A DNA stretch of 64,000 nucleotides from a virus (IMGVR_UViG_3300008259_000013:1-64000); one strand, 5' to 3'. Numbered from the stretch's first letter, positions 1-64,000 are shown. A program made the numbers and translations. The notes: generated from the letters alone by a model not told the origin.

Positions 1-28
1 GGGGGCCAGCGGGGGCCGGGGGCGGGGG
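1..28 (+). other. G-rich tract, four G5 runs (potential G-quadruplex / terminus-associated sequence)
   Basis: GGGGG-ccagc-GGGGG-cc-GGGGG-c-GGGGG in an otherwise very AT-rich context. Confidence 0.5.
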
Positions 29-155
29 CGCACTATTTGCCCCTATTTGCACAAAATTGCACAAACTTCATTCTATTTCCCTTTTTATTATCTAAAACTT
101 GGCAAACAAAAAACCCCTCTATTTCTAGAGAGGCTGGCATTATTTGTCTTATTTA

Positions 156-314
156 TTATCCCTGCTTTATTTTATCTGATTTTTTGAAGAAACATAAGAT
201 GCTGAATAAGAATCCCAAACAAAACAAAATAGAAGCAACCCACTTATTATCTTGAACAAAATAAGCTGCTGCAACAAAAGCATACAAGACTGCCAAAGAA
301 ACAAAGTATTTCAT
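156..314 (-). CDS. small 2-TM membrane peptide (52 aa)
   Basis: Manual translation MKYFVSLAVLYAFVAAAYFVQDNKWVASILFCLGFLFSILCFFKKSDKIKQG; below ORF-track cutoff. Confidence 0.55.
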   Translation of the reverse strand: MKYFVSLAVLYAFVAAAYFVQDNKWVASILFCLGFLFSILCFFKKSDKIKQG

Positions 315-326
315 GTTATTTATTAT

Positions 327-464
327 TTAGAAGAAGTAGATTCTTGCAGATAAGAGAAACCCTAATACAAAATAACTTATTGCTATTTCTATTCCTGCGC
401 TCTTTGAGAGAATAAATGAAACAAAAGAAACCCCAAGCATTGCCAAAAAGGAAATGATTTTCAT
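327..464 (-). CDS. small 2-TM membrane peptide (45 aa)
   Basis: Manual translation MKIISFLAMLGVSFVSFILSKSAGIEIAISYFVLGFLLSARIYFF. Confidence 0.55.
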   Translation of the reverse strand: MKIISFLAMLGVSFVSFILSKSAGIEIAISYFVLGFLLSARIYFF

Positions 465-592
465 TTTACTTCTGATGCTAGTAGGTCTAGAGCAAAGATT
501 ATTTCATCAAGTATTTCTTTTATTTCAGAATTGTCGATGGAGAGCTTGGCTGATTCTAGGTGATCTTGGGCTATTTCAAGAGCATTCATTTT

Positions 593-868
593 CTAATCAA
601 GATAAGATTTGGCCCACTTTGCGGCAATTGCGCTTTCAATCAGGAAGAGTTCCTTCTCATCTGCTTCGCCCAGAAGGTCAAGGTGTTCCAGATCCAGTTC
701 GATCCAAGCCAAGATGACTCCCATTGCGAAGCTGAAAAGGGCAACGTCAGCGGCGTCTGGCCCTGCTGCGGCGAGGATTGCGTCAATGGTCTTCTGGTCC
801 TCCTGCTCAACTGCCTTGAGGTTTTCGAGAAGACGTTTTTTCAATTTATTTTTATCAGAGGTTGTCAT
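593..868 (-). CDS. hypothetical phage protein
   Basis: 91 aa ORF in tightly packed minus-strand array, overlaps upstream ORF. Confidence 0.75.
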   Translation of the reverse strand: MTTSDKNKLKKRLLENLKAVEQEDQKTIDAILAAAGPDAADVALFSFAMGVILAWIELDLEHLDLLGEADEKELFLIESAIAAKWAKSYLD

Positions 869-1058
869 TGGCTTGAACGAGTTTGAGGTTGATGTACTTG
901 GTGGCGGTTTCAGCTTCTTTCAATTTAGAATAGAGTTCTGCCGAGATGGGAAGAGTCTTATTCTCCCGAATTGCGTCTTCGCACTTGTCCAGCATGATGA
1001 CGAGGCAAGTCCGCAGAGAAACTAAATCGTTTGGGTTTATTTGGTATTTTTGATTCAT
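855..1058 (-). CDS. hypothetical phage protein
   Basis: 67 aa ORF, packed array. Confidence 0.7.
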   Translation of the reverse strand: MNQKYQINPNDLVSLRTCLVIMLDKCEDAIRENKTLPISAELYSKLKEAETATKYINLKLVQANDNL

Positions 1059-1063
1059 TTTAT

Positions 1064-1225
1064 TTATTCTTTGATGCTTCGCGCCAGTTTGCTGATCTTC
1101 TTGGAGATAGCCAAAGCAGTTTCGCTTTCGTTCCCAGCATACTCTTGAGCCAGTTCTAGTGCCTCCTCTGCCAGTTCGATGGCCTCGTCGAACTTTGCGA
1201 GTAATTCTGCTTCTTTGGTAGTCAT
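1064..1225 (-). CDS. small coiled-coil hypothetical protein (53 aa)
   Basis: Manual translation MTTKEAELLAKFDEAIELAEEALELAQEYAGNESETALAISKKISKLARSIKE; fills gap in array. Confidence 0.65.
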   Translation of the reverse strand: MTTKEAELLAKFDEAIELAEEALELAQEYAGNESETALAISKKISKLARSIKE

Positions 1226-1234
1226 GTTACTTGT

Positions 1235-1429
1235 TTACTTGTTGAGTGTAGCTGCGTCTTCTTCTTTTAGATAGAAACGATCATCACAAGCATCAGTAGC
1301 CAACATAATGTCACGAAGTGATTGGTCGTTTTCGGCAAGCTCATAGAGAATAGAGAATGATTCGCCGCTGATACCATTCTCATCATTCAACACCGAGATG
1401 ATAAAATTACGCAATAGTTCTTTATTCAT
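1235..1429 (-). CDS. hypothetical phage protein
   Basis: 64 aa ORF, packed array. Confidence 0.7.
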   Translation of the reverse strand: MNKELLRNFIISVLNDENGISGESFSILYELAENDQSLRDIMLATDACDDRFYLKEEDAATLNK

Positions 1430-1627
1430 ATCAAAAAAAAGGGGCTTTTGAGCCTGACCCCAAGGCTATTTCATTATTCGCAAACCACAATTTCGCCGTC
1501 GTTGTTTTGTTTCAGGCCCGTGTAGACAAGTATCTGGCCCCCGTTGTCGGTCTCCACTCCACAACCTAGCTTCTGGAGCTTGTTGACCAGTTCGATGACT
1601 TCTCTGATTTGATTTTCTTCCATATCT

Positions 1628-2008
1628 TTACCAGTTGAATTTCCAGCCGAAAAACTTGTTCAGTAAATCCAGCTCGGTCGCAGGAATGAAGCACTCCCGA
1701 ACGTACTGGTCAAGGCCCATTTCGGCATGAGTCTTGAAATTATTCTGCAATTCAGATTTAGCTTGCCCCGCCGTCGTGACGAAGCGGGAGCCGTAGCCCA
1801 TCTTGAATCCAACCTTTACCTCTGGGCAATGAGCCGCCAAAAGATTCAGGTCAGTTTCGGTGAGAGAACCCATCTGCTCGCAGCAAATGGTCTGAAGCAT
1901 TTTGAGGGTCATGGTTGGTTCCTCGGCGGGAATCTCCTCCCCAAGCTCAAGGTGGCTGACCTTGCACAAGTCGTGCAGGTCTGGGTCTGTAGGAATTGAA
2001 GCGTTCAT
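1628..2008 (-). CDS. hypothetical phage protein (start revised to MNASIP)
   Basis: ATG at 2008 lies 10 nt below a -35/-10 promoter. Confidence 0.75.
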   Translation of the reverse strand: MNASIPTDPDLHDLCKVSHLELGEEIPAEEPTMTLKMLQTICCEQMGSLTETDLNLLAAHCPEVKVGFKMGYGSRFVTTAGQAKSELQNNFKTHAEMGLDQYVRECFIPATELDLLNKFFGWKFNW

Positions 2009-2018
2009 TGCGGAAGAG

Positions 2019-2047
2019 AGCCTAGGCGAACCTAGGCCCCCTTGCAA
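2019..2047 (-). promoter_or_regulatory. sigma70-type early promoter TTGCAA-N17-TAGGCT
   Basis: Consensus match, AT-rich UP element upstream, ATG 10 nt downstream. Confidence 0.7.
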
Positions 2048-2055
2048 CAAATATT

Positions 2056-2925
2056 TTATTTATTTTCGAGGGCCGTTCCAGCCCCTGCCAGAGCGGCTTT
2101 GGCAGCGTTTGCCCTGCGGGTCACCCATGCCTTGTGGGCTGCAAGACTCTGCCTGCTGGTCTTCATCTGCTGCACAAGCTCCTCACCGGCTCCCAGATCG
2201 CCTTTGACCTCGGCGGCGGGGGTAACCTCCTGATCGGGCTTCTGAAGCTCGCCTTGGCCCCGCAGGGAAGTCTTGCGCTTCAGGATAGGGTCGTTGGTGA
2301 TGCAAAGGCAGATCATCGGCGCACGGCTGCTGATGTAGGTGTACCGCCAGAGCAGATTTATTTTATTTGAAATGTCTTCAATCTTGGAATTCATTTCATT
2401 CAGGGCATTCCTGAAATAAGTTTCAATTGCCTCTTGGTTGGAAGTTTCCTTTGCCATTTGGTTCAATTCAATTGGCAAATTGTCTTTGATGCGCCAGCCC
2501 AAGGTGAAGGTGAAGATGGCACAAACCCTGTCCCCATCCGCAAACACGTTGTTCAAGAACCTCAAGCACTCCACGCTCGGATTGCCACAAAAATCAAACC
2601 AGAAGAATTTATTGTTATTATTTAGGAGTTTGAGGTGATTCAGGTTCAGCTTGTCGTTTATGTATTTAGTTTTATTATCCTTATTCCTGTCTAGGAGATT
2701 ATTGACAGAATAGGTGCGGAAACTCTTCTCAAAACAAACAAGTTGAAGATCCAAGGGAATCTGCTGAATGCAATTCCTGTAGTCTTGGTAATTCAAAGCA
2801 AAGTTCTCAAATTCCCAGCTTTCTCCCGGCAGGGACAAGACTGAAACGGCATCGGTGAATTCGGCAAAGACTTCAAAGGTCTTCGTCGTCAGGTGGCGCA
2901 GGGCATTTTTACAGTCGTTTTTCAT
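2056..2925 (-). CDS. putative SAM-dependent methyltransferase-like protein with basic KAWxTRR tail
   Basis: VLSLPG (motif I-like), VCFEK (motif II-like), FFWFDFCG (motif IV-like). Confidence 0.45.
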   Translation of the reverse strand: MKNDCKNALRHLTTKTFEVFAEFTDAVSVLSLPGESWEFENFALNYQDYRNCIQQIPLDLQLVCFEKSFRTYSVNNLLDRNKDNKTKYINDKLNLNHLKLLNNNNKFFWFDFCGNPSVECLRFLNNVFADGDRVCAIFTFTLGWRIKDNLPIELNQMAKETSNQEAIETYFRNALNEMNSKIEDISNKINLLWRYTYISSRAPMICLCITNDPILKRKTSLRGQGELQKPDQEVTPAAEVKGDLGAGEELVQQMKTSRQSLAAHKAWVTRRANAAKAALAGAGTALENK

Positions 2926-2926
2926 A

Positions 2927-2992
2927 TCATTTATCTGAATTTATTTCGTTTAGGATTAGGAGGAACACCAACAAGACCAACAGTATTATCAT
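2927..2992 (-). CDS. tiny TM peptide (21 aa)
   Basis: MIILLVLLVFLLILNEINSDK; ATGA-coupled to upstream peptide, stop 1 nt before next ATG. Confidence 0.45.
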   Translation of the reverse strand: MIILLVLLVFLLILNEINSDK

Positions 2993-3075
2993 TTTTTCAT
3001 TGCTACAATAACTACAATTAGGATTGAAAGGAAAAAAAGGATTTTATCTGTAGTAGATTTGAATTCAATTCTCAT
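2989..3075 (-). CDS. tiny TM peptide (28 aa)
   Basis: MRIEFKSTTDKILFFLSILIVVIVAMKK; stop overlaps next ATG (ATGA). Confidence 0.45.
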   Translation of the reverse strand: MRIEFKSTTDKILFFLSILIVVIVAMKK

Positions 3076-3245
3076 AAAAGTAAAAACTAAATCAAAGCAG
3101 AGGTTGTGGCCTACCGGGGGCAAACTCTTTCCTGAACGTGCTTTCTAAGGAATTTCCCAGAGGAGTCTAGCAATAAACGAGGAAACAAATAAACCCCGCT
3201 GCCCTCTTCGACTCATCATCGTTCCAATTTAGTTTGAAATCATTT

Positions 3246-3872
3246 TTAGTGGTACTTGTAGGCGACGTTGGAGACAGTTTTATCCCAACAGGCTCGGCAT
3301 TGCAAGCACTTGTTTCCCTGACTTCCTGCTGGGCAGGTCCAGCTTGTCTTGGAGACCGAGGAGGTGACAACCCCCATACGGTTTGCCAATGCCACCGGAG
3401 GAGGGCCGTCGATCATGTAGCCCGAGATCCTGATGGTCAAATTTTCTGGCAATTTATTCTTTGTGGTAAATTCTGAAACGATTCTGTACTCCTTGGTAGG
3501 CAACCAGAATTTGATGTTTGGGAGGTTCTTTGCAATCTGGGCGATTTGTTCTAAATGCGCCAAAGATTGAATGTCGCCAGAGTCGAACCAGCGGAAGTAA
3601 CCGCTGCCCTCTGTCCCAGAGATTGCAAGGGTCATTGCCTCAACCCAATCAGGATTTGAAAGGGAATCGAACCTGCGAGCCAAGGCATTGACTACGTTGG
3701 GCGTAGGGTAGAAGCCCCGCATTGCATAGCATTTATTGCAAACGCTAGTTTTGAGCTTCGCCAGCTTGGACCCCATCTTGCAGTTCTTGGCCGGGATGGA
3801 CCAAGAGTGGCAGGGCATTTTACTGGGCTTGGAGAAGCCCCCGATCCTTTCGATTGCTTGAAGTAGCGTCAT
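3246..3872 (-). CDS. GP88-family phage protein (radical-SAM-like, Cys-rich)
   Basis: SKMPCHSWSIPA..C..G, CNKCYA, FRWFDSGD, FWLPTKE, C-terminal CP...CLQCRACW; start revised to MTLLQ. Confidence 0.8.
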   Translation of the reverse strand: MTLLQAIERIGGFSKPSKMPCHSWSIPAKNCKMGSKLAKLKTSVCNKCYAMRGFYPTPNVVNALARRFDSLSNPDWVEAMTLAISGTEGSGYFRWFDSGDIQSLAHLEQIAQIAKNLPNIKFWLPTKEYRIVSEFTTKNKLPENLTIRISGYMIDGPPPVALANRMGVVTSSVSKTSWTCPAGSQGNKCLQCRACWDKTVSNVAYKYH

Positions 3873-3882
3873 GGCGGGACAC

Positions 3883-3910
3883 ACTCTAGCCCCGTCGCGG
3901 GGCATTGCAA
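3883..3910 (-). promoter_or_regulatory. early promoter TTGCAA-N16-TAGAGT
   Basis: Same UP element (AAAATAAATAAAA) as the 2019-2047 promoter; ATG 10 nt downstream. Confidence 0.7.
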
Positions 3911-3930
3911 ATAAATTTTTTATTTATTTT

Positions 3931-4332
3931 TCAAAGATTCTTCTTGACTTCTTTCCAGTAGCGTTTGGTGGCACTCTTTTCATGCCCCTTGGGGCCACCG
4001 TTCCAGATCCTCGCCTTCTCCTCTGCGCTCTTGCCTGTAGCGTACCGGCGCAGGTACGCATCAAAAACCCTTTTAGAATATTCCAATTTATGGCAATCAA
4101 GATATTTGCCCCCAATGGACCTGTCGAAGTCTGTCGCGTCCTTCCAGTTCTCAAAGTGGATTTGCAGGGGGCCAATTGCCTTCCCATTGTCCCCAACGAT
4201 ATTTGGGCCAGTCCTGCCAGAGCTTTCAACCTGATGAATGGCTTTGGCTAATTCTGAATTAGAATATTCTCTATTAGAGAAACCATAGAGCAAAATTGAA
4301 CAAGCGGCGCAAATAAGAATAGTTTTTTTCAT
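3931..4332 (-). CDS. lysozyme-like (i-type/destabilase-like or SLT) murein hydrolase with N-terminal signal
   Basis: VESSG catalytic Glu, GDNGKAIGPLQI, WKDA, ARIWNGGPKG, YW motifs; hydrophobic N-terminus. Confidence 0.75.
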   Translation of the reverse strand: MKKTILICAACSILLYGFSNREYSNSELAKAIHQVESSGRTGPNIVGDNGKAIGPLQIHFENWKDATDFDRSIGGKYLDCHKLEYSKRVFDAYLRRYATGKSAEEKARIWNGGPKGHEKSATKRYWKEVKKNL

Positions 4333-4341
4333 TTGATTTAT

Positions 4342-5292
4342 TTATTTCGGGGCCAAGACTTCCTTGAAATCAACAAGACTGCCAGTCAGGTCTCTAATTA
4401 GTTCTCTCTCTACTCCTGAAATGGTTTTCTTTCCTGTCAATTGCCTGATAATATCTGCATCTGCTTTATTTACGACGTACTCAAGGCGATTGCCATAAAC
4501 GTCTTTTGAATAGAATTCAATTACCTTTTTCATATTTCCCTTTGGATTGCCTTGGTGAGTGTATCTTTTGCTCTTCTGATTCTTTCTATGTCTTTTTTGT
4601 AGAAGCAGGTGTTCTTGGGGTCAGCTTTTGTCAGGTTCCAGAATGCGTTTTCTGAAATGAAAAGAATTGCCCTTATTTCAATTAGCTCTTCTGCGGTGAG
4701 CTTGGCTTCAATAGAGTCTAGTGTAATCATAAATCAAAAGAAATAAATTCTGCTTTCGTCGTGATGCACGGGTTTGCCGTCCACCCACTCTACGCCAAAG
4801 GTCAGCAAAGGTCCAACATCTTCTTTCCGCAGGTAAGCGAAACCCCTGTAGGCTCCTGCGTCCATGAGGAGGGTCGTAACAAGGCCAGCGCATCCTTTGC
4901 GCTCCTTGTCGTGAATGTTCCAGCTATTGGCGAGGTAATGGTTCGCTCGCTCTTTGATCTTCTCGATCTCGATGGTCTTTCGCGCTTTCATCGAGGGCAA
5001 CCATAGCCCATCCAGAGGCGAGCGCAAGCTCTTTTTCAGAAATATTTCAAATATTTTTCAGCGGCATTTGCGGCAGGCTGGCATCGGAAATGCTCCACAC
5101 TACTTCATTTGAATTGGAACAAAGGATCTTTATTTCAGATGATTTATGATACTTCAAGAATGATTCTATTCTAAAGAAAGCATTCTCTAGTCCCTCTCTG
5201 GTCTTCTCATAAACTGAAACAAGAGTACAGGCTTCTGTTTCTATTTCTAATATGTATTTATTATCCCCTACAATATTTACCATAAACCACAC
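4342..5292 (-). other. run of four small hypothetical CDS (4342-4533, 4530-4730, 4734-4991, 5047-5292)
   Basis: Abutting minus-strand ORFs; 4991 start sits under a promoter. Confidence 0.7.
5000..5027 (-). promoter_or_regulatory. early promoter TTGCGC-N16-TATGGT
   Basis: ATG (MKARK, 4991) 8 nt downstream. Confidence 0.6.
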
Positions 5293-5299
5293 AAAAATA

Positions 5300-6000
5300 C
5301 TATTTATTTAGAATCGCGCAAAATTCCTTTATTTACAAGTTATTTGGCAAAACTGGCGCAAAATCGCGCAAAATTGCAATTAATATTCTTTATCTGCTAA
5401 TGGCGAAATTAATAACAAAACTAAACCAACTGCTATCCCCCAGCAGTTATTTGATACGACGCTGGCAAAAATGACAATCAAAGACACTATTAAGCTCATA
5501 ATAAAACAAACTTGATATAAACCCCGGAGAAAACCTAATAAAAAACTCTCTTTTGGCTCTTATTAGGTATTATTTCTATTAAAATTTGGTAATATTTGGG
5601 CTTTGAGTTCTCATTTATTTGTATTTACCCCGGGCAAAACTTAATAAAAACCCCCTAGCAAACAATAACAAACGAATGTTATTCCAGACAAAATTGCACA
5701 AAATAGAATGTAATTGATTAGCATTTTTTTTGATTTTCTCATAATAATTTATTCTACATAATTGCAAAAAAGGGCCATTTTATTGGGCTTTTTGTTTATT
5801 TTTCGGGGAATGAATTATTTAAATTAAGTTGTAAATATAAATTAGGGGCAGAACCAACTCTATCAAACTCTACTCTATTATAGCCTATATTATATCCTTT
5901 ACTTCTTCTCTTATTTATTGTTATATTTACCCTTATTGTTTAGTATGGGGAAAAGATATAATTATTTGATAAAAAGCCAACAAAAACGCTGTTTTTCTGT
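5300..6000. repeat. AT-rich largely non-coding region with short direct repeats
   Basis: AATCGCGCAAAATT at 5312 and 5362; ACCCCGG-N2-AAAAC(C/T)TAATAAAAA at about 5521 and 5627. Confidence 0.5.
5380..5499 (-). CDS. small TM peptide (39 aa)
   Basis: MSLIVSLIVIFASVVSNNCWGIAVGLVLLLISPLADKEY. Confidence 0.45.
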   Translation of the reverse strand: MSLIVSLIVIFASVVSNNCWGIAVGLVLLLISPLADKEY

Positions 6001-6006
6001 GGCTTT

Positions 6007-6096
6007 CTAGTCCTCGAAAGTGCTAACAAAAACAAGCAATGCTATCACAAAAATAACCATCAAAACAAACAACAAAATTCCTTCTATTATACTCAT
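6007..6096 (-). CDS. small TM peptide (29 aa)
   Basis: MSIIEGILLFVLMVIFVIALLVFVSTFED. Confidence 0.45.
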   Translation of the reverse strand: MSIIEGILLFVLMVIFVIALLVFVSTFED

Positions 6097-6207
6097 ATTA
6101 CTAGTCTTCCCTATTTATCCCTACAAGAAACAATATTTACCTTTATTTATATCTAAAAAGAAACAAAAAAGAACTAATTCCCAGCCCCGAATTAGCTCTT
6201 TTGTCTT

Positions 6208-9200
6208 TTAATATACCTTTTTATCTCTTTCCGCCCTCTCTTGGGCAGAGTAAGGTTTGCATTTTACCCTTGGGAAAGCGTTCCTATTCATGTAATGCTC
6301 TTGAAGTCCTTCAATGCGATTAAGAAGAATTTTATATTGAGGATGATCTTCATTAAGAGTCCCTAATATTGTTTTAGATACTCCCAATAGCAAATAAGCA
6401 TCGTACTCAAGAGAATACCACCTATCTAAAGATGAATTTTTATTTAATTTTACTTTCATATTGTTTTATTAGCTTTTGAGATACTGTTTTTTTGCTTTTC
6501 TTGCCTTTTGAAACTAACTGGCTGGCTACATATTGTTTGTTCCAATATTCTGAATCAACAAAATCACCATCACTCAAATAATCTAAAAGATTTTTAAATC
6601 CTTTAATATTCTTTTCAGTAGGTGGATATCTCCAAGCCCAATAATTTACTTGGAAAACTCCCGCTTTCGCAGTCGTATCAATACACATCTGCCAATTTTC
6701 TTCATCGTCTTTTGGATCAAAATAGTTTTTCCAAAATGATTTAATGTTACAAGGCTTTCTTGCTTTGCCGCCTTCGCAATTAGGCTCAAAACCTAATTCT
6801 AATAGCTTTTTGATTTCTTCTTCAGTAAATAATGCTGTTTTTTTAGTTTTATCAGTCATATTTTTATTTAATCAATATATCTACCTTCTCTGTTCTTCCT
6901 TGAATACTCATTAACTAAATTGAAATACTCTTCATTACGCCTCTTGAGTGACTCTTCCAGCCGCTCAATTTCGCGCTTGGCGACCTCACCAGAGCGTTTT
7001 GCCACCTCTCGCCATGCCTTGTCAAGCCCCCATACCGGGGCAGCGTCAGCAGTACAAGCAGCACCGCCAGAGTAGCAATTCTCTGTCCACTTGTCAAGAA
7101 TCTGATCTGTAACGTGTTTAATTACCTTATCATTACAAGAAACAGACTCAAGGAATTCATTCAAATCTTCTTCTCTGACATTATCAAGAAGATCGTGCAA
7201 GTCAATTTGTAATTTACCTTCTTTGTAATTAATATTCATTGTCAAGAAGTATTTCGATTTCAACTATTTCATCTGGATCTACTTTTTGCCCATTCTTATA
7301 TTTAAAAGAATAACTCAAATAACAATTCTGACCATTTGCTTTTTTAAGCCGCCGCGAATGCTTGCGTTGCGCCAAAATAGCATTTTCAAGATTAAAATGA
7401 CGGCTAATAAACACATCATTAAAAGAATCCCAAAGTTCAATCATATTTAACGAAAGAAACGAACTCCCCTGACAACAACAACATTTTCTTTTTCCGTCAA
7501 AAATTCGCCACCTAAATACTCGGAAACATAGCAGTCATTGTACCTTACATAGACTTCTCTTGGAATAAATTCAAGAGTTGTTTCGCCAAACTCAATCAAT
7601 GCCCCCATGTCAGGAGGATTAACTAATCTGGTATTTTCTGGCAAATTCAGGGCCAGCAGGTCTGCCTTGATCTTCTCAAGGTGCGCCAAGTAGGTTTTTA
7701 TCGTCATGCAAGGAGACGTTAGCAGGTTTTTCGCGCCCGTCAAGAGGTTTTTTAGGGTAAACCGTCATGCCCAACCCAGCCCATATCGCGGGGATCGTCA
7801 GTCTGGAGCCATTCCTCAACGTCAGCGGCGGCATCGCACAGCTTGGCATAGCAGGGGTGATTTGCGCCAATTGATTTTAATGTTTTATTTACTTCCTTTA
7901 AAAGGCGAATAACATCACCCTCAAGGCATTGCGATTCTTCTGGGTAATCTAGTTCCATATTATTCTTGCGGAGCTTGAGCTAAATAAAGCTGTCCTTGAG
8001 TAGCATTTAAAACAAAAGCGTTAATTGTTTTTAAAATAGGCGTAATGTCTACTCCTACTGTTTGCCTACCATCGCCCTCATAATTATTCGCTCTATCAGC
8101 GAAACTCCAAAACGCAAGAAAATCAGAATCTCCTAGCCCTTTGGAGTTAACAAACATCAGAAAAGGCACTTTATTTTTTAAACAAAATAACCTAAACTCT
8201 TCTACCTTTTCCAAAACCATTGCTTCTGTATCAGGCAGGATGTTCGTATCTATAGATGAACCGTCAATGTGTGTGATCTTCATTTCTTATAATGCACAAA
8301 ATTAGTGCAGTTACCTTTATGCACAAGATCCCAGCCATGACCATTATAGTGCTGAATATATTGACAACCATCTATTACTTTAATGTTATTGTTATTGATT
8401 CTGATCCAGAGTCCGTAACCAATAATACCAACAATAGCCAAAACAAATATTGATCCCCAAATAAAGTCTTCAGAACGCATTCTCATAGTTATTTTAAATC
8501 CATTTCTTTTACGTTGTTTGTGGTATATTGATGCAGTTCAGATGCAGTTTTATCAATTCTAAAAGCGTATTTATTAATAAAATGCTCTAGTAAAAATACT
8601 TCCGCTTTTAATTTAGAGTCAAAAACGCCTCCGACTTCCATGCCATCTACTAAAGCAAGATAAACTTTCATAATTATTCTACTTCTTCTTCGTGAATAAC
8701 ACGATCAATTTCTTTAGTCAAATCTTCTTTTGATTTTCCCGCATGGATACGGTATTTCATAAAATCGGCATAAACATAATCAATAGCTTTCTCTTTATCA
8801 GAGAAAACCTTTTCAACAAAAGTTCTATCACTATTCGATTCGTCAAGAATGATGTAAACTTTCATAATTATTCCACAGTTATTTCACTATCAGGATCAAG
8901 AATAACTAAATTATTCCCTGAGCAGTTTGTTCTAATAACATAAATAGCGTGATCTTCGCAATACGGATCTCTGCTGGCGTAAACGTCTGTGATAGTCGCG
9001 CCCCAAAAGTTTTCATGTATTAGTTTTTGCTTGGCGAGTTTTTTACCAACAAGTTGATCACAAAGTATTTGATTAAGAGACGATTTCATATTTATTGAAG
9101 TTCTTCAAGCAAACAAAATCTACAGCAATAAACATCGCCTTTTCAAGAAGACTTAGCATACTCTAGGCTTGCCAGTTCTTTTTCAGCTTTGCCGCTTTTT

Positions 9201-10053
9201 ACAAAATTAATTAATTTCTTTAACTCTTTAATTCTCAGATTATTAAGCTCGTTTTGTTGTCTTTGTTGCCTTACTTTCTCTTTATTAATGATATTATTCC
9301 AATGCTCATTCCATTCTTTTGTTACGTCTTTCTCTTTATTTTTATGAATGGTTGAATCGCCGTTTTTGTATACTTCTACCCATGTACAAGTGTATTTGCC
9401 CAATAGATCTCTTGGAATAATTTCACTAATTCCATGACCTAAAACTATAATTATTCCTTGTTCGTTCATCCTCTTTACATTAAAAGTCGTTCCTTTTTTG
9501 TAAGTATGTTTTGACCCCATGCAATCAAGAGTGAAATCTTCCTTGAGCGTAGCTACTGTTTGCTTGCGAACTATTTTATATAACTTATCCATAATTTATA
9601 TCTTTTTAATTTTTACGCTCCAGACTTCGGTATTGCGAGTCATTTCTTCGATGGCGCGATTCAGGATCTCGGCATCGGTCAATCCTTCAGGAGCTTGAAA
9701 CTCGACGTAAAAGTCAGGATGATTTAATTCCACTTGATAAGTAACAGTTTTGTTTTCCATGAAATTTAAATCTTTTTAATGTATTTAGGATGCACCGCAG
9801 TCCACTTGTTGAAACGGTCAGAGTTATACTTTTTAATGGAAGTATTAAGTGCTGAACCCCATCTTCCGTCTTTGCTTGCCCAAACTATTTTAAAGTTTTT
9901 GCTGCCTTGATATAGCTCGCCATTAGAGAATTTAAATCCATCAAAGCGGTTCCCATAATGATCGAAAACTAAATACCCTTTCTTGAGAAGACGATTAGCC
10001 TTTGCCGCTTTCCGCAGGATGTTGCGCCATCTGGCCTTTTCCAGTCTATTCAT
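6208..10053 (-). other. array of small hypothetical CDS (6208-6459, 6440-6859, 6868-7239, 7229-7444, 7447-7707, 7752-7958, 7960-8283, 8280-8486, 8489-8671, 8674-8865, 8868-9089, 9143-9592, 9766-10053)
   Basis: Abutting or overlapping minus-strand ORFs with A/T-rich non-SD leaders. Confidence 0.75.
7716..7743 (-). promoter_or_regulatory. early promoter TTGACG-N16-TAACGT
   Basis: ATG 7707 is 8 nt downstream. Confidence 0.7.
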
Positions 10054-10060
10054 CTTTGGA

Positions 10061-10089
10061 AGTCTCGCAGGTGCAGAACCACAAGGCAA
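10061..10089 (-). promoter_or_regulatory. early promoter TTGCCT-N17-GAGACT
   Basis: ATG 10053 is 7 nt downstream; weaker -10. Confidence 0.45.
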
Positions 10090-10259
10090 GAGAAATTGTG
10101 GAAAATTTCATCAGCCAAATTGAGAGTTGACAATGCAGGTACTTTGGGTTAGGGCCAAGAGCCAGCAAAGTCGCGCCTATAAGCCCTGCAAGCCCCACCG
10201 TCAAGAGGTTTTTTCTGTCAATTTTCATTTTTCCAGTCGTTTTTACTATTTAATATTAA

Positions 10260-10751
10260 TTAAGAGGGGAAAGATGCTGATCCGTTAGGCGTAATTAATT
10301 TAATAGAATCAATGACTTCCGTTTCTGTTTCTTTAGCAAACCCACAAAAATCAGGACCATAAACAAAAGCGTCTGTGATTTTGTTGTTATATTCTATTTG
10401 AGTTTGATTGGTAACAAAATTTGTTCCTTGTACATAAACCCAAATGTTAGAATCAGAAGCTGAGTAAAACGAAGTCACCGTGGGAACACCTACAATAGTT
10501 TTAACTTCAAAAACTATATCGCTTGTAAAAGCTCCATTTGGGGTTTCTACTCTGAAAGAAGCTGTATTCGCAGAACCTTCCGGTATCGAAACACCCAACG
10601 AAGAGTCTGAATAAACACTAACATTAATACACTCAACAGACCCAAAAAAAACTTTTGTTTGTTCTTGAATAAAGTTGCTTCCAGATAAATAAACCCATTG
10701 CCCTATTTGTCCTATTGTTGTTGATAATGATTCTATTGTTGGTGTGTTCAT
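10260..10751 (-). CDS. tandem IPT/TIG (Ig-like) domain protein
   Basis: PTIESLS..G..GQWVYLSGSNF..V.FG..VETPNG repeated twice; GTGTAA motif upstream. Confidence 0.75.
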   Translation of the reverse strand: MNTPTIESLSTTIGQIGQWVYLSGSNFIQEQTKVFFGSVECINVSVYSDSSLGVSIPEGSANTASFRVETPNGAFTSDIVFEVKTIVGVPTVTSFYSASDSNIWVYVQGTNFVTNQTQIEYNNKITDAFVYGPDFCGFAKETETEVIDSIKLITPNGSASFPS

Positions 10752-10775
10752 ACTAATTTTTATTACACCTAAAAA

Positions 10776-11318
10776 TTAAATATCGCCTTGATGAATCAAA
10801 TACCCTTCAGAACAAAGATCACAAAAGATATGCCAAGCAGGAATCAAATGAATCCTGCCATTATCAGGAGCATTGAACCAAGCATCATTAAACGTACTAA
10901 CAATACTTGGATCTCTTTCTTTAAGCATTTTATCTAGCCCATCAGAATCCTCAAAAGTAAACATCAAAACAATCTTCTTAATTTCGGGCCAATAATAATC
11001 CACAGTTGCCCAGTAACTTTCTTTTGTAGTTGGGCAAAGATAATCACTAAAGCCTTTCTGGGCTTCTGATACTTGATTATGGAAATTAACTTGATACTGC
11101 TCTGGAACGCCAATGTAGCTCATATTTTATTCTTCAATAATGATATACTGATATTTTCTAACTTCATTCATCAAACAACCATAACATCTATGAACGCACC
11201 AATCTGGAATATAATACATATAAGTATCAGTATCACCACAATTAGGGCATTCATCTTGGCAACTGTCTTCAATGATTAATTCTTTGTTGTCGGTAGAAAG
11301 AATTTTCATCTCATACAT
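10776..11318 (-). other. two hypothetical CDS (10776-11123; 11127-11318 with CPNC..CYGC Zn ribbon)
   Basis: ORF track, Cys pattern. Confidence 0.65.
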
Positions 11319-11703
11319 ATCTATAAAACTCTTCGGGTAAGATTACGTTATCAAATACTCCTGTTTTAATTATCTTAAATAGTGGGGCAATGTCTTCTGG
11401 CCGATAGCCAGCCAAGCCGCATCCGATTTTTGAAACAAGAAATTCGTACTCTGGGTGAGAAAATGCTACTGCGAGGAAAGTATCAATGTGAACTTGAATC
11501 TTGTCAAGAGGCAAGGTTTGAATTTTTTTGTCCTTGGTAGGAATGCCGTAGGTCTGCCCGTTCAGTCCATACTCGCCCATCTTGGCCCCCCAACGCAAGG
11601 CTAATTTTGCAGCACCAGCACCATGAATCCCTTTTTCGTTGGCTCCATAAACGAAGACTTGATTCGGCTCAAGGTGACGAATATTTTCTGGAGTATATTT
11701 CAT
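11311..11703 (-). CDS. macrodomain-like phage protein (A1S_2505 type)
   Basis: VFVYGANEKGIHGAGAA, GQTYGIPTK, FLVSKIGCGLAG. Confidence 0.8.
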   Translation of the reverse strand: MKYTPENIRHLEPNQVFVYGANEKGIHGAGAAKLALRWGAKMGEYGLNGQTYGIPTKDKKIQTLPLDKIQVHIDTFLAVAFSHPEYEFLVSKIGCGLAGYRPEDIAPLFKIIKTGVFDNVILPEEFYRYV

Positions 11704-12144
11704 ATTTTATATTTACTATTTTCTAATCCACAAATTAGAACTCCGCTTGCATTGTATTCTTCTGCGAGAGAAATGGCAACAGTAAGGCCAGAATCGTAGC
11801 CCATTTTATAAGCATCTAAAGAAGCCTTCCGAGAAGATACGTCATACAAGACCCAGTTGTCAATACCTTGTTGCTTGAAATAATTTCCAAGAAATATTGC
11901 TGCATCCTTGACTTCTTGAGGGATTTCATGGTGCAAATTTATGTCGGGGGACATATTATTTTTATTCTTCTTTGTTCATTTCTTTCAATTCCTTAGCCAA
12001 TTCAAACAAAGAATCAATTTCAGTAAAAGTACCACTAGCAACACAATGTTCACTAAATGTTTTTTTGTCAAGCATATAACATAAGGCTTTAATGTTGTGG
12101 CTTAAGGTTACAATTTTTAATTTATTGTCGTTAGTCATTTTCAT
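11700..12144 (-). other. two small hypothetical CDS (11700-11954, 11962-12144)
   Basis: ORF track. Confidence 0.65.
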
Positions 12145-12151
12145 ATTTTTA

Positions 12152-12385
12152 TTATTCTTCTACTTTCTCATAAGTAGCTTCAAAGATATCAGGTTTGCAA
12201 GGATAGTGTTCTCCTTTTATACCAGTAATAATATAATCACCGGGAGTAACTATATGTCCTCCTTCAAGGGTTTTTATCCAACCGTTTTGAGTTGGAACGC
12301 CATCTAGTATCACCACTTCTGGATGATCGCCATGCTTGAACCATTGCGTTGCTTCTATAATTACGGGTTTTTTTCTGTATTTCAT
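12152..12385 (-). CDS. PGDYG-like conserved phage protein
   Basis: KYRKKPVIIEA.QW..TLEG..PGDYII.G.KGE.YPCKPDIF..TYE. Confidence 0.8.
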   Translation of the reverse strand: MKYRKKPVIIEATQWFKHGDHPEVVILDGVPTQNGWIKTLEGGHIVTPGDYIITGIKGEHYPCKPDIFEATYEKVEE

Positions 12386-12560
12386 AATTAATTAAAAAAA
12401 TGATTACCGTCATCTTGATCCATAACATCTTCTACATGAAAGTCGTCAAAATTAAAATCCCAAACGCTCATTCTACATTTAGAACAAACAGAAATACTGT
12501 CGCCGCTCCAAGACACGGCGCAATCTTCTAGTTTGGCTTTGGATTTAGTTTTTGAGCAAA

Positions 12561-12929
12561 TCATATCTTTTTAATGCTAACGCTTTCGCTATAATAACCA
12601 TTTGATTCGCCAAGGAACCAGAATTCCAAACTAGCATTTGCAGTCTTCAAAACATATTTAGTCCAAGTGTGACGATCATTATAATATTCATTATGCCAAT
12701 CAGGATCATTTGCGCCAGCATCTTCTTCTGCAAAAATTACTTCACCAATCAATTCATTAACATTTCCGATAACTTTAACAATGCGAACGTGTTCGCAACA
12801 ATCTTGTTCGTGATATACTTTATAAGTTTCATCATTAGTTCTGATGAATACTTCATCGCTATTTATTTCCAGACCATTTATTTCTTTAATTATCTTGCCT
12901 TTTAACTCGAAAAAATTTGCGTAACTCAT
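12561..12929 (-). CDS. conserved phage protein (HxQDCCE / SNGYYSE family)
   Basis: HEQDCCEHV, TWT, GESNGYYSE motifs. Confidence 0.75.
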   Translation of the reverse strand: MSYANFFELKGKIIKEINGLEINSDEVFIRTNDETYKVYHEQDCCEHVRIVKVIGNVNELIGEVIFAEEDAGANDPDWHNEYYNDRHTWTKYVLKTANASLEFWFLGESNGYYSESVSIKKI

Positions 12930-12941
12930 ATATTTAATTTA

Positions 12942-13856
12942 TTAATCTTCCTCGTCAATATCATCGTATTCAAAGATATTTTTAAATAATCCGTAGCCAG
13001 AATAAGACTTAAATACTTTCTTCAAGTCTTCAAGCCTTGAGTCAAGTGTAGGCGGGGCTACAGGATTGTCAAGGATATATTTTTCTCTATGCTGGGTAGT
13101 CAATTTTGCCAGCTTAAGATTCAACTCAAAGATTTGGTTTTCTAATTCAGTTACATCAGGTTGAGAATTAGAATGATATTCTGCTTGAGCATTACGTCGC
13201 TTTATAGCTTCCTTGTGATTAATAACCTTTTGATATTCAGTATTGAATAATTCGTAAGACTCAGCGAGCTTGGGGAAATCTTCAAGGAAGAAATAGAACC
13301 CAATGTTCATAGGGTATTCACCACCAGAATCACCGGGGCAACCAGAGCTAGTATGGAAACCTCTAAAGCCAAGTCCATTTCCATAATTATTAAATAGCAA
13401 AGAATTTATAGAATCGCTGGAATTCTTATTCTTTTTATAATTAAAGATATTGCCTTTAACTTGCCCACTCCAACCTAGAAATTTAGTAGGATAATTATCG
13501 TCTTTGCCACTCCAATTAGTTTTCTTTCCGATTGGTGCGGCGTGAGAATTAGAAACATTTCCGAAAGAAACATCAACTTCAATCTCGCAATCAAGATTCC
13601 AGAATTCTTTGGCTTTTTCTTTTATTAGCTTGGGAATGTCTTCGATATTGGTAAGATTTAAGCGAACCCAATCTTTCTTTTCGATATTAGATTCGTTTTG
13701 CAGTCTCTTTTGCTCTGCGGCAATTGCAGCCTCTTCCTTGGCTTTGATTGCTGCGGCAGCACTACGTTCAGCTTCTGCACGGGAGCGGCATTTCTTGCCA
13801 GTCTCGGGGCAAAGGTATACAGTTTGGGTTTTAATTTCTTTCATAATTAACTCCAT
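12942..13856 (-). CDS. hypothetical phage protein
   Basis: 304 aa ORF; VSNSHAAP, WSG motifs seen in T4-like hypothetical proteins. Confidence 0.75.
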   Translation of the reverse strand: MELIMKEIKTQTVYLCPETGKKCRSRAEAERSAAAAIKAKEEAAIAAEQKRLQNESNIEKKDWVRLNLTNIEDIPKLIKEKAKEFWNLDCEIEVDVSFGNVSNSHAAPIGKKTNWSGKDDNYPTKFLGWSGQVKGNIFNYKKNKNSSDSINSLLFNNYGNGLGFRGFHTSSGCPGDSGGEYPMNIGFYFFLEDFPKLAESYELFNTEYQKVINHKEAIKRRNAQAEYHSNSQPDVTELENQIFELNLKLAKLTTQHREKYILDNPVAPPTLDSRLEDLKKVFKSYSGYGLFKNIFEYDDIDEED

Positions 13857-14191
13857 CTACGGTGATCTTCTGCGATCCACTCTTTGCCATCGTATTCTTC
13901 AATAATCCATTCAACATCATCAGGGATCTCAACGATCTTTAATTCAGAATAAGTACCATCTGCTTTTTCTCCAAGCTCATTTACAACTTCGACAAGAATA
14001 GGATCATTTCTTTTGATATCGCCTTCATAAAAATAATTGCCATCTTTCTTTTCATTTAAATAATAATGAGTTAGTCCTATACTTTTATTACGCTCAAGAA
14101 TTAGATTAAGACCTTTCTTCTTGGCATATAAAAGAACAGCTTCTTGGCTAAGACCAAAGCCGCCAAAGCATTTATTTATTACGATTTTCAT
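13847..14191 (-). CDS. conserved phage protein (KIVINKCFGGFGLS family)
   Basis: KIVINKCFGGFGLS, RNDPILV..V.ELG, EIPDDVEW.I.EYDG.EW. Confidence 0.8.
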   Translation of the reverse strand: MKIVINKCFGGFGLSQEAVLLYAKKKGLNLILERNKSIGLTHYYLNEKKDGNYFYEGDIKRNDPILVEVVNELGEKADGTYSELKIVEIPDDVEWIIEEYDGKEWIAEDHRRWS

Positions 14192-15246
14192 TTTTCTTAA
14201 AGCCTTTGGTTTGCTTTCTGATGCCGGTGATTTCGTAACAACCCCAATCAATCTTATTTACTCCAAACTCATAATCAGGAGGAATAATTAAGTGATTCTT
14301 CAAGATGTATTGCTTTATCTTGCGTTGGGCGTTGTTGTTGCTGGCGAACTGCTTGCCAACAATGTCAGGGGCAAAGTTAGTGGGCTTTTCGCTCTTCTTC
14401 AAGCCTTTTTTTGCAGCTTTTTTCGCAGCTTTTGCCGCCTCTTGAGCAAGAACTCTCTTCTTGCTTTCTAGTGCCAGTTTAGCCCTCAAAGCGTTTCCGC
14501 GAAGGAGCTTGACAGGCTCAGGATTTTCTGGATTAATTTCATCTTCATCATTACGAAAACCTCGACGCTGTTCCCATGCTTTAAATTTTTCATTTATCAT
14601 GGAATAAGTTCCTTGCGGGATATCTGATCCTTTGGCATCCCACCATGCGTAACTTTGTTTGTATCCTGCTTTGTATTGTTCGCTCATTTTAGTGAATATC
14701 TAGTGTGTCGTGATTAATGTAAAGATTGTCTTTAACAGTAGCTCTGAAAGTTTTGTACCAATTGTCCATGTTGTTTTCTACGCCATAAATATAATTGCCA
14801 TACTTATTGCATCCATACAATGGCAAAGGACCAATCTCTCTAATTTTTTTGATTTCTTTTTTAGCAGGTTGATAAGGTTGACCAGCGACTTTAACTTCTG
14901 GGGTATAGGTCTTTTCAGCTTCTATAAATAGAATAAATAACTCAGCAAAAAACTCAATAGAACTATCCTTTACTGCGTGTTGAGTCTCTCCAAGGAAAAG
15001 TTCATAATAGCCAGAAAAATTACCAGAATAGGCTTCGCTGAATGCATAAAGAGAACAATTATAATTTTGATAAACTCCACTCAATCGAAGCGAATGATGA
15101 ACATCATCAAGGCGAAAGCGAGGTTTGTAGTTCTTGATAGCTACTTCAATAGCTTTTTCTTTTGTACTATAATTAAGACGCAAAGGATCAGGAAGCCTTT
15201 CTTGGTCATAGGCATCGCTGATGCTATAATATTCAAAAGATTGCAT
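14172..15246 (-). other. two hypothetical CDS (14172-14687, 14689-15246)
   Basis: ORF track, abutting. Confidence 0.7.
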
Positions 15247-15257
15247 AAAAAAGAAAA

Positions 15258-15366
15258 AATTAAGAGAAGGTCTGGCTTTTATGTAGTTACCAGACAGGCG
15301 ATTGAGTAACCAGAGAAAAATGTTAAAAAACTCCGCTACATTGCCTGTATTTTACTTCTCTTAATT
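15258..15366 (-). ncRNA. candidate structured RNA (closing stem plus pseudoknots)
   Basis: 12-bp AATTAAGAGAAG/CTTCTCTTAATT; ACAGGC/GCCTGT, GTCTGG/CCAGAC, ATGTAG/CTACAT, GTTAC/GTAAC. Confidence 0.5.
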
Positions 15367-15373
15367 AAAAAGA

Positions 15374-16796
15374 TTATTCGATTGCTACGATGGGAGTCAG
15401 CTTGAACAATTTAATGGAGATGCCGTTATAGTGGTCTTGCTTAATATGCTCTGAATCAATTTCGATAATGCCATCTTCAATTTTAGCGTAATTGAGAGTT
15501 TCGTTTGTGATTTGCACCTCTCCAGAATCCCCATCGACATCAACAAAACAATCCAAACTTTCAGAGTTAAGAGTTATATCTCCTCTATAAACAAGGTGAT
15601 ATACTGGACCGTGAGTGATTTCAATTGCATCAGACGACATAATCTGATTAACAATATTCTGAGCTTTCTTAGTTAGTTTAATTGCAGTCATTGTGTTTTG
15701 TGTTTATGTTTAACCGAAAGTTAATTATTTCCTAGAAGTTGAGCAATTTCCCAAGCCTCAAGGTTATATTTAATATGCTGAAATACATCCGAGTCTTTGT
15801 AAATGACATAAGACAAGGTGAATAGATCAAATGATACTTTATCTACAACAATCATATTATGCGGAGGCCATTGGGTTTTCATTCTAGGACGAGAGTTTCG
15901 CCATTCAACTTAGCCATAGCCAAGTTGTCAAGAGCAAATTCGCGGAAGCGACCAATCGGAAGAGTCTTTGTGATTTTATTCTTTTCGATAGTAAGAGGCG
16001 CACTCTTAACTTCTTTATAAGGAGTAACTGGAGGAGTAATCTGCACCTTGGAAGTAACTAAACCAAAAATCTTTAGCGAGCCATCGTTCTTGTTTACTTT
16101 GATACCTTGGATAGTTTTACCATCGACCTTGTAGTCTTCATAAATATCCTTCTTTGTATACTTGGTTTGAGTGCCAGCGAGGCTGGCGTTCAAAGAGGCT
16201 AGGATCTCGTCTGCCGCTTGTCGAGGTAAATCTGTCATAATCTGCTTGTCCACTTCAAGCTCCATGATGCTCTTCTGGAGAATGTTGCGGTAGCTGAATC
16301 CCAGTTGCAAGGTGTATCTGGCGACCTCGCCAGTCGAACGGGAACAGTAGGTGAAGCTGGCGAAGCGAGCAAGGCCAGCTTGGGAGGCAATGAGGTCAAT
16401 GATTTTCATGTCAGGGGTGAGTTTAGTGGGTTTTTGGTGAGGCGCAAGAAGTTTTTTTCGGTAATTTTAATAATTATTTTCCATGCGAGCTTCGTAGGCA
16501 GCTTCAGCCGCATCTTCTCTCGCAGACTGCTGGTCGTCAAGGTATTGTTCGTAAATTTTTTCTTGGAATTCCCGAGTTTTTAAATATTTTTCTATTTCAT
16601 CTATTTCATCTTGGGGCAAGCCTTCCTTATCATAACAAACACTATTGATATCTACGCAAAGTTGCCCTTTGTCATAGCCTCTGAATCCCCAATACTCATA
16701 GGGTCCAATGCCATCAAAGTAAGCAGAGACATCAACTGTTACTGTAATTTCTTTTTCGTTATCTTCTTTGTCAAAATAGCTGATAGTGATTTCCAT
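15374..16796 (-). other. hypothetical CDS (15374-15691, 15879-16409, 16467-16796)
   Basis: ORF track. Confidence 0.7.
16420..16447 (-). promoter_or_regulatory. early promoter TTGCGC-N16-TAAACT
   Basis: ATG 16409 is 10 nt downstream. Confidence 0.7.
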
Positions 16797-16823
16797 AGAA
16801 TATTTTTATGTGTAATGAAGTTT

Positions 16824-17057
16824 ATGAATTATTCTAGCGTTAATTTATCTGGAACTATACCTGCGAAACAAGGTTATGATATTGCAATTACTGCTGCTAT
16901 TAGTGGATTCACAGCGAACGGAGTAAACATACCAACTTCCTTAACTAATCAATTGTATTTAGATAATGCACCTTTTCTTGTTACCGGAAATGTAACAAAC
17001 GCTTCAGCGGGAACCATTTTTTATTACTACGAAGGAAACCTTAAAGGTACAAATTAA
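16824..17057 (+). CDS. small beta-rich, probably virion-associated protein (77 aa, MNYSSVN...)
   Basis: GTGTAA motif at 16810 and terminator downstream; G/T/N/S-rich composition. Confidence 0.65.
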   Translation: MNYSSVNLSGTIPAKQGYDIAITAAISGFTANGVNIPTSLTNQLYLDNAPFLVTGNVTNASAGTIFYYYEGNLKGTN

Positions 17058-17076
17058 AATAACTAAACTAAATAAC

Positions 17077-17106
17077 GGGGGGGCTTTCGCCCCCCCATTT
17101 TTATTT
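17077..17106. terminator. intrinsic terminator between convergent genes
   Basis: GGGGGGGC-TTTC-GCCCCCCC with flanking T/A tracts. Confidence 0.8.
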
Positions 17107-18024
17107 CAGACTTTCCAGATAATTCCTGCCCAATGAAGTAATCTTCCTGCCAGAGACAGTAATTTCCATCAGGTTCAATTTCTGGAGGTAGGTTTCAGCA
17201 TCTCTTTGCAGAGACTGGCGAGACATTTGAGTCTTGGCACTCAAGTTTGTCAAGGTAGTAAGAGATTTTTCAGATAAGATTTTAAGAATCTTTATTTCCA
17301 TTGGGGTAAGCCCCAGAGGATTGATCCCCAACCTTAACTTAAATTCTTGCCAATCTTCCATACTGAATTCTTCTTTATCGACAGAATCAATATAAAGAGT
17401 GATGTTATTAGCCATCTGGGTGGCCTTTCTTGCGTTGCCGCGAAGAACCTTTTTGATTTCCTCTAAGGCCCTTGGGGTTATGGGAACATCAGTATTCTTC
17501 TGTACAATTGCAGCGAGTTCATCATTAGAATATTCTTCTAAATCAATTCGCTCCAGTCTGTCCATCAACGCATGGTGTATTTTGTGAGCTTCAGTAGTAG
17601 CAAACAAGAATGTTATTTTCCTGAAGTCAAATTCTATCGTTGCATCATTATAAAGAAATGTATTTTTATTTTCTTTATTAGGATTCAAGATAGTGAGCAA
17701 AACCGTTTCAACTGGTTTTGGGATTTCGCTGGCTTCGTCAAAGATGATAGTAGATTCTTTACCTATAACATAAGTATCAACTACATCATCAAAGAATGCT
17801 TTGATTGATTTCAAGCTAGAGCAATTGACAAGATAAGCTCTCCTGTTCGCTCCATCTGAATTCACCAATTGCTTGGCATACAAAGTAGCCAGCGTAGTCT
17901 TGCCGCTCCCTCTGGGAGCTACGAAAAGAAGATGAGGAGAAACAAACGTCTTCTTCTGACTCTCTAAATAAAAGGAGAGTCTCTTCTTTATTTTTTCTTG
18001 CCCAATGATTTTATCAAAACTCAT
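17101..18024 (-). CDS. ruvB: RuvB-like Holliday junction branch-migration AAA+ ATPase
   Basis: FDKIIGQ, Walker A APRGSGKTT, Walker B IFDE, ATTE sensor 1, LMDR, RGNAR, C-terminal wHTH ETYLQK..GRKIT. Confidence 0.8.
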   Translation of the reverse strand: MSFDKIIGQEKIKKRLSFYLESQKKTFVSPHLLFVAPRGSGKTTLATLYAKQLVNSDGANRRAYLVNCSSLKSIKAFFDDVVDTYVIGKESTIIFDEASEIPKPVETVLLTILNPNKENKNTFLYNDATIEFDFRKITFLFATTEAHKIHHALMDRLERIDLEEYSNDELAAIVQKNTDVPITPRALEEIKKVLRGNARKATQMANNITLYIDSVDKEEFSMEDWQEFKLRLGINPLGLTPMEIKILKILSEKSLTTLTNLSAKTQMSRQSLQRDAETYLQKLNLMEITVSGRKITSLGRNYLESLK

Positions 18025-18278
18025 TAGTCAAGATTGACTTCAGTCACTTGGACTTTCTCCTCGCTGACAGTCTCGGTGGCTTCGGCCTCCGATGCCTCAA
18101 CGGGGTTTCCTGCATCCTTGTTCACTTCATCCAGAGAGACTGAATGAGCAGACAGGAGGTAGGCAATGCTCTTAACGAATCCCTTGGGGACAGGGATAAC
18201 GTCGTTGTCCTTGAACATCTTGTTGAGGTCGCTCAACTTGATGATAACGTGATGCTTGGTTCCAGACTTCTTAGCCAT
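18024..18278 (-). CDS. hypothetical protein
   Basis: 84 aa, coupled to ruvB-like gene. Confidence 0.7.
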   Translation of the reverse strand: MAKKSGTKHHVIIKLSDLNKMFKDNDVIPVPKGFVKSIAYLLSAHSVSLDEVNKDAGNPVEASEAEATETVSEEKVQVTEVNLD

Positions 18279-18343
18279 ACGATACTACTAATTTACTTTT
18301 GTTGTTGTTGTGAGGATCAAGGCACTCGCCATGATCTGCCCTC

Positions 18344-18371
18344 ATTATGAGGGTCTTAACCGAAAAGTCAA
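18344..18371 (-). promoter_or_regulatory. promoter TTGACT-N16-CATAAT with palindrome over -10
   Basis: CCCTCATTATGAGGG inverted repeat overlaps -10. Confidence 0.65.
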
Positions 18372-18525
18372 CGTCATTTGAGCGATTTTCTGGGAATATT
18401 TTTTATAGTTTAAAGTCCTCTTGGCACGGCCCATGCTCAGTCATTGATGAAGCAGCAGATAGCAACAAGAGCAATCCAAATAAAAAGAATAAGCACAAGT
18501 CCTTTGCCGGTTCCCTCGTAGCCAA

Positions 18526-19359
18526 TTACTGTAAGCATTCTATCGTAATTTGTTTTTTTTTGATTTCTCGTTTTATTATTTTCATAGCTTCGATTTCAAT
18601 CTGGGCTACTCTTTGCTTTGATAACGAAAGCTCTTCCCCAATAGAAGCAAGGTCTTTGCGTTCGGCATTATTAAAACCATATCTGTTATTTATAACAAAT
18701 TTGTGTTTCTTTGGGAGGCAAGCGACTATATTCTCAATGATAGCTAAAACATCTACGTTATCTGCTGCGGCATCTGGGCGGATAGCCGTGTTGTCTTTAA
18801 GCTCAAGATAAAACTCTGCACCACAATCATTCTTATAATCTAAAGATAAAGATTTAGATTCAATTAATGTTAAGATGTACCCAAGATTAAAGTCGTCCAC
18901 CTTAAAATGATCCATTAGCTCTTGCTTCTCTGGGGCGTGTTGATGTTGAGATTCATATTCTTGAATATAGTTTTTTATTTTAATCGCAAGACGCACTACA
19001 TCTTGCGGTGCATGAAGAGTGTTAAAATAAATCTTGGCTAAGTATTTAAGCATTTTGCCTTTTATACTGTAGCTTGCGAAAGTAAGGAACCTGATTTCCC
19101 TACTCTGATCAAATTTATCTAAGGCTTCCATTAGCCCTATAGATCCCTCGCTGATTAAATCTTCTGCTTTGTCTTGGCAGATAGAATATTCATTAGCGCA
19201 TTTGACAACGTACAATAAACAAGAATGAATAATTTTAGTTTTTGCTTCAAACCATCCGTCTAATTTATTTTGATAAATGTGAATGAGCTTCTTTTCTTCT
19301 TCTTGAGAAAGCGGCTCCGACTCTATCTCTGAAATTAATTTGTTTACAGTTTCCGTCAT
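18526..19359 (-). CDS. phage-encoded sigma-70 family RNA polymerase sigma factor
   Basis: Region 1.2 PLSQEEE, region 2 DLISEGSIGLMEALDKFD..RFLTFA, region 4 IGEELSLSKQRVAQIE; start at ATGA overlap 19359. Confidence 0.88.
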   Translation of the reverse strand: MTETVNKLISEIESEPLSQEEEKKLIHIYQNKLDGWFEAKTKIIHSCLLYVVKCANEYSICQDKAEDLISEGSIGLMEALDKFDQSREIRFLTFASYSIKGKMLKYLAKIYFNTLHAPQDVVRLAIKIKNYIQEYESQHQHAPEKQELMDHFKVDDFNLGYILTLIESKSLSLDYKNDCGAEFYLELKDNTAIRPDAAADNVDVLAIIENIVACLPKKHKFVINNRYGFNNAERKDLASIGEELSLSKQRVAQIEIEAMKIIKREIKKKQITIECLQ

Positions 19360-20078
19360 AGGCAATAAGCCCAGTAGTGACAATTTTTTTGCTGTTGTTT
19401 TCTATTCCAGAATATAGCCCTAGCAATGTAACTAGGAACATTAAACATTTTGCTCCAGATAAGCCAATGCTCTTCTATATTCTTGTACTGTCTGCCGTGC
19501 TTGGATTGATTTAATTTATAGAGTTGGAAAAGGTGAGTGTCAGCGCAAAAGCAATGAGCTTCTAATGGATGCTGCATTTCCAGAGCAAAGCTAGTTTTAG
19601 CCAGCCCTAGCCCCAAGATGCGACTCTCTAGCCTGTCCCGGTATTCAGTCCACTTTTCGGAATTCTTTTTTTCGTATTCTGACTTGCGGTTTTGCCAATA
19701 ATCTTTAGAAAAAGCAGAAATAAATCTCACTCTATTATTATGCAAGCCAACTCCGCACTCAATTAATCTTGAGCGCAACTCTTCATCATTTCCTATCCAG
19801 TTCCAGAAGTCTTTTATTCTGAGGTAGGCTTTTACGTTGTTCTCCCATGTAGTATGGACAGACAAGAAGGCAAACAAATATCTCTGGAATTTTTGCTCTG
19901 GTTCTTCTGGGGTCAACTTATCCCAGTAGTTTTGATGCTCTTCTATTTCATTTGAGCTAATAGAATGAAAGAACTCCTCTACATCTTTAGTAAAAGGCTT
20001 TCTAACAATTGGCCCGTCAAATAAATCTCCTTGAATAAGAGAATTATTGTAAATCCCTCCAATAAAATCCAATTGCAT
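19356..20078 (-). CDS. HhH-GPD superfamily DNA glycosylase-like (OGG2-like)
   Basis: FAFLSVHT, HNNR, HhH ILGLGLAKTSF, catalytic-Asp-like DTHL, Y..IE. Confidence 0.55.
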   Translation of the reverse strand: MQLDFIGGIYNNSLIQGDLFDGPIVRKPFTKDVEEFFHSISSNEIEEHQNYWDKLTPEEPEQKFQRYLFAFLSVHTTWENNVKAYLRIKDFWNWIGNDEELRSRLIECGVGLHNNRVRFISAFSKDYWQNRKSEYEKKNSEKWTEYRDRLESRILGLGLAKTSFALEMQHPLEAHCFCADTHLFQLYKLNQSKHGRQYKNIEEHWLIWSKMFNVPSYIARAIFWNRKQQQKNCHYWAYCL

Positions 20079-20085
20079 ACTAGAA

Positions 20086-20111
20086 AGGGGGCGAGGTTTC
20101 CCCCGCCCCCT
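20086..20111 (-). terminator. intrinsic terminator after rIIB
   Basis: AGGGGGCGGGG-GAAA-CCTCGCCCCCT then T-rich. Confidence 0.7.
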
Positions 20112-20124
20112 AGGTGTAGTCTAC

Positions 20125-21027
20125 TTACTCTGCTTTCGTGAAGCGACCTTTAGAGTCCCTCACAAATTTATGAGATTTATTCCCGAGTTGCACGGTGACA
20201 GAAACTTCATTTTCAGAATCGTCATCGTCATCGTCGTCCCAATCTGAATCATCGTCATAGTCTTCATCAGAATTATCTGATATGTCATAAGCTGATTGGG
20301 CATCTTTGGTATAATGCTCGGGCAACGGACCAGAATATTCAGCGACAACCTTATACTTGCAAGTGCGGAGCTTCTGGCAATTGCAATCAGAAGGGACCGA
20401 AACGACATCAGCAGGGTCAATCTCGACAATCAGCAAGACTGAACCAGAACCGCCGAAACTAGATGCGTATTCCAGCGATCCAGCATGGAAGCCAACAGAG
20501 CAACCTTGATTATGATCGTCGCAAACAGAGTTGCGAGTCATCTCCAAAGTATTTCCAATAGAATTATTGAACTCACCAGTATGATGATCGGTGTAATCTG
20601 AACGGACACTCTTGTAGGCCAAGAATGTGCCAGCGTCAGTAATCGGAAGATTCTTGTGAGACAAGAATGAATACAGTTCGTTGATCGCTCGGCGGGAAGG
20701 ATTCGCCATCAAACGCTCAAGGAACTTAATGAGGCTTTCATGCGGCAGACCTTTCTCCATGAAGGAGAGGATCTTGTCGGTGAGATAGTTGTGAATCGGT
20801 TCTCCGTTGAAGAAAACCTGACCGTCAACTACTTGGACCTTGTTGCCAGTAAAGGAGGCGAACGCCTTCTTTACGGAAACAAGCTCTTTGAGTGTTTGGT
20901 AATCCTTGGCTTTCAAGGATTCGATTGCTTGCCGCCAACTCGGATGACCGGAGTTGATGGTGTAGGTTTTCCCTTCAAGGCTAACCGTGAGGGAGTTTTC
21001 GGTGAGGATGAATGCAGGTGCTTTCAT
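20125..21027 (-). CDS. rIIB: rIIB-like protein
   Basis: NPS..A..ELY.FL, PIT..G.FLAYK.VR.DY, CS.GFH, DPADVVSVP.D...KLR.CKY; adjacent to rIIA. Confidence 0.85.
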   Translation of the reverse strand: MKAPAFILTENSLTVSLEGKTYTINSGHPSWRQAIESLKAKDYQTLKELVSVKKAFASFTGNKVQVVDGQVFFNGEPIHNYLTDKILSFMEKGLPHESLIKFLERLMANPSRRAINELYSFLSHKNLPITDAGTFLAYKSVRSDYTDHHTGEFNNSIGNTLEMTRNSVCDDHNQGCSVGFHAGSLEYASSFGGSGSVLLIVEIDPADVVSVPSDCNCQKLRTCKYKVVAEYSGPLPEHYTKDAQSAYDISDNSDEDYDDDSDWDDDDDDDSENEVSVTVQLGNKSHKFVRDSKGRFTKAE

Positions 21028-21040
21028 AGACTACGAGCGG

Positions 21041-21068
21041 ATTATGGCTGGGTTTGGACGAGAGTCAA
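21041..21068 (-). promoter_or_regulatory. promoter TTGACT-N16-CATAAT inside rIIA 3' end
   Basis: 13 nt above rIIB ATG. Confidence 0.7.
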
Positions 21069-23228
21069 GGCTTTTTCTTCAAGCTCAAGGTACTTTTGCA
21101 CGATTTTTGGTCCTTTGATTTCGTACCAGTCAACGGCTTTGAAAATTTCGTATTTATTGAAAATACTTTCAATTTCTCTCTTTAGGTCGTGAGTAGGCTT
21201 CAAGCCGCCGCAAACGGTATCCTTGAAACCAGCGCGATTGAATACGTCAATCAAATTATCAGAAGTATCTTTATCAAGATATCCGTTCTTCTTAAACAGA
21301 TAAAAAGACTTAACAAGATCTTGGAACTTGGTAATAGCGGGAATGTTTTTGATATTAATCATGTATTCCCATTGTATGCGATAATCCTTCAAGAAACCTT
21401 GAAGGTGAATATAATTTGCAATTTTCTGGCATTGCCCGTCAGTCCAGTTTTTAGAAATATAATCTTTAACATAAGACTCAAGGCTTTGCCAGTTCTTACT
21501 CTTGGAGGCTTTCTCTGCGGTCTCGGTCTTGAAACAAGCAATTTCAGGGTAGGTGATCTCAAAACCCTTCTCTGAATAATTCAGCAGTTTAATGAATTTT
21601 GAAGGTTCAGTAAGGCAATCAAGGTCAGCAGGATCAAAGAATCGCTTACAATGGAAACGATTGATATGAATGTAAACCCCTCCTTGGTTGAAGTCAAATG
21701 AAGCCTCAGAGAATTGATCACTCTTAACTTTATACCAAGAGTTGGTGGCTTGAAGATTCAACTTAAACTCGTTGATAGAATGCTTGGTATCCCGAATAGC
21801 AGGAGAAGAACCATTAGCGTTCTTGGGGTAAATAATCTTATTAATCTTCTCGCTTGAGGCGAGAGGAATCTCGGACTCCGCCATGCCAACGTCATTGAAC
21901 CAGTCCTTCTTGGCTTGCTCGCTCAAGAACTGAATGACGTAAATAGTAGAAATCCCAGTTTGCCTGTCGTCAAAGACATAATGAGCCAAACGCTGCATGA
22001 ATTTATGATGAGTATCATCAACATACAACCTGCACCAAGAATAGCAGCGAATAGTCTTATTATCGACAATCCGAGAGATTACCCGATCTGACCTCTTACT
22101 CTTAACAATTTCAAAAAGCCTAAAGCCCTTATGGACGTTAGCGGAAGCAGAAATATAATCATTATCAATTTTGATATTGTTCCAAGTGATAGTAGAAAAC
22201 TGCTTTTGGAAACGATAGAAATCACCATGAGCAGAAGTCAAACTATTATAAATGCTTTTGGCCTCGAAAAGACTTTTAGCATTTGTAATCATTCCTTTGA
22301 TCTTCGCGCCAACTTCATCCTTGATGGCTTGGAAACGCTTCCTGATTGCGTTCTGGGTAGTAGTGGAAAACTGCAAGGACTCTCGACTCGCAGAAACCTC
22401 AAGCTCTCCGATATTGAATTCCACAATGAAATCAGAGTGGAAAACGGAGGGAAGGTTATCAACTGAACTGCCATCCAGAGGATACGCAACATTTCCCATG
22501 ATCATCAGGGAAGGAGTCTTGTCCCAAGAATTGCGAGACTTCAAAAACTGCCAGCCTTCGCCACAAAGAACTAGGTCGTTAGTCTTCCAGTAAGTATCCA
22601 AGAAAGACTGTTCAATGTTTGCAATTTGAGGCTTGTTCTTGAAATACTTGAAGAAAGTAGCAATAGTTTCTTTGAAAGTGTGAATATCCCGAATCCTAAC
22701 AGGAATCATAATCTCAACACCATCAGGCTCAGAAGTAGCCTCCTCAGACATCTTGAGTATCTGGCCGATCTTGGTTTCATCCAAGAAAGCGTTGTAGGTA
22801 TAGAGAGTCCCCTGATGAAAACTCCTGATTACGAAATTATCGCCATAAGCGAAACCAGACTTGGAGCCAAGGCCAAGCTGACCAATCAGAGCATTACTGT
22901 TGCGCTTGGTTGACTCTCCGTAAAAGGCGTAAACGTCAGCAATCTCTTCAGGGGACAGACCAAGGCCAAAATCACGCACCTTGAAGGAGGGATCGTCCAA
23001 GGTGGGACAGGTCACAATGAACTGCTTGTCTGAATTGCCAGCTTCGACTTGAGCGTCATAGGCATTGCAAGAGTATTCTCGGATGACTGCGAGAATCTTG
23101 TTTGAGTAGAGTTGGTTGCGAAGGACGTTGAAAATGTGGGCGAGACCCTCTTTCTTGATTCCGAAAGAGATACCATCATTTTCTATGCCAGACTTGCGGA
23201 CGGTGTAAGGTTTTTCCAGAGCGATCAT
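21042..23228 (-). CDS. rIIA: rIIA-like protein (GHKL ATPase N-terminus)
   Basis: LYSNKILAVIREYSCNAYDA, VRDFGLGLS, YGESTK, GQLGLGSKS, MGNVAYP, IGELEVSASRESL. Confidence 0.9.
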   Translation of the reverse strand: MIALEKPYTVRKSGIENDGISFGIKKEGLAHIFNVLRNQLYSNKILAVIREYSCNAYDAQVEAGNSDKQFIVTCPTLDDPSFKVRDFGLGLSPEEIADVYAFYGESTKRNSNALIGQLGLGSKSGFAYGDNFVIRSFHQGTLYTYNAFLDETKIGQILKMSEEATSEPDGVEIMIPVRIRDIHTFKETIATFFKYFKNKPQIANIEQSFLDTYWKTNDLVLCGEGWQFLKSRNSWDKTPSLMIMGNVAYPLDGSSVDNLPSVFHSDFIVEFNIGELEVSASRESLQFSTTTQNAIRKRFQAIKDEVGAKIKGMITNAKSLFEAKSIYNSLTSAHGDFYRFQKQFSTITWNNIKIDNDYISASANVHKGFRLFEIVKSKRSDRVISRIVDNKTIRCYSWCRLYVDDTHHKFMQRLAHYVFDDRQTGISTIYVIQFLSEQAKKDWFNDVGMAESEIPLASSEKINKIIYPKNANGSSPAIRDTKHSINEFKLNLQATNSWYKVKSDQFSEASFDFNQGGVYIHINRFHCKRFFDPADLDCLTEPSKFIKLLNYSEKGFEITYPEIACFKTETAEKASKSKNWQSLESYVKDYISKNWTDGQCQKIANYIHLQGFLKDYRIQWEYMINIKNIPAITKFQDLVKSFYLFKKNGYLDKDTSDNLIDVFNRAGFKDTVCGGLKPTHDLKREIESIFNKYEIFKAVDWYEIKGPKIVQKYLELEEKALTLVQTQP

Positions 23229-23264
23229 GCAGCAGACGTAAGTTAGAGTTCAGACTACCCACCG

Positions 23265-23292
23265 AATCTACACCCTTATGCCCTGCGGTCAA
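23265..23292 (-). promoter_or_regulatory. promoter TTGACC-N16-TAGATT for rIIA
   Basis: Consensus match upstream of rIIA. Confidence 0.7.
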
Positions 23293-23362
23293 GCTCGACT
23301 TTGAAAAATTTTTTGAGCGAAAACCCCAGCAAAAACGGGGGTTTCAGAGATTTTCTCGCCTG

Positions 23363-24232
23363 TCAACGCTTTTTTACCACGCACTTTTCACCAGTCTCTT
23401 CGGTCATCTTCTCGGCCCAACTCCTTGCCATGCCGAGGCCCTCCTTGGAAGGAGGGAATGCGCCGAAATTAAATTTCCTATTCTGCGAAATTACCTGATA
23501 AAAATTAAATCCCTTTTTTCCGCTTGCCTTTTTTGTTGTTTTTGCTTTTCGCTTCTTCATCTATTTCTTTTTGAATAGCATCAAGTTCTTTTTCTAATTT
23601 ATTTATCACTTCTATTTCCATTTGCGCTCTGGGAATTAGCGTTTCTAACTTGTTTCTTAGCTTATTCCATTCTCTTTCTGCTTGAGGGTGATTGCTAGAT
23701 TCCCACTTTTCCATTGCTGCTATCGTAGTGTCCATTTCTTTTTCCCACCAATTAACGCTTTGAGTAGAAACAAGAGTGCGATTTACTATATCTTGAACTC
23801 TTTGCTCTCTATCTTTATTGATTGACATATTCAAGAATTGTTTTTGTTAAATGAACGGCTTGACTATGTGAATTAGGGTTTATTGATTTATCTAATTCTT
23901 TCATTTTTTCATCGTCTTGTAGAACTGCTAACAGCAATTCTTTTAGTAATTCATTTAAGGTTTCTTTATTCATAATCATCTTGGTTATCATTTCCATCGT
24001 CTGTGCAATTATCATTAGCGTATTCCTCTAATAGCTCTTCTATTAATTCAGTTACGCTTTCTTTTAATTCATCTCTGCCAAGGTCAGCAAATTCATCTAA
24101 TGTCTTTAGCCTTTTTACTATATGTAAACCCAATTCTATCTTCATATTTACAAATACACTTATAGAATCAACTATACATAAAATCTTAAAAATGTTTACA
24201 TTAGTTATCTGAGAATCGCTTATTTGGCTCAA
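23363..24232 (-). other. four small hypothetical CDS (23363-23560, 23505-23834, 23815-24015, 23966-24232)
   Basis: Overlapping ORFs; exact starts uncertain. Confidence 0.6.
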
Positions 24233-24327
24233 AATCGCACAAACATGGAACTTTTTACAAAAACAATATTCCTTTCGTTTAGAAAAAAGTCAAGTCTTTT
24301 AATAGAAAAAGTGTAATAGCATTCAAT

Positions 24328-25764
24328 ATGACTCTTAATTTCACAGATCAAATCAGAGCCGCAAAAGAAAAAAAGACTTTAAATAAGCCATTCAGAACTC
24401 CCGGTGGCCCAAAAAAGTTTTCTGTTTATACAAAAAACGAAAAAGGAAACGTAGTAAAAGTCAATTTTGGTGATCCAAACATGGAAATCAAAAGAGACAA
24501 CCCAGCTAGAAGAAAAAACTTCAGAGCTAGGCATAATTGCGCTAATCCCGGCCCTAAATGGAAAGCTCGTTACTGGTCTTGCTATCAATGGAGAGCGGGT
24601 GCGCCAGTAAAAGGATCTGAAGAAGTTACTGTTAGTTTAGAAGCAGAAGCCGCAAAGGGTCTCTGGTACAATATTCAAAAGAAAAAAGAACGTCTTGGTC
24701 AGAGTTATAAGCCAGCCAAACCCGGCGATAAAGATTATCCAAAACAAGACGCTCTAAAGAAAGCCCAAGCAGAGGAGGAAGAGTGGGATGGCGCAACTTT
24801 TTGGGACCAAGCAGAGCTTCTTAAAATTTGGCCTGACCTTGCTAAAGCAGAAGAAGTAGAAATGGAATCAGAAGAAGATGAATTTGAAGAATACAAGAGT
24901 GATTTCTTAGGAATGTCGATTGGGTCTTTGAGATCAATACAAGGCCATGTAAATGCTATACTAGCAAACCTTGAAAACCCTAACATAAAAGAGAATCTAA
25001 CCGAATCGTGGCTACAGGGGAAAATTGCTGTCACAGAAGACTACATGATAATGATACATAATTACGTCATGTTTAATCAAGAAGATGATTATTCTAATGC
25101 TAGTGAAGATGGCGAAATGGAAGATGAGGAGGATGAGTATGAAAATGGATCTATGGTTAGAAACATAAATCCTTCTTGCGATCACTACGGAAGCGAAGGG
25201 ATAGTAGAATCAGTAGAACAATTGCCTAATAGAATGGGCAAAGTAGTAAAGTACAAAGTAACAAATGACGGGCCTACCTATAAAAAGGGAGATATTCTTA
25301 CCAAAACCAAAGACCAGCTAATAAGATCAAGAGCCTCTTATGAATCTGAAGAAGAGTACCAATCAATGTATCAAACCGAAGGAAAGAACTTCAGGCAATT
25401 TTTGCAAAAATGTATTCCTTCTAAAGACGGATCTGATAAAGAGAAGTTCCAATCTTGCTTATTAGAATACAAAAAAGGGCAATCTACAAAAGCAAAATTA
25501 TTCCAGCCACCTCTTATGCTTGATAAAGAGGCAACAAAATTAGTAAATGAAACATATAAAAAAGTTGTCGAGCCAAGCATACATAAAGATAAAGAAAAAA
25601 GAGTTGGCCCATTCACAGAAGACGATATGGAATTCCAACTAAAGTATGAAAAAACTGTTAATCCTGATTATCCTGTAAAAAGCCCAGTAACTAAAAAGCA
25701 GATCTTCACTCCAAAAGAGTTAAATAAATCTTTAAAACCTTACCCGGGAGACACTAAGATATAA
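24328..25764 (+). CDS. modular, probably head-associated phage protein
   Basis: KPFRTPGGPKKF..VNFGD..RRKNFRARHNC..ARYWSC and GLW.NI..K..PGDKDYP modules typical of large-phage virion proteins; GTGTAA upstream. Confidence 0.65.
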   Translation: MTLNFTDQIRAAKEKKTLNKPFRTPGGPKKFSVYTKNEKGNVVKVNFGDPNMEIKRDNPARRKNFRARHNCANPGPKWKARYWSCYQWRAGAPVKGSEEVTVSLEAEAAKGLWYNIQKKKERLGQSYKPAKPGDKDYPKQDALKKAQAEEEEWDGATFWDQAELLKIWPDLAKAEEVEMESEEDEFEEYKSDFLGMSIGSLRSIQGHVNAILANLENPNIKENLTESWLQGKIAVTEDYMIMIHNYVMFNQEDDYSNASEDGEMEDEEDEYENGSMVRNINPSCDHYGSEGIVESVEQLPNRMGKVVKYKVTNDGPTYKKGDILTKTKDQLIRSRASYESEEEYQSMYQTEGKNFRQFLQKCIPSKDGSDKEKFQSCLLEYKKGQSTKAKLFQPPLMLDKEATKLVNETYKKVVEPSIHKDKEKRVGPFTEDDMEFQLKYEKTVNPDYPVKSPVTKKQIFTPKELNKSLKPYPGDTKI

Positions 25765-25770
25765 AACAAA

Positions 25771-25795
25771 GGCCAGCCGAAAGGCTGGCTTTTTT
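25771..25795. terminator. intrinsic terminator
   Basis: GGCCAGCC-GAAA-GGCTGGCT-TTTTT. Confidence 0.85.
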
Positions 25796-26336
25796 ATTGT
25801 CCCCAATAGACTTTTTCATTTCTCTTGTAATATTTGAGGTTTTCTCTGGCATTCTTGGAAACAAAATGCTTATCTTTGTAAAGTAAATAATTATTAGGAA
25901 GAAAAGCAAATTGCCCGTTTTCTAATTCTATCATGTTTAATGGCTTATGCTCTTGGGGATATCTGCTAAAGCCATCTTTCCAATCAATAATTATTCCAGT
26001 ATGTCTAGCCTTTATTGTAAATATTTCTATGGGTTCGCATTCTAATCCTTCTAGGTATTTAGAATGAAAGATGTCTAACTCATCTCCCATTGCTGCCCAA
26101 GGCATCAAAGCGTCTTCAGGATAATCAAAATTTTCTTTGACAGACAAAGCCTGAACTGGTAAGCCGCTCCAATTAGCACCAGACTCAAGCAAAACATGAC
26201 ACATTAATACCTGATCAGATCTACAATAAACAGAATGCCAAATGGCCGGGGTAAAGCCACTTGGCATCTTTTCTCCAAGAAATCTATTATTAACATTTAC
26301 ATAAATGTGGAAAGGAAGATTTGCATGGCGCGACAT
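25794..26336 (-). CDS. conserved hypothetical phage protein
   Basis: 180 aa; HVLLESGA.WSGLP, QEHK, NGQFA.LPNN; GTGTAA upstream. Confidence 0.75.
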   Translation of the reverse strand: MSRHANLPFHIYVNVNNRFLGEKMPSGFTPAIWHSVYCRSDQVLMCHVLLESGANWSGLPVQALSVKENFDYPEDALMPWAAMGDELDIFHSKYLEGLECEPIEIFTIKARHTGIIIDWKDGFSRYPQEHKPLNMIELENGQFAFLPNNYLLYKDKHFVSKNARENLKYYKRNEKVYWGQ

Positions 26337-26348
26337 AATTGTATTGTA

Positions 26349-26854
26349 TTACACAACTAAGTCTTTTTCAAAGTCAATGTCTACAGAATAATTGGAAGAG
26401 CTATTCCGAGCAAGATTTTTTTCTATGAAAGTTTTAATAATCGTTAAAAACTCCACAGGTACTTCTGCTTGCTTGTTTATTTCTAAATAAATTTCTATTA
26501 CTCTGATAGTGATTATACTGATTATGTCAGTATCATCTACAAGATTTTTATCTTGCTCTCCTAAATGTAGGATGAAAGTTCTTTTGCTCATGCAGGTTGC
26601 AGTTCGACTATTTCTTCTTTTTTAAGCAGATCTTTTACTAGCGTAAAAATAGAGTCATTCAAGGCGTGGACTGTTTTCGTGCCATGCTTGGACAAAAATT
26701 TGCTAATCTTTTTATCTTTTTCTGGGCAGATAGCAATTTCGCCAAGAACTTTTTCTAGTTTATCGCCAACTCTCCACAGAGATTCGTGTCCATTTTGGTA
26801 GATGAACTCGTTAATGTCGAACAGTTGGTCTTTGGTTAGTATCGTTTCTGTCAT
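26349..26854 (-). other. two hypothetical CDS (26349-26591, 26588-26854)
   Basis: ORF track. Confidence 0.65.
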
Positions 26855-27027
26855 TTAATGTAATTGTAACTATTTTGGAACTTGCGAAAGGTAAAGAAAG
26901 GAGATGAACTGCCAATATTGCGGAGAAGAATTTGCTCTAAAAAGAAATTGGATTGCTAAAAAGTGTCTCTGTGATGACGAAGAGAGATTTATTTCTCTTG
27001 ACGAATGGTATTGTTCTTTGTTCAAGG

Positions 27028-27105
27028 TGGCGTTCCCGACAGGATTCGAACCTGTGACCATTCGCTTAGAAGGCGAATGCTCTAATCCAACTGAGCTACG
27101 GGAAC
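27028..27105 (-). tRNA. tRNA-Arg(TCT)
   Basis: GTTCCCG acceptor, TTCGC-CT-TCT-AA-GCGAA, GTTCGAATC, encoded CCA. Confidence 0.95.
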
Positions 27106-27122
27106 CCAAACCTTACGCTTCT

Positions 27123-27150
27123 ATTATGAACCTTTTGAGACGGAAGTCAA
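27123..27150 (-). promoter_or_regulatory. promoter TTGACT-N16-CATAAT for tRNA-Arg
   Basis: Consensus match 17 nt above tRNA. Confidence 0.75.
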
Positions 27151-29344
27151 GATTTTTTTCTCGTCTTTTGTGGGCTTAATTAGATCCAAATCTAAAATAA
27201 ATAACCCCCCAGAAAAAGAAGCCTTCCAAAAAACACTCCAAAAGATGGCTTTTTGCATGGCATTAATTACTGCTTCATTGCTGCCCCAGCCGCCAGTAGC
27301 GATTTCTAATGCCTTAAAATTTTTATAACTGAAAGATGAAAGTTTATCGTAATTATCAATAACTTCCCACTTTCCATAGTGCTTATTAAATGCACTCTCA
27401 GCAAAAGCTAAGAAAGACTCAGGCTCCCAGTTATTATTTCTATACCAATAGGAAATCGAAGAAAGCGTTTCGTCTGTAACATAGCCTTCCGAATCGAATG
27501 TGGCTTTCATTTTTTATCGAAATTTCTGGACCACACGCAAAATTGCACCAATGTACGCAAACCCCAAGCCTCAAGGAAAGTAATTCTTTTAGCCAATATT
27601 ATGCTTGGCATTATCCAATTCCATAGATAATAAACACAAGTTATACAAATAATATTAAGTATTATTTCTAATAGTATTGCTTTTATTATTACTTTTGTCA
27701 TGGAGTTTTAATTTTTAATTATTTCCTAAATTCAGCTTGCGAAGTTCTTCGTCATCAACAAATTTGAAGTCTTTTGGTTTAGAAAGTCCAGCGTGGTGAG
27801 TCTTTATCCAGCCTTTGGTATTATGACCAATATCTTCAAATTTACCAGTAGTTTCGCAAATAGAATAACTAATTTCCTCCACAAAAGAAACCACAGCACC
27901 AATTTGCTCATCGCCACCGCAATAATAGAACCTTAAGCCGCCAAACTTTTCTTTTACTTGTACGGCTTTTACTTGTTCAATTTTTTTGTATTGATCTGGA
28001 TATTTTTCAGCCCATCTGTTATTTCGATCTATCTTATTTTGGATATGCTTACTGAGCCAGTAGAGGATGCGGAACCATCCATCGCCGCACTCAAATCCAA
28101 ATAGAGAGTATGGGTTATTTGATCCTTCCTCCTTTTTATAAATTAGTGGGAAGTTTTCTACGAGATATTTTTCGCGTTCTTCAGTCATAGGATTATTCTG
28201 TTAAAGTGGCTTCTTCTAATTCGTAATTGTGATTCTCTTTGAAAGTATTGATATACTTTTGGGCGTTTTCTTTCTTTAGATATACTTTTTCAATCACTCT
28301 TTCATTGCTTCTGTAAGTGATTACATAGTATATTTTTAATTTAAGATCATTTACTGCGGCGATTGATGCAGCAGCAATTAAAATTAGAATTAAGTATTTC
28401 ATTAAAAATCTATTTTCTTACAGTTTTTATTATCATTCCAACCTTCAGGAGCAAAGTAAACTACCGCTTCATATTTTAAATTATGAAAGCATATATATTC
28501 CATTCTTTTATCAGAATCTTTATAGTCGAGCATGACTTCAAAACCGGGATAAAAAACACTATGTATAGTTTCGTCTCTAAATGGAAAATCTGGGAATTGT
28601 AATTCAACACCAACTTGTTTAGTGCTTGAACTTATTGAACAACCTTGTTTTGCGTATTTAATTTTATGAGAATCTGTTTTGCTATTCCATTCAACAACAA
28701 CAATAATAAATCCATTCTCTAGTTCATAAGCATTGGTTATCTTCGCACCGAAACCAATCTTATTAAAGTGATCAGCCTCTTCATCAGAATGCCGAAAGTC
28801 AAGATATGCTCTCATATATTAATTAAGAACTGTTTTAGTAATATTACAATTCAAGAAGTCTTTTTTATTCAGAATGAATGATTGCTCTTCAATGTAAATA
28901 TAGTCGCTGGTTTTTTCGTTTAATTGAGTATAAATATTGCTTATAGCTAATTCCAAAGTATCAAGGATCTTTCTTGAATTTGTCTCCATTTCCTCTTGAT
29001 TGTCAGTTTCTACGGTATAGCTATAACAACTAGTATATACTTTACCATTTTGAAGATAAGAAATATCTAAACTTATCTTTAACTTCTTTACAACAGAGAC
29101 AACATTCTTAACAGATTCGGGGGCTTTTTTCTTGAAAAACATATTAAAAATAATGAAGGTAATACTCTTTTAGTTTATCCGTAAATTGATAAAACTCTTC
29201 GCGGTCCATAGATACGCGAACTTGCTGCTGATTGTCAATGTCAGAAAGTTGGATAATAATCTTAGGTTCTGATTTATGATTATCATTTATTCCTATGCCG
29301 TAAGTAAATTTATTGTCCAGACTTTTTATTGGATAGTTTGTCAT
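27124..29344 (-). other. array of hypothetical CDS (27124-27510, 27507-27701, 27715-28188, 28193-28402, 28402-28815, 28819-29142, 29144-29344)
   Basis: Abutting ORFs; 27715-28188 has the common GW..QVKEKFGGLRFY phage motif. Confidence 0.75.
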
Positions 29345-29399
29345 ATTTTTTCTTGGCTGCGTCAGATAGGGGAAGAGTCTTTGCCAACTGTTCTAGGGC

Positions 29400-29428
29400 A
29401 GTATGATCGTCTTTGAGCGCATTGTCAA
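29400..29428 (-). promoter_or_regulatory. promoter TTGACA-N17-CATACT
   Basis: Consensus match at head of minus-strand array. Confidence 0.65.
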
Positions 29429-29486
29429 GGCGATCTTTGAGTGTCGGGAACTTTTTTTTCATGCGTTAATAGTGTAATCTATACTG

Positions 29487-30191
29487 ATGAAAGTCAAGAC
29501 TGTTTTTATTAGCGATTGCCATCTTGGCAGCAGCTTTTGCAATCATCAGAAATTAGTAGATTTTATATCTGATATTGAGTGCGAAAAGTTATATATTGTG
29601 GGCGATTTCATAGATGGTTGGTTATTAAAACAAAATTTCAAATGGCACAATAATTATAATCTTATTATACAAAAAATACTACGTCTAAGTAGAAAAGGAA
29701 CGCAAGTATATTATGTCTTCGGTAATCATGATGACTTTTTAGAGCATTATAATGGGTTACATTTTGGTGACAACATTACATTGTGCCGCGAAACTGATTT
29801 TATAGCAATGAATGGTAAGAAATATCTTATTATACATGGCGATCAATTTGATGGTATTATCACAGAACATAAATGGATACAACACGTTGGATCTTTTATT
29901 TATGAAATAAGTTTGGGGCTAAATAAATTATTCAGAATATTTAAATTTAGCTTTAGTAATTTCTTAAAACAAAAAGCAAAAGAAGCAGTAAAGTATATCA
30001 GTAATTACGAATATGTATTATCTGATTATTGCAAAGGCAAAGGTTATGATGGCGTTGTAACTGGTCATATTCATCAACCAGCAGATAAAAATATTAATGA
30101 TATTCATTATCTTAACTGCGGCGACTGGATCGAAAGTAATACAGCAATTATAGAAACAATCGAAGGAGAAATTAAATTAATAAACCTATGA
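29487..30191 (+). CDS. LpxH2/PlcP-like calcineurin-like metallophosphoesterase
   Basis: FISDCHLG, VGDFIDGW, GNHDD, IIHGDQFD, GHIH, YLNCGDWIES motifs. Confidence 0.85.
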   Translation: MKVKTVFISDCHLGSSFCNHQKLVDFISDIECEKLYIVGDFIDGWLLKQNFKWHNNYNLIIQKILRLSRKGTQVYYVFGNHDDFLEHYNGLHFGDNITLCRETDFIAMNGKKYLIIHGDQFDGIITEHKWIQHVGSFIYEISLGLNKLFRIFKFSFSNFLKQKAKEAVKYISNYEYVLSDYCKGKGYDGVVTGHIHQPADKNINDIHYLNCGDWIESNTAIIETIEGEIKLINL

Positions 30192-31204
30192 AAGTATTAT
30201 TCGGCGTACAAAGCGAAGGCAACGGACATATGACACAAGCGTTATGCGTTCAAGAATATTTAAAAACAAGGAATTATGAAATCGGCCCCGCATTTGTGGC
30301 TAAGAAAAATAAAGGATTAGCAAAGTATTTTACAGATGCATTTGATACTTTTGAATACGAAGGCTTCGATTTTGTATTTGGCAAGGATGGTAAAGTCATT
30401 ATCTGGCAGACTTTCTTAAAAGGTTGCATAGAAATGCCAAAATTAATATATTCTTTTATTAAAATCTGCGCCAAGATTAAAAAAGAAAAACCAGATATGA
30501 TTGTTAATTTTTATGAGCCGCTTGTTGGCTTGACTGCTATATTTTTTCGTGATATTAAATATATTAGCTTTGGTCATCAGTATGCAATGGAATCATCACG
30601 ATATCCAAAAATAGATGGTTTTTTATTTCAAAAAATATTCTTAGGTATAATAAATGGTATTACGAGTATAGAATCTAAAATTGTGGCTTTAAGTTATTAC
30701 AAATTTGATAGCGAAGATATGATTGTTTGCCCACCTATATTAAGAAAAGAAAGTTATAATACATCAAATAAAACAGAAAACTTTGTCCTTGTTTATTTAA
30801 TGAATGAAGATATGGTTTCTGGATTAGTAGATAATGCCGCGCTACATCCTGATTTAAATATTGAATGTTTTACAAAGCTTACTCGCAAACATCAAACAAT
30901 ATCTAATGTCAAATTATATAATTTAGACGGCCAACTCTTTCAAGAAAAGATGAAAGTATGTAATGCAGTTGTATGCAGCGGTGGTTTTGAAACAAGTGCA
31001 GAAGCTATACTACAACACAAACCTTTATTAATGGTTCCGTTGCCAAATCATTTTGAGCAATACGCTAACTGTAATGACGCGAAAATACATGGTTTTTGTA
31101 ATTATAATTCGCGCATTGATTTATCTTTAATACCTAATAAACAAATGAACAATGATGAATGGTTTAATAGTTATAAAGAAGTGTTAGATGAAGTTTTTGA
31201 ATGA
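30188..31204 (+). CDS. GT-B glycosyltransferase (MJ1255-like)
   Basis: GVQSEGNGH, NFYEP, GHQ, PPILR, SGGFETSAEA..KP..VP...HFEQ..N. Confidence 0.85.
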   Translation: MKVLFGVQSEGNGHMTQALCVQEYLKTRNYEIGPAFVAKKNKGLAKYFTDAFDTFEYEGFDFVFGKDGKVIIWQTFLKGCIEMPKLIYSFIKICAKIKKEKPDMIVNFYEPLVGLTAIFFRDIKYISFGHQYAMESSRYPKIDGFLFQKIFLGIINGITSIESKIVALSYYKFDSEDMIVCPPILRKESYNTSNKTENFVLVYLMNEDMVSGLVDNAALHPDLNIECFTKLTRKHQTISNVKLYNLDGQLFQEKMKVCNAVVCSGGFETSAEAILQHKPLLMVPLPNHFEQYANCNDAKIHGFCNYNSRIDLSLIPNKQMNNDEWFNSYKEVLDEVFE

Positions 31205-31208
31205 AATT

Positions 31209-39206: not shown

Positions 39207-39280
39207 TGGAGCGAGTAGGGGGAATCGAACCCCCATAGCAAGTTTGGAAAACTCGAACTTTACCATTAAGCTATACTCGC
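39207..39280 (-). tRNA. tRNA-Gly(TCC)
   Basis: GCGAGTA acceptor, CGAGT-TT-TCC-AA-ACTTG, U73, CCA. Confidence 0.93.
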
Positions 39281-39286
39281 AAAAGC

Positions 39287-39607
39287 TTATTTTTTCTTTT
39301 TCTTTTTCTCTTCTTCTCTTATCTTATTGTCTTCTATCATTTTGTCCAATCTTTTATAAGCATTTTCTTTGGTGGTGCAAGTATATCCATCGCTACCCCA
39401 AGCGTTAGAGCTAGGATAATATTCACTAGCAGGATACATTTGTCCGCCAATAGCATAGCCGTTATGAGATTGTATTTTTACTACCTCATAATGCTTTCTT
39501 TCTGGGGAATCATTAAAGAATCTCTCGTAAATAGCGAAATCTCCTTCTCGGTGGATTTGCTTGTGAGAAAAGTTTTTGCTAGTAAAAGCCTTTTCTATTT
39601 TTTTCAT
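39287..39607 (-). CDS. hypothetical protein
   Basis: 106 aa; YEVV..EYYPS..WG motif. Confidence 0.7.
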   Translation of the reverse strand: MKKIEKAFTSKNFSHKQIHREGDFAIYERFFNDSPERKHYEVVKIQSHNGYAIGGQMYPASEYYPSSNAWGSDGYTCTTKENAYKRLDKMIEDNKIREEEKKKKKK

Positions 39608-40323
39608 GGGTTTTCTTGGCTATAACGGTGGATTGCTTCTTGGCACCATTTTAATGGATTGCCAGAAAAATTATTCCATCCAATATGACCTAACTTTATG
39701 GTTGGGTCAATCAAAACTTTTCCTCCAAGTTCACGCCAGATTGAGCAGAACCCCCAGTCTTCGCTCTCATAAATTCCATTATGAACTCCAGATCTGAAGA
39801 AATTATAAAAAGTATCTAAATGACCGTAGCCATCAATATCGTTTTTATATTTTAACTCTGGCCTGCTGGAAGCTATTTTTGAGAAAACTTCCCTCTTTAT
39901 CATTAAAAAACCAGTAGGAAGATAAGTAGTTTCAATTAAACCATCTTGATTGAAATTTATTTCGCCTCCGAAAGGATAATCTACAGCTTCTTCTCCTGCA
40001 AAAGCCCGATTCCAAACGTAATACTTTTTAGGATAAACTCCAGCGATTACTTCTTTATTGTGTCTAAGAAGCTTAGCAACAGACTCTGGCTCAAATTCAA
40101 TATCAGAATCAATAAACAATAAATGAGAGCAATCTGAATCAAGAAAATGTGCCGCCGCAGCATTTCTGGCTCTTGGAATTAAACTTTCAAATACTATAGG
40201 ATAAAGACAATAGTTGATGTTTTTGTCTCTTAAATAATGAGTCAGCCTGATCAAGCTGATCATGAATTCTGTATTTGCCATGTGGTTATAGCAAATAACA
40301 GGAATAAAAAGTTTTTCTTTCAT
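39604..40323 (-). CDS. GT-A fold glycosyltransferase-like protein
   Basis: SLIPRARN, HLLFIDSDI (DxD), GVYPKK, PTGFLMIKR, SEDWGFC, LGHIG. Confidence 0.75.
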   Translation of the reverse strand: MKEKLFIPVICYNHMANTEFMISLIRLTHYLRDKNINYCLYPIVFESLIPRARNAAAAHFLDSDCSHLLFIDSDIEFEPESVAKLLRHNKEVIAGVYPKKYYVWNRAFAGEEAVDYPFGGEINFNQDGLIETTYLPTGFLMIKREVFSKIASSRPELKYKNDIDGYGHLDTFYNFFRSGVHNGIYESEDWGFCSIWRELGGKVLIDPTIKLGHIGWNNFSGNPLKWCQEAIHRYSQENP

Positions 40324-40535
40324 TTGCGACAATCTTTAGATAATGCAAGAATTTCGTCGAGATTTTCTTTTACTCGGATAGGGTTTCTAGAGTTTTCTGT
40401 AAAAATTAAACTATGAATCCTAGAAGCTTCAATGTTTGTAACTCTATCTAAATTTATTAGATTATGAGAGTATTCTTTTTTAGGGGCCTCTTCGAATCCC
40501 GGTTTTAATACGTTAAGTTTAATGAAGTGTGCCAT
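40320..40535 (-). CDS. small hypothetical protein (FlbD-like pattern)
   Basis: FIKL..LINLDRV..IE..IRVKE.LDEI. Confidence 0.55.
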   Translation of the reverse strand: MAHFIKLNVLKPGFEEAPKKEYSHNLINLDRVTNIEASRIHSLIFTENSRNPIRVKENLDEILALSKDCRK

Positions 40536-40536
40536 A

Positions 40537-41427
40537 TTATTTATTCAACATTTTCAAAATAGCAAGATCTTTGCTTTTTAGTTCAACATCCCAGAATACC
40601 TCGTTGTTGTATTGTGGAGGAGTACCCAAAGCATAGTCGGCGTGTTTTCTTGTGCCATCAATACCCTCGCTGTAGTGGAATACAGGAGTCGTATTCCAAG
40701 TCGAGTAAGCCAAGTCGAAAGCTTCTCGCTCAGGAACTCCATGATGGCAAAAGGAATGATGCAAGTTATCAAAAGTAACAGGAATGTTAGCTCTCTGATA
40801 ATAAAACTTATGGAGATTCTTGACGCTCCAGACTCCTTCTCGGTTGTCATTGACTTCTAAGACTAACCTATTCTTGACATTATCTGGCAATTTGTCAAAG
40901 TTTTTTAAGAAAGACGAAGAAATGACTTCTGGGTCGCCATCTTGACGGCAGTGAATATTTAAGGGAGCCTCGTAAGATTTAGGAAGACCGATAAGATCAA
41001 ATAGATCTGCGTGAGAGGCTAGGTCTCTGGTGCTATTAGAAATGACTTCTTCCTTGGGGCTAGTAAGGCTAATATATTCAGAAGGGTGTGCTGAAATTTT
41101 TAATCCCGTCTCATTGATGGCTTTAGATATAGAAGACAAGGACTCAAAAATAGCGGCAGCGTTTGGCAAGTCTTGCAGCTTTATGTCTACCGACGGGTGA
41201 TTAATAATTGGAGTCAGATCCGAAGAAAGCCTATAGCTGCTGAAGCCGCTGGCCTTGCAATAACGGATAACTTTTTCGGTGACAAGAAAGTTATTTAAAA
41301 TTCTTGCGGACAAAATTTCTAGGGCTTGCTGGCGCGGAAGCGCAGAAAACCTAGAAAAAGTCATAGTTTGGAATTTATAGCCTTCTTCTTGAAGGCGCAA
41401 AGAGATGCAGCAAAGACCCAGTCGCAT
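40537..41427 (-). CDS. uvsE: UV DNA damage endonuclease (UvsE/UvdE)
   Basis: RLGLCCI, YRLSSD, SAHP, NIH, RLVLE.ND, TFDNLHH, FHYSE, KHADY, DVELKSKD. Confidence 0.9.
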   Translation of the reverse strand: MRLGLCCISLRLQEEGYKFQTMTFSRFSALPRQQALEILSARILNNFLVTEKVIRYCKASGFSSYRLSSDLTPIINHPSVDIKLQDLPNAAAIFESLSSISKAINETGLKISAHPSEYISLTSPKEEVISNSTRDLASHADLFDLIGLPKSYEAPLNIHCRQDGDPEVISSSFLKNFDKLPDNVKNRLVLEVNDNREGVWSVKNLHKFYYQRANIPVTFDNLHHSFCHHGVPEREAFDLAYSTWNTTPVFHYSEGIDGTRKHADYALGTPPQYNNEVFWDVELKSKDLAILKMLNK

Positions 41428-41433
41428 AACGTG

Positions 41434-41461
41434 AGTATGACCTAGGATCAGTCAAAGTCAA
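41434..41461 (-). promoter_or_regulatory. leaderless promoter TTGACT-N16-CATACT
   Basis: uvsE ATG 6 nt downstream. Confidence 0.75.
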
Positions 41462-43188
41462 GAGAATCTTCTAAATTGTGCATCATTTTTTTTACTACAA
41501 ATATTTTATTTTTTTCTGATTTATTTAACTCTTGACATTTTTGCTTTGCCTCTTCTTGATCGTCATAGAGACCAAGGTTTATGCAAACGATAGGAACTTT
41601 TGAAGTTCTGCCGTCTATTTGTATTTCTGTTATTTTTGCGATGCAAAAAGATTTTTTTAACGAAGCCTTCTTTAATTTAACCATCAATTTGGATAAAGGA
41701 GTATCTTCCCCGATATCAATTCCGAAGTCTTGCTTGACTAACTCCCTTTGCACCTCTGCCAATTTATAATGACCGGCATTAGATAAAACTTTGTAAGATA
41801 AAGAAATAAAGGTATGCCCAGGAATATCTTTGTCCTCCAGACGAATTAGAAGGCCGATTTCTTTGTTAGAATTTAATGCCCACTCAACAGCCCGAGTAGA
41901 AGCCTCGAAAATAGTTTCTTCCAAGGATTCTAGTTCCTCTATTTCTATTTTCTTCTTCCAATCTGCGCTATAGGCGACATACTTTTTCACAATAATAATT
42001 ACACTACTGGAAGTCGTCTAGCTTGAATTCGCTGCGCCTTTGCGGTTTGTTGGCTTTTTTCTTGCGTCTTATATCTAAATTCTCAAATTCTTTTTTCTTG
42101 GATGTTCCTTTTTTGAAAAATTTGTCTTGTTTCATATCAATTTCCTCTGTTAGAATATTCTATTATATCGAATAGAAAACTCTTGAATTGATCGAAATCT
42201 TGCCTATCAGCTTCGGCTATTAAATTCCGATCTACTTTGCTGATGTAATCATCAAGAGAGCCAGCCCAATATGATGGTATAGTTATTGTGCGCCCATCAA
42301 AAGAAAGGTCGTCGTGCTTGATGATGATGTTGTTTACTTTGGGTCTTATACCTATGTACAACTCTTTTTGCATATTTTATTATAGAGTTGACATATGTGA
42401 TTTCAAAATTAAACTTTACTCACCTTTCTTAAAAGTATCCATAAGCTCTCTGACTGCAACTAGCATTTTGTCTAGCGTTGCGACTCTATTAGAATAAAGA
42501 AGCTCTGTCTTTTGTTGCTCTGCCAAAATTAGCCTTTCTAGTTGCTTAATTTTTTTATGGGTTTCAATGGGCTTTGTTCTTTCAAACTCTGAGATATTCA
42601 TTTAATTAAGAAAAATTTTTCAACAAAATAAAGTTTCGATTGCAAAAATGTAAGAAAATTACGAATATTGCGAAACACGAATCTTATAAAAGAAGCGTAT
42701 GGGCGCAAAATGTATTTATATCTTCTCGTTTTGGTAAATTCGTACCAATCTTTTAGTTTTTTATCAAATTCCAAGTCCTTTTTTTTTCTTTCAGCGTTAT
42801 CTCTTGCCTCAAAGTCAATGATCTCAACAGAAGAAATTTTGCCATCAATAAATACGGCTTTATATTCTATGAAATAATCATAGTTAGTATTTTGAGAATG
42901 TTGATAATCATAGAAGTTTATAGTTGCTGTGAGCGCTAATTCCTCCTTCCACCTCTTTGTGGTTTTGAAATACCCCATCTTACCAGAGAAAGTCGTGGCA
43001 TTTTTGTCGCCTTCAACCCATTCCCCTTCTGAGCGTTGTAAAAATAATTGACCATTCTTGTCTATTTCATACAAGTCCAAAGCAGAATCAAGATCTTTGG
43101 TTTGAAAATCTTTTGAGCCAGAATAACCTTTTGGGTCATTTGGCATTGGAAGCGGATATTCGCAAATTATTGTATCGTACATTCCCAT
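41448..43188 (-). other. hypothetical CDS (41448-41990, 42137-42373, 42416-42601, 42598-43188)
   Basis: ORF track; 42598-43188 has the common MGMYD..FQTKD phage motif. Confidence 0.7.
42379..42406 (-). promoter_or_regulatory. leaderless promoter TTGAAA-N16-TATAAT
   Basis: ATG 42373 is 5 nt downstream. Confidence 0.6.
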
Positions 43189-43409
43189 TATAGTGTCCTC
43201 ATTATTTCTTTTCTTTGCTTTTCTGAATAAGAAAGCCAGTTTTTGATTTGCTCAGTTGTTCTGCCGCAAGCGGTGCAAACATCATTCTTTAATTTGCATA
43301 TTCTTACGCATGGAGATGAAATTTTATTGCTCCAGTTTATTTCGCTGAAATTATCACGAAATTGCCGACTGAAACAATTTCTTGGTTTGTCTCCTTTTCC
43401 TGCGCTCAT
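43188..43409 (-). CDS. DUF1289-like Cys-rich protein
   Basis: SPCVRICKL...CTACGRT..I..W. Confidence 0.75.
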   Translation of the reverse strand: MSAGKGDKPRNCFSRQFRDNFSEINWSNKISSPCVRICKLKNDVCTACGRTTEQIKNWLSYSEKQRKEIMRTL

Positions 43410-43699
43410 AGTGCCGCTAAAGTTTTTACAGCGAATTCTATATCAAGAGTAATTTGCCTTGGCTTCAAACCCGCTTCGTCCATGGTTCTTCCGTCTTCTC
43501 CAGATCGCCATTTGTTAAAGTTATCAAGCCTTTCGGAGACGGCTTTATTTGTCATTGGTAGACCATAGGATTGTTTTAATTTTAATTCCTTCTTTTTTGC
43601 CATAATCTGCTCCATAATTTTTATTTTTTTTAAAAAAGTCGAAAAGATCTGCCTTAATTTTTTCGGCGTCTTCAACGGAAAAACTTGAAGGAAGCTCTA

Positions 43700-44062
43700 T
43701 TAAAATATCAATACCCTTAGTAGCCATAATTTATAAACCATCCAAATTGTAAAAATATGCCAAACATTATCAACGACTATTAAAGACCACGGCGCAAGAG
43801 GGGGCTTTGTAAAGTTTTTCTGGCCTACAAAATGCATCCATTGAGGTATAACTCCATTTCTATCTTGAAAAAAATGAGTTCCAAATAAAACAATAAATGC
43901 TGTAGTATTCCATATACCGCCCATTAAACACACGCAAGTAGCCCAAATAAAGCAATGAATTGCGCAAATCCAGCTATTCTTTTTTTTATTTTCAGCAATC
44001 CAGTCAAATTGCAACAGGTAATCTGCCACAAGATGTCCAATTATTGCTGATGTAAGGTCCAT
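43700..44062 (-). CDS. DUF3307-like membrane protein
   Basis: GHLVADYLLQ, H, THFFQD, VDNVWH. Confidence 0.75.
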   Translation of the reverse strand: MDLTSAIIGHLVADYLLQFDWIAENKKKNSWICAIHCFIWATCVCLMGGIWNTTAFIVLFGTHFFQDRNGVIPQWMHFVGQKNFTKPPLAPWSLIVVDNVWHIFTIWMVYKLWLLRVLIF

Positions 44063-44076
44063 AGCTTTTGTTTATA

Positions 44077-44472
44077 TTAAAAGTTTTTGTTGTAATTTTC
44101 TATATAAGATTCAATATTTTTTTTGCCGACTGGATTAAGGCTGTGGACTATGTAAGGAGGATGTTTAATGTTTTGTCTTTGGCAAAAATCTACAAGCCAT
44201 TTCGCGCAATCGTAGCCAGTTTTTTCTCTATACTTACTATAATCTATATTTAATCCACCTTGACCGTCAATTGAATTAAAGCTTTCGTAATGGGCATCGG
44301 CTAAATCATGATCATAGCAAACATATTTTGGGACACCTCTCGCTAAAATTAATGATATAAATTGATCATAATTACGCACAACAGAATAATGTTGATCTTG
44401 TGGAATAGCCGCCCAAGTGACGTTGGTTGGGACTCTTACGTCATCTAAAAATAAATTATATTTTGTGATCAT
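44077..44472 (-). CDS. cyclic-phosphate processing receiver-domain protein
   Basis: LFLDDVR, YDHDL, TGYDCAKW, VHSLNPVG. Confidence 0.75.
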   Translation of the reverse strand: MITKYNLFLDDVRVPTNVTWAAIPQDQHYSVVRNYDQFISLILARGVPKYVCYDHDLADAHYESFNSIDGQGGLNIDYSKYREKTGYDCAKWLVDFCQRQNIKHPPYIVHSLNPVGKKNIESYIENYNKNF

Positions 44473-45149
44473 AGCTCAAATGCAGCGATTGTATGTTCAA
44501 AAGGATTACCTTCAATATTCTTTACGAGATTTAACATCTCAGCAGCAATTTCTCTAATCTCTTTTTGAGCGTCAGGCTTATTACGCAAGTTCAAGAAATG
44601 ATAGAATGATCGCCAATTGAACATAACATCAGCTTGAATTTGAGAATTATAAGTCTTGAAATAACGAGCAGACTCTTTAGCCCTCTTGCGGCCTAAAACT
44701 GGCTCAAGATCTTTAAAAGAAGCATGATACAATTTATTTCCTAATTCTGTATATTGAAGCAATGCATCTGCCCAATTAAAAGCATCTGAATTCCCAAATT
44801 TAATATCGTCTGTTCTCTTAATATCCTTCCAGTCATCAGGAATAAGATACTTGTCTTCCTTTATCTCCTTATACCTAGCAGATTCACCATTAACAGATAC
44901 ACCGACACGATGCTTAATGAGATGAATATGACTAGCGATATCAGTGTCCACCAAGAAATGAAGACTAGACTTTTCAAAAGGAGTATGATGCCCCGCATCA
45001 GCGAGCATCTTAAGGAGTTTAGGAATTCTATTAATCTTATCTTCATTTAAATCTCTGCTTGTCGATGTCCAAGCTGAACAGGCGTGAACTTGGTCATCAC
45101 CATAGTAGCCAATCAGTTGCACTTTATTATCGTGTTTGTCGTTTATCAT
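44469..45149 (-). CDS. thyX: flavin-dependent thymidylate synthase
   Basis: HHTPFE, KHR..SVNGESARY, KESAR, FLNLR...AQKEIR. Confidence 0.92.
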   Translation of the reverse strand: MINDKHDNKVQLIGYYGDDQVHACSAWTSTSRDLNEDKINRIPKLLKMLADAGHHTPFEKSSLHFLVDTDIASHIHLIKHRVGVSVNGESARYKEIKEDKYLIPDDWKDIKRTDDIKFGNSDAFNWADALLQYTELGNKLYHASFKDLEPVLGRKRAKESARYFKTYNSQIQADVMFNWRSFYHFLNLRNKPDAQKEIREIAAEMLNLVKNIEGNPFEHTIAAFEL

Positions 45150-45346
45150 TTTTAAATGTTTTCGAAAGCTGTTCGTGAAAAATTTTATTTACTTTGCATT
45201 TGCAAAAATCCATTTTAGGATTCCCGGGTCCAATTAAATTTCTATCAAAACTATAACAATAGTGCCATCCAAGAATTATTTCTTCGGTGGTTAATTCATC
45301 TGTTTCAAATTTATCTTCCACAGTTTAATATTTTATTTATATTAGA

Positions 45347-45928
45347 TCAATCATTATTTTTTTCAACAAATTTTTGATCTGGATGATAAACAAATTCAGG
45401 GCCTTCATAACCATATCCTGTGTCGCCATGATCGTGATAATCGTCAGGGCATTGACCATCATACATTACCTCTTCAAGATATTTTTTGCCATTTTGATCT
45501 ATTCCATATTGAATAGTAAGTTTCTTGGGATCAAATTCGGAAATCTCACTCCAATAATAAATATAATTAAACTTCATATCGTGAGACCACCAAATATTTA
45601 CTTCGCCTACGTTGTCGGGTTCTTGTGGAACATAGTTGCAACCGCCACCTTCTTCAAATTGAAATTGATTCCAATCTGATGTTTCAAAGATGGGCTCTTC
45701 GTGATTTTGGATATATTCATCACCACCTAAGTATACTTTTATATTATCTCTTCCATCTTCAAAATCAAAATAAGGACAAGTTTCATAAACATCGCCGCCG
45801 CTGTAGCATTCGTCACTTTCAAGAAAGGCTTCTTCAAACATTTCTTGAGTTTGGTTTGACTCTGGCCCAGCGATTGTGTCGCGGCTGTATTCATAAGTGC
45901 CGCGCATCCAAATTTTAATTTTTAACAT
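45347..45928 (-). CDS. acidic hypothetical protein
   Basis: 193 aa ORF. Confidence 0.7.
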   Translation of the reverse strand: MLKIKIWMRGTYEYSRDTIAGPESNQTQEMFEEAFLESDECYSGGDVYETCPYFDFEDGRDNIKVYLGGDEYIQNHEEPIFETSDWNQFQFEEGGGCNYVPQEPDNVGEVNIWWSHDMKFNYIYYWSEISEFDPKKLTIQYGIDQNGKKYLEEVMYDGQCPDDYHDHGDTGYGYEGPEFVYHPDQKFVEKNND

Positions 45929-45929
45929 A

Positions 45930-46559
45930 TTATTTAGTTAGTCCAATTTCTCCGGAATCTATTTGATTTTTCATATTTTCATTGATGAATTCCATAATAT
46001 ATTTACCATTTTCTATATGATGAAATCCATCAGAAAATTCGTAAATTAAATAACCTTCTTCATCTGCATATTTGTCATATATGTCAAAAAAACCAAATCC
46101 ATTCTTTCGGCATTCTTCCTTGAGTTTTAAATTAAAGTATTTAACAAATTTTAATCTGTCTTCTTTGCAGGCCATTATTGGTCTTTCTGGGTCGTAAGAC
46201 GATCTCCTTGGGGGGACAATATTATATATGTAAACATACAAGCTTAGACCTATGTCACTAATCAACAAGCGAACCGTTTCCATGTAATTAATGATTAAAT
46301 CATCGATTACGTCTTTATAAGAACGAGACGGAGAAACGTGTTTGTGTACATGACACCTGCAGTCCACTTCTCCTACGGTAAAAATGATAACGTCACCATT
46401 CCACAAGCCGAGGTCTGAGACTAAATGTCGAATATTAAAATCTTGCAAATTTTTTTTGCCAAATCTATAACAAGTTCTTCCTCTAAGCCAATTAAAAATT
46501 ACATTTTGCCATCCAAATCTACAGTGACTATCGCCTACTACAAAAATCTTCCTGTCCAT
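45930..46559 (-). CDS. SGNH/GDSL hydrolase-like protein
   Basis: VVGDSH, GEVDCR, DGFH. Confidence 0.7.
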   Translation of the reverse strand: MDRKIFVVGDSHCRFGWQNVIFNWLRGRTCYRFGKKNLQDFNIRHLVSDLGLWNGDVIIFTVGEVDCRCHVHKHVSPSRSYKDVIDDLIINYMETVRLLISDIGLSLYVYIYNIVPPRRSSYDPERPIMACKEDRLKFVKYFNLKLKEECRKNGFGFFDIYDKYADEEGYLIYEFSDGFHHIENGKYIMEFINENMKNQIDSGEIGLTK

Positions 46560-46583
46560 ATAAAACTCCAGTTATTTAATATT

Positions 46584-47072
46584 TTAAATAATTTTCCAGT
46601 TAGAATTAGTGTTATCAGAGCAATTAAGAGTATAATTTATATAAGGGTAAGGATAAAGAGTGCCCCAAGGATAAGGCACGGTATATGGTTGATTATTGTA
46701 ACCCAAAGCGTTTCTAAGCTGAGAATAAAGGTCTTGAGCCTCTTCCGTAGAGAGAGTTACTTCTTTGTCCTTTATTTTAAGATTTATAGAAATTGCTATA
46801 GATGGAGAATCCATGCAAGATTATAAAACAAGTCTTTGGTTTTTACAAATTTAATCGTGAATATTTATGCCGCGAATATTAATTTCTTCGTGCAAAAGAG
46901 CGCGAATAGAATAAAGAGCTTCATCGGCAGATTTAAATTCGTGACCGTATTTTATATAGCTCCGCAACTTATCCTCGAAATGACCAATGGCAGCAACCAT
47001 GTCGGGCGCTTGATTTGCCATTTCAAATGATCTTTGATCTTCAGGTAAATTAAATTCTAGTATTGCTTTCAT
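46584..47072 (-). other. two small hypothetical CDS (46584-46814, 46851-47072)
   Basis: 46814 ATG lies 5 nt below TTGTAA-N17-TATAAT; MKAILEFNLPED is a common phage motif. Confidence 0.65.
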
Positions 47073-47137
47073 ATTTTTGTTAAGCTAGTGTAAAACTTGC
47101 AACCATTTACTTAAAATATATGTCATACCTAATAACT

Positions 47138-47404
47138 ATGAAATATCTATTATACACGATACTCCTAGGGTTTTCTCTGACATCTATCGCTCAAGATGCA
47201 CCCAAACCACCAAAAAGTCAAGAAAGAAAAGGGCCTCCCAAGGAATTACTTGAAAAATACGACACAAATAAAGACGGAAAGCTAGACAAAGAAGAAAGAT
47301 CTAAAATTTCTCCCGAAGATCGTAAAAAAATGGGGCCACCCCGTAAAAAACAACCCCGTACTGGCGGACCAGATCCAATTCCAGAACATTTAAAAAAAAA
47401 TTAA
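47138..47404 (+). CDS. secreted EF-hand protein
   Basis: Signal peptide, DTNKDGKLDKEE canonical EF-hand loop. Confidence 0.75.
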   Translation: MKYLLYTILLGFSLTSIAQDAPKPPKSQERKGPPKELLEKYDTNKDGKLDKEERSKISPEDRKKMGPPRKKQPRTGGPDPIPEHLKKN

Positions 47405-47411
47405 AATAAAT

Positions 47412-47439
47412 AACCCGTAGAGAAATCTGCGGGTTTTTT
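47412..47439 (+). terminator. intrinsic terminator
   Basis: AACCCGTAGA-GAAA-TCTGCGGGTT-TTTT. Confidence 0.8.
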
Positions 47440-47458
47440 ATTTAGTGTAATGATTTTT

Positions 47459-48412
47459 ATGAGAAGACTCTTGGTTCTGTTTATGGCGTTGATGGTTTCT
47501 GGTTGTTTTTCCACAATTAGGCCACCTCAACAAGTTACCACATCTCAAGACAATATAGCCAAAGAGGAAAAGAAAGTTGATAAAACTTTATCTCAAATAG
47601 AAAAGAACGAAAAAGGCAAAAAAATTCAAACAGCCACTCTTGCCCAAGGCATTCAACATTCTTTAAATCAAGTAACTAATCCTCCTGTTCAAGTAGACAC
47701 AGCTAAGGCATTGAACGAAAGAGTAGTTTCTATTGTTGGTTCTCCTCATATAGACGAAATAAAAAGAATAAAAGCAACAGTTGATTTGCTTAACTCTGCA
47801 TTGGCTGAAGAAAGGCAAAAGGGTGCAGATTTACTATCTCAACGAGACGAAATAATTAACAAACTCCAAAAAGAAAAATCAGAGTTAAATCAAAAATATG
47901 ACGATCAACTTTGGCAAATGACAGATAAAGCTAAAGAAGTCGCAAAAGAAGCTGATCAAAATAAAGCCACGCTCGATGCAATGAGCGGAATGTTTGGGCT
48001 TAATGCTGTGTTTTGGGGATTGAAGAAGTTTTTCTTTAGTATGTTGACTGCGATTTTGATATTTGTTGTTATATTCGTCATTCTTAGACTTCTTGCTACT
48101 GTTCATCCTGCGGCTGGGGCGGCGTTTTCAATTTTTAATATGCTTGGTTCGGCAGTCATTTCTATAATTAAAGCTTTAACTCCCAAAGCATTCGAAATGA
48201 GCAACTTCGCCACAAAAGATAAGGTTGATGAATATAAATCTCCTCTTGTTAAAATTGTAGATGTAATTCAAGAGCTTAAAGAAAAGCAAAAAGAATCTCC
48301 TGATAGAATTTATCCTTTAACAGAAGTGCTTAAGAAATTTGATAAAGAAATGGATAGCTCAGAAAAAGATTTAATTGACGAAATCTTAAAAGAACAAAAA
48401 TGGATTAAATAA
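47459..48412 (+). CDS. lipoprotein with coiled coil and C-terminal TM helices (spanin-like topology)
   Basis: Lipobox VSGC, long coiled coil, two hydrophobic segments; GTGTAA 8 nt upstream. Confidence 0.6.
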   Translation: MRRLLVLFMALMVSGCFSTIRPPQQVTTSQDNIAKEEKKVDKTLSQIEKNEKGKKIQTATLAQGIQHSLNQVTNPPVQVDTAKALNERVVSIVGSPHIDEIKRIKATVDLLNSALAEERQKGADLLSQRDEIINKLQKEKSELNQKYDDQLWQMTDKAKEVAKEADQNKATLDAMSGMFGLNAVFWGLKKFFFSMLTAILIFVVIFVILRLLATVHPAAGAAFSIFNMLGSAVISIIKALTPKAFEMSNFATKDKVDEYKSPLVKIVDVIQELKEKQKESPDRIYPLTEVLKKFDKEMDSSEKDLIDEILKEQKWIK

Positions 48413-48430
48413 AGTGTAATTTAAAACACT

Positions 48431-48811
48431 ATGGATCCAACTATAACTAATGCTATTCCGCAACAAGTGTTAGAGGCAACTGGGCAAGATCTCACGGGAA
48501 AATACATGTGGCTGTTTGTGGTGGGTCTTGTTGCTTTGATGTTCAAATCAAGCATAGAAAAGCTTGCGGCAGCTTTGTTTATGTTTATTGGGAACGATTA
48601 TAAAGAAGATGATGTAGTATATGTAGATGGCAAACCGGGAAGAATCATCAGGGTTGGCCTCACAAAGACAGTTTTTTTTATTTATGATGTTGTTGATGGG
48701 AAAATCGTAAGCGGTAATAAACTAGTAGTACAAAATGAAAGACTAGCTGGATTAAATATTGAAAAACCTCTACCCAATTTAGATCTTAGTAGATTTAAAA
48801 AACATGAGTAA
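48431..48811 (+). CDS. minimal MscS-like membrane protein
   Basis: TM followed by YKEDDVVYVDGKPGRIIRVGL..T beta-domain motif. Confidence 0.55.
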   Translation: MDPTITNAIPQQVLEATGQDLTGKYMWLFVVGLVALMFKSSIEKLAAALFMFIGNDYKEDDVVYVDGKPGRIIRVGLTKTVFFIYDVVDGKIVSGNKLVVQNERLAGLNIEKPLPNLDLSRFKKHE

Positions 48812-49424
48812 TCTAGTATTAAATATAAAGAAATATTTGTTTTTTGTGCTTTTGCCGGTTGCGGCGTTGGTTATTCTTGCCTTGTCTAGCCTTAAAGATA
48901 TAGAACAAAATTATGCTAGATTCAGATTCGGTAGAGATATTACTTTATATTTAAGAAGATCGACTGATTTATTAACTTATTTAGGCGCAGCTTATACAAC
49001 TACAAGTGATAAAAAGTTTTTAATTCAATTTAATGATCACTTGAAAGAAAGAGAAAAGTATTTTAATGAAGAAATTTTTATTTCTAAATTACTAACTCAA
49101 GAAGAAGCAAAAGAATTTAGGAAAGGTTTAGATATAAGTAATGATTTAGCAAAAGACATCGAAAACCCGGCTTTTGCATCGATGGACAATAAGGCAATGT
49201 TCAGCGATAAATATTTAGAATACAAGAAAAAAATATACGACAACATAAATTCTTTTAGATCTATGATCAATGATAGCTCTGAAAAAGCTATCAAAGATGA
49301 AATAAAATTATTAAATATATATTTATATTTATTAGCTGCTATTGTATTATTTTTAGTTTATTTAATTAAGCAAGATAATAACGCTATTATTAAAAAGAAA
49401 CCCACAAAAAAGAAAAAGAGATAA
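48804..49424 (+). CDS. two-TM protein with periplasmic helical-bundle sensor domain, no output domain
   Basis: LRRSTDLLT..YTTT.D..F, LT.EE....LD.SNDLA..E..AF, FSDKY..YK..I match chemoreceptor/HK sensor pattern. Confidence 0.55.
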   Translation: MSNLVLNIKKYLFFVLLPVAALVILALSSLKDIEQNYARFRFGRDITLYLRRSTDLLTYLGAAYTTTSDKKFLIQFNDHLKEREKYFNEEIFISKLLTQEEAKEFRKGLDISNDLAKDIENPAFASMDNKAMFSDKYLEYKKKIYDNINSFRSMINDSSEKAIKDEIKLLNIYLYLLAAIVLFLVYLIKQDNNAIIKKKPTKKKKR

Positions 49425-49425
49425 T

Positions 49426-49752
49426 ATGGATCATCTTCAAAAATTAGGTATCCAGATAGGGTTTTTAATAAGTGGGCTATTTGGTGCTATATTAATGGCA
49501 ACTAAAAACGCAAAAACAGACGCAAAATCCGTAATTCTTTCTCTTGTAGGAGGAATGTCTGCTGCGAATTTCTTAACTCCTGTATTAGTAGATACTTTGA
49601 ACATTGCTAATGTTAAACACCAAAATGGTGTGGCTTTCATTGCTGGTTTTTTAGGTTTGAAATTGGTTGAATTGATAAGCGAAAAGTTTTTAGAAAAAAT
49701 CGGGCAAAATTCAAAAACTCCCAAAAAAAGAAAGAAAAAAATAAATGGCTAG
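49426..49752 (+). CDS. holin-like 3-TM membrane protein
   Basis: SGLFGA, GGMSAANFLTP, AFIAGFLGL; basic C-terminus. Confidence 0.55.
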   Translation: MDHLQKLGIQIGFLISGLFGAILMATKNAKTDAKSVILSLVGGMSAANFLTPVLVDTLNIANVKHQNGVAFIAGFLGLKLVELISEKFLEKIGQNSKTPKKRKKKING

Positions 49753-51523
49753 CAATATTTTTAATCATATTAGAAGAGGCCTATACGACAACGTTTACAA
49801 TTGTATAGAAAAAGAAAAGGTTAATGTTAATCAGAGAGATGACGATACTGGCAATCCTCCTCTCATTTTCGCGGTCCAAGAAAATCAAAAGGAAATAGTA
49901 ATATTATTGCTTAATCATGGCGCAGATCCTAATATTACTGATTGGACAGGTAAAAATACAGCATTAGATATAGCAGAACAAAAGAATCATATTGGTTTAA
50001 TAGAAATACTGCAAAAGAAAGGCGCAAGATATGGCAGCGGAAGTAGTTTCCATTTAGCCGCCAAAAATGGAGATATAGTTTCAGTAGAAGAGATGCTTAA
50101 TAAAGGTCATACTTTAAATGAAGTTGATGCTGCTAAAGGATGGACTGCTTTGCATTACGCCGTGCATTATGGACAAAAGCATCTTGTGGAGTATTTGCTT
50201 GTTCGCGGGGTTGATGTCAATGCTAAAGACTTCTTAGGTAAAAACAATCCAATAGATGTTCTTGCTCTTGGGAATAGAGGAGAAATAGTTAAAATATTAG
50301 TCAAAGCTGGAGCTAAATCTGCTTATGGATCAAGCATTCATTTCTGTGCCGAAACAGGTGATTTTGCTGGGGTTCAAAAATTCTATGATATTGATGGCAA
50401 AATTAATGGCAGAGACGATAAAAATGGTTGGATGCCAATACATTATGCTGTAAATGCTGGTGATATTGAAATGGTAGAGTATTTAATTTGTTTGGGGGCT
50501 AATGTAAACGGCGCAGATTTCAAAGGAGAAATAGCCCCTTTAGATTTAGCAATTAAAACAGGTAATGCAAAAATGCAAGCATTACTGCAAGCTAAAGGAG
50601 GAACTAGAAAAAAGAAAGTTGATACTGGAGGTGGTAGTGGTCCTGATACATATATTGATGTTTCTATTGTTCTCAAAGACGAAATGCGCAGATATTTTGA
50701 ACGTAGAGAAAAAGAAGAAGCTCGTTTAAAAAAGATTCAAGAAGAAGAAGACGCTAAAAATAAAAATGTAAAGAAAAAAGAAAAGAAAACTGTCAATTGG
50801 CAAGACTTTTTAAAAAGCAAAAATAAACCGACAGAAGAAATAAAAGCTGTAGAAGAAAGAAAACCAGAGCCGCCAAAGCCTCCTAAAAAGATAATTAAGC
50901 AAGTAGAAGCTATTGATGCGGAAGTTAAATCTAGCCGACTTGAATTAGATGTAATACAGCCGGGTTATATATTCTTTATGGATATTGTGGGGTACAGTAA
51001 AAAAACTACAGAAGAGCAAAGAAAATGTTTTAAAGATCTTGGGCAAATCGTCAAAGATACAATTCAATTTAAAACTGCGAATGCTCTTGAAAAATTGATT
51101 GTATTGCCGACTGGAGACGGCATGATCCTTGGTTTCTTTACTTATTTAGAAGATGCTATAAACTGTGGAATTACTGTCGCTAAAGCAGTAAAAAATAGAC
51201 CAGATTTAGAAATGAGAATGGGCATTCATTGCGGTGACGTATGCCCTCTTGAAGATATTAATGGTAATCTTAATATTAGTGGTGATGGCATCAACTATGC
51301 CCAGCGAGTTATGGATGCTGGCGAAGCTAATCATTTGTTAGTAAGTGCTGATGTAATTGTTAAATATGATAGACCTAATTATGTTTTGGTGCAAGATTTG
51401 GGAGATGTTATTGTTAAGCATGGCGTTGTTATGCACTTATACAGTCTTCATGGATCTGATTTCGGAAATAGTAATTTCCCATCTTCGAGAGTCAAAAAAG
51501 CAGAACCAAATACTAAAACATGA
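49745..51523 (+). CDS. ankyrin-repeat / class III nucleotidyl (adenylate/guanylate-type) cyclase fusion
   Basis: Three blocks of ANK repeats (GWTALHYAV, GADVN/GANVN); cyclase FMDIVGYS, PTGDGM, RMGIHCG, GDGINYAQR. Confidence 0.88.
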   Translation: MASNIFNHIRRGLYDNVYNCIEKEKVNVNQRDDDTGNPPLIFAVQENQKEIVILLLNHGADPNITDWTGKNTALDIAEQKNHIGLIEILQKKGARYGSGSSFHLAAKNGDIVSVEEMLNKGHTLNEVDAAKGWTALHYAVHYGQKHLVEYLLVRGVDVNAKDFLGKNNPIDVLALGNRGEIVKILVKAGAKSAYGSSIHFCAETGDFAGVQKFYDIDGKINGRDDKNGWMPIHYAVNAGDIEMVEYLICLGANVNGADFKGEIAPLDLAIKTGNAKMQALLQAKGGTRKKKVDTGGGSGPDTYIDVSIVLKDEMRRYFERREKEEARLKKIQEEEDAKNKNVKKKEKKTVNWQDFLKSKNKPTEEIKAVEERKPEPPKPPKKIIKQVEAIDAEVKSSRLELDVIQPGYIFFMDIVGYSKKTTEEQRKCFKDLGQIVKDTIQFKTANALEKLIVLPTGDGMILGFFTYLEDAINCGITVAKAVKNRPDLEMRMGIHCGDVCPLEDINGNLNISGDGINYAQRVMDAGEANHLLVSADVIVKYDRPNYVLVQDLGDVIVKHGVVMHLYSLHGSDFGNSNFPSSRVKKAEPNTKT

Positions 51524-51732
51524 AAACACTTCCTTTAGTCAGACAGTATCATCAAGATATAACAAATACAGACTTGGATATATACAAGATCGAAAACAAG
51601 GTTTTTGCCGCGCCTATAGACTCTCATCCAGATCCATTTCAGGTGAATGATAGACTAGCAATCAATCAAATTAATGACACAAAAATTAAAATTGTTGTTT
51701 ACAATTCTAAGGGTTTATTTTATATAATTTAA
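51520..51732 (+). CDS. hypothetical protein coupled to cyclase
   Basis: ATGA overlap. Confidence 0.65.
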   Translation: MKTLPLVRQYHQDITNTDLDIYKIENKVFAAPIDSHPDPFQVNDRLAINQINDTKIKIVVYNSKGLFYII

Positions 51733-51773
51733 GGATTTCCAAGTTAATAAAAAAAGTGTAAATAACTATACTT

Positions 51774-51995
51774 ATGTCAGAAGAATATCGCCAAAATAGT
51801 TACGACGCTGTTTTCTCCCGGATGGAGGCGAAACTAGATAAAATTTCTTCTGATATCGTAGAAATGAAAGAAAACGGCAAAGAGGTAGAAAAAAGAGTTG
51901 CCGCGCTAGAATTTTTTAGATATTATCTAGCGGGAATCGTAGCGGCAGGAGGAGCGTTAGCGGGATATTTCTCCTCAAAGATTATGAAAGGTTAA
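51774..51995 (+). CDS. small coiled-coil plus C-terminal TM protein (XhlA/holin-like)
   Basis: RMEAKLD..RVAALE then hydrophobic tail; GTGTAA upstream. Confidence 0.6.
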   Translation: MSEEYRQNSYDAVFSRMEAKLDKISSDIVEMKENGKEVEKRVAALEFFRYYLAGIVAAGGALAGYFSSKIMKG

Positions 51996-53278
51996 TTAAA
52001 TTCTCTGTAGTTAATTCCGCCGTAAACAATAGAATCAGAAGCTCCTAAAGGCTGGCAAGATAAAACAAGAACATCTTTTCTTCCAGTTATAGAAGACCCA
52101 AGTTTTAATAAAGATTTCAAAGAGTCAGCTTGTATGTCTGTCTTAGCTTGAGCATATCCTCCAGCAATACTAAATCCACCAGAAATCACAGTTCCATTCG
52201 GGGCTACAGCATATTCTAAAGAAGAGTTATTTACTCCTGAATAAGTCAAATTATTTATTCCAGAAGGATTTAAATATAACTGCCATTCATAGTTATCATT
52301 GCTAACAGTTAAAAGACTAAGATCCAAAACATCTATTGTAGCTGATAAATATCCAGTTTTTAATCTCGTTGCAATTATTGCGTTTGTGACATTTTTTGTG
52401 GCTGTAACGGCTGAGCCTCTAGTAGAAACATAAGAATTAAGAGCCACTTCTTCTCTTCCTCCTTCGCTAATAACAGCAGAGCAAATGCAATTAATAGTTG
52501 AAGCCGCCCCAGTTCCATCATTAATTATTTGATATCTTAATGGAAGATTAGGCGTTGACATGTAAACAGTTGTCAAATTATTAGCATTCAACAACTCATG
52601 AACATAATACGTTATTCCATTTACATTAAAACCAAATCTTACTCTTCCTACGCCAAGCCATTCGAAGTCTATAATAAATATTTGAGTTTTAGTAAAATCT
52701 AAAGTAATTTCACTTGCTCCTGTGCCGTCCATCTTGTCTATGTTCCAAGATGATTGAGGATAAGGATTGTCTGATGCGCTGCCTCCTGTATAAGTCCTTC
52801 TTACTAGATTTATTGTTCCAGCATTATTTTCAAGAAATAAACCATTATTATCATCAAAATAACCCATTCTTGATATAATACCAGTTCCACCGCCAGATGC
52901 TTTAAGTATACCAGTAATAAATATCAATTGACTCTTAGAGGGCTGATAATTAAACCTCATAAAAGTCTGACGAGTCCTTTTGCCAGCAGTATTTAATGAT
53001 ACTCCTAGAGTTGTAGATGCTGTGTTGGTGGAGTGAGTAGATGTCGTGCCAGAGCCGCTTTCTTGAATATCATCCCAGTACAAAGGTTGATTATCAAAAA
53101 TTTGCTTGCTGTTAAAGATCATTTCGGGATTAGAAACTCTTTGTCTCCCGAAAGCGTCTGCTCCAGCAGCACCGCCAGCAAAATCTGTGGAGTGTATTGG
53201 TCTATATTTATTTAATGAGACATCATAAAGAGTCGGGCAATCTACATGCTCCGGGTTATCTAAGTTAAAGCTGGACAT
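51992..53278 (-). CDS. probable virion structural / lectin-like protein
   Basis: DAFGRQRVSNP, YQPSKS, FEWLGVG, PNLPLRY motifs common in large-phage structural proteins; GTGTAA upstream. Confidence 0.65.
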   Translation of the reverse strand: MSSFNLDNPEHVDCPTLYDVSLNKYRPIHSTDFAGGAAGADAFGRQRVSNPEMIFNSKQIFDNQPLYWDDIQESGSGTTSTHSTNTASTTLGVSLNTAGKRTRQTFMRFNYQPSKSQLIFITGILKASGGGTGIISRMGYFDDNNGLFLENNAGTINLVRRTYTGGSASDNPYPQSSWNIDKMDGTGASEITLDFTKTQIFIIDFEWLGVGRVRFGFNVNGITYYVHELLNANNLTTVYMSTPNLPLRYQIINDGTGAASTINCICSAVISEGGREEVALNSYVSTRGSAVTATKNVTNAIIATRLKTGYLSATIDVLDLSLLTVSNDNYEWQLYLNPSGINNLTYSGVNNSSLEYAVAPNGTVISGGFSIAGGYAQAKTDIQADSLKSLLKLGSSITGRKDVLVLSCQPLGASDSIVYGGINYREFN

Positions 53279-53301
53279 AACCCTATTTACACTGGTTTTA
53301 A

Positions 53302-53874
53302 TTATTTATGCTTCTTAAAAAAATCTATTTTAAATTGGTCAAAATTTTTCCATAGATTCTTAGGGGCAGAATAATTTAATTCTTTAATGCCACGCTTTCT
53401 ATCGTAAATGAATTTTTTTTGCCACTTAGATACGTTTTCAGGAGAAGACTCTGTGTAAATTACAGCTTGAGATTTTTGGCTGATACAAAATGTGTAGGAT
53501 GGTTTTATTTCTTTCTTCTCATACCCAGAGACTGTATCAATAAATATGTCTGGATATGGAAAGTCATCTACGCTAGAAAAAGAAAAATCTCTGCTCTTGC
53601 ATTCGCAAGAAACTTTATCTGCGCCGATAAGTAAGTCTTTATCTTTCTTTCCGTACTTTTTGCGAGAAGCTTTTACATCTTTTCTGGTAGAAAGCCATTC
53701 GTTGTACTGCTCTTCGGAGCAATCGTCTGGATTGAGTTCAAGTCCTATAGATTCAAAAGAAACTAATATTCCTTCGGCTTTAAGCTTTTCTGTTAATATT
53801 GATTGAAATTTAAGACCAGTTTGCAGTTCTTGGTAAAAAAGTTCGTGGTTATCTAACCAATTTTTTTGAGCCAT
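53302..53874 (-). CDS. putative PD-(D/E)XK nuclease-like protein
   Basis: DLLI...CECKSR, FPY. Confidence 0.45.
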   Translation of the reverse strand: MAQKNWLDNHELFYQELQTGLKFQSILTEKLKAEGILVSFESIGLELNPDDCSEEQYNEWLSTRKDVKASRKKYGKKDKDLLIGADKVSCECKSRDFSFSSVDDFPYPDIFIDTVSGYEKKEIKPSYTFCISQKSQAVIYTESSPENVSKWQKKFIYDRKRGIKELNYSAPKNLWKNFDQFKIDFFKKHK

Positions 53875-53881
53875 TATATTA

Positions 53882-54235
53882 TTAGTCTCCCTTTTCTATT
53901 CTGTAGCTATCTTCGTCGAAATGCTGAGTGCTAAATTCAAATAATTCAGTGTCTTCTAGGGCTTGCATTTGATGCTTAAGACCAACTGGAATATGGAAAT
54001 AATCGCCCTTCTTGAGGATAATATTAGAAGAAAGATGCAGTTCTTCATGCCATCCGTAATAAAGAATTATTTTTCCGCTTTGAATATAAAACGTTTCATC
54101 TTTAATCTTATGGTAATGCCAACTGCACTTACGGTCTTTAACAAAATAAAGTAATTTACCGCAATACTTTTCGTTATTGACAATCCACTTTTCAAAACCC
54201 CAACCCTTGGGGACGATATGAAGTTTTTCTTGCAT
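53882..54235 (-). CDS. cupin protein (sugar isomerase-like)
   Basis: KGWG.E.W, CSWHYH..KDETF, H.M, EFST. Confidence 0.8.
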   Translation of the reverse strand: MQEKLHIVPKGWGFEKWIVNNEKYCGKLLYFVKDRKCSWHYHKIKDETFYIQSGKIILYYGWHEELHLSSNIILKKGDYFHIPVGLKHQMQALEDTELFEFSTQHFDEDSYRIEKGD

Positions 54236-55299
54236 TATTTGGCCTTTCTCAATACTTTATTATATTTAGTGACCTTAGATTTCAAAAGCTGATTGTCTTT
54301 ATTAAGTTTAACGTATTCATCATCTACCAGATGAATAAGATCTCCTATTTGAAAATCTTGGCCTTCTTTTACTAGTTTATAATTCTTTTCTTCTTTAGGG
54401 GAAACTTTTGTCATATTTATTGGTTTATTGTCTTGCATGTTAAGATTTGCTTGAATTTTTGGCTTCTATATTTTTTATAGAACCGTAGTTATTGTAAACG
54501 TAATCAAATAGCCATTCTTCGGCTTGTTCGCTTACGTTTACTTTCTCAAGCAATTCGCTATACAATTCAGATTGCTGGTTTTCTAAATTTTTTATCCTGT
54601 TTTGCGTATATCTAATAAACGCCACTTGTTCAGATGTAAATTTCATATCCAGAGAGTGTCGTAGTATTTGGCGAAAAGAGCAAGACCGTTGTCTTTTCTT
54701 TCGTTAAATTTATTAACTTTTTCCATGTATTCTTTCCAGGCTTGTTTTTCTTCTATGGTTTTTTCAGAATTAAATTCACAATCTTCAGCTTTATGAATAA
54801 AGATGTCAGGAATTTCACAAAACTTATCTCCATTAATAATATACTCAAAAGCAAAGATCATTTCGTCCAAAGCGTCATTCATTTCTTTTACGCCTTTAGC
54901 TTCTGCTCTTTCAAACTCTTCGCCTTCAAGGAGATGAAAATTATCTGGCAAAAAACAAGCAGGAATTCCAGTCTTGCCTTTCTTTCTGAAATACTTAAGA
55001 CGAGGCAGTACAAAGAGGGCGATATTGTATCCTAAAGAATAAACATCATCATCAGAAACTCCGTAACGGATCTTCTGGTATTTGCATTTTGCCCACCAGC
55101 GAATATTGCTAGGCCAATCCCTAGCTTTCCAGCCAAGCCTAAAAGGAATAAGATCAAGCAAAAAATCTACATACTTGTTATAAACATAACTATCATCAGA
55201 GAGCATCCTGTCGAAAAACTTTTCGTTTTCTTCTGCTATCTTTCTTTGTCTGGCGATCTCTTCTGGAGATCTAAAATCAAATTCTAGTTGTTGGCTCAT
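54235..55299 (-). other. hypothetical CDS (54235-54438, 54440-54646, 54643-55299)
   Basis: Abutting ORFs. Confidence 0.7.
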
Positions 55300-56039
55300 A
55301 AATTTTTGTAGTTTTTGATTTCCATTTTACCGTTAGTTATAGTCATCCATTCATTTAGATTGGTATCTATGCAGTAATTTTCAGTTTTGCAATGGGTTTG
55401 GATTTTCCCTTTGCGGCGATAAGTGTGACCAAAAATTTGAGGCATGATCTTCAACGGAGCGAACTCTCTGTCAAAGTCAAGCCAAACAATGCCTCCTTTA
55501 GGTTGGTCTCCGCATCTAGAATACCCAGCCCCGTAAAACCAATGAAACTGCTTAGTTCTTATTTTTATATTAGCATCATTTCCTTGGATTGTCAAATATT
55601 CATAAAGATCTTCAGAATTCAAGACTATGGGCGATAAAAAATCATAATGCAAGCCAGCATGAGTGCATAAAAACTCATCAAGGAACAAAAACCAACTAAA
55701 CTTATCAATTATGGCCAGTTTATCTTCTCCGAAGGTTTTGTCTATTACTTGAGATTTGCGATGCTCATAGCCACTACATGTTGTGTATTTATTAGCAAAG
55801 AAATAATGTAAATCGTGATTGCCAAAAAGAGAGATATTACCGCCAGCTAAATAATCTTTAAGAAAAAAAGCGGTCTTCTGAACATCTTCATCTTTGTCGA
55901 TGAAATGGCTGTCGAACCAATCTCCAAGACAAATATTAATGTCGGCGGCTTCATGTTTGATAATTTTTGCAAGCTTGTCGACCTCCTGATGAACATCAGA
56001 AAATATTAAAATTTTATTTCCATTGCTGCTTATTTTCAT
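55296..56039 (-). CDS. calcineurin-like metallophosphoesterase
   Basis: SDVH, LGDWFD, GNHD, THAG, GHT. Confidence 0.85.
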   Translation of the reverse strand: MKISSNGNKILIFSDVHQEVDKLAKIIKHEAADINICLGDWFDSHFIDKDEDVQKTAFFLKDYLAGGNISLFGNHDLHYFFANKYTTCSGYEHRKSQVIDKTFGEDKLAIIDKFSWFLFLDEFLCTHAGLHYDFLSPIVLNSEDLYEYLTIQGNDANIKIRTKQFHWFYGAGYSRCGDQPKGGIVWLDFDREFAPLKIMPQIFGHTYRRKGKIQTHCKTENYCIDTNLNEWMTITNGKMEIKNYKNL

Positions 56040-56041
56040 TT

Positions 56042-56824
56042 TTAAATTTGATTAAGAAAATCCAGATTAGCTTCTGGGCGTAAAATATTATTTACCCTAT
56101 CTAAAAAAGGGCAGGGATATTTTTTGGGATCGAACTGCGCGTTAGAAAGAATTTCTTTGCTAACAAAAGATAGTTCAAATGAGTCAGGAATAAAAAATTT
56201 TTGTATGTATTCGTCGTTTAATTCTTTATCAAATATTCTTTCTGAATAATAAAAATTATCAGAATTATTGTTGCCGTGGACATGGCAAAGATAAAAATAT
56301 TGATTTAACAAGCTCATGCAATCAAAGAACATACTTCTTGTTGTTTTGTCCGAAAGTCCATGAAACTCAATTAATAATCCAGTTGTGATTTTAGATAAAT
56401 GTTGTATGTCTGATCGAGCTAAGTATTCGTATTCGTTGCCTTCTACGTCTATCTTTAATAAAACTTTATCGAAAAAAGTGTTTGCGTGTTGATCCCAGGT
56501 CGGATTAAAATATTTATTGTAATGATTTGCGAAATTATCAGTTTTTTCTGTTTTGTTTCCGGATAATCCTTCTGGAAAATAAATAATTTTATTCTCGTAT
56601 TGAGCGGGTGTTTTAAAATCACATGTGTGATCGAAGCTAAAAGCTTTTTTGTTTGTTGCTTCTACGTAGTCTATTTCAAGAGATATATCATTGCCGACTC
56701 CGTAACTAAATAAACAAGCGCTTTGGCAAAGAGCTTGTAGGGGAACAACATAACCTCCATCGCATGGATTACCAAGACGGACTTTCGGAAATCTAGGGTC
56801 ATATAATTTAAGCTGCTCAATCAT
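56042..56824 (-). CDS. FkbM/Methyltransf_22-like protein
   Basis: RLG...DGGY, SYGVG, FDH, LKIDVEGNE, IEFH, HVHGNN. Confidence 0.75.
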   Translation of the reverse strand: MIEQLKLYDPRFPKVRLGNPCDGGYVVPLQALCQSACLFSYGVGNDISLEIDYVEATNKKAFSFDHTCDFKTPAQYENKIIYFPEGLSGNKTEKTDNFANHYNKYFNPTWDQHANTFFDKVLLKIDVEGNEYEYLARSDIQHLSKITTGLLIEFHGLSDKTTRSMFFDCMSLLNQYFYLCHVHGNNNSDNFYYSERIFDKELNDEYIQKFFIPDSFELSFVSKEILSNAQFDPKKYPCPFLDRVNNILRPEANLDFLNQI

Positions 56825-57206
56825 ACATCTTTATTATTTTTCCTTCAGCGTTGCTATACCAAATGTTTTTAATATTAAGCTGCTTTAATAAGCTTTGGCA
56901 CCCAGGGCAAGGCTTACTCATGTTTAATTTACCGTTTCTATCTATTCTTATCACTAGCATATTGTATTTAGACAAATCTTCTTTGTCTACTTTTAAAATA
57001 CAATCTAATTCAGCGTGAATACCGACATACCCTTCGTGATAAGGGTGCCTTGCTGTTTCTGGGTGGGTTCTGCGTTTATTAATTCCTATTTTGTCTATTA
57101 CGTTTAATTTAATTAAAAAAGCTATGTGACTATTTTTGTTTTCTTTATTTGTCGGGCATAGCGATTCGGCTATCCTTATGGCTTTTTCTATTACCCGCTG
57201 TTTCAT
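56817..57206 (-). CDS. Zn-dependent cytidine/dCMP deaminase-fold protein
   Basis: HAE and SKPCPGC motifs. Confidence 0.8.
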   Translation of the reverse strand: MKQRVIEKAIRIAESLCPTNKENKNSHIAFLIKLNVIDKIGINKRRTHPETARHPYHEGYVGIHAELDCILKVDKEDLSKYNMLVIRIDRNGKLNMSKPCPGCQSLLKQLNIKNIWYSNAEGKIIKMYD

Positions 57207-57212
57207 TTATCT

Positions 57213-57240
57213 AGTGTGGTCGAAAATGTGCGGAAGTCAA
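57213..57240 (-). promoter_or_regulatory. leaderless promoter TTGACT-N16-CACACT
   Basis: ATG 57206 is 6 nt downstream. Confidence 0.6.
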
Positions 57241-57301
57241 GTTTTTTTTTAGAAAAATAGGGTTATTATTTTACTACTTTAAAGGTAATAATCAATAAAG
57301 T

Positions 57302-60300
57302 ATGAATATTTTATGCCACGCCACTTATGTAGGAGACACTGGCTACAACGCACACAGTAAAAATTTTTTTCGTAATTTCGCAGCTCATCATAATATAAAA
57401 ATTAGAAATTTTACAGTCGGAAAGGATTGGAGGGGTTTGCATAATACGCCTACTCATTGTCATGGCAGAGACGTAACTGAGTTTGATAAAAAACTGCTGT
57501 GCCTTCAAACGCTCTGGAATGGAGAAGGAAAACTGGAAGACTACGAATTATATGGATTTAAAAAAGGAAGCTTTGAATATGATTTAAACATAATTCTTGC
57601 AGAAGCGAATCATTATTATTTTTATCACGACTATAAAGGCCCAAAAATAGCATATACAGTTTGGGAAACCACTAAATATCATCAGCAATTTTTTGACAAA
57701 CTTAAAGAATTTGATCAGGTTTGGGTGCCAACCCAATGGCAAGCAGACATCACTGTAAAACAAGGTATTGAAAGAAGCAAGGTTAAAGTCGTGCCGGAAG
57801 GCGTAGACTCTAAAGTTTTTTATCCTGAAACATATAAAATAGCTGGTAATAAATTTAGATTTTTAATTTTCGGGAGATGGGACGCAAGAAAAAGCACTAT
57901 CGAATTAATAAGATGCTTTAAAGAGTTGTTCGGAAACAATCCTAAAGTTGAATTAATTATTTCTGTAGAAGACAAGTTTAATATTGACGGATTGGGATCT
58001 ACAAAAAATAGGCTAAATAAATATGACTTAATGTGCGATAATATTCGTATAATCAATTTCCCAGAAAAACAAGATTATGCAAAATTCTTAAAGGCTGGCC
58101 ATGTATTTTTATCATGTTCTAGATCAGAGGGTTGGAACTTGCCCCTTATTGAAGCTATGGCTTGCGGTACGCCTAGCATTTATTCAGATTGCAGCGGGCA
58201 GTTGCAATACGCTAAAGGTAAAGGCATACCAGTAAAAATAAAAGGAGAAATTGATGTTTCTAAATTTTATCCTCCATCAGAGCCGTGCTCAGGAAATTGG
58301 TATGACCCAGATTTCGACGATTTAAAAGAAAAGATGCTTGAGGTCTATAACAATTATGATTTTTATAAAAACAAAGCTGTAAAAGAATCAAAAGAAATAA
58401 GAGAAAATTTTTCTTGGGAAAAATCTGCCAAAATAGCAGCCGATTTAATAGAAGAGAGTTACGGGTCTATAATAGAAAATCTAAAAAAGACTCATCCTGA
58501 AACATATAAAGAAATTTTTACTAATAATACTTATGAAAATTTTGTATCTGTAGAAGAAAATGACTCTGTTCTAGATTTGGGGTGTTCTCAAGGATTTTTT
58601 TATCTTAAACATAGAAGCAAACAAATCAAATACATTGGAGTAGACGCTAGCGTAGAATGCATAAAAGAATTTTATAAAAATCTTGCCCCGTCAGACAGCC
58701 CGACCCTGATAAACGCGTATGTTTCAGAAGAAAAAACAGCTTCTTTCGTAAAGCCGTTTTTTCATAATACAGATGAAAAATTAACTTCTCATATTTCTTT
58801 TAAAAATTTGTCATCTTTGTTTAGTGACAAAATAAATTTTTTAAAATTTGACATAGAAGGAGCAGAAAAGTTTTTGTTTGGGCTGCCGGAAAATATAAAT
58901 TTAATAAAAGAAAAGGTCCGAAAGTTTTCTGGAGAATTTCATTTTAAAAGCTCTTTATTTGAAAAAGAGCACGCTCTTGAAATAATAAGAAGATTGCAAG
59001 CGGATAATGATTTTTATATTAAATTGTACAGCTCAGATGGGGTTGATATAGACAAGGTGTTTTGGTCAAAAACAGATTATTATACTGAGATAATCGTTTC
59101 GGGATTAGTAAGAAAAAATTCAAATTTTAAAAATTTACGTTTTATTCCAAATAACTCTCACGACCCAGAGGCTTATCATATAATCAACGAATCTCCTTCG
59201 ATTGGAGACATAATCGCTTGGGTGCCTATGGTTGATAAATTTCAAAAAGAGAAAAATAAAAAAGTAAACCTTTACACACCATACGCAGAGCTTTTCCAAT
59301 CTTCTTATCCTAACATTAATTTTGATTACTATAATAATCAACCAACTCAGGGAGATAATATTATACGTATAGGAACTTATGATGTAGGGGGTAAAAAATG
59401 GAGTGAGTATAACTTACAAGAGCTTGTAGCTAAAATTTTAGGAATAGAATATAAAGAAACAAGACCAAAGATATCTTTGCCATCAAATCTGAAAAATAAT
59501 TTTAAGAAAAAATATGTTTGCATAGCCACGCACTCAACAGCTCAATTTAAATATTGGAATAACCCAGAAGGATGGTCTAAAACTATAGATTATTTAAAGT
59601 CTCTTGGCTACGATGTTGTTTGCATAGATAAAAATCCTGTTTATGGAGTAGACGGATCAATGAATCAAATACCATCAAACTGCATAGATAAAACAGGAGA
59701 TCTGCCATTTCAAGAAAGAATAAATGATATTTTCCATTGCGATTTTTTTATTGGTCTTACTTCTGGTTTGTCTTGGTTGGCTTGGGGGATAGGCAAGCCA
59801 GTGGTATTTATTTCTGGTATCTCTTTACCAAGAACAGATTTTACTACTCCTTATAGAGTAACAAACACAAGCAAAGATGTTTGCCATGGATGCGCCTCTG
59901 AGCCAGACTTTGTTTTCGATAAGTTCAATTGGAACTTTTGTCCTAAAAATAAAAATTTCCAATGCACTAAAGAAATAACGTTTGAAATGGTTAAAGAAAA
60001 AATAGACTTGTTGATGGTAAGAGAAAATTTTGATCATGATTTTTCATTAGTAAATGCTGGAGTAACATTCAAAGACCACGCATCGATATCTTTAAATGAT
60101 TTTACTTATAAAAGATATTTAATGCAGCTTTTTGTGTATCATTCGGGCGAATGGGTTATTTATCATGAAGAATCCAACTTCGGGCCCACAAGCTGGTTTA
60201 AATGCCATGAATCGAAGAGAAGAAAATGGAGATTTAAATTGTATGGTTTTGAAGGAGATAATGTAAGATTGCTTTTACAAAAAACTTATGATGAAAAAAA

Positions 60301-60664
60301 CAAAAATATAGAATTTATTTTTGATTCTGAAGGCTATAAGTATGACAAAGCGTATTTCCAAAAAGCCTTGTCTTTCGAAGAACAAAATAAGTGCAAAGTT
60401 TTTATAAAAAGTAAATTTTATCAAAAGCTTAAGAAAGAATTTCCTGACTTTCCAAGAATATTTAGCAAAGACGAAAATCTTGAAGACATGTACGCTTCAT
60501 ATAAAATAAAAAGACATGAAATTGAAACTAAAAGAAAAAACGTTTGGTATACAAATAAACTTTGGGTTAATCAAGCTAGATCAGATATAACTTTTGACCA
60601 TCACGAAAACTGGGTCGAGTATCCACAAGAACAAGTTTTTGAAGACATTATAAACTATGAGTAA
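57302..60664 (+). CDS. multidomain glycosyltransferase: GT4 + FkbM-like MTase + TibC/Aah-type heptosyltransferase
   Basis: SEGWNLPLIEAMACGTP; VLDLG..KFDIEGAE; SIGDIIAW, AQFKYWNN..GW, GLSWLAW, CHGC..CP..FQC. Confidence 0.8.
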   Translation: MNILCHATYVGDTGYNAHSKNFFRNFAAHHNIKIRNFTVGKDWRGLHNTPTHCHGRDVTEFDKKLLCLQTLWNGEGKLEDYELYGFKKGSFEYDLNIILAEANHYYFYHDYKGPKIAYTVWETTKYHQQFFDKLKEFDQVWVPTQWQADITVKQGIERSKVKVVPEGVDSKVFYPETYKIAGNKFRFLIFGRWDARKSTIELIRCFKELFGNNPKVELIISVEDKFNIDGLGSTKNRLNKYDLMCDNIRIINFPEKQDYAKFLKAGHVFLSCSRSEGWNLPLIEAMACGTPSIYSDCSGQLQYAKGKGIPVKIKGEIDVSKFYPPSEPCSGNWYDPDFDDLKEKMLEVYNNYDFYKNKAVKESKEIRENFSWEKSAKIAADLIEESYGSIIENLKKTHPETYKEIFTNNTYENFVSVEENDSVLDLGCSQGFFYLKHRSKQIKYIGVDASVECIKEFYKNLAPSDSPTLINAYVSEEKTASFVKPFFHNTDEKLTSHISFKNLSSLFSDKINFLKFDIEGAEKFLFGLPENINLIKEKVRKFSGEFHFKSSLFEKEHALEIIRRLQADNDFYIKLYSSDGVDIDKVFWSKTDYYTEIIVSGLVRKNSNFKNLRFIPNNSHDPEAYHIINESPSIGDIIAWVPMVDKFQKEKNKKVNLYTPYAELFQSSYPNINFDYYNNQPTQGDNIIRIGTYDVGGKKWSEYNLQELVAKILGIEYKETRPKISLPSNLKNNFKKKYVCIATHSTAQFKYWNNPEGWSKTIDYLKSLGYDVVCIDKNPVYGVDGSMNQIPSNCIDKTGDLPFQERINDIFHCDFFIGLTSGLSWLAWGIGKPVVFISGISLPRTDFTTPYRVTNTSKDVCHGCASEPDFVFDKFNWNFCPKNKNFQCTKEITFEMVKEKIDLLMVRENFDHDFSLVNAGVTFKDHASISLNDFTYKRYLMQLFVYHSGEWVIYHEESNFGPTSWFKCHESKRRKWRFKLYGFEGDNVRLLLQKTYDEKNKNIEFIFDSEGYKYDKAYFQKALSFEEQNKCKVFIKSKFYQKLKKEFPDFPRIFSKDENLEDMYASYKIKRHEIETKRKNVWYTNKLWVNQARSDITFDHHENWVEYPQEQVFEDIINYE

Positions 60665-62243
60665 AATAATTGGAATATCGCCAACTTTTGGCCACGACGC
60701 GGGCTGCGCTTTAATTATAGACGGGCAAGTAAAATACGCTCTAGAAGAAGAAAAGCTAAGTGGAATAAAAGCGTGCCATAGACAAAACATTTTCCCTGAA
60801 GCTTCGTTGATAGCTATAGAAAAAATGACTGGTGTTAATTTATTTAATTGCGATCATATAGCTACGTCTAGGCCCTATTCTTTTTCAGATTTTCCGGAAA
60901 GATTTAAAAAAGAAGAAATATCTGGGAAAATTCAATCTTTTTCGCATCATGCGTGTCATGCTTTAGGGGCTTATTATTCGTCAGGCATGGCTGGAAAGGT
61001 GGCTTGCGTATCTTTAGATGGAGCAGGGTTAAGAAGTAGGGGGAAAATTTATCTATGTGAAGACGGTCTAACTGATTTGGTTCATTCATCTTGGTATCCA
61101 ACTGCTTCGACATTGGCGAATTTATGGGGTTTCACAACCAATCGAATGGGCTGGCTGATATTAAAAGATGAAGGAAAAGTCGTCGGATTAGCCGGTCATG
61201 GTAAAATAAATAAAAAAATTTATGAATATTTAGGACATTGCTTGTATTATGAAGACTTAACTCATAAATGCCCGGGCTGGCTTTCAATGTTTGATTTTAT
61301 TTGCCATAAGCTGCACGAAGATGGGTGGTTCACAGAAGAGCAAAAAAGGGCAGATTATGCAGCGACTTTGCAAAAATTTACTGAAGATTTAGTTTACAAA
61401 TTGCTTAGCGATGTAAAAGATAAATTTCCAGACTACAAAAAACTTTGCTTGTCTGGTGGTTTATTTGCTAACGTAAAATTAAATCAATTTATAAATGAAT
61501 GTGGGCTGTATGATGAGATTTATATACACCAAGCTATGGGTGATGCTGGTTTATTTTTAGGAGCTGCATTATTAAAAGCTTATGAGCTAAAAGAAATAAC
61601 AGCGCCTATTTCTCCAAATAACGTTTTTTGGGGAGAGTCTTTTTGCAAAGAAGATTGGCTATCTATTTTAAGAAACAATCCACAAGTTAAAGTAATTGAT
61701 TTTGATTTAAATTTAGCCGCTAAATTAATTAATGATGGAAATGTTGTAGGCGTTTTCCAGGGTAGAACGGAATACGGCCCTAGAGCATTGGGCAACAGAA
61801 GTATTGTTGTAAAGCCAACTGATCCAGAAACGCATCAAAAATTAAATAAAAGACTAAAAAGAACAGAAATCATGCCTTTCGCGCCGTCTGTGTTGAGCGA
61901 ATACGCTGATGAAATATTTTATTGCGATAAATCAAAATATGCAGCCGAATTCATGACTTTATGCTATCAAACAAAAGAACATTGGATAAATAAAATACCA
62001 GCGGTGGTTCATCCAATCGATAAATCCGCAAGACCTCAAATAGTAAAGAGAGAAGCTAATCCTTTTTATTATGATTTAATTGATGCATACAGAAAATTGT
62101 CTGGATTTCCTATCGTATTGAATACCTCGTTCAACGCTCATGGAGAGCCTATTAATAACTACCCTCATCAGGTTTTAAAGCATTTACTTGATGGGTCCGT
62201 GGACTACATAATAACCGAAAATTTAATACTATCTATTCAATGA
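60657..62243 (+). CDS. NodU/CmcH-family O-carbamoyltransferase
   Basis: HDAG, EEK, HHACHA, DGAG, EGKV.GLA, GG..ANV, EYGPRALGNRS, MPFAP, ARPQ, LNTSFN.HGEP. Confidence 0.9.
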   Translation: MSKIIGISPTFGHDAGCALIIDGQVKYALEEEKLSGIKACHRQNIFPEASLIAIEKMTGVNLFNCDHIATSRPYSFSDFPERFKKEEISGKIQSFSHHACHALGAYYSSGMAGKVACVSLDGAGLRSRGKIYLCEDGLTDLVHSSWYPTASTLANLWGFTTNRMGWLILKDEGKVVGLAGHGKINKKIYEYLGHCLYYEDLTHKCPGWLSMFDFICHKLHEDGWFTEEQKRADYAATLQKFTEDLVYKLLSDVKDKFPDYKKLCLSGGLFANVKLNQFINECGLYDEIYIHQAMGDAGLFLGAALLKAYELKEITAPISPNNVFWGESFCKEDWLSILRNNPQVKVIDFDLNLAAKLINDGNVVGVFQGRTEYGPRALGNRSIVVKPTDPETHQKLNKRLKRTEIMPFAPSVLSEYADEIFYCDKSKYAAEFMTLCYQTKEHWINKIPAVVHPIDKSARPQIVKREANPFYYDLIDAYRKLSGFPIVLNTSFNAHGEPINNYPHQVLKHLLDGSVDYIITENLILSIQ

Positions 62244-62824
62244 AAAAAGTATTTATTGTAGGTGGGACTTCTGGTTTCGGGCTTTCGTTGGCTAAAAAAT
62301 TCCATATTGATCACGAAGTTACCGTTTGCGGAAGAAGAAAAATTTCTTTTTTTAATAGCATAGTTCTTGAAATGCTCGATGTAAAAGAAGAGATTTTTAA
62401 GCAGTACAAGCCAAATATTATTATAAATAATGCTTTTGATAAAAAAGATTATTTAAAATCTTATCAAGGATCTTTGAATGTGTTACGAGCTGCATTTGAT
62501 TATTTTAAGAATAGAAATAAAGGAACAATTATAAATGTAAACTCTATCAGTGGGATAAATCCAGATCCTAAAGATCCAGATTATGCTGCGGCGAAATATG
62601 CTTTGAAAGGTTATTCAGATTCCATAGCGGCGGAATCATTCCAAAGAAATATAAGAATAATAAACTTATATCCGAGAGCTATGGCTACTGGAATGAATGT
62701 AGGCAGACAAGATTTTAATGAATTAATTGATCCAAATGAAGTGGCAGAACTTGTCGTCGCATTAACAAAAACTCAATCTTTTTATACTAGTTCGATACAA
62801 TTCGATAGAATAAAGAGGTCATGA
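62240..62824 (+). CDS. short-chain dehydrogenase/reductase
   Basis: GGTSGFG, NNA, NS, YAAAK. Confidence 0.85.
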   Translation: MKKVFIVGGTSGFGLSLAKKFHIDHEVTVCGRRKISFFNSIVLEMLDVKEEIFKQYKPNIIINNAFDKKDYLKSYQGSLNVLRAAFDYFKNRNKGTIINVNSISGINPDPKDPDYAAAKYALKGYSDSIAAESFQRNIRIINLYPRAMATGMNVGRQDFNELIDPNEVAELVVALTKTQSFYTSSIQFDRIKRS

Positions 62825-63840
62825 AAGCAGCTATACTTTTAGAAAAAAATAAGCCGATTTATGTAGACGACATACAAATGCCTAAAAAGCTATCTTTTGG
62901 GCAAGTAAAAATAAAAACAGTAACTAGCGGGCTATGCGGAGCGCAACTACAAGAAATAGCTGGCCTTAAAAATAATGAGCAATTCATGCCTCATTTGATT
63001 GGACATGAAGGGTGCGGCCTTGTGGAAGCTGTTGGAGAAGGCGTCAAAAAAGTTAAAAAAGGCGATAAAGTTGTAATGCATTGGAGAAAAGGCTCTGGGC
63101 TAGAAGCTGATTTCGCAAAATATCAATGGCATGACAAGGAGGTTTCTGGAGGAAAAGTTGTAACTCTAGCAGAAAATGTAGTCGTATCAGAAAATAGAAT
63201 CACTCCAGTAGATAAAGAAATTGACGATGAGTTTTGCGCGTTGCTTGGTTGTGGATTGTCTACGGGATTTAGCGTCGTAAATAAAGACGCTAATATAAAA
63301 TTTGGAGAAAGCGTTTTGGTCATAGGATGTGGCGGCGTAGGTTTAAGCTGCATACAAGCAGCAAGTTTATCGTTGGCTGGTCCAATTGTGGGAATAGACA
63401 TCAATGAAGCAAAAAAAATGATGGTAGAAAATCTTGGGGCTGAATTTTATAGTCCAGTTAATATAGAAAAGCTTATTGAATCTAAGGTAAAATTTGACTG
63501 CATTATTGATACCACTGGAATTCTGAGTTTCGTTTCTAGGCTTATTCCTTTGCTATCTAATCAAGGAAGATGCATTTTAGTTTCCCAACCGAAGCCGGGA
63601 TCTCAATTAACTATTAATGATCCAATATCATTTTTCTCTAATAACGGGCAAACTATCAGAACCACTCAGGCTGGCAACTTTGATCCAGATATAGATATTC
63701 CGAGATACATAAAACTTTATAAAAATAAAAAAATAAACATAAAATCATTAGTAACCGACAGATACGACATCTTCAACATAAATGAAGCAGTCTCAAAGCT
63801 AAAAACTGGAGAGTCGGGCAGAATAATCATAAATTTTTAA
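62821..63840 (+). CDS. zinc-binding alcohol dehydrogenase (MDR)
   Basis: GLCG, GHEG.G, GDKV, LGCG, GCGGVG. Confidence 0.88.
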   Translation: MKAAILLEKNKPIYVDDIQMPKKLSFGQVKIKTVTSGLCGAQLQEIAGLKNNEQFMPHLIGHEGCGLVEAVGEGVKKVKKGDKVVMHWRKGSGLEADFAKYQWHDKEVSGGKVVTLAENVVVSENRITPVDKEIDDEFCALLGCGLSTGFSVVNKDANIKFGESVLVIGCGGVGLSCIQAASLSLAGPIVGIDINEAKKMMVENLGAEFYSPVNIEKLIESKVKFDCIIDTTGILSFVSRLIPLLSNQGRCILVSQPKPGSQLTINDPISFFSNNGQTIRTTQAGNFDPDIDIPRYIKLYKNKKINIKSLVTDRYDIFNINEAVSKLKTGESGRIIINF

Positions 63841-63841
63841 A

Positions 63842-64000
63842 ATGAACTACGTCACAAAGCAGGATCTAATTAATTTCGAAAATTCAATTATTGATCTCTA
63901 TAGGGATTGCAAGCTGCCGTTCCTGTTTCACTTGTCGGGTGGAAATGAGGACCAGTTAATTGAGATCTTTAAGGATATCAAAGATGGTGATTACGTAATC
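63842..64000 (+). CDS. TPP-dependent dehydrogenase E1-alpha-like protein (5' partial in window)
   Basis: MNYVTKQDLINFE..I..LY...KLPFLFHLSGGNE.QLI.IF..I..GDYV; runs off window. Confidence 0.65.
   Translation, partial: MNYVTKQDLINFENSIIDLYRDCKLPFLFHLSGGNEDQLIEIFKDIKDGDYVI

Follow-up and report, generated by a model that had tools for sequence, protein, structure and literature searches.

The stretch between positions 47450 and 51732 of the window (the whole 64,000-nucleotide stretch of DNA analysed here) belongs to the complete 174.5-kb genome of an uncultured T4-like freshwater phage. It is probably a mosaic of separately inherited cassettes, gathered in a plastic hotspot immediately after a conserved envelope lipoprotein gene (g1), in which a holin module stands beside an autonomous cyclase module. 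The first cassette comprises g3 and g4, together with g7, and would provide three products: a holin, a membrane protein resembling the input module of chemoreceptors and sensor kinases, and a helper similar to XhlA. The second comprises g5, usually with g6 and usually with g2 ahead of it. This reading draws on which genes are present, on their folds and catalytic residues, and on the finding that the cassettes occur apart in relatives.

Gene organization and predicted products

The six genes (g1–g6) are located on the plus strand, are co-oriented, and overlap or abut one another. The features of the region and its flanks were as follows:

47120..47404, plus strand: g0, 94 aa, secreted-looking, with one EF-hand-like loop, upstream of the six-gene stretch
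47412..47435, plus strand: terminator-like hairpin between g0 and g1, 10-bp stem and T run
47450 (or 47459)..48412, plus strand: g1, 320-aa lipoprotein, Cys19
48414..48419, plus strand: GTGTAA motif, 12 nt upstream of the g2 start
48431..48811, plus strand: g2, 126 aa, long kinked helix and SH3-like beta domain
48804..49424, plus strand: g3, 206 aa, TM1-four-helix bundle-TM2 with a basic tail at the end
49426..49752, plus strand: g4, predicted 108-aa holin, two or three hydrophobic helices, basic C-terminus
49745..51523, plus strand: g5, soluble protein with ankyrin repeats, a Lys/Glu-rich linker and a class III cyclase domain
49745..50614, plus strand: N-terminal ankyrin-repeat domain of g5, residues 1–290 (Ank_2, 2.5e-36)
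50960..51469, plus strand: class III cyclase homology domain of g5, residues 406–575 (PF00211 and profile)
51520..51732, plus strand: g6, 70-aa ORF overlapping the g5 stop (ATGA), no family
51774..51995, plus strand: g7, 73-aa coiled coil with a Gly/Ala-rich C-terminal hydrophobic helix

The ORF layout reproduced the six co-oriented genes and the junctions given in a preliminary description of this DNA: g2 and g3 overlap by 8 nt, g3 and g4 are separated by 1 nt, g4 and g5 overlap by 8 nt, and g5 and g6 overlap at ATGA. The phage origin named there was right, as RIIA, a clamp loader and a virion protein are encoded in the window, and the calls of a lipoprotein, a sensor lacking an output domain, a holin-like protein and a soluble ankyrin-cyclase with an intact core were borne out gene by gene. 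Both GTGTAA motifs that it listed (47445 and 48414) are present. Further copies were located at 47088 (before g0) and 51756 (before g7), and none was found before g3, g4, g5 or g6. The hexamer showed no overall enrichment (17 found vs. 20.2 expected), and its placement was non-random: 10 of the 17 window copies lay no more than 35 nt ahead of an ATG ORF on the same strand (background 5%), and 26 of the 54 copies in the genome were within 40 nt of the start of such an ORF. Since the genes follow one another contiguously with coupled translation, and there was neither a GTGTAA site nor a strong terminator between g2 and g6, g2–g6 are probably co-transcribed in this phage, and a secondary wiring together could have happened.

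g1 belongs to the conserved core and forms the anchor of the variable region, the cargo downstream of it differing between relatives. Its product comprises a coiled coil of ~160 aa, two hydrophobic helices (residues 194–212 and 222–243) forming a TM hairpin, and a charged tail of 75 aa; the lipobox Cys19 was invariant in 12 relatives. The look-alikes of g1 fell into virus-only clusters without a Pfam family. The lipobox and the hydrophobic helices (194–243) lie in one chain, as in the layout of a unimolecular spanin, to which the topology of g1 may be akin; a weak PHROG match to an Rz-like spanin (E 0.041) covered the signal peptide only. The upstream g0, for which the EF-hand Pfam matches were under the cut-offs (E 1.2e-4), travels with g1 in some relatives, and copies with 76–93% identity precede g1 in L082, L242, and L081.

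The model of g3 (pLDDT 84.7) displayed the order TM1-four-helix bundle-TM2. It matched MCP and histidine-kinase sensor domains with Z of 11.6–13.9, with NarQ and Tsr aligning over 180–198 of the 206 residues, and the N-terminal modules of predicted HAMP-GGDEF and MCP proteins with TM of 0.78–0.82. These Z scores are at the upper edge of the helical-bundle background, so the assignment to a receptor input-module fold is evidence at the fold level only. No HAMP or output domain follows TM2, and the chain ends in a basic tail, in agreement with the helical periplasmic sensor pattern without output described earlier. Searches of g3 against Pfam, NCBIfam and PDB sequences gave no match, a CHASE3 likeness appeared only in language-model features (0.96), and 19 relatives, each of ≤231 aa, were found among 1.84 billion representative proteins. 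g3 was always paired with an adjacent g4. The earlier holin-like call for g4 agreed with its hydropathy, its basic tail and its match to the holin family phrog_2359 (1.4e-11), the single PHROG family on which the call depends, other holin PHROGs being matched weakly. No endolysin was found near g4, and PF00959, the lysin family searched, was absent from the genome. g7 showed a weak XhlA likeness (Pfam XhlA, E 0.031) and stands directly after g4 where relatives lack g5-g6. We propose a role for g3 as an antiholin-like timer that would control the holin from the periplasm, by analogy with the action of T4 RI on holin T; it would not feed into the cyclase.

In g5, PF00211 (Guanylate_cyc) was recognized at 22.9 bits (cut-off 21.9), and the domain profile matched 3mr7 (8.4e-9), Ma1120 (7.8e-8), and LipJ (5.7e-7) in the PDB. 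The metal Asp residues D413 (FMDIVG) and D458 (TGDG) and the pair N517/R521 (INYAQR) occupy the catalytic positions in the alignment with 3mr7 and 1ybt. These four residues, as well as the RxGxH-strand Arg, were invariant or nearly so in relatives, so that the intact class III core noticed earlier is kept across the family; the ankyrin repeat residues were invariant in 16 relatives. By homology and catalytic residues g5 is a class III nucleotidyl cyclase, with predicted activity. The canonical base-selecting pair is Lys/Asp or Lys/Thr for ATP and of the Glu/Cys type for GTP. The corresponding positions of g5 are L454 and N510, which are conserved across the family and differ from the canonical pair, and thus the base of the product is not readable from the sequence. 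g5 would act as an autonomous enzyme, because the same protein stands alone in unrelated phages and a few Verrucomicrobiota chromosomes. It would dimerise via the cyclase domain, and its ankyrin domain may bind a protein that localises or controls it. As no cNMP-binding domain is encoded by the phage (PF00027 was absent from all 174.5 kb), the receptors on which the cyclic nucleotide acts would be those of the host.

The weakest step concerns g2, which may be a small MscS-like membrane partner of g5. The likeness is to the TM3 and beta domain of MscS (residues 91–180) and is weak, with scores under significance: Pfam MS_channel_2nd gave E 0.033, under the cut-off, the best Foldseek matches were MscS/MSL10 (E 3.7e-3; model pLDDT 62.8), and structure comparison (VIA) with the MscS family gave Z of 5.5–7.1. 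The protein ends after the beta domain, without the TM1-TM2 paddle, the alpha-beta domain and the C-terminal barrel of MscS. The MscS-like call of the preliminary description may apply to the TM3/beta portion and does not extend to the full architecture. g6 follows g5 in most but not all phage copies and was absent from the bacterial and other-phage g5 contexts examined; any role of g2 and g6 is put forward as a suggestion.

Evidence for separate inheritance of the cassettes

Co-conservation of the six genes had been set beforehand as the test of a common system, and it failed. In 79 cyclase loci, g1-g2-g5-g6 were contiguous and g3/g4 were detected in none. The g1-centred loci showed the arrangements 1-2-5-6 (38), 1-2-5 (3), 1-3-4-7 (3, without g2, g5, and g6), 1-2 (3), g1 followed by other genes (11), and 1-8r (2); these loci are not independent, as many are near-identical lake time-series contigs, and the counts overstate the sample size. 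The same separation was found in complete genomes in a reciprocal manner: G089 (296 kb) carries g1, g2, and two cyclases and gave no g3/g4 match, whereas G090 (230 kb) carries g1, g3, and g4 and has no PF00211 domain. On two contigs g3-g4 were located roughly 25 kb from the cyclase. In L242, a near relative (g0 93% and g8 98% identical), one TM+PAS gene replaces g2 to g7. The arrangement of the window, with all genes contiguous and translationally coupled, was shared by L086.

The g2 gene had largely constant neighbors. Among 68 usable loci, g1 was directly upstream in 65 and g5 followed in 62; in four further contigs an OMP-like gene and a receptor adenylate cyclase came after g2 instead of g5. 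Some loci contained both cyclases in tandem (g1-g2-g5-P0266-P0265). The ankyrin-cyclase was also found outside this context. In L078 and L254, which are unrelated phages, it lies among replication genes without g1 or g2. On Verrucomicrobiota contigs it adjoins a LigA-like gene or GltBD, with 70% identity over 590 aa and a GC3 of 0.82 vs. 0.23 in the phage, and g2 was not found in those genomes. In the tree, the ankyrin-cyclase clade had a support of 100/100, with bacterial and phage copies in a polytomy.

Two counterpoints to the mosaic were considered: the full gene set may represent the ancestral state, deletions having given rise to the other arrangements, and the succession of g2 and a cyclase in nearly every locus could reflect a tighter functional unit.

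Alternative explanations

The preliminary description had proposed a split receptor-cyclase system, in which an envelope cue perceived by g3 acts on the ankyrin-cyclase and the cyclic nucleotide then governs exclusion, the holin or the MscS-like protein. The contiguous, overlapping genes in the window and L086 and the input fold of g3 lacking an output agree with this, and the hotspot in relatives carries, besides the TM+PAS protein, a fused version in the form of a two-TM receptor adenylate cyclase. However, g3/g4 and g5 are inherited apart, most relatives having g1-g2-g5-g6 and others g1-g3-g4-g7, with reciprocal complete genomes; g5 is present in contexts without any membrane partner, and the genome lacks a cNMP-binding domain. 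A single system of this kind is quite improbable. The intuition of sensing plus a cyclase survived in that the hotspot gathers genes of both types, not in the wiring of them into one system. A pairing of cyclase and pore with a Pycsar-like logic, in which the product of g5 opens the g2 pore directly or via g1 and the resulting depolarisation serves superinfection exclusion or lysis timing, would account for the position of g5 after g2 in most loci, for the receptor adenylate cyclase behind g2 in the four further contigs, and for the best full-length structural matches of g2, to MscS TM3 and beta domain. We nevertheless regard it as unlikely: PADLOC matched neither PycC nor a Pycsar effector, a nucleotide-binding domain is missing from g2, whose hydrophobic stretch is short and whose MscS likeness is under significance (Pfam E 0.033; Z < 8), g5 occurs without g2 in bacteria and other phages, and the tandem loci indicate that the two cyclase contexts of g2 are maybe not independent events.

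Takeover of the host alone, in which cyclic nucleotide synthesis, likely of cAMP or a related compound, reprograms host transcription or metabolism and the lysis-gene neighborhood is an accident of the hotspot, has a similarly low probability, and it overlaps largely with the mosaic reading. Adenylate cyclases with sensor kinases have been published for pelagiphages (PMC9599517), some orthologues of g5 are ordinary chromosomal genes, and no phage cNMP receptor was found. This leaves the near-constant g2 neighbor and the ankyrin domain unexplained, and the GTGTAA sites, which are found ahead of a virion gene as well as a ribonucleotide reductase gene, give no cue to the timing of expression. 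That the cyclase domain is a pseudo-enzyme or performs another chemistry, the protein being mainly an ankyrin scaffold, is highly improbable. The Leu/Asn in place of the base-selecting Lys/Asp pair and the single-sequence Pfam score barely over the cut-off would fit it; against it, the metal Asp, Asn/Arg and RxGxH Arg residues are kept despite 31–40% identity and a huge GC shift, which argues for a conserved active site. The mosaic of a holin module and an autonomous cyclase module is thus the explanation that we prefer.

Comparison with known systems

Pycsar anti-phage defence consists of a PycC cyclase and a cNMP-binding TM or TIR effector. The locus resembles it in that a class III-type cyclase whose base-selecting residues are unusual lies beside small membrane proteins, but g5 is found in a lytic-type phage rather than a bacterial defence island, and no cNMP-binding domain is encoded in the genome. 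In PADLOC-DB, g5 matched only ankyrin-type entries (PDC-M72A, Ankyrin, MzaA) and not PycC, and g2, g3, and g4 had no match; with PF00027 missing as well, the analogy to Pycsar drawn earlier found no support. The pair of holin T and antiholin RI mediates lysis inhibition in T4. The present phage is also T4-like and has a holin with an adjoining membrane protein whose helical periplasmic domain could time lysis. However, g3/g4 showed no sequence relation to T/RI, the four-helix bundle of g3 is of the receptor type and accompanied by two TM helices, and g4 is a small multi-TM protein unlike T. The TM1-four-helix bundle-TM2 of g3 is shared with the input modules of MCPs and sensor kinases (Tar/Tsr, NarQ, MCP2201, KinB), from which g3 differs in having no HAMP or output domain and no Pfam match. 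The helix and beta domain of g2 correspond to TM3 and the beta domain of MscS-family channels, whose remaining domains are missing.

Phage adenylate cyclases near envelope genes have already been published in pelagiphages (PMC9599517). Their curli (T8SS) module contains a histidine kinase, FecR and an adenylate cyclase, the last with a proposed function in host reprogramming (Wittmers et al., 2022, PMC9599517). In both cases, the envelope genes of an aquatic phage are accompanied by genes for a class III cyclase and for proteins of the sensor type. However, g5 is soluble and ankyrin-fused, the g3 sensor lacks a kinase and comes paired with a holin, and CsgG, CsgF, curlin and FecR were not seen in this region. 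The mycobacterial and soluble class III cyclases (Ma1120, Rv1900c LipJ, 3mr7) have a catalytic domain homologous to that of g5 (8.4e-9 to 5.7e-7), which keeps both metal Asp residues and the transition-state Asn and Arg. g5 is distinguished from them by the ankyrin domain, the Lys/Glu-rich linker and the Leu/Asn selecting positions, and by belonging to an ankyrin-cyclase family that is mainly phage-borne.

Gene layout of the locus and its phage

The locus lies in a record of 174,551 bp that CheckV rated as complete, and the window is its first 64 kb. The products of the window include RIIA, ThyX, a clamp loader, carbamoyl- and glycosyltransferases, and a virion protein assigned to phrog_1645, whose identity to cyanomyovirus proteins did not exceed 35%. 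This gene content and the low identity of the virion protein indicate that the phage is an uncultured, distant T4-like myovirus. Among 50,697 GenBank phage records, there was no match to the DNA of positions 47000–52000, nor to the protein queries g1, g4, and the g5 cyclase domain. No host is named here because the MAG labels of phage-like contigs conflicted (Fonsibacter, Gammaproteobacteria, Verrucomicrobiota, and Bacteroidetes).

Consecutive genes of the locus
g0, 47120–47404, + strand, ORF
g1, 47450–48412, + strand, ORF, lipoprotein
g2, 48431–48811, + strand, ORF, possibly MscS-like
g3, 48804–49424, + strand, ORF, sensor-like
g4, 49426–49752, + strand, ORF, holin-like
g5, 49745–51523, + strand, ORF, ankyrin-cyclase
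g6, 51520–51732, + strand, ORF of 70 aa
g7, 51774–51995, + strand, ORF, coiled-coil

The overlapping and abutting junctions that the preliminary description reported for g1–g6 agreed with the ORF coordinates and the junction sequences. A terminator-like hairpin of 10 bp was located 3′ of g0, and none comparable was found from g1 to g7. The 94-aa product of g0 starts with a signal-peptide-like segment and contains a single EF-hand-like loop, DTNKDGKLDKEE, its EF-hand Pfam matches being under the cut-offs; g0 accompanies g1 in several relatives.

The motif GTGTAA was not enriched overall in the window (17 copies against 20.2 expected). Its placement was biased, with 10 of the 17 copies falling in the 35 nt ahead of an ATG ORF on the same strand (background 5%); genome-wide, 26 of 54 copies were no more than 40 nt from an ATG ORF. 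It often occurs as an A-rich stretch plus AGTGTAAT, 9–13 nt upstream of many start codons.

GTGTAA sites in the window include: 47088, 47445, 48414, 51756, 53292 (−), 24311, 29472, 26354 (−), 10768 (−)

The motif was found ahead of g0, g1, g2, g7, and the virion gene, and none was found ahead of g3–g6. Thus, g2–g6 probably form a single unit in this phage, and GTGTAA may be a promoter or translation signal. Its use as a marker of one temporal class was rejected, since it sits ahead of both the virion protein gene and the ribonucleotide reductase gene.

Predicted products of the locus

Profile and structure matches bore out the parts list of the preliminary description (lipoprotein, sensor-like, holin-like, and ankyrin-cyclase proteins). 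The g1 protein combines a lipobox whose Cys19 is invariant with a coiled coil of ~160 aa, the invariant segment SGMFGLNAVFWGLKKF, a pair of hydrophobic helices, and a charged tail. Its look-alikes fell into virus-only clusters without a Pfam family, and its topology suggests the unimolecular spanin type. The g4 protein matched the holin family phrog_2359 (1.4e-11), and g7 resembled XhlA weakly (E 0.031). No family was found for g6, which had no relatives beyond the phage group of the window and no similarity to the small ORF after the cyclase in locus L078.

The g3 model (pLDDT 84.7) is a four-helix bundle whose helix 1 is continuous with TM1 and whose helix 4 is continuous with TM2. It resembled the ligand-binding domains of MCPs and sensor kinases (Z 11.6–13.9), the alignments to NarQ and Tsr spanning 180–198 of 206 residues, and it resembled predicted HAMP-GGDEF and MCP proteins in their N-terminal modules (TM 0.78–0.82). 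Because helical bundles have a high background, this modelled likeness to a receptor module is fold-level evidence. By sequence g3 is a near-orphan, with 19 matches in 1.84 billion representative proteins, all of at most 231 aa, and no fused receptor form was seen among them.

The g2 model was of low confidence (pLDDT 62.8) and comprised a long kinked helix and a small beta barrel. The best structural matches spanning both parts were MscS-family channels, aligned to MscS residues 91–180, with weak scores (Foldseek E 3.7e-3, VIA Z 5.5–7.1), and for the barrel alone SH3-like domains scored equally. The Pfam beta-domain match was under the cut-off (E 0.033), and PDB sequence profile searches with g2 and g3 returned nothing meaningful. 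The label MscS-like is thus plausible for the modelled g2, not established.

In the g5 protein, ankyrin repeats (2.5e-36) are joined by a Lys/Glu-rich linker to a class III cyclase domain. The intact catalytic core noticed earlier was confirmed at the level of alignment: a profile built from eight relatives matched solved cyclases (8.4e-9 to 5.7e-7), and D413, D458, N517, and R521 aligned to catalytic residues and were conserved in the family. The base-selecting positions, Leu454 and Asn510, were conserved and non-canonical. A search with the cyclase domain returned thousands of proteins, the best 120 of which were nearly all ankyrin-cyclases; judging from these sequences, the ankyrin-class III cyclases are a large, mostly phage-borne family. 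No paper on phage ankyrin-cyclases was found in the literature search.

Members of this family also occurred outside the locus. Shorter ankyrin-cyclases (480–485 aa, 53–55% identical in the domain) were found on unrelated phage contigs of ~48–49% GC, among replication genes and without g1 or g2. Full-length g5 orthologues were present in Verrucomicrobiota MAG contigs of 63–65% GC (594 aa at L256:4810-6594 and L258:4810-6594), sharing 70% identity with g5 over ~590 aa at a GC3 of 0.81–0.82 compared with 0.23 in the phage, which suggests that a g5-type protein was kept through complete compositional turnover. By reading of the ORF sequences, their neighbours appear to be an NAD-ligase gene and an MreB-like gene; others were glutamate synthase genes (Pfam), and g2 was not found in these genomes. 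The ankyrin-cyclase was rare in that order, matching 2 of 81 sampled genomes, one of them only distantly. In the domain tree, the ankyrin-cyclases formed a clade with 100/100 support, in which the bacterial copies lay in a polytomy with T4-like phage copies, so the tree does not decide the direction of transfer.

Inheritance of the holin and cyclase cassettes

The g5 cyclase was found in 79 IMG/VR loci at 78–93% identity, with one at 54%, and in nearly all of them g2 ended ~12 nt ahead of g5; g3 and g4 were detected in none of the 79. Eight loci each carried g3 and g4, always together, either as g1-g3-g4-g7 or after g1 with an intervening gene, and among these the full gene order of the window was repeated only in locus L086. 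In two contigs, g3-g4 lay ~25 kb away from the cyclase. Counted as loci that are not independent samples, the arrangements around g1 were g1-g2-g5-g6 (38), g1-g2-g5 (3), g1-g3-g4-g7 (3), g1-g2 (3), and g1 with the flanking gene g8 (code 1-8r; 2), and in 11 others unrelated genes followed g1, e.g., a helicase or HNH endonuclease. Whole-record searches of two complete genomes gave a reciprocal result: g1, g2, and two cyclases were present in G089 (296 kb), which had no match to g3 or g4, whereas g1, g3, and g4 were present in G090 (230 kb), which lacked the PF00211 cyclase domain.

This co-inheritance pattern is the decisive evidence, and it leaves the split receptor-cyclase system of the preliminary description unsupported; as far as the sequences tell, the neighbouring, overlapping genes g1–g6 do not form one system. 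The full gene set might still be ancestral and the other arrangements derived from it by deletions. Whether or not such deletions took place, the holin cassette persists where the cyclase cassette is missing, and vice versa.

The position after g1 also held other genes. Locus L242, whose flanks are very close to the window phage (g0 93% and g8 98% identical), carries one TM+PAS protein where the window has g2 through g7. Such sensor-only proteins of 200–207 aa, encoded after g1 in close relatives (L242:6052-6654, L253:6067-6690), have an N-terminal hydrophobic helix and PAS (PAS_9 3.4e-7), without an output domain. Between g1 and g3, some relatives encode a low-complexity, Ala/Gly/Glu-rich protein of 307 aa that belongs to no family and whose C-terminus is a coiled coil (L081:4068-4991). 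The g1 hotspot was common to the CheckV-complete genomes of L031 (296 kb), L088 (230 kb), and the window (175 kb), and therefore the cassette spans T4-sized and jumbo-sized phages; the ~132-kb records with this hotspot had a CheckV completeness of only 45–48%.

In four contigs, g2 was followed by a secreted Tyr-rich protein of 213 aa and then a two-TM receptor cyclase of 479–483 aa, in which two hydrophobic segments flank ~160 aa and an adenylate cyclase domain of canonical type (PF00211 5.8e-27) comes next, its selecting positions being occupied by Lys and Thr. This second cyclase cassette (L101:5384-7461; also L105, L100, L166, and L037) has a beta-barrel-looking 213-aa protein; in one relative, a Mom-family protein (PF25680, 5.1e-42) was encoded just downstream of the cyclase island (L166:8310-9080). 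Since either g5 or the receptor-cyclase cassette follows it, g2 almost always adjoins a cyclase. On other contigs the receptor cyclase lay just downstream of g5, and because such tandem forms exist, the two cyclase contexts of g2 may share one origin.

Sensor-like genes beside probable lysis genes and comparison with marine phages

We consider it fairly probable that a holin cassette that includes a receptor-like regulator adjoins an autonomous ankyrin-cyclase cassette with a possible small membrane partner in a hotspot of sensory genes. Here, g3 would be the regulator within the holin cassette, the g5 cassette would act autonomously, possibly with the small membrane partner, and both would have been placed where sensory genes gather. 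It seems quite unlikely that in the phages with the full set (the window and L086) the cassettes have merged into one envelope-sensing lysis-control island, in which the holin is gated by g3 from the periplasmic side, an MscS-like g2 keeps the ankyrin-cyclase at the membrane, this cyclase adds an unusual-base cyclic-nucleotide input, and the two sensory channels set lysis timing or the exclusion of competing phages. We know of no described phage system with such a two-channel architecture.

The earlier likening to Pycsar defence was not supported. PADLOC gave no Pycsar match and nothing for g2, g3, g4, g6, or g7, and in the whole genome of the window phage g5 was the only cyclase and a cNMP-binding domain was absent. 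The PF00959 lysozyme was also absent from this genome.

If borne out, a receptor-type sensor module that lacks an output and is locked onto a holin would represent a novel type of lysis-timing regulator, and the conserved non-canonical base-selecting residues would make the product of the g5 family an easily testable question. The hotspot would likewise show freshwater T4-like and jumbo phages repeatedly carrying sensory and second-messenger genes beside envelope and lysis genes.

Pelagiphages carry adenylate cyclases and sensor kinases inside an envelope (curli) module, the function of which is untested (PMC9599517), and a paper on pelagimyophages makes no mention of cyclase, ankyrin, or holin (PMC7029224). 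Unlike the curli module, the window locus has no curli genes, encodes a soluble cyclase with fused ankyrin repeats, and pairs a kinase-less sensor module with a holin. The freshwater hotspot, if borne out, would extend the published marine pelagiphage picture.
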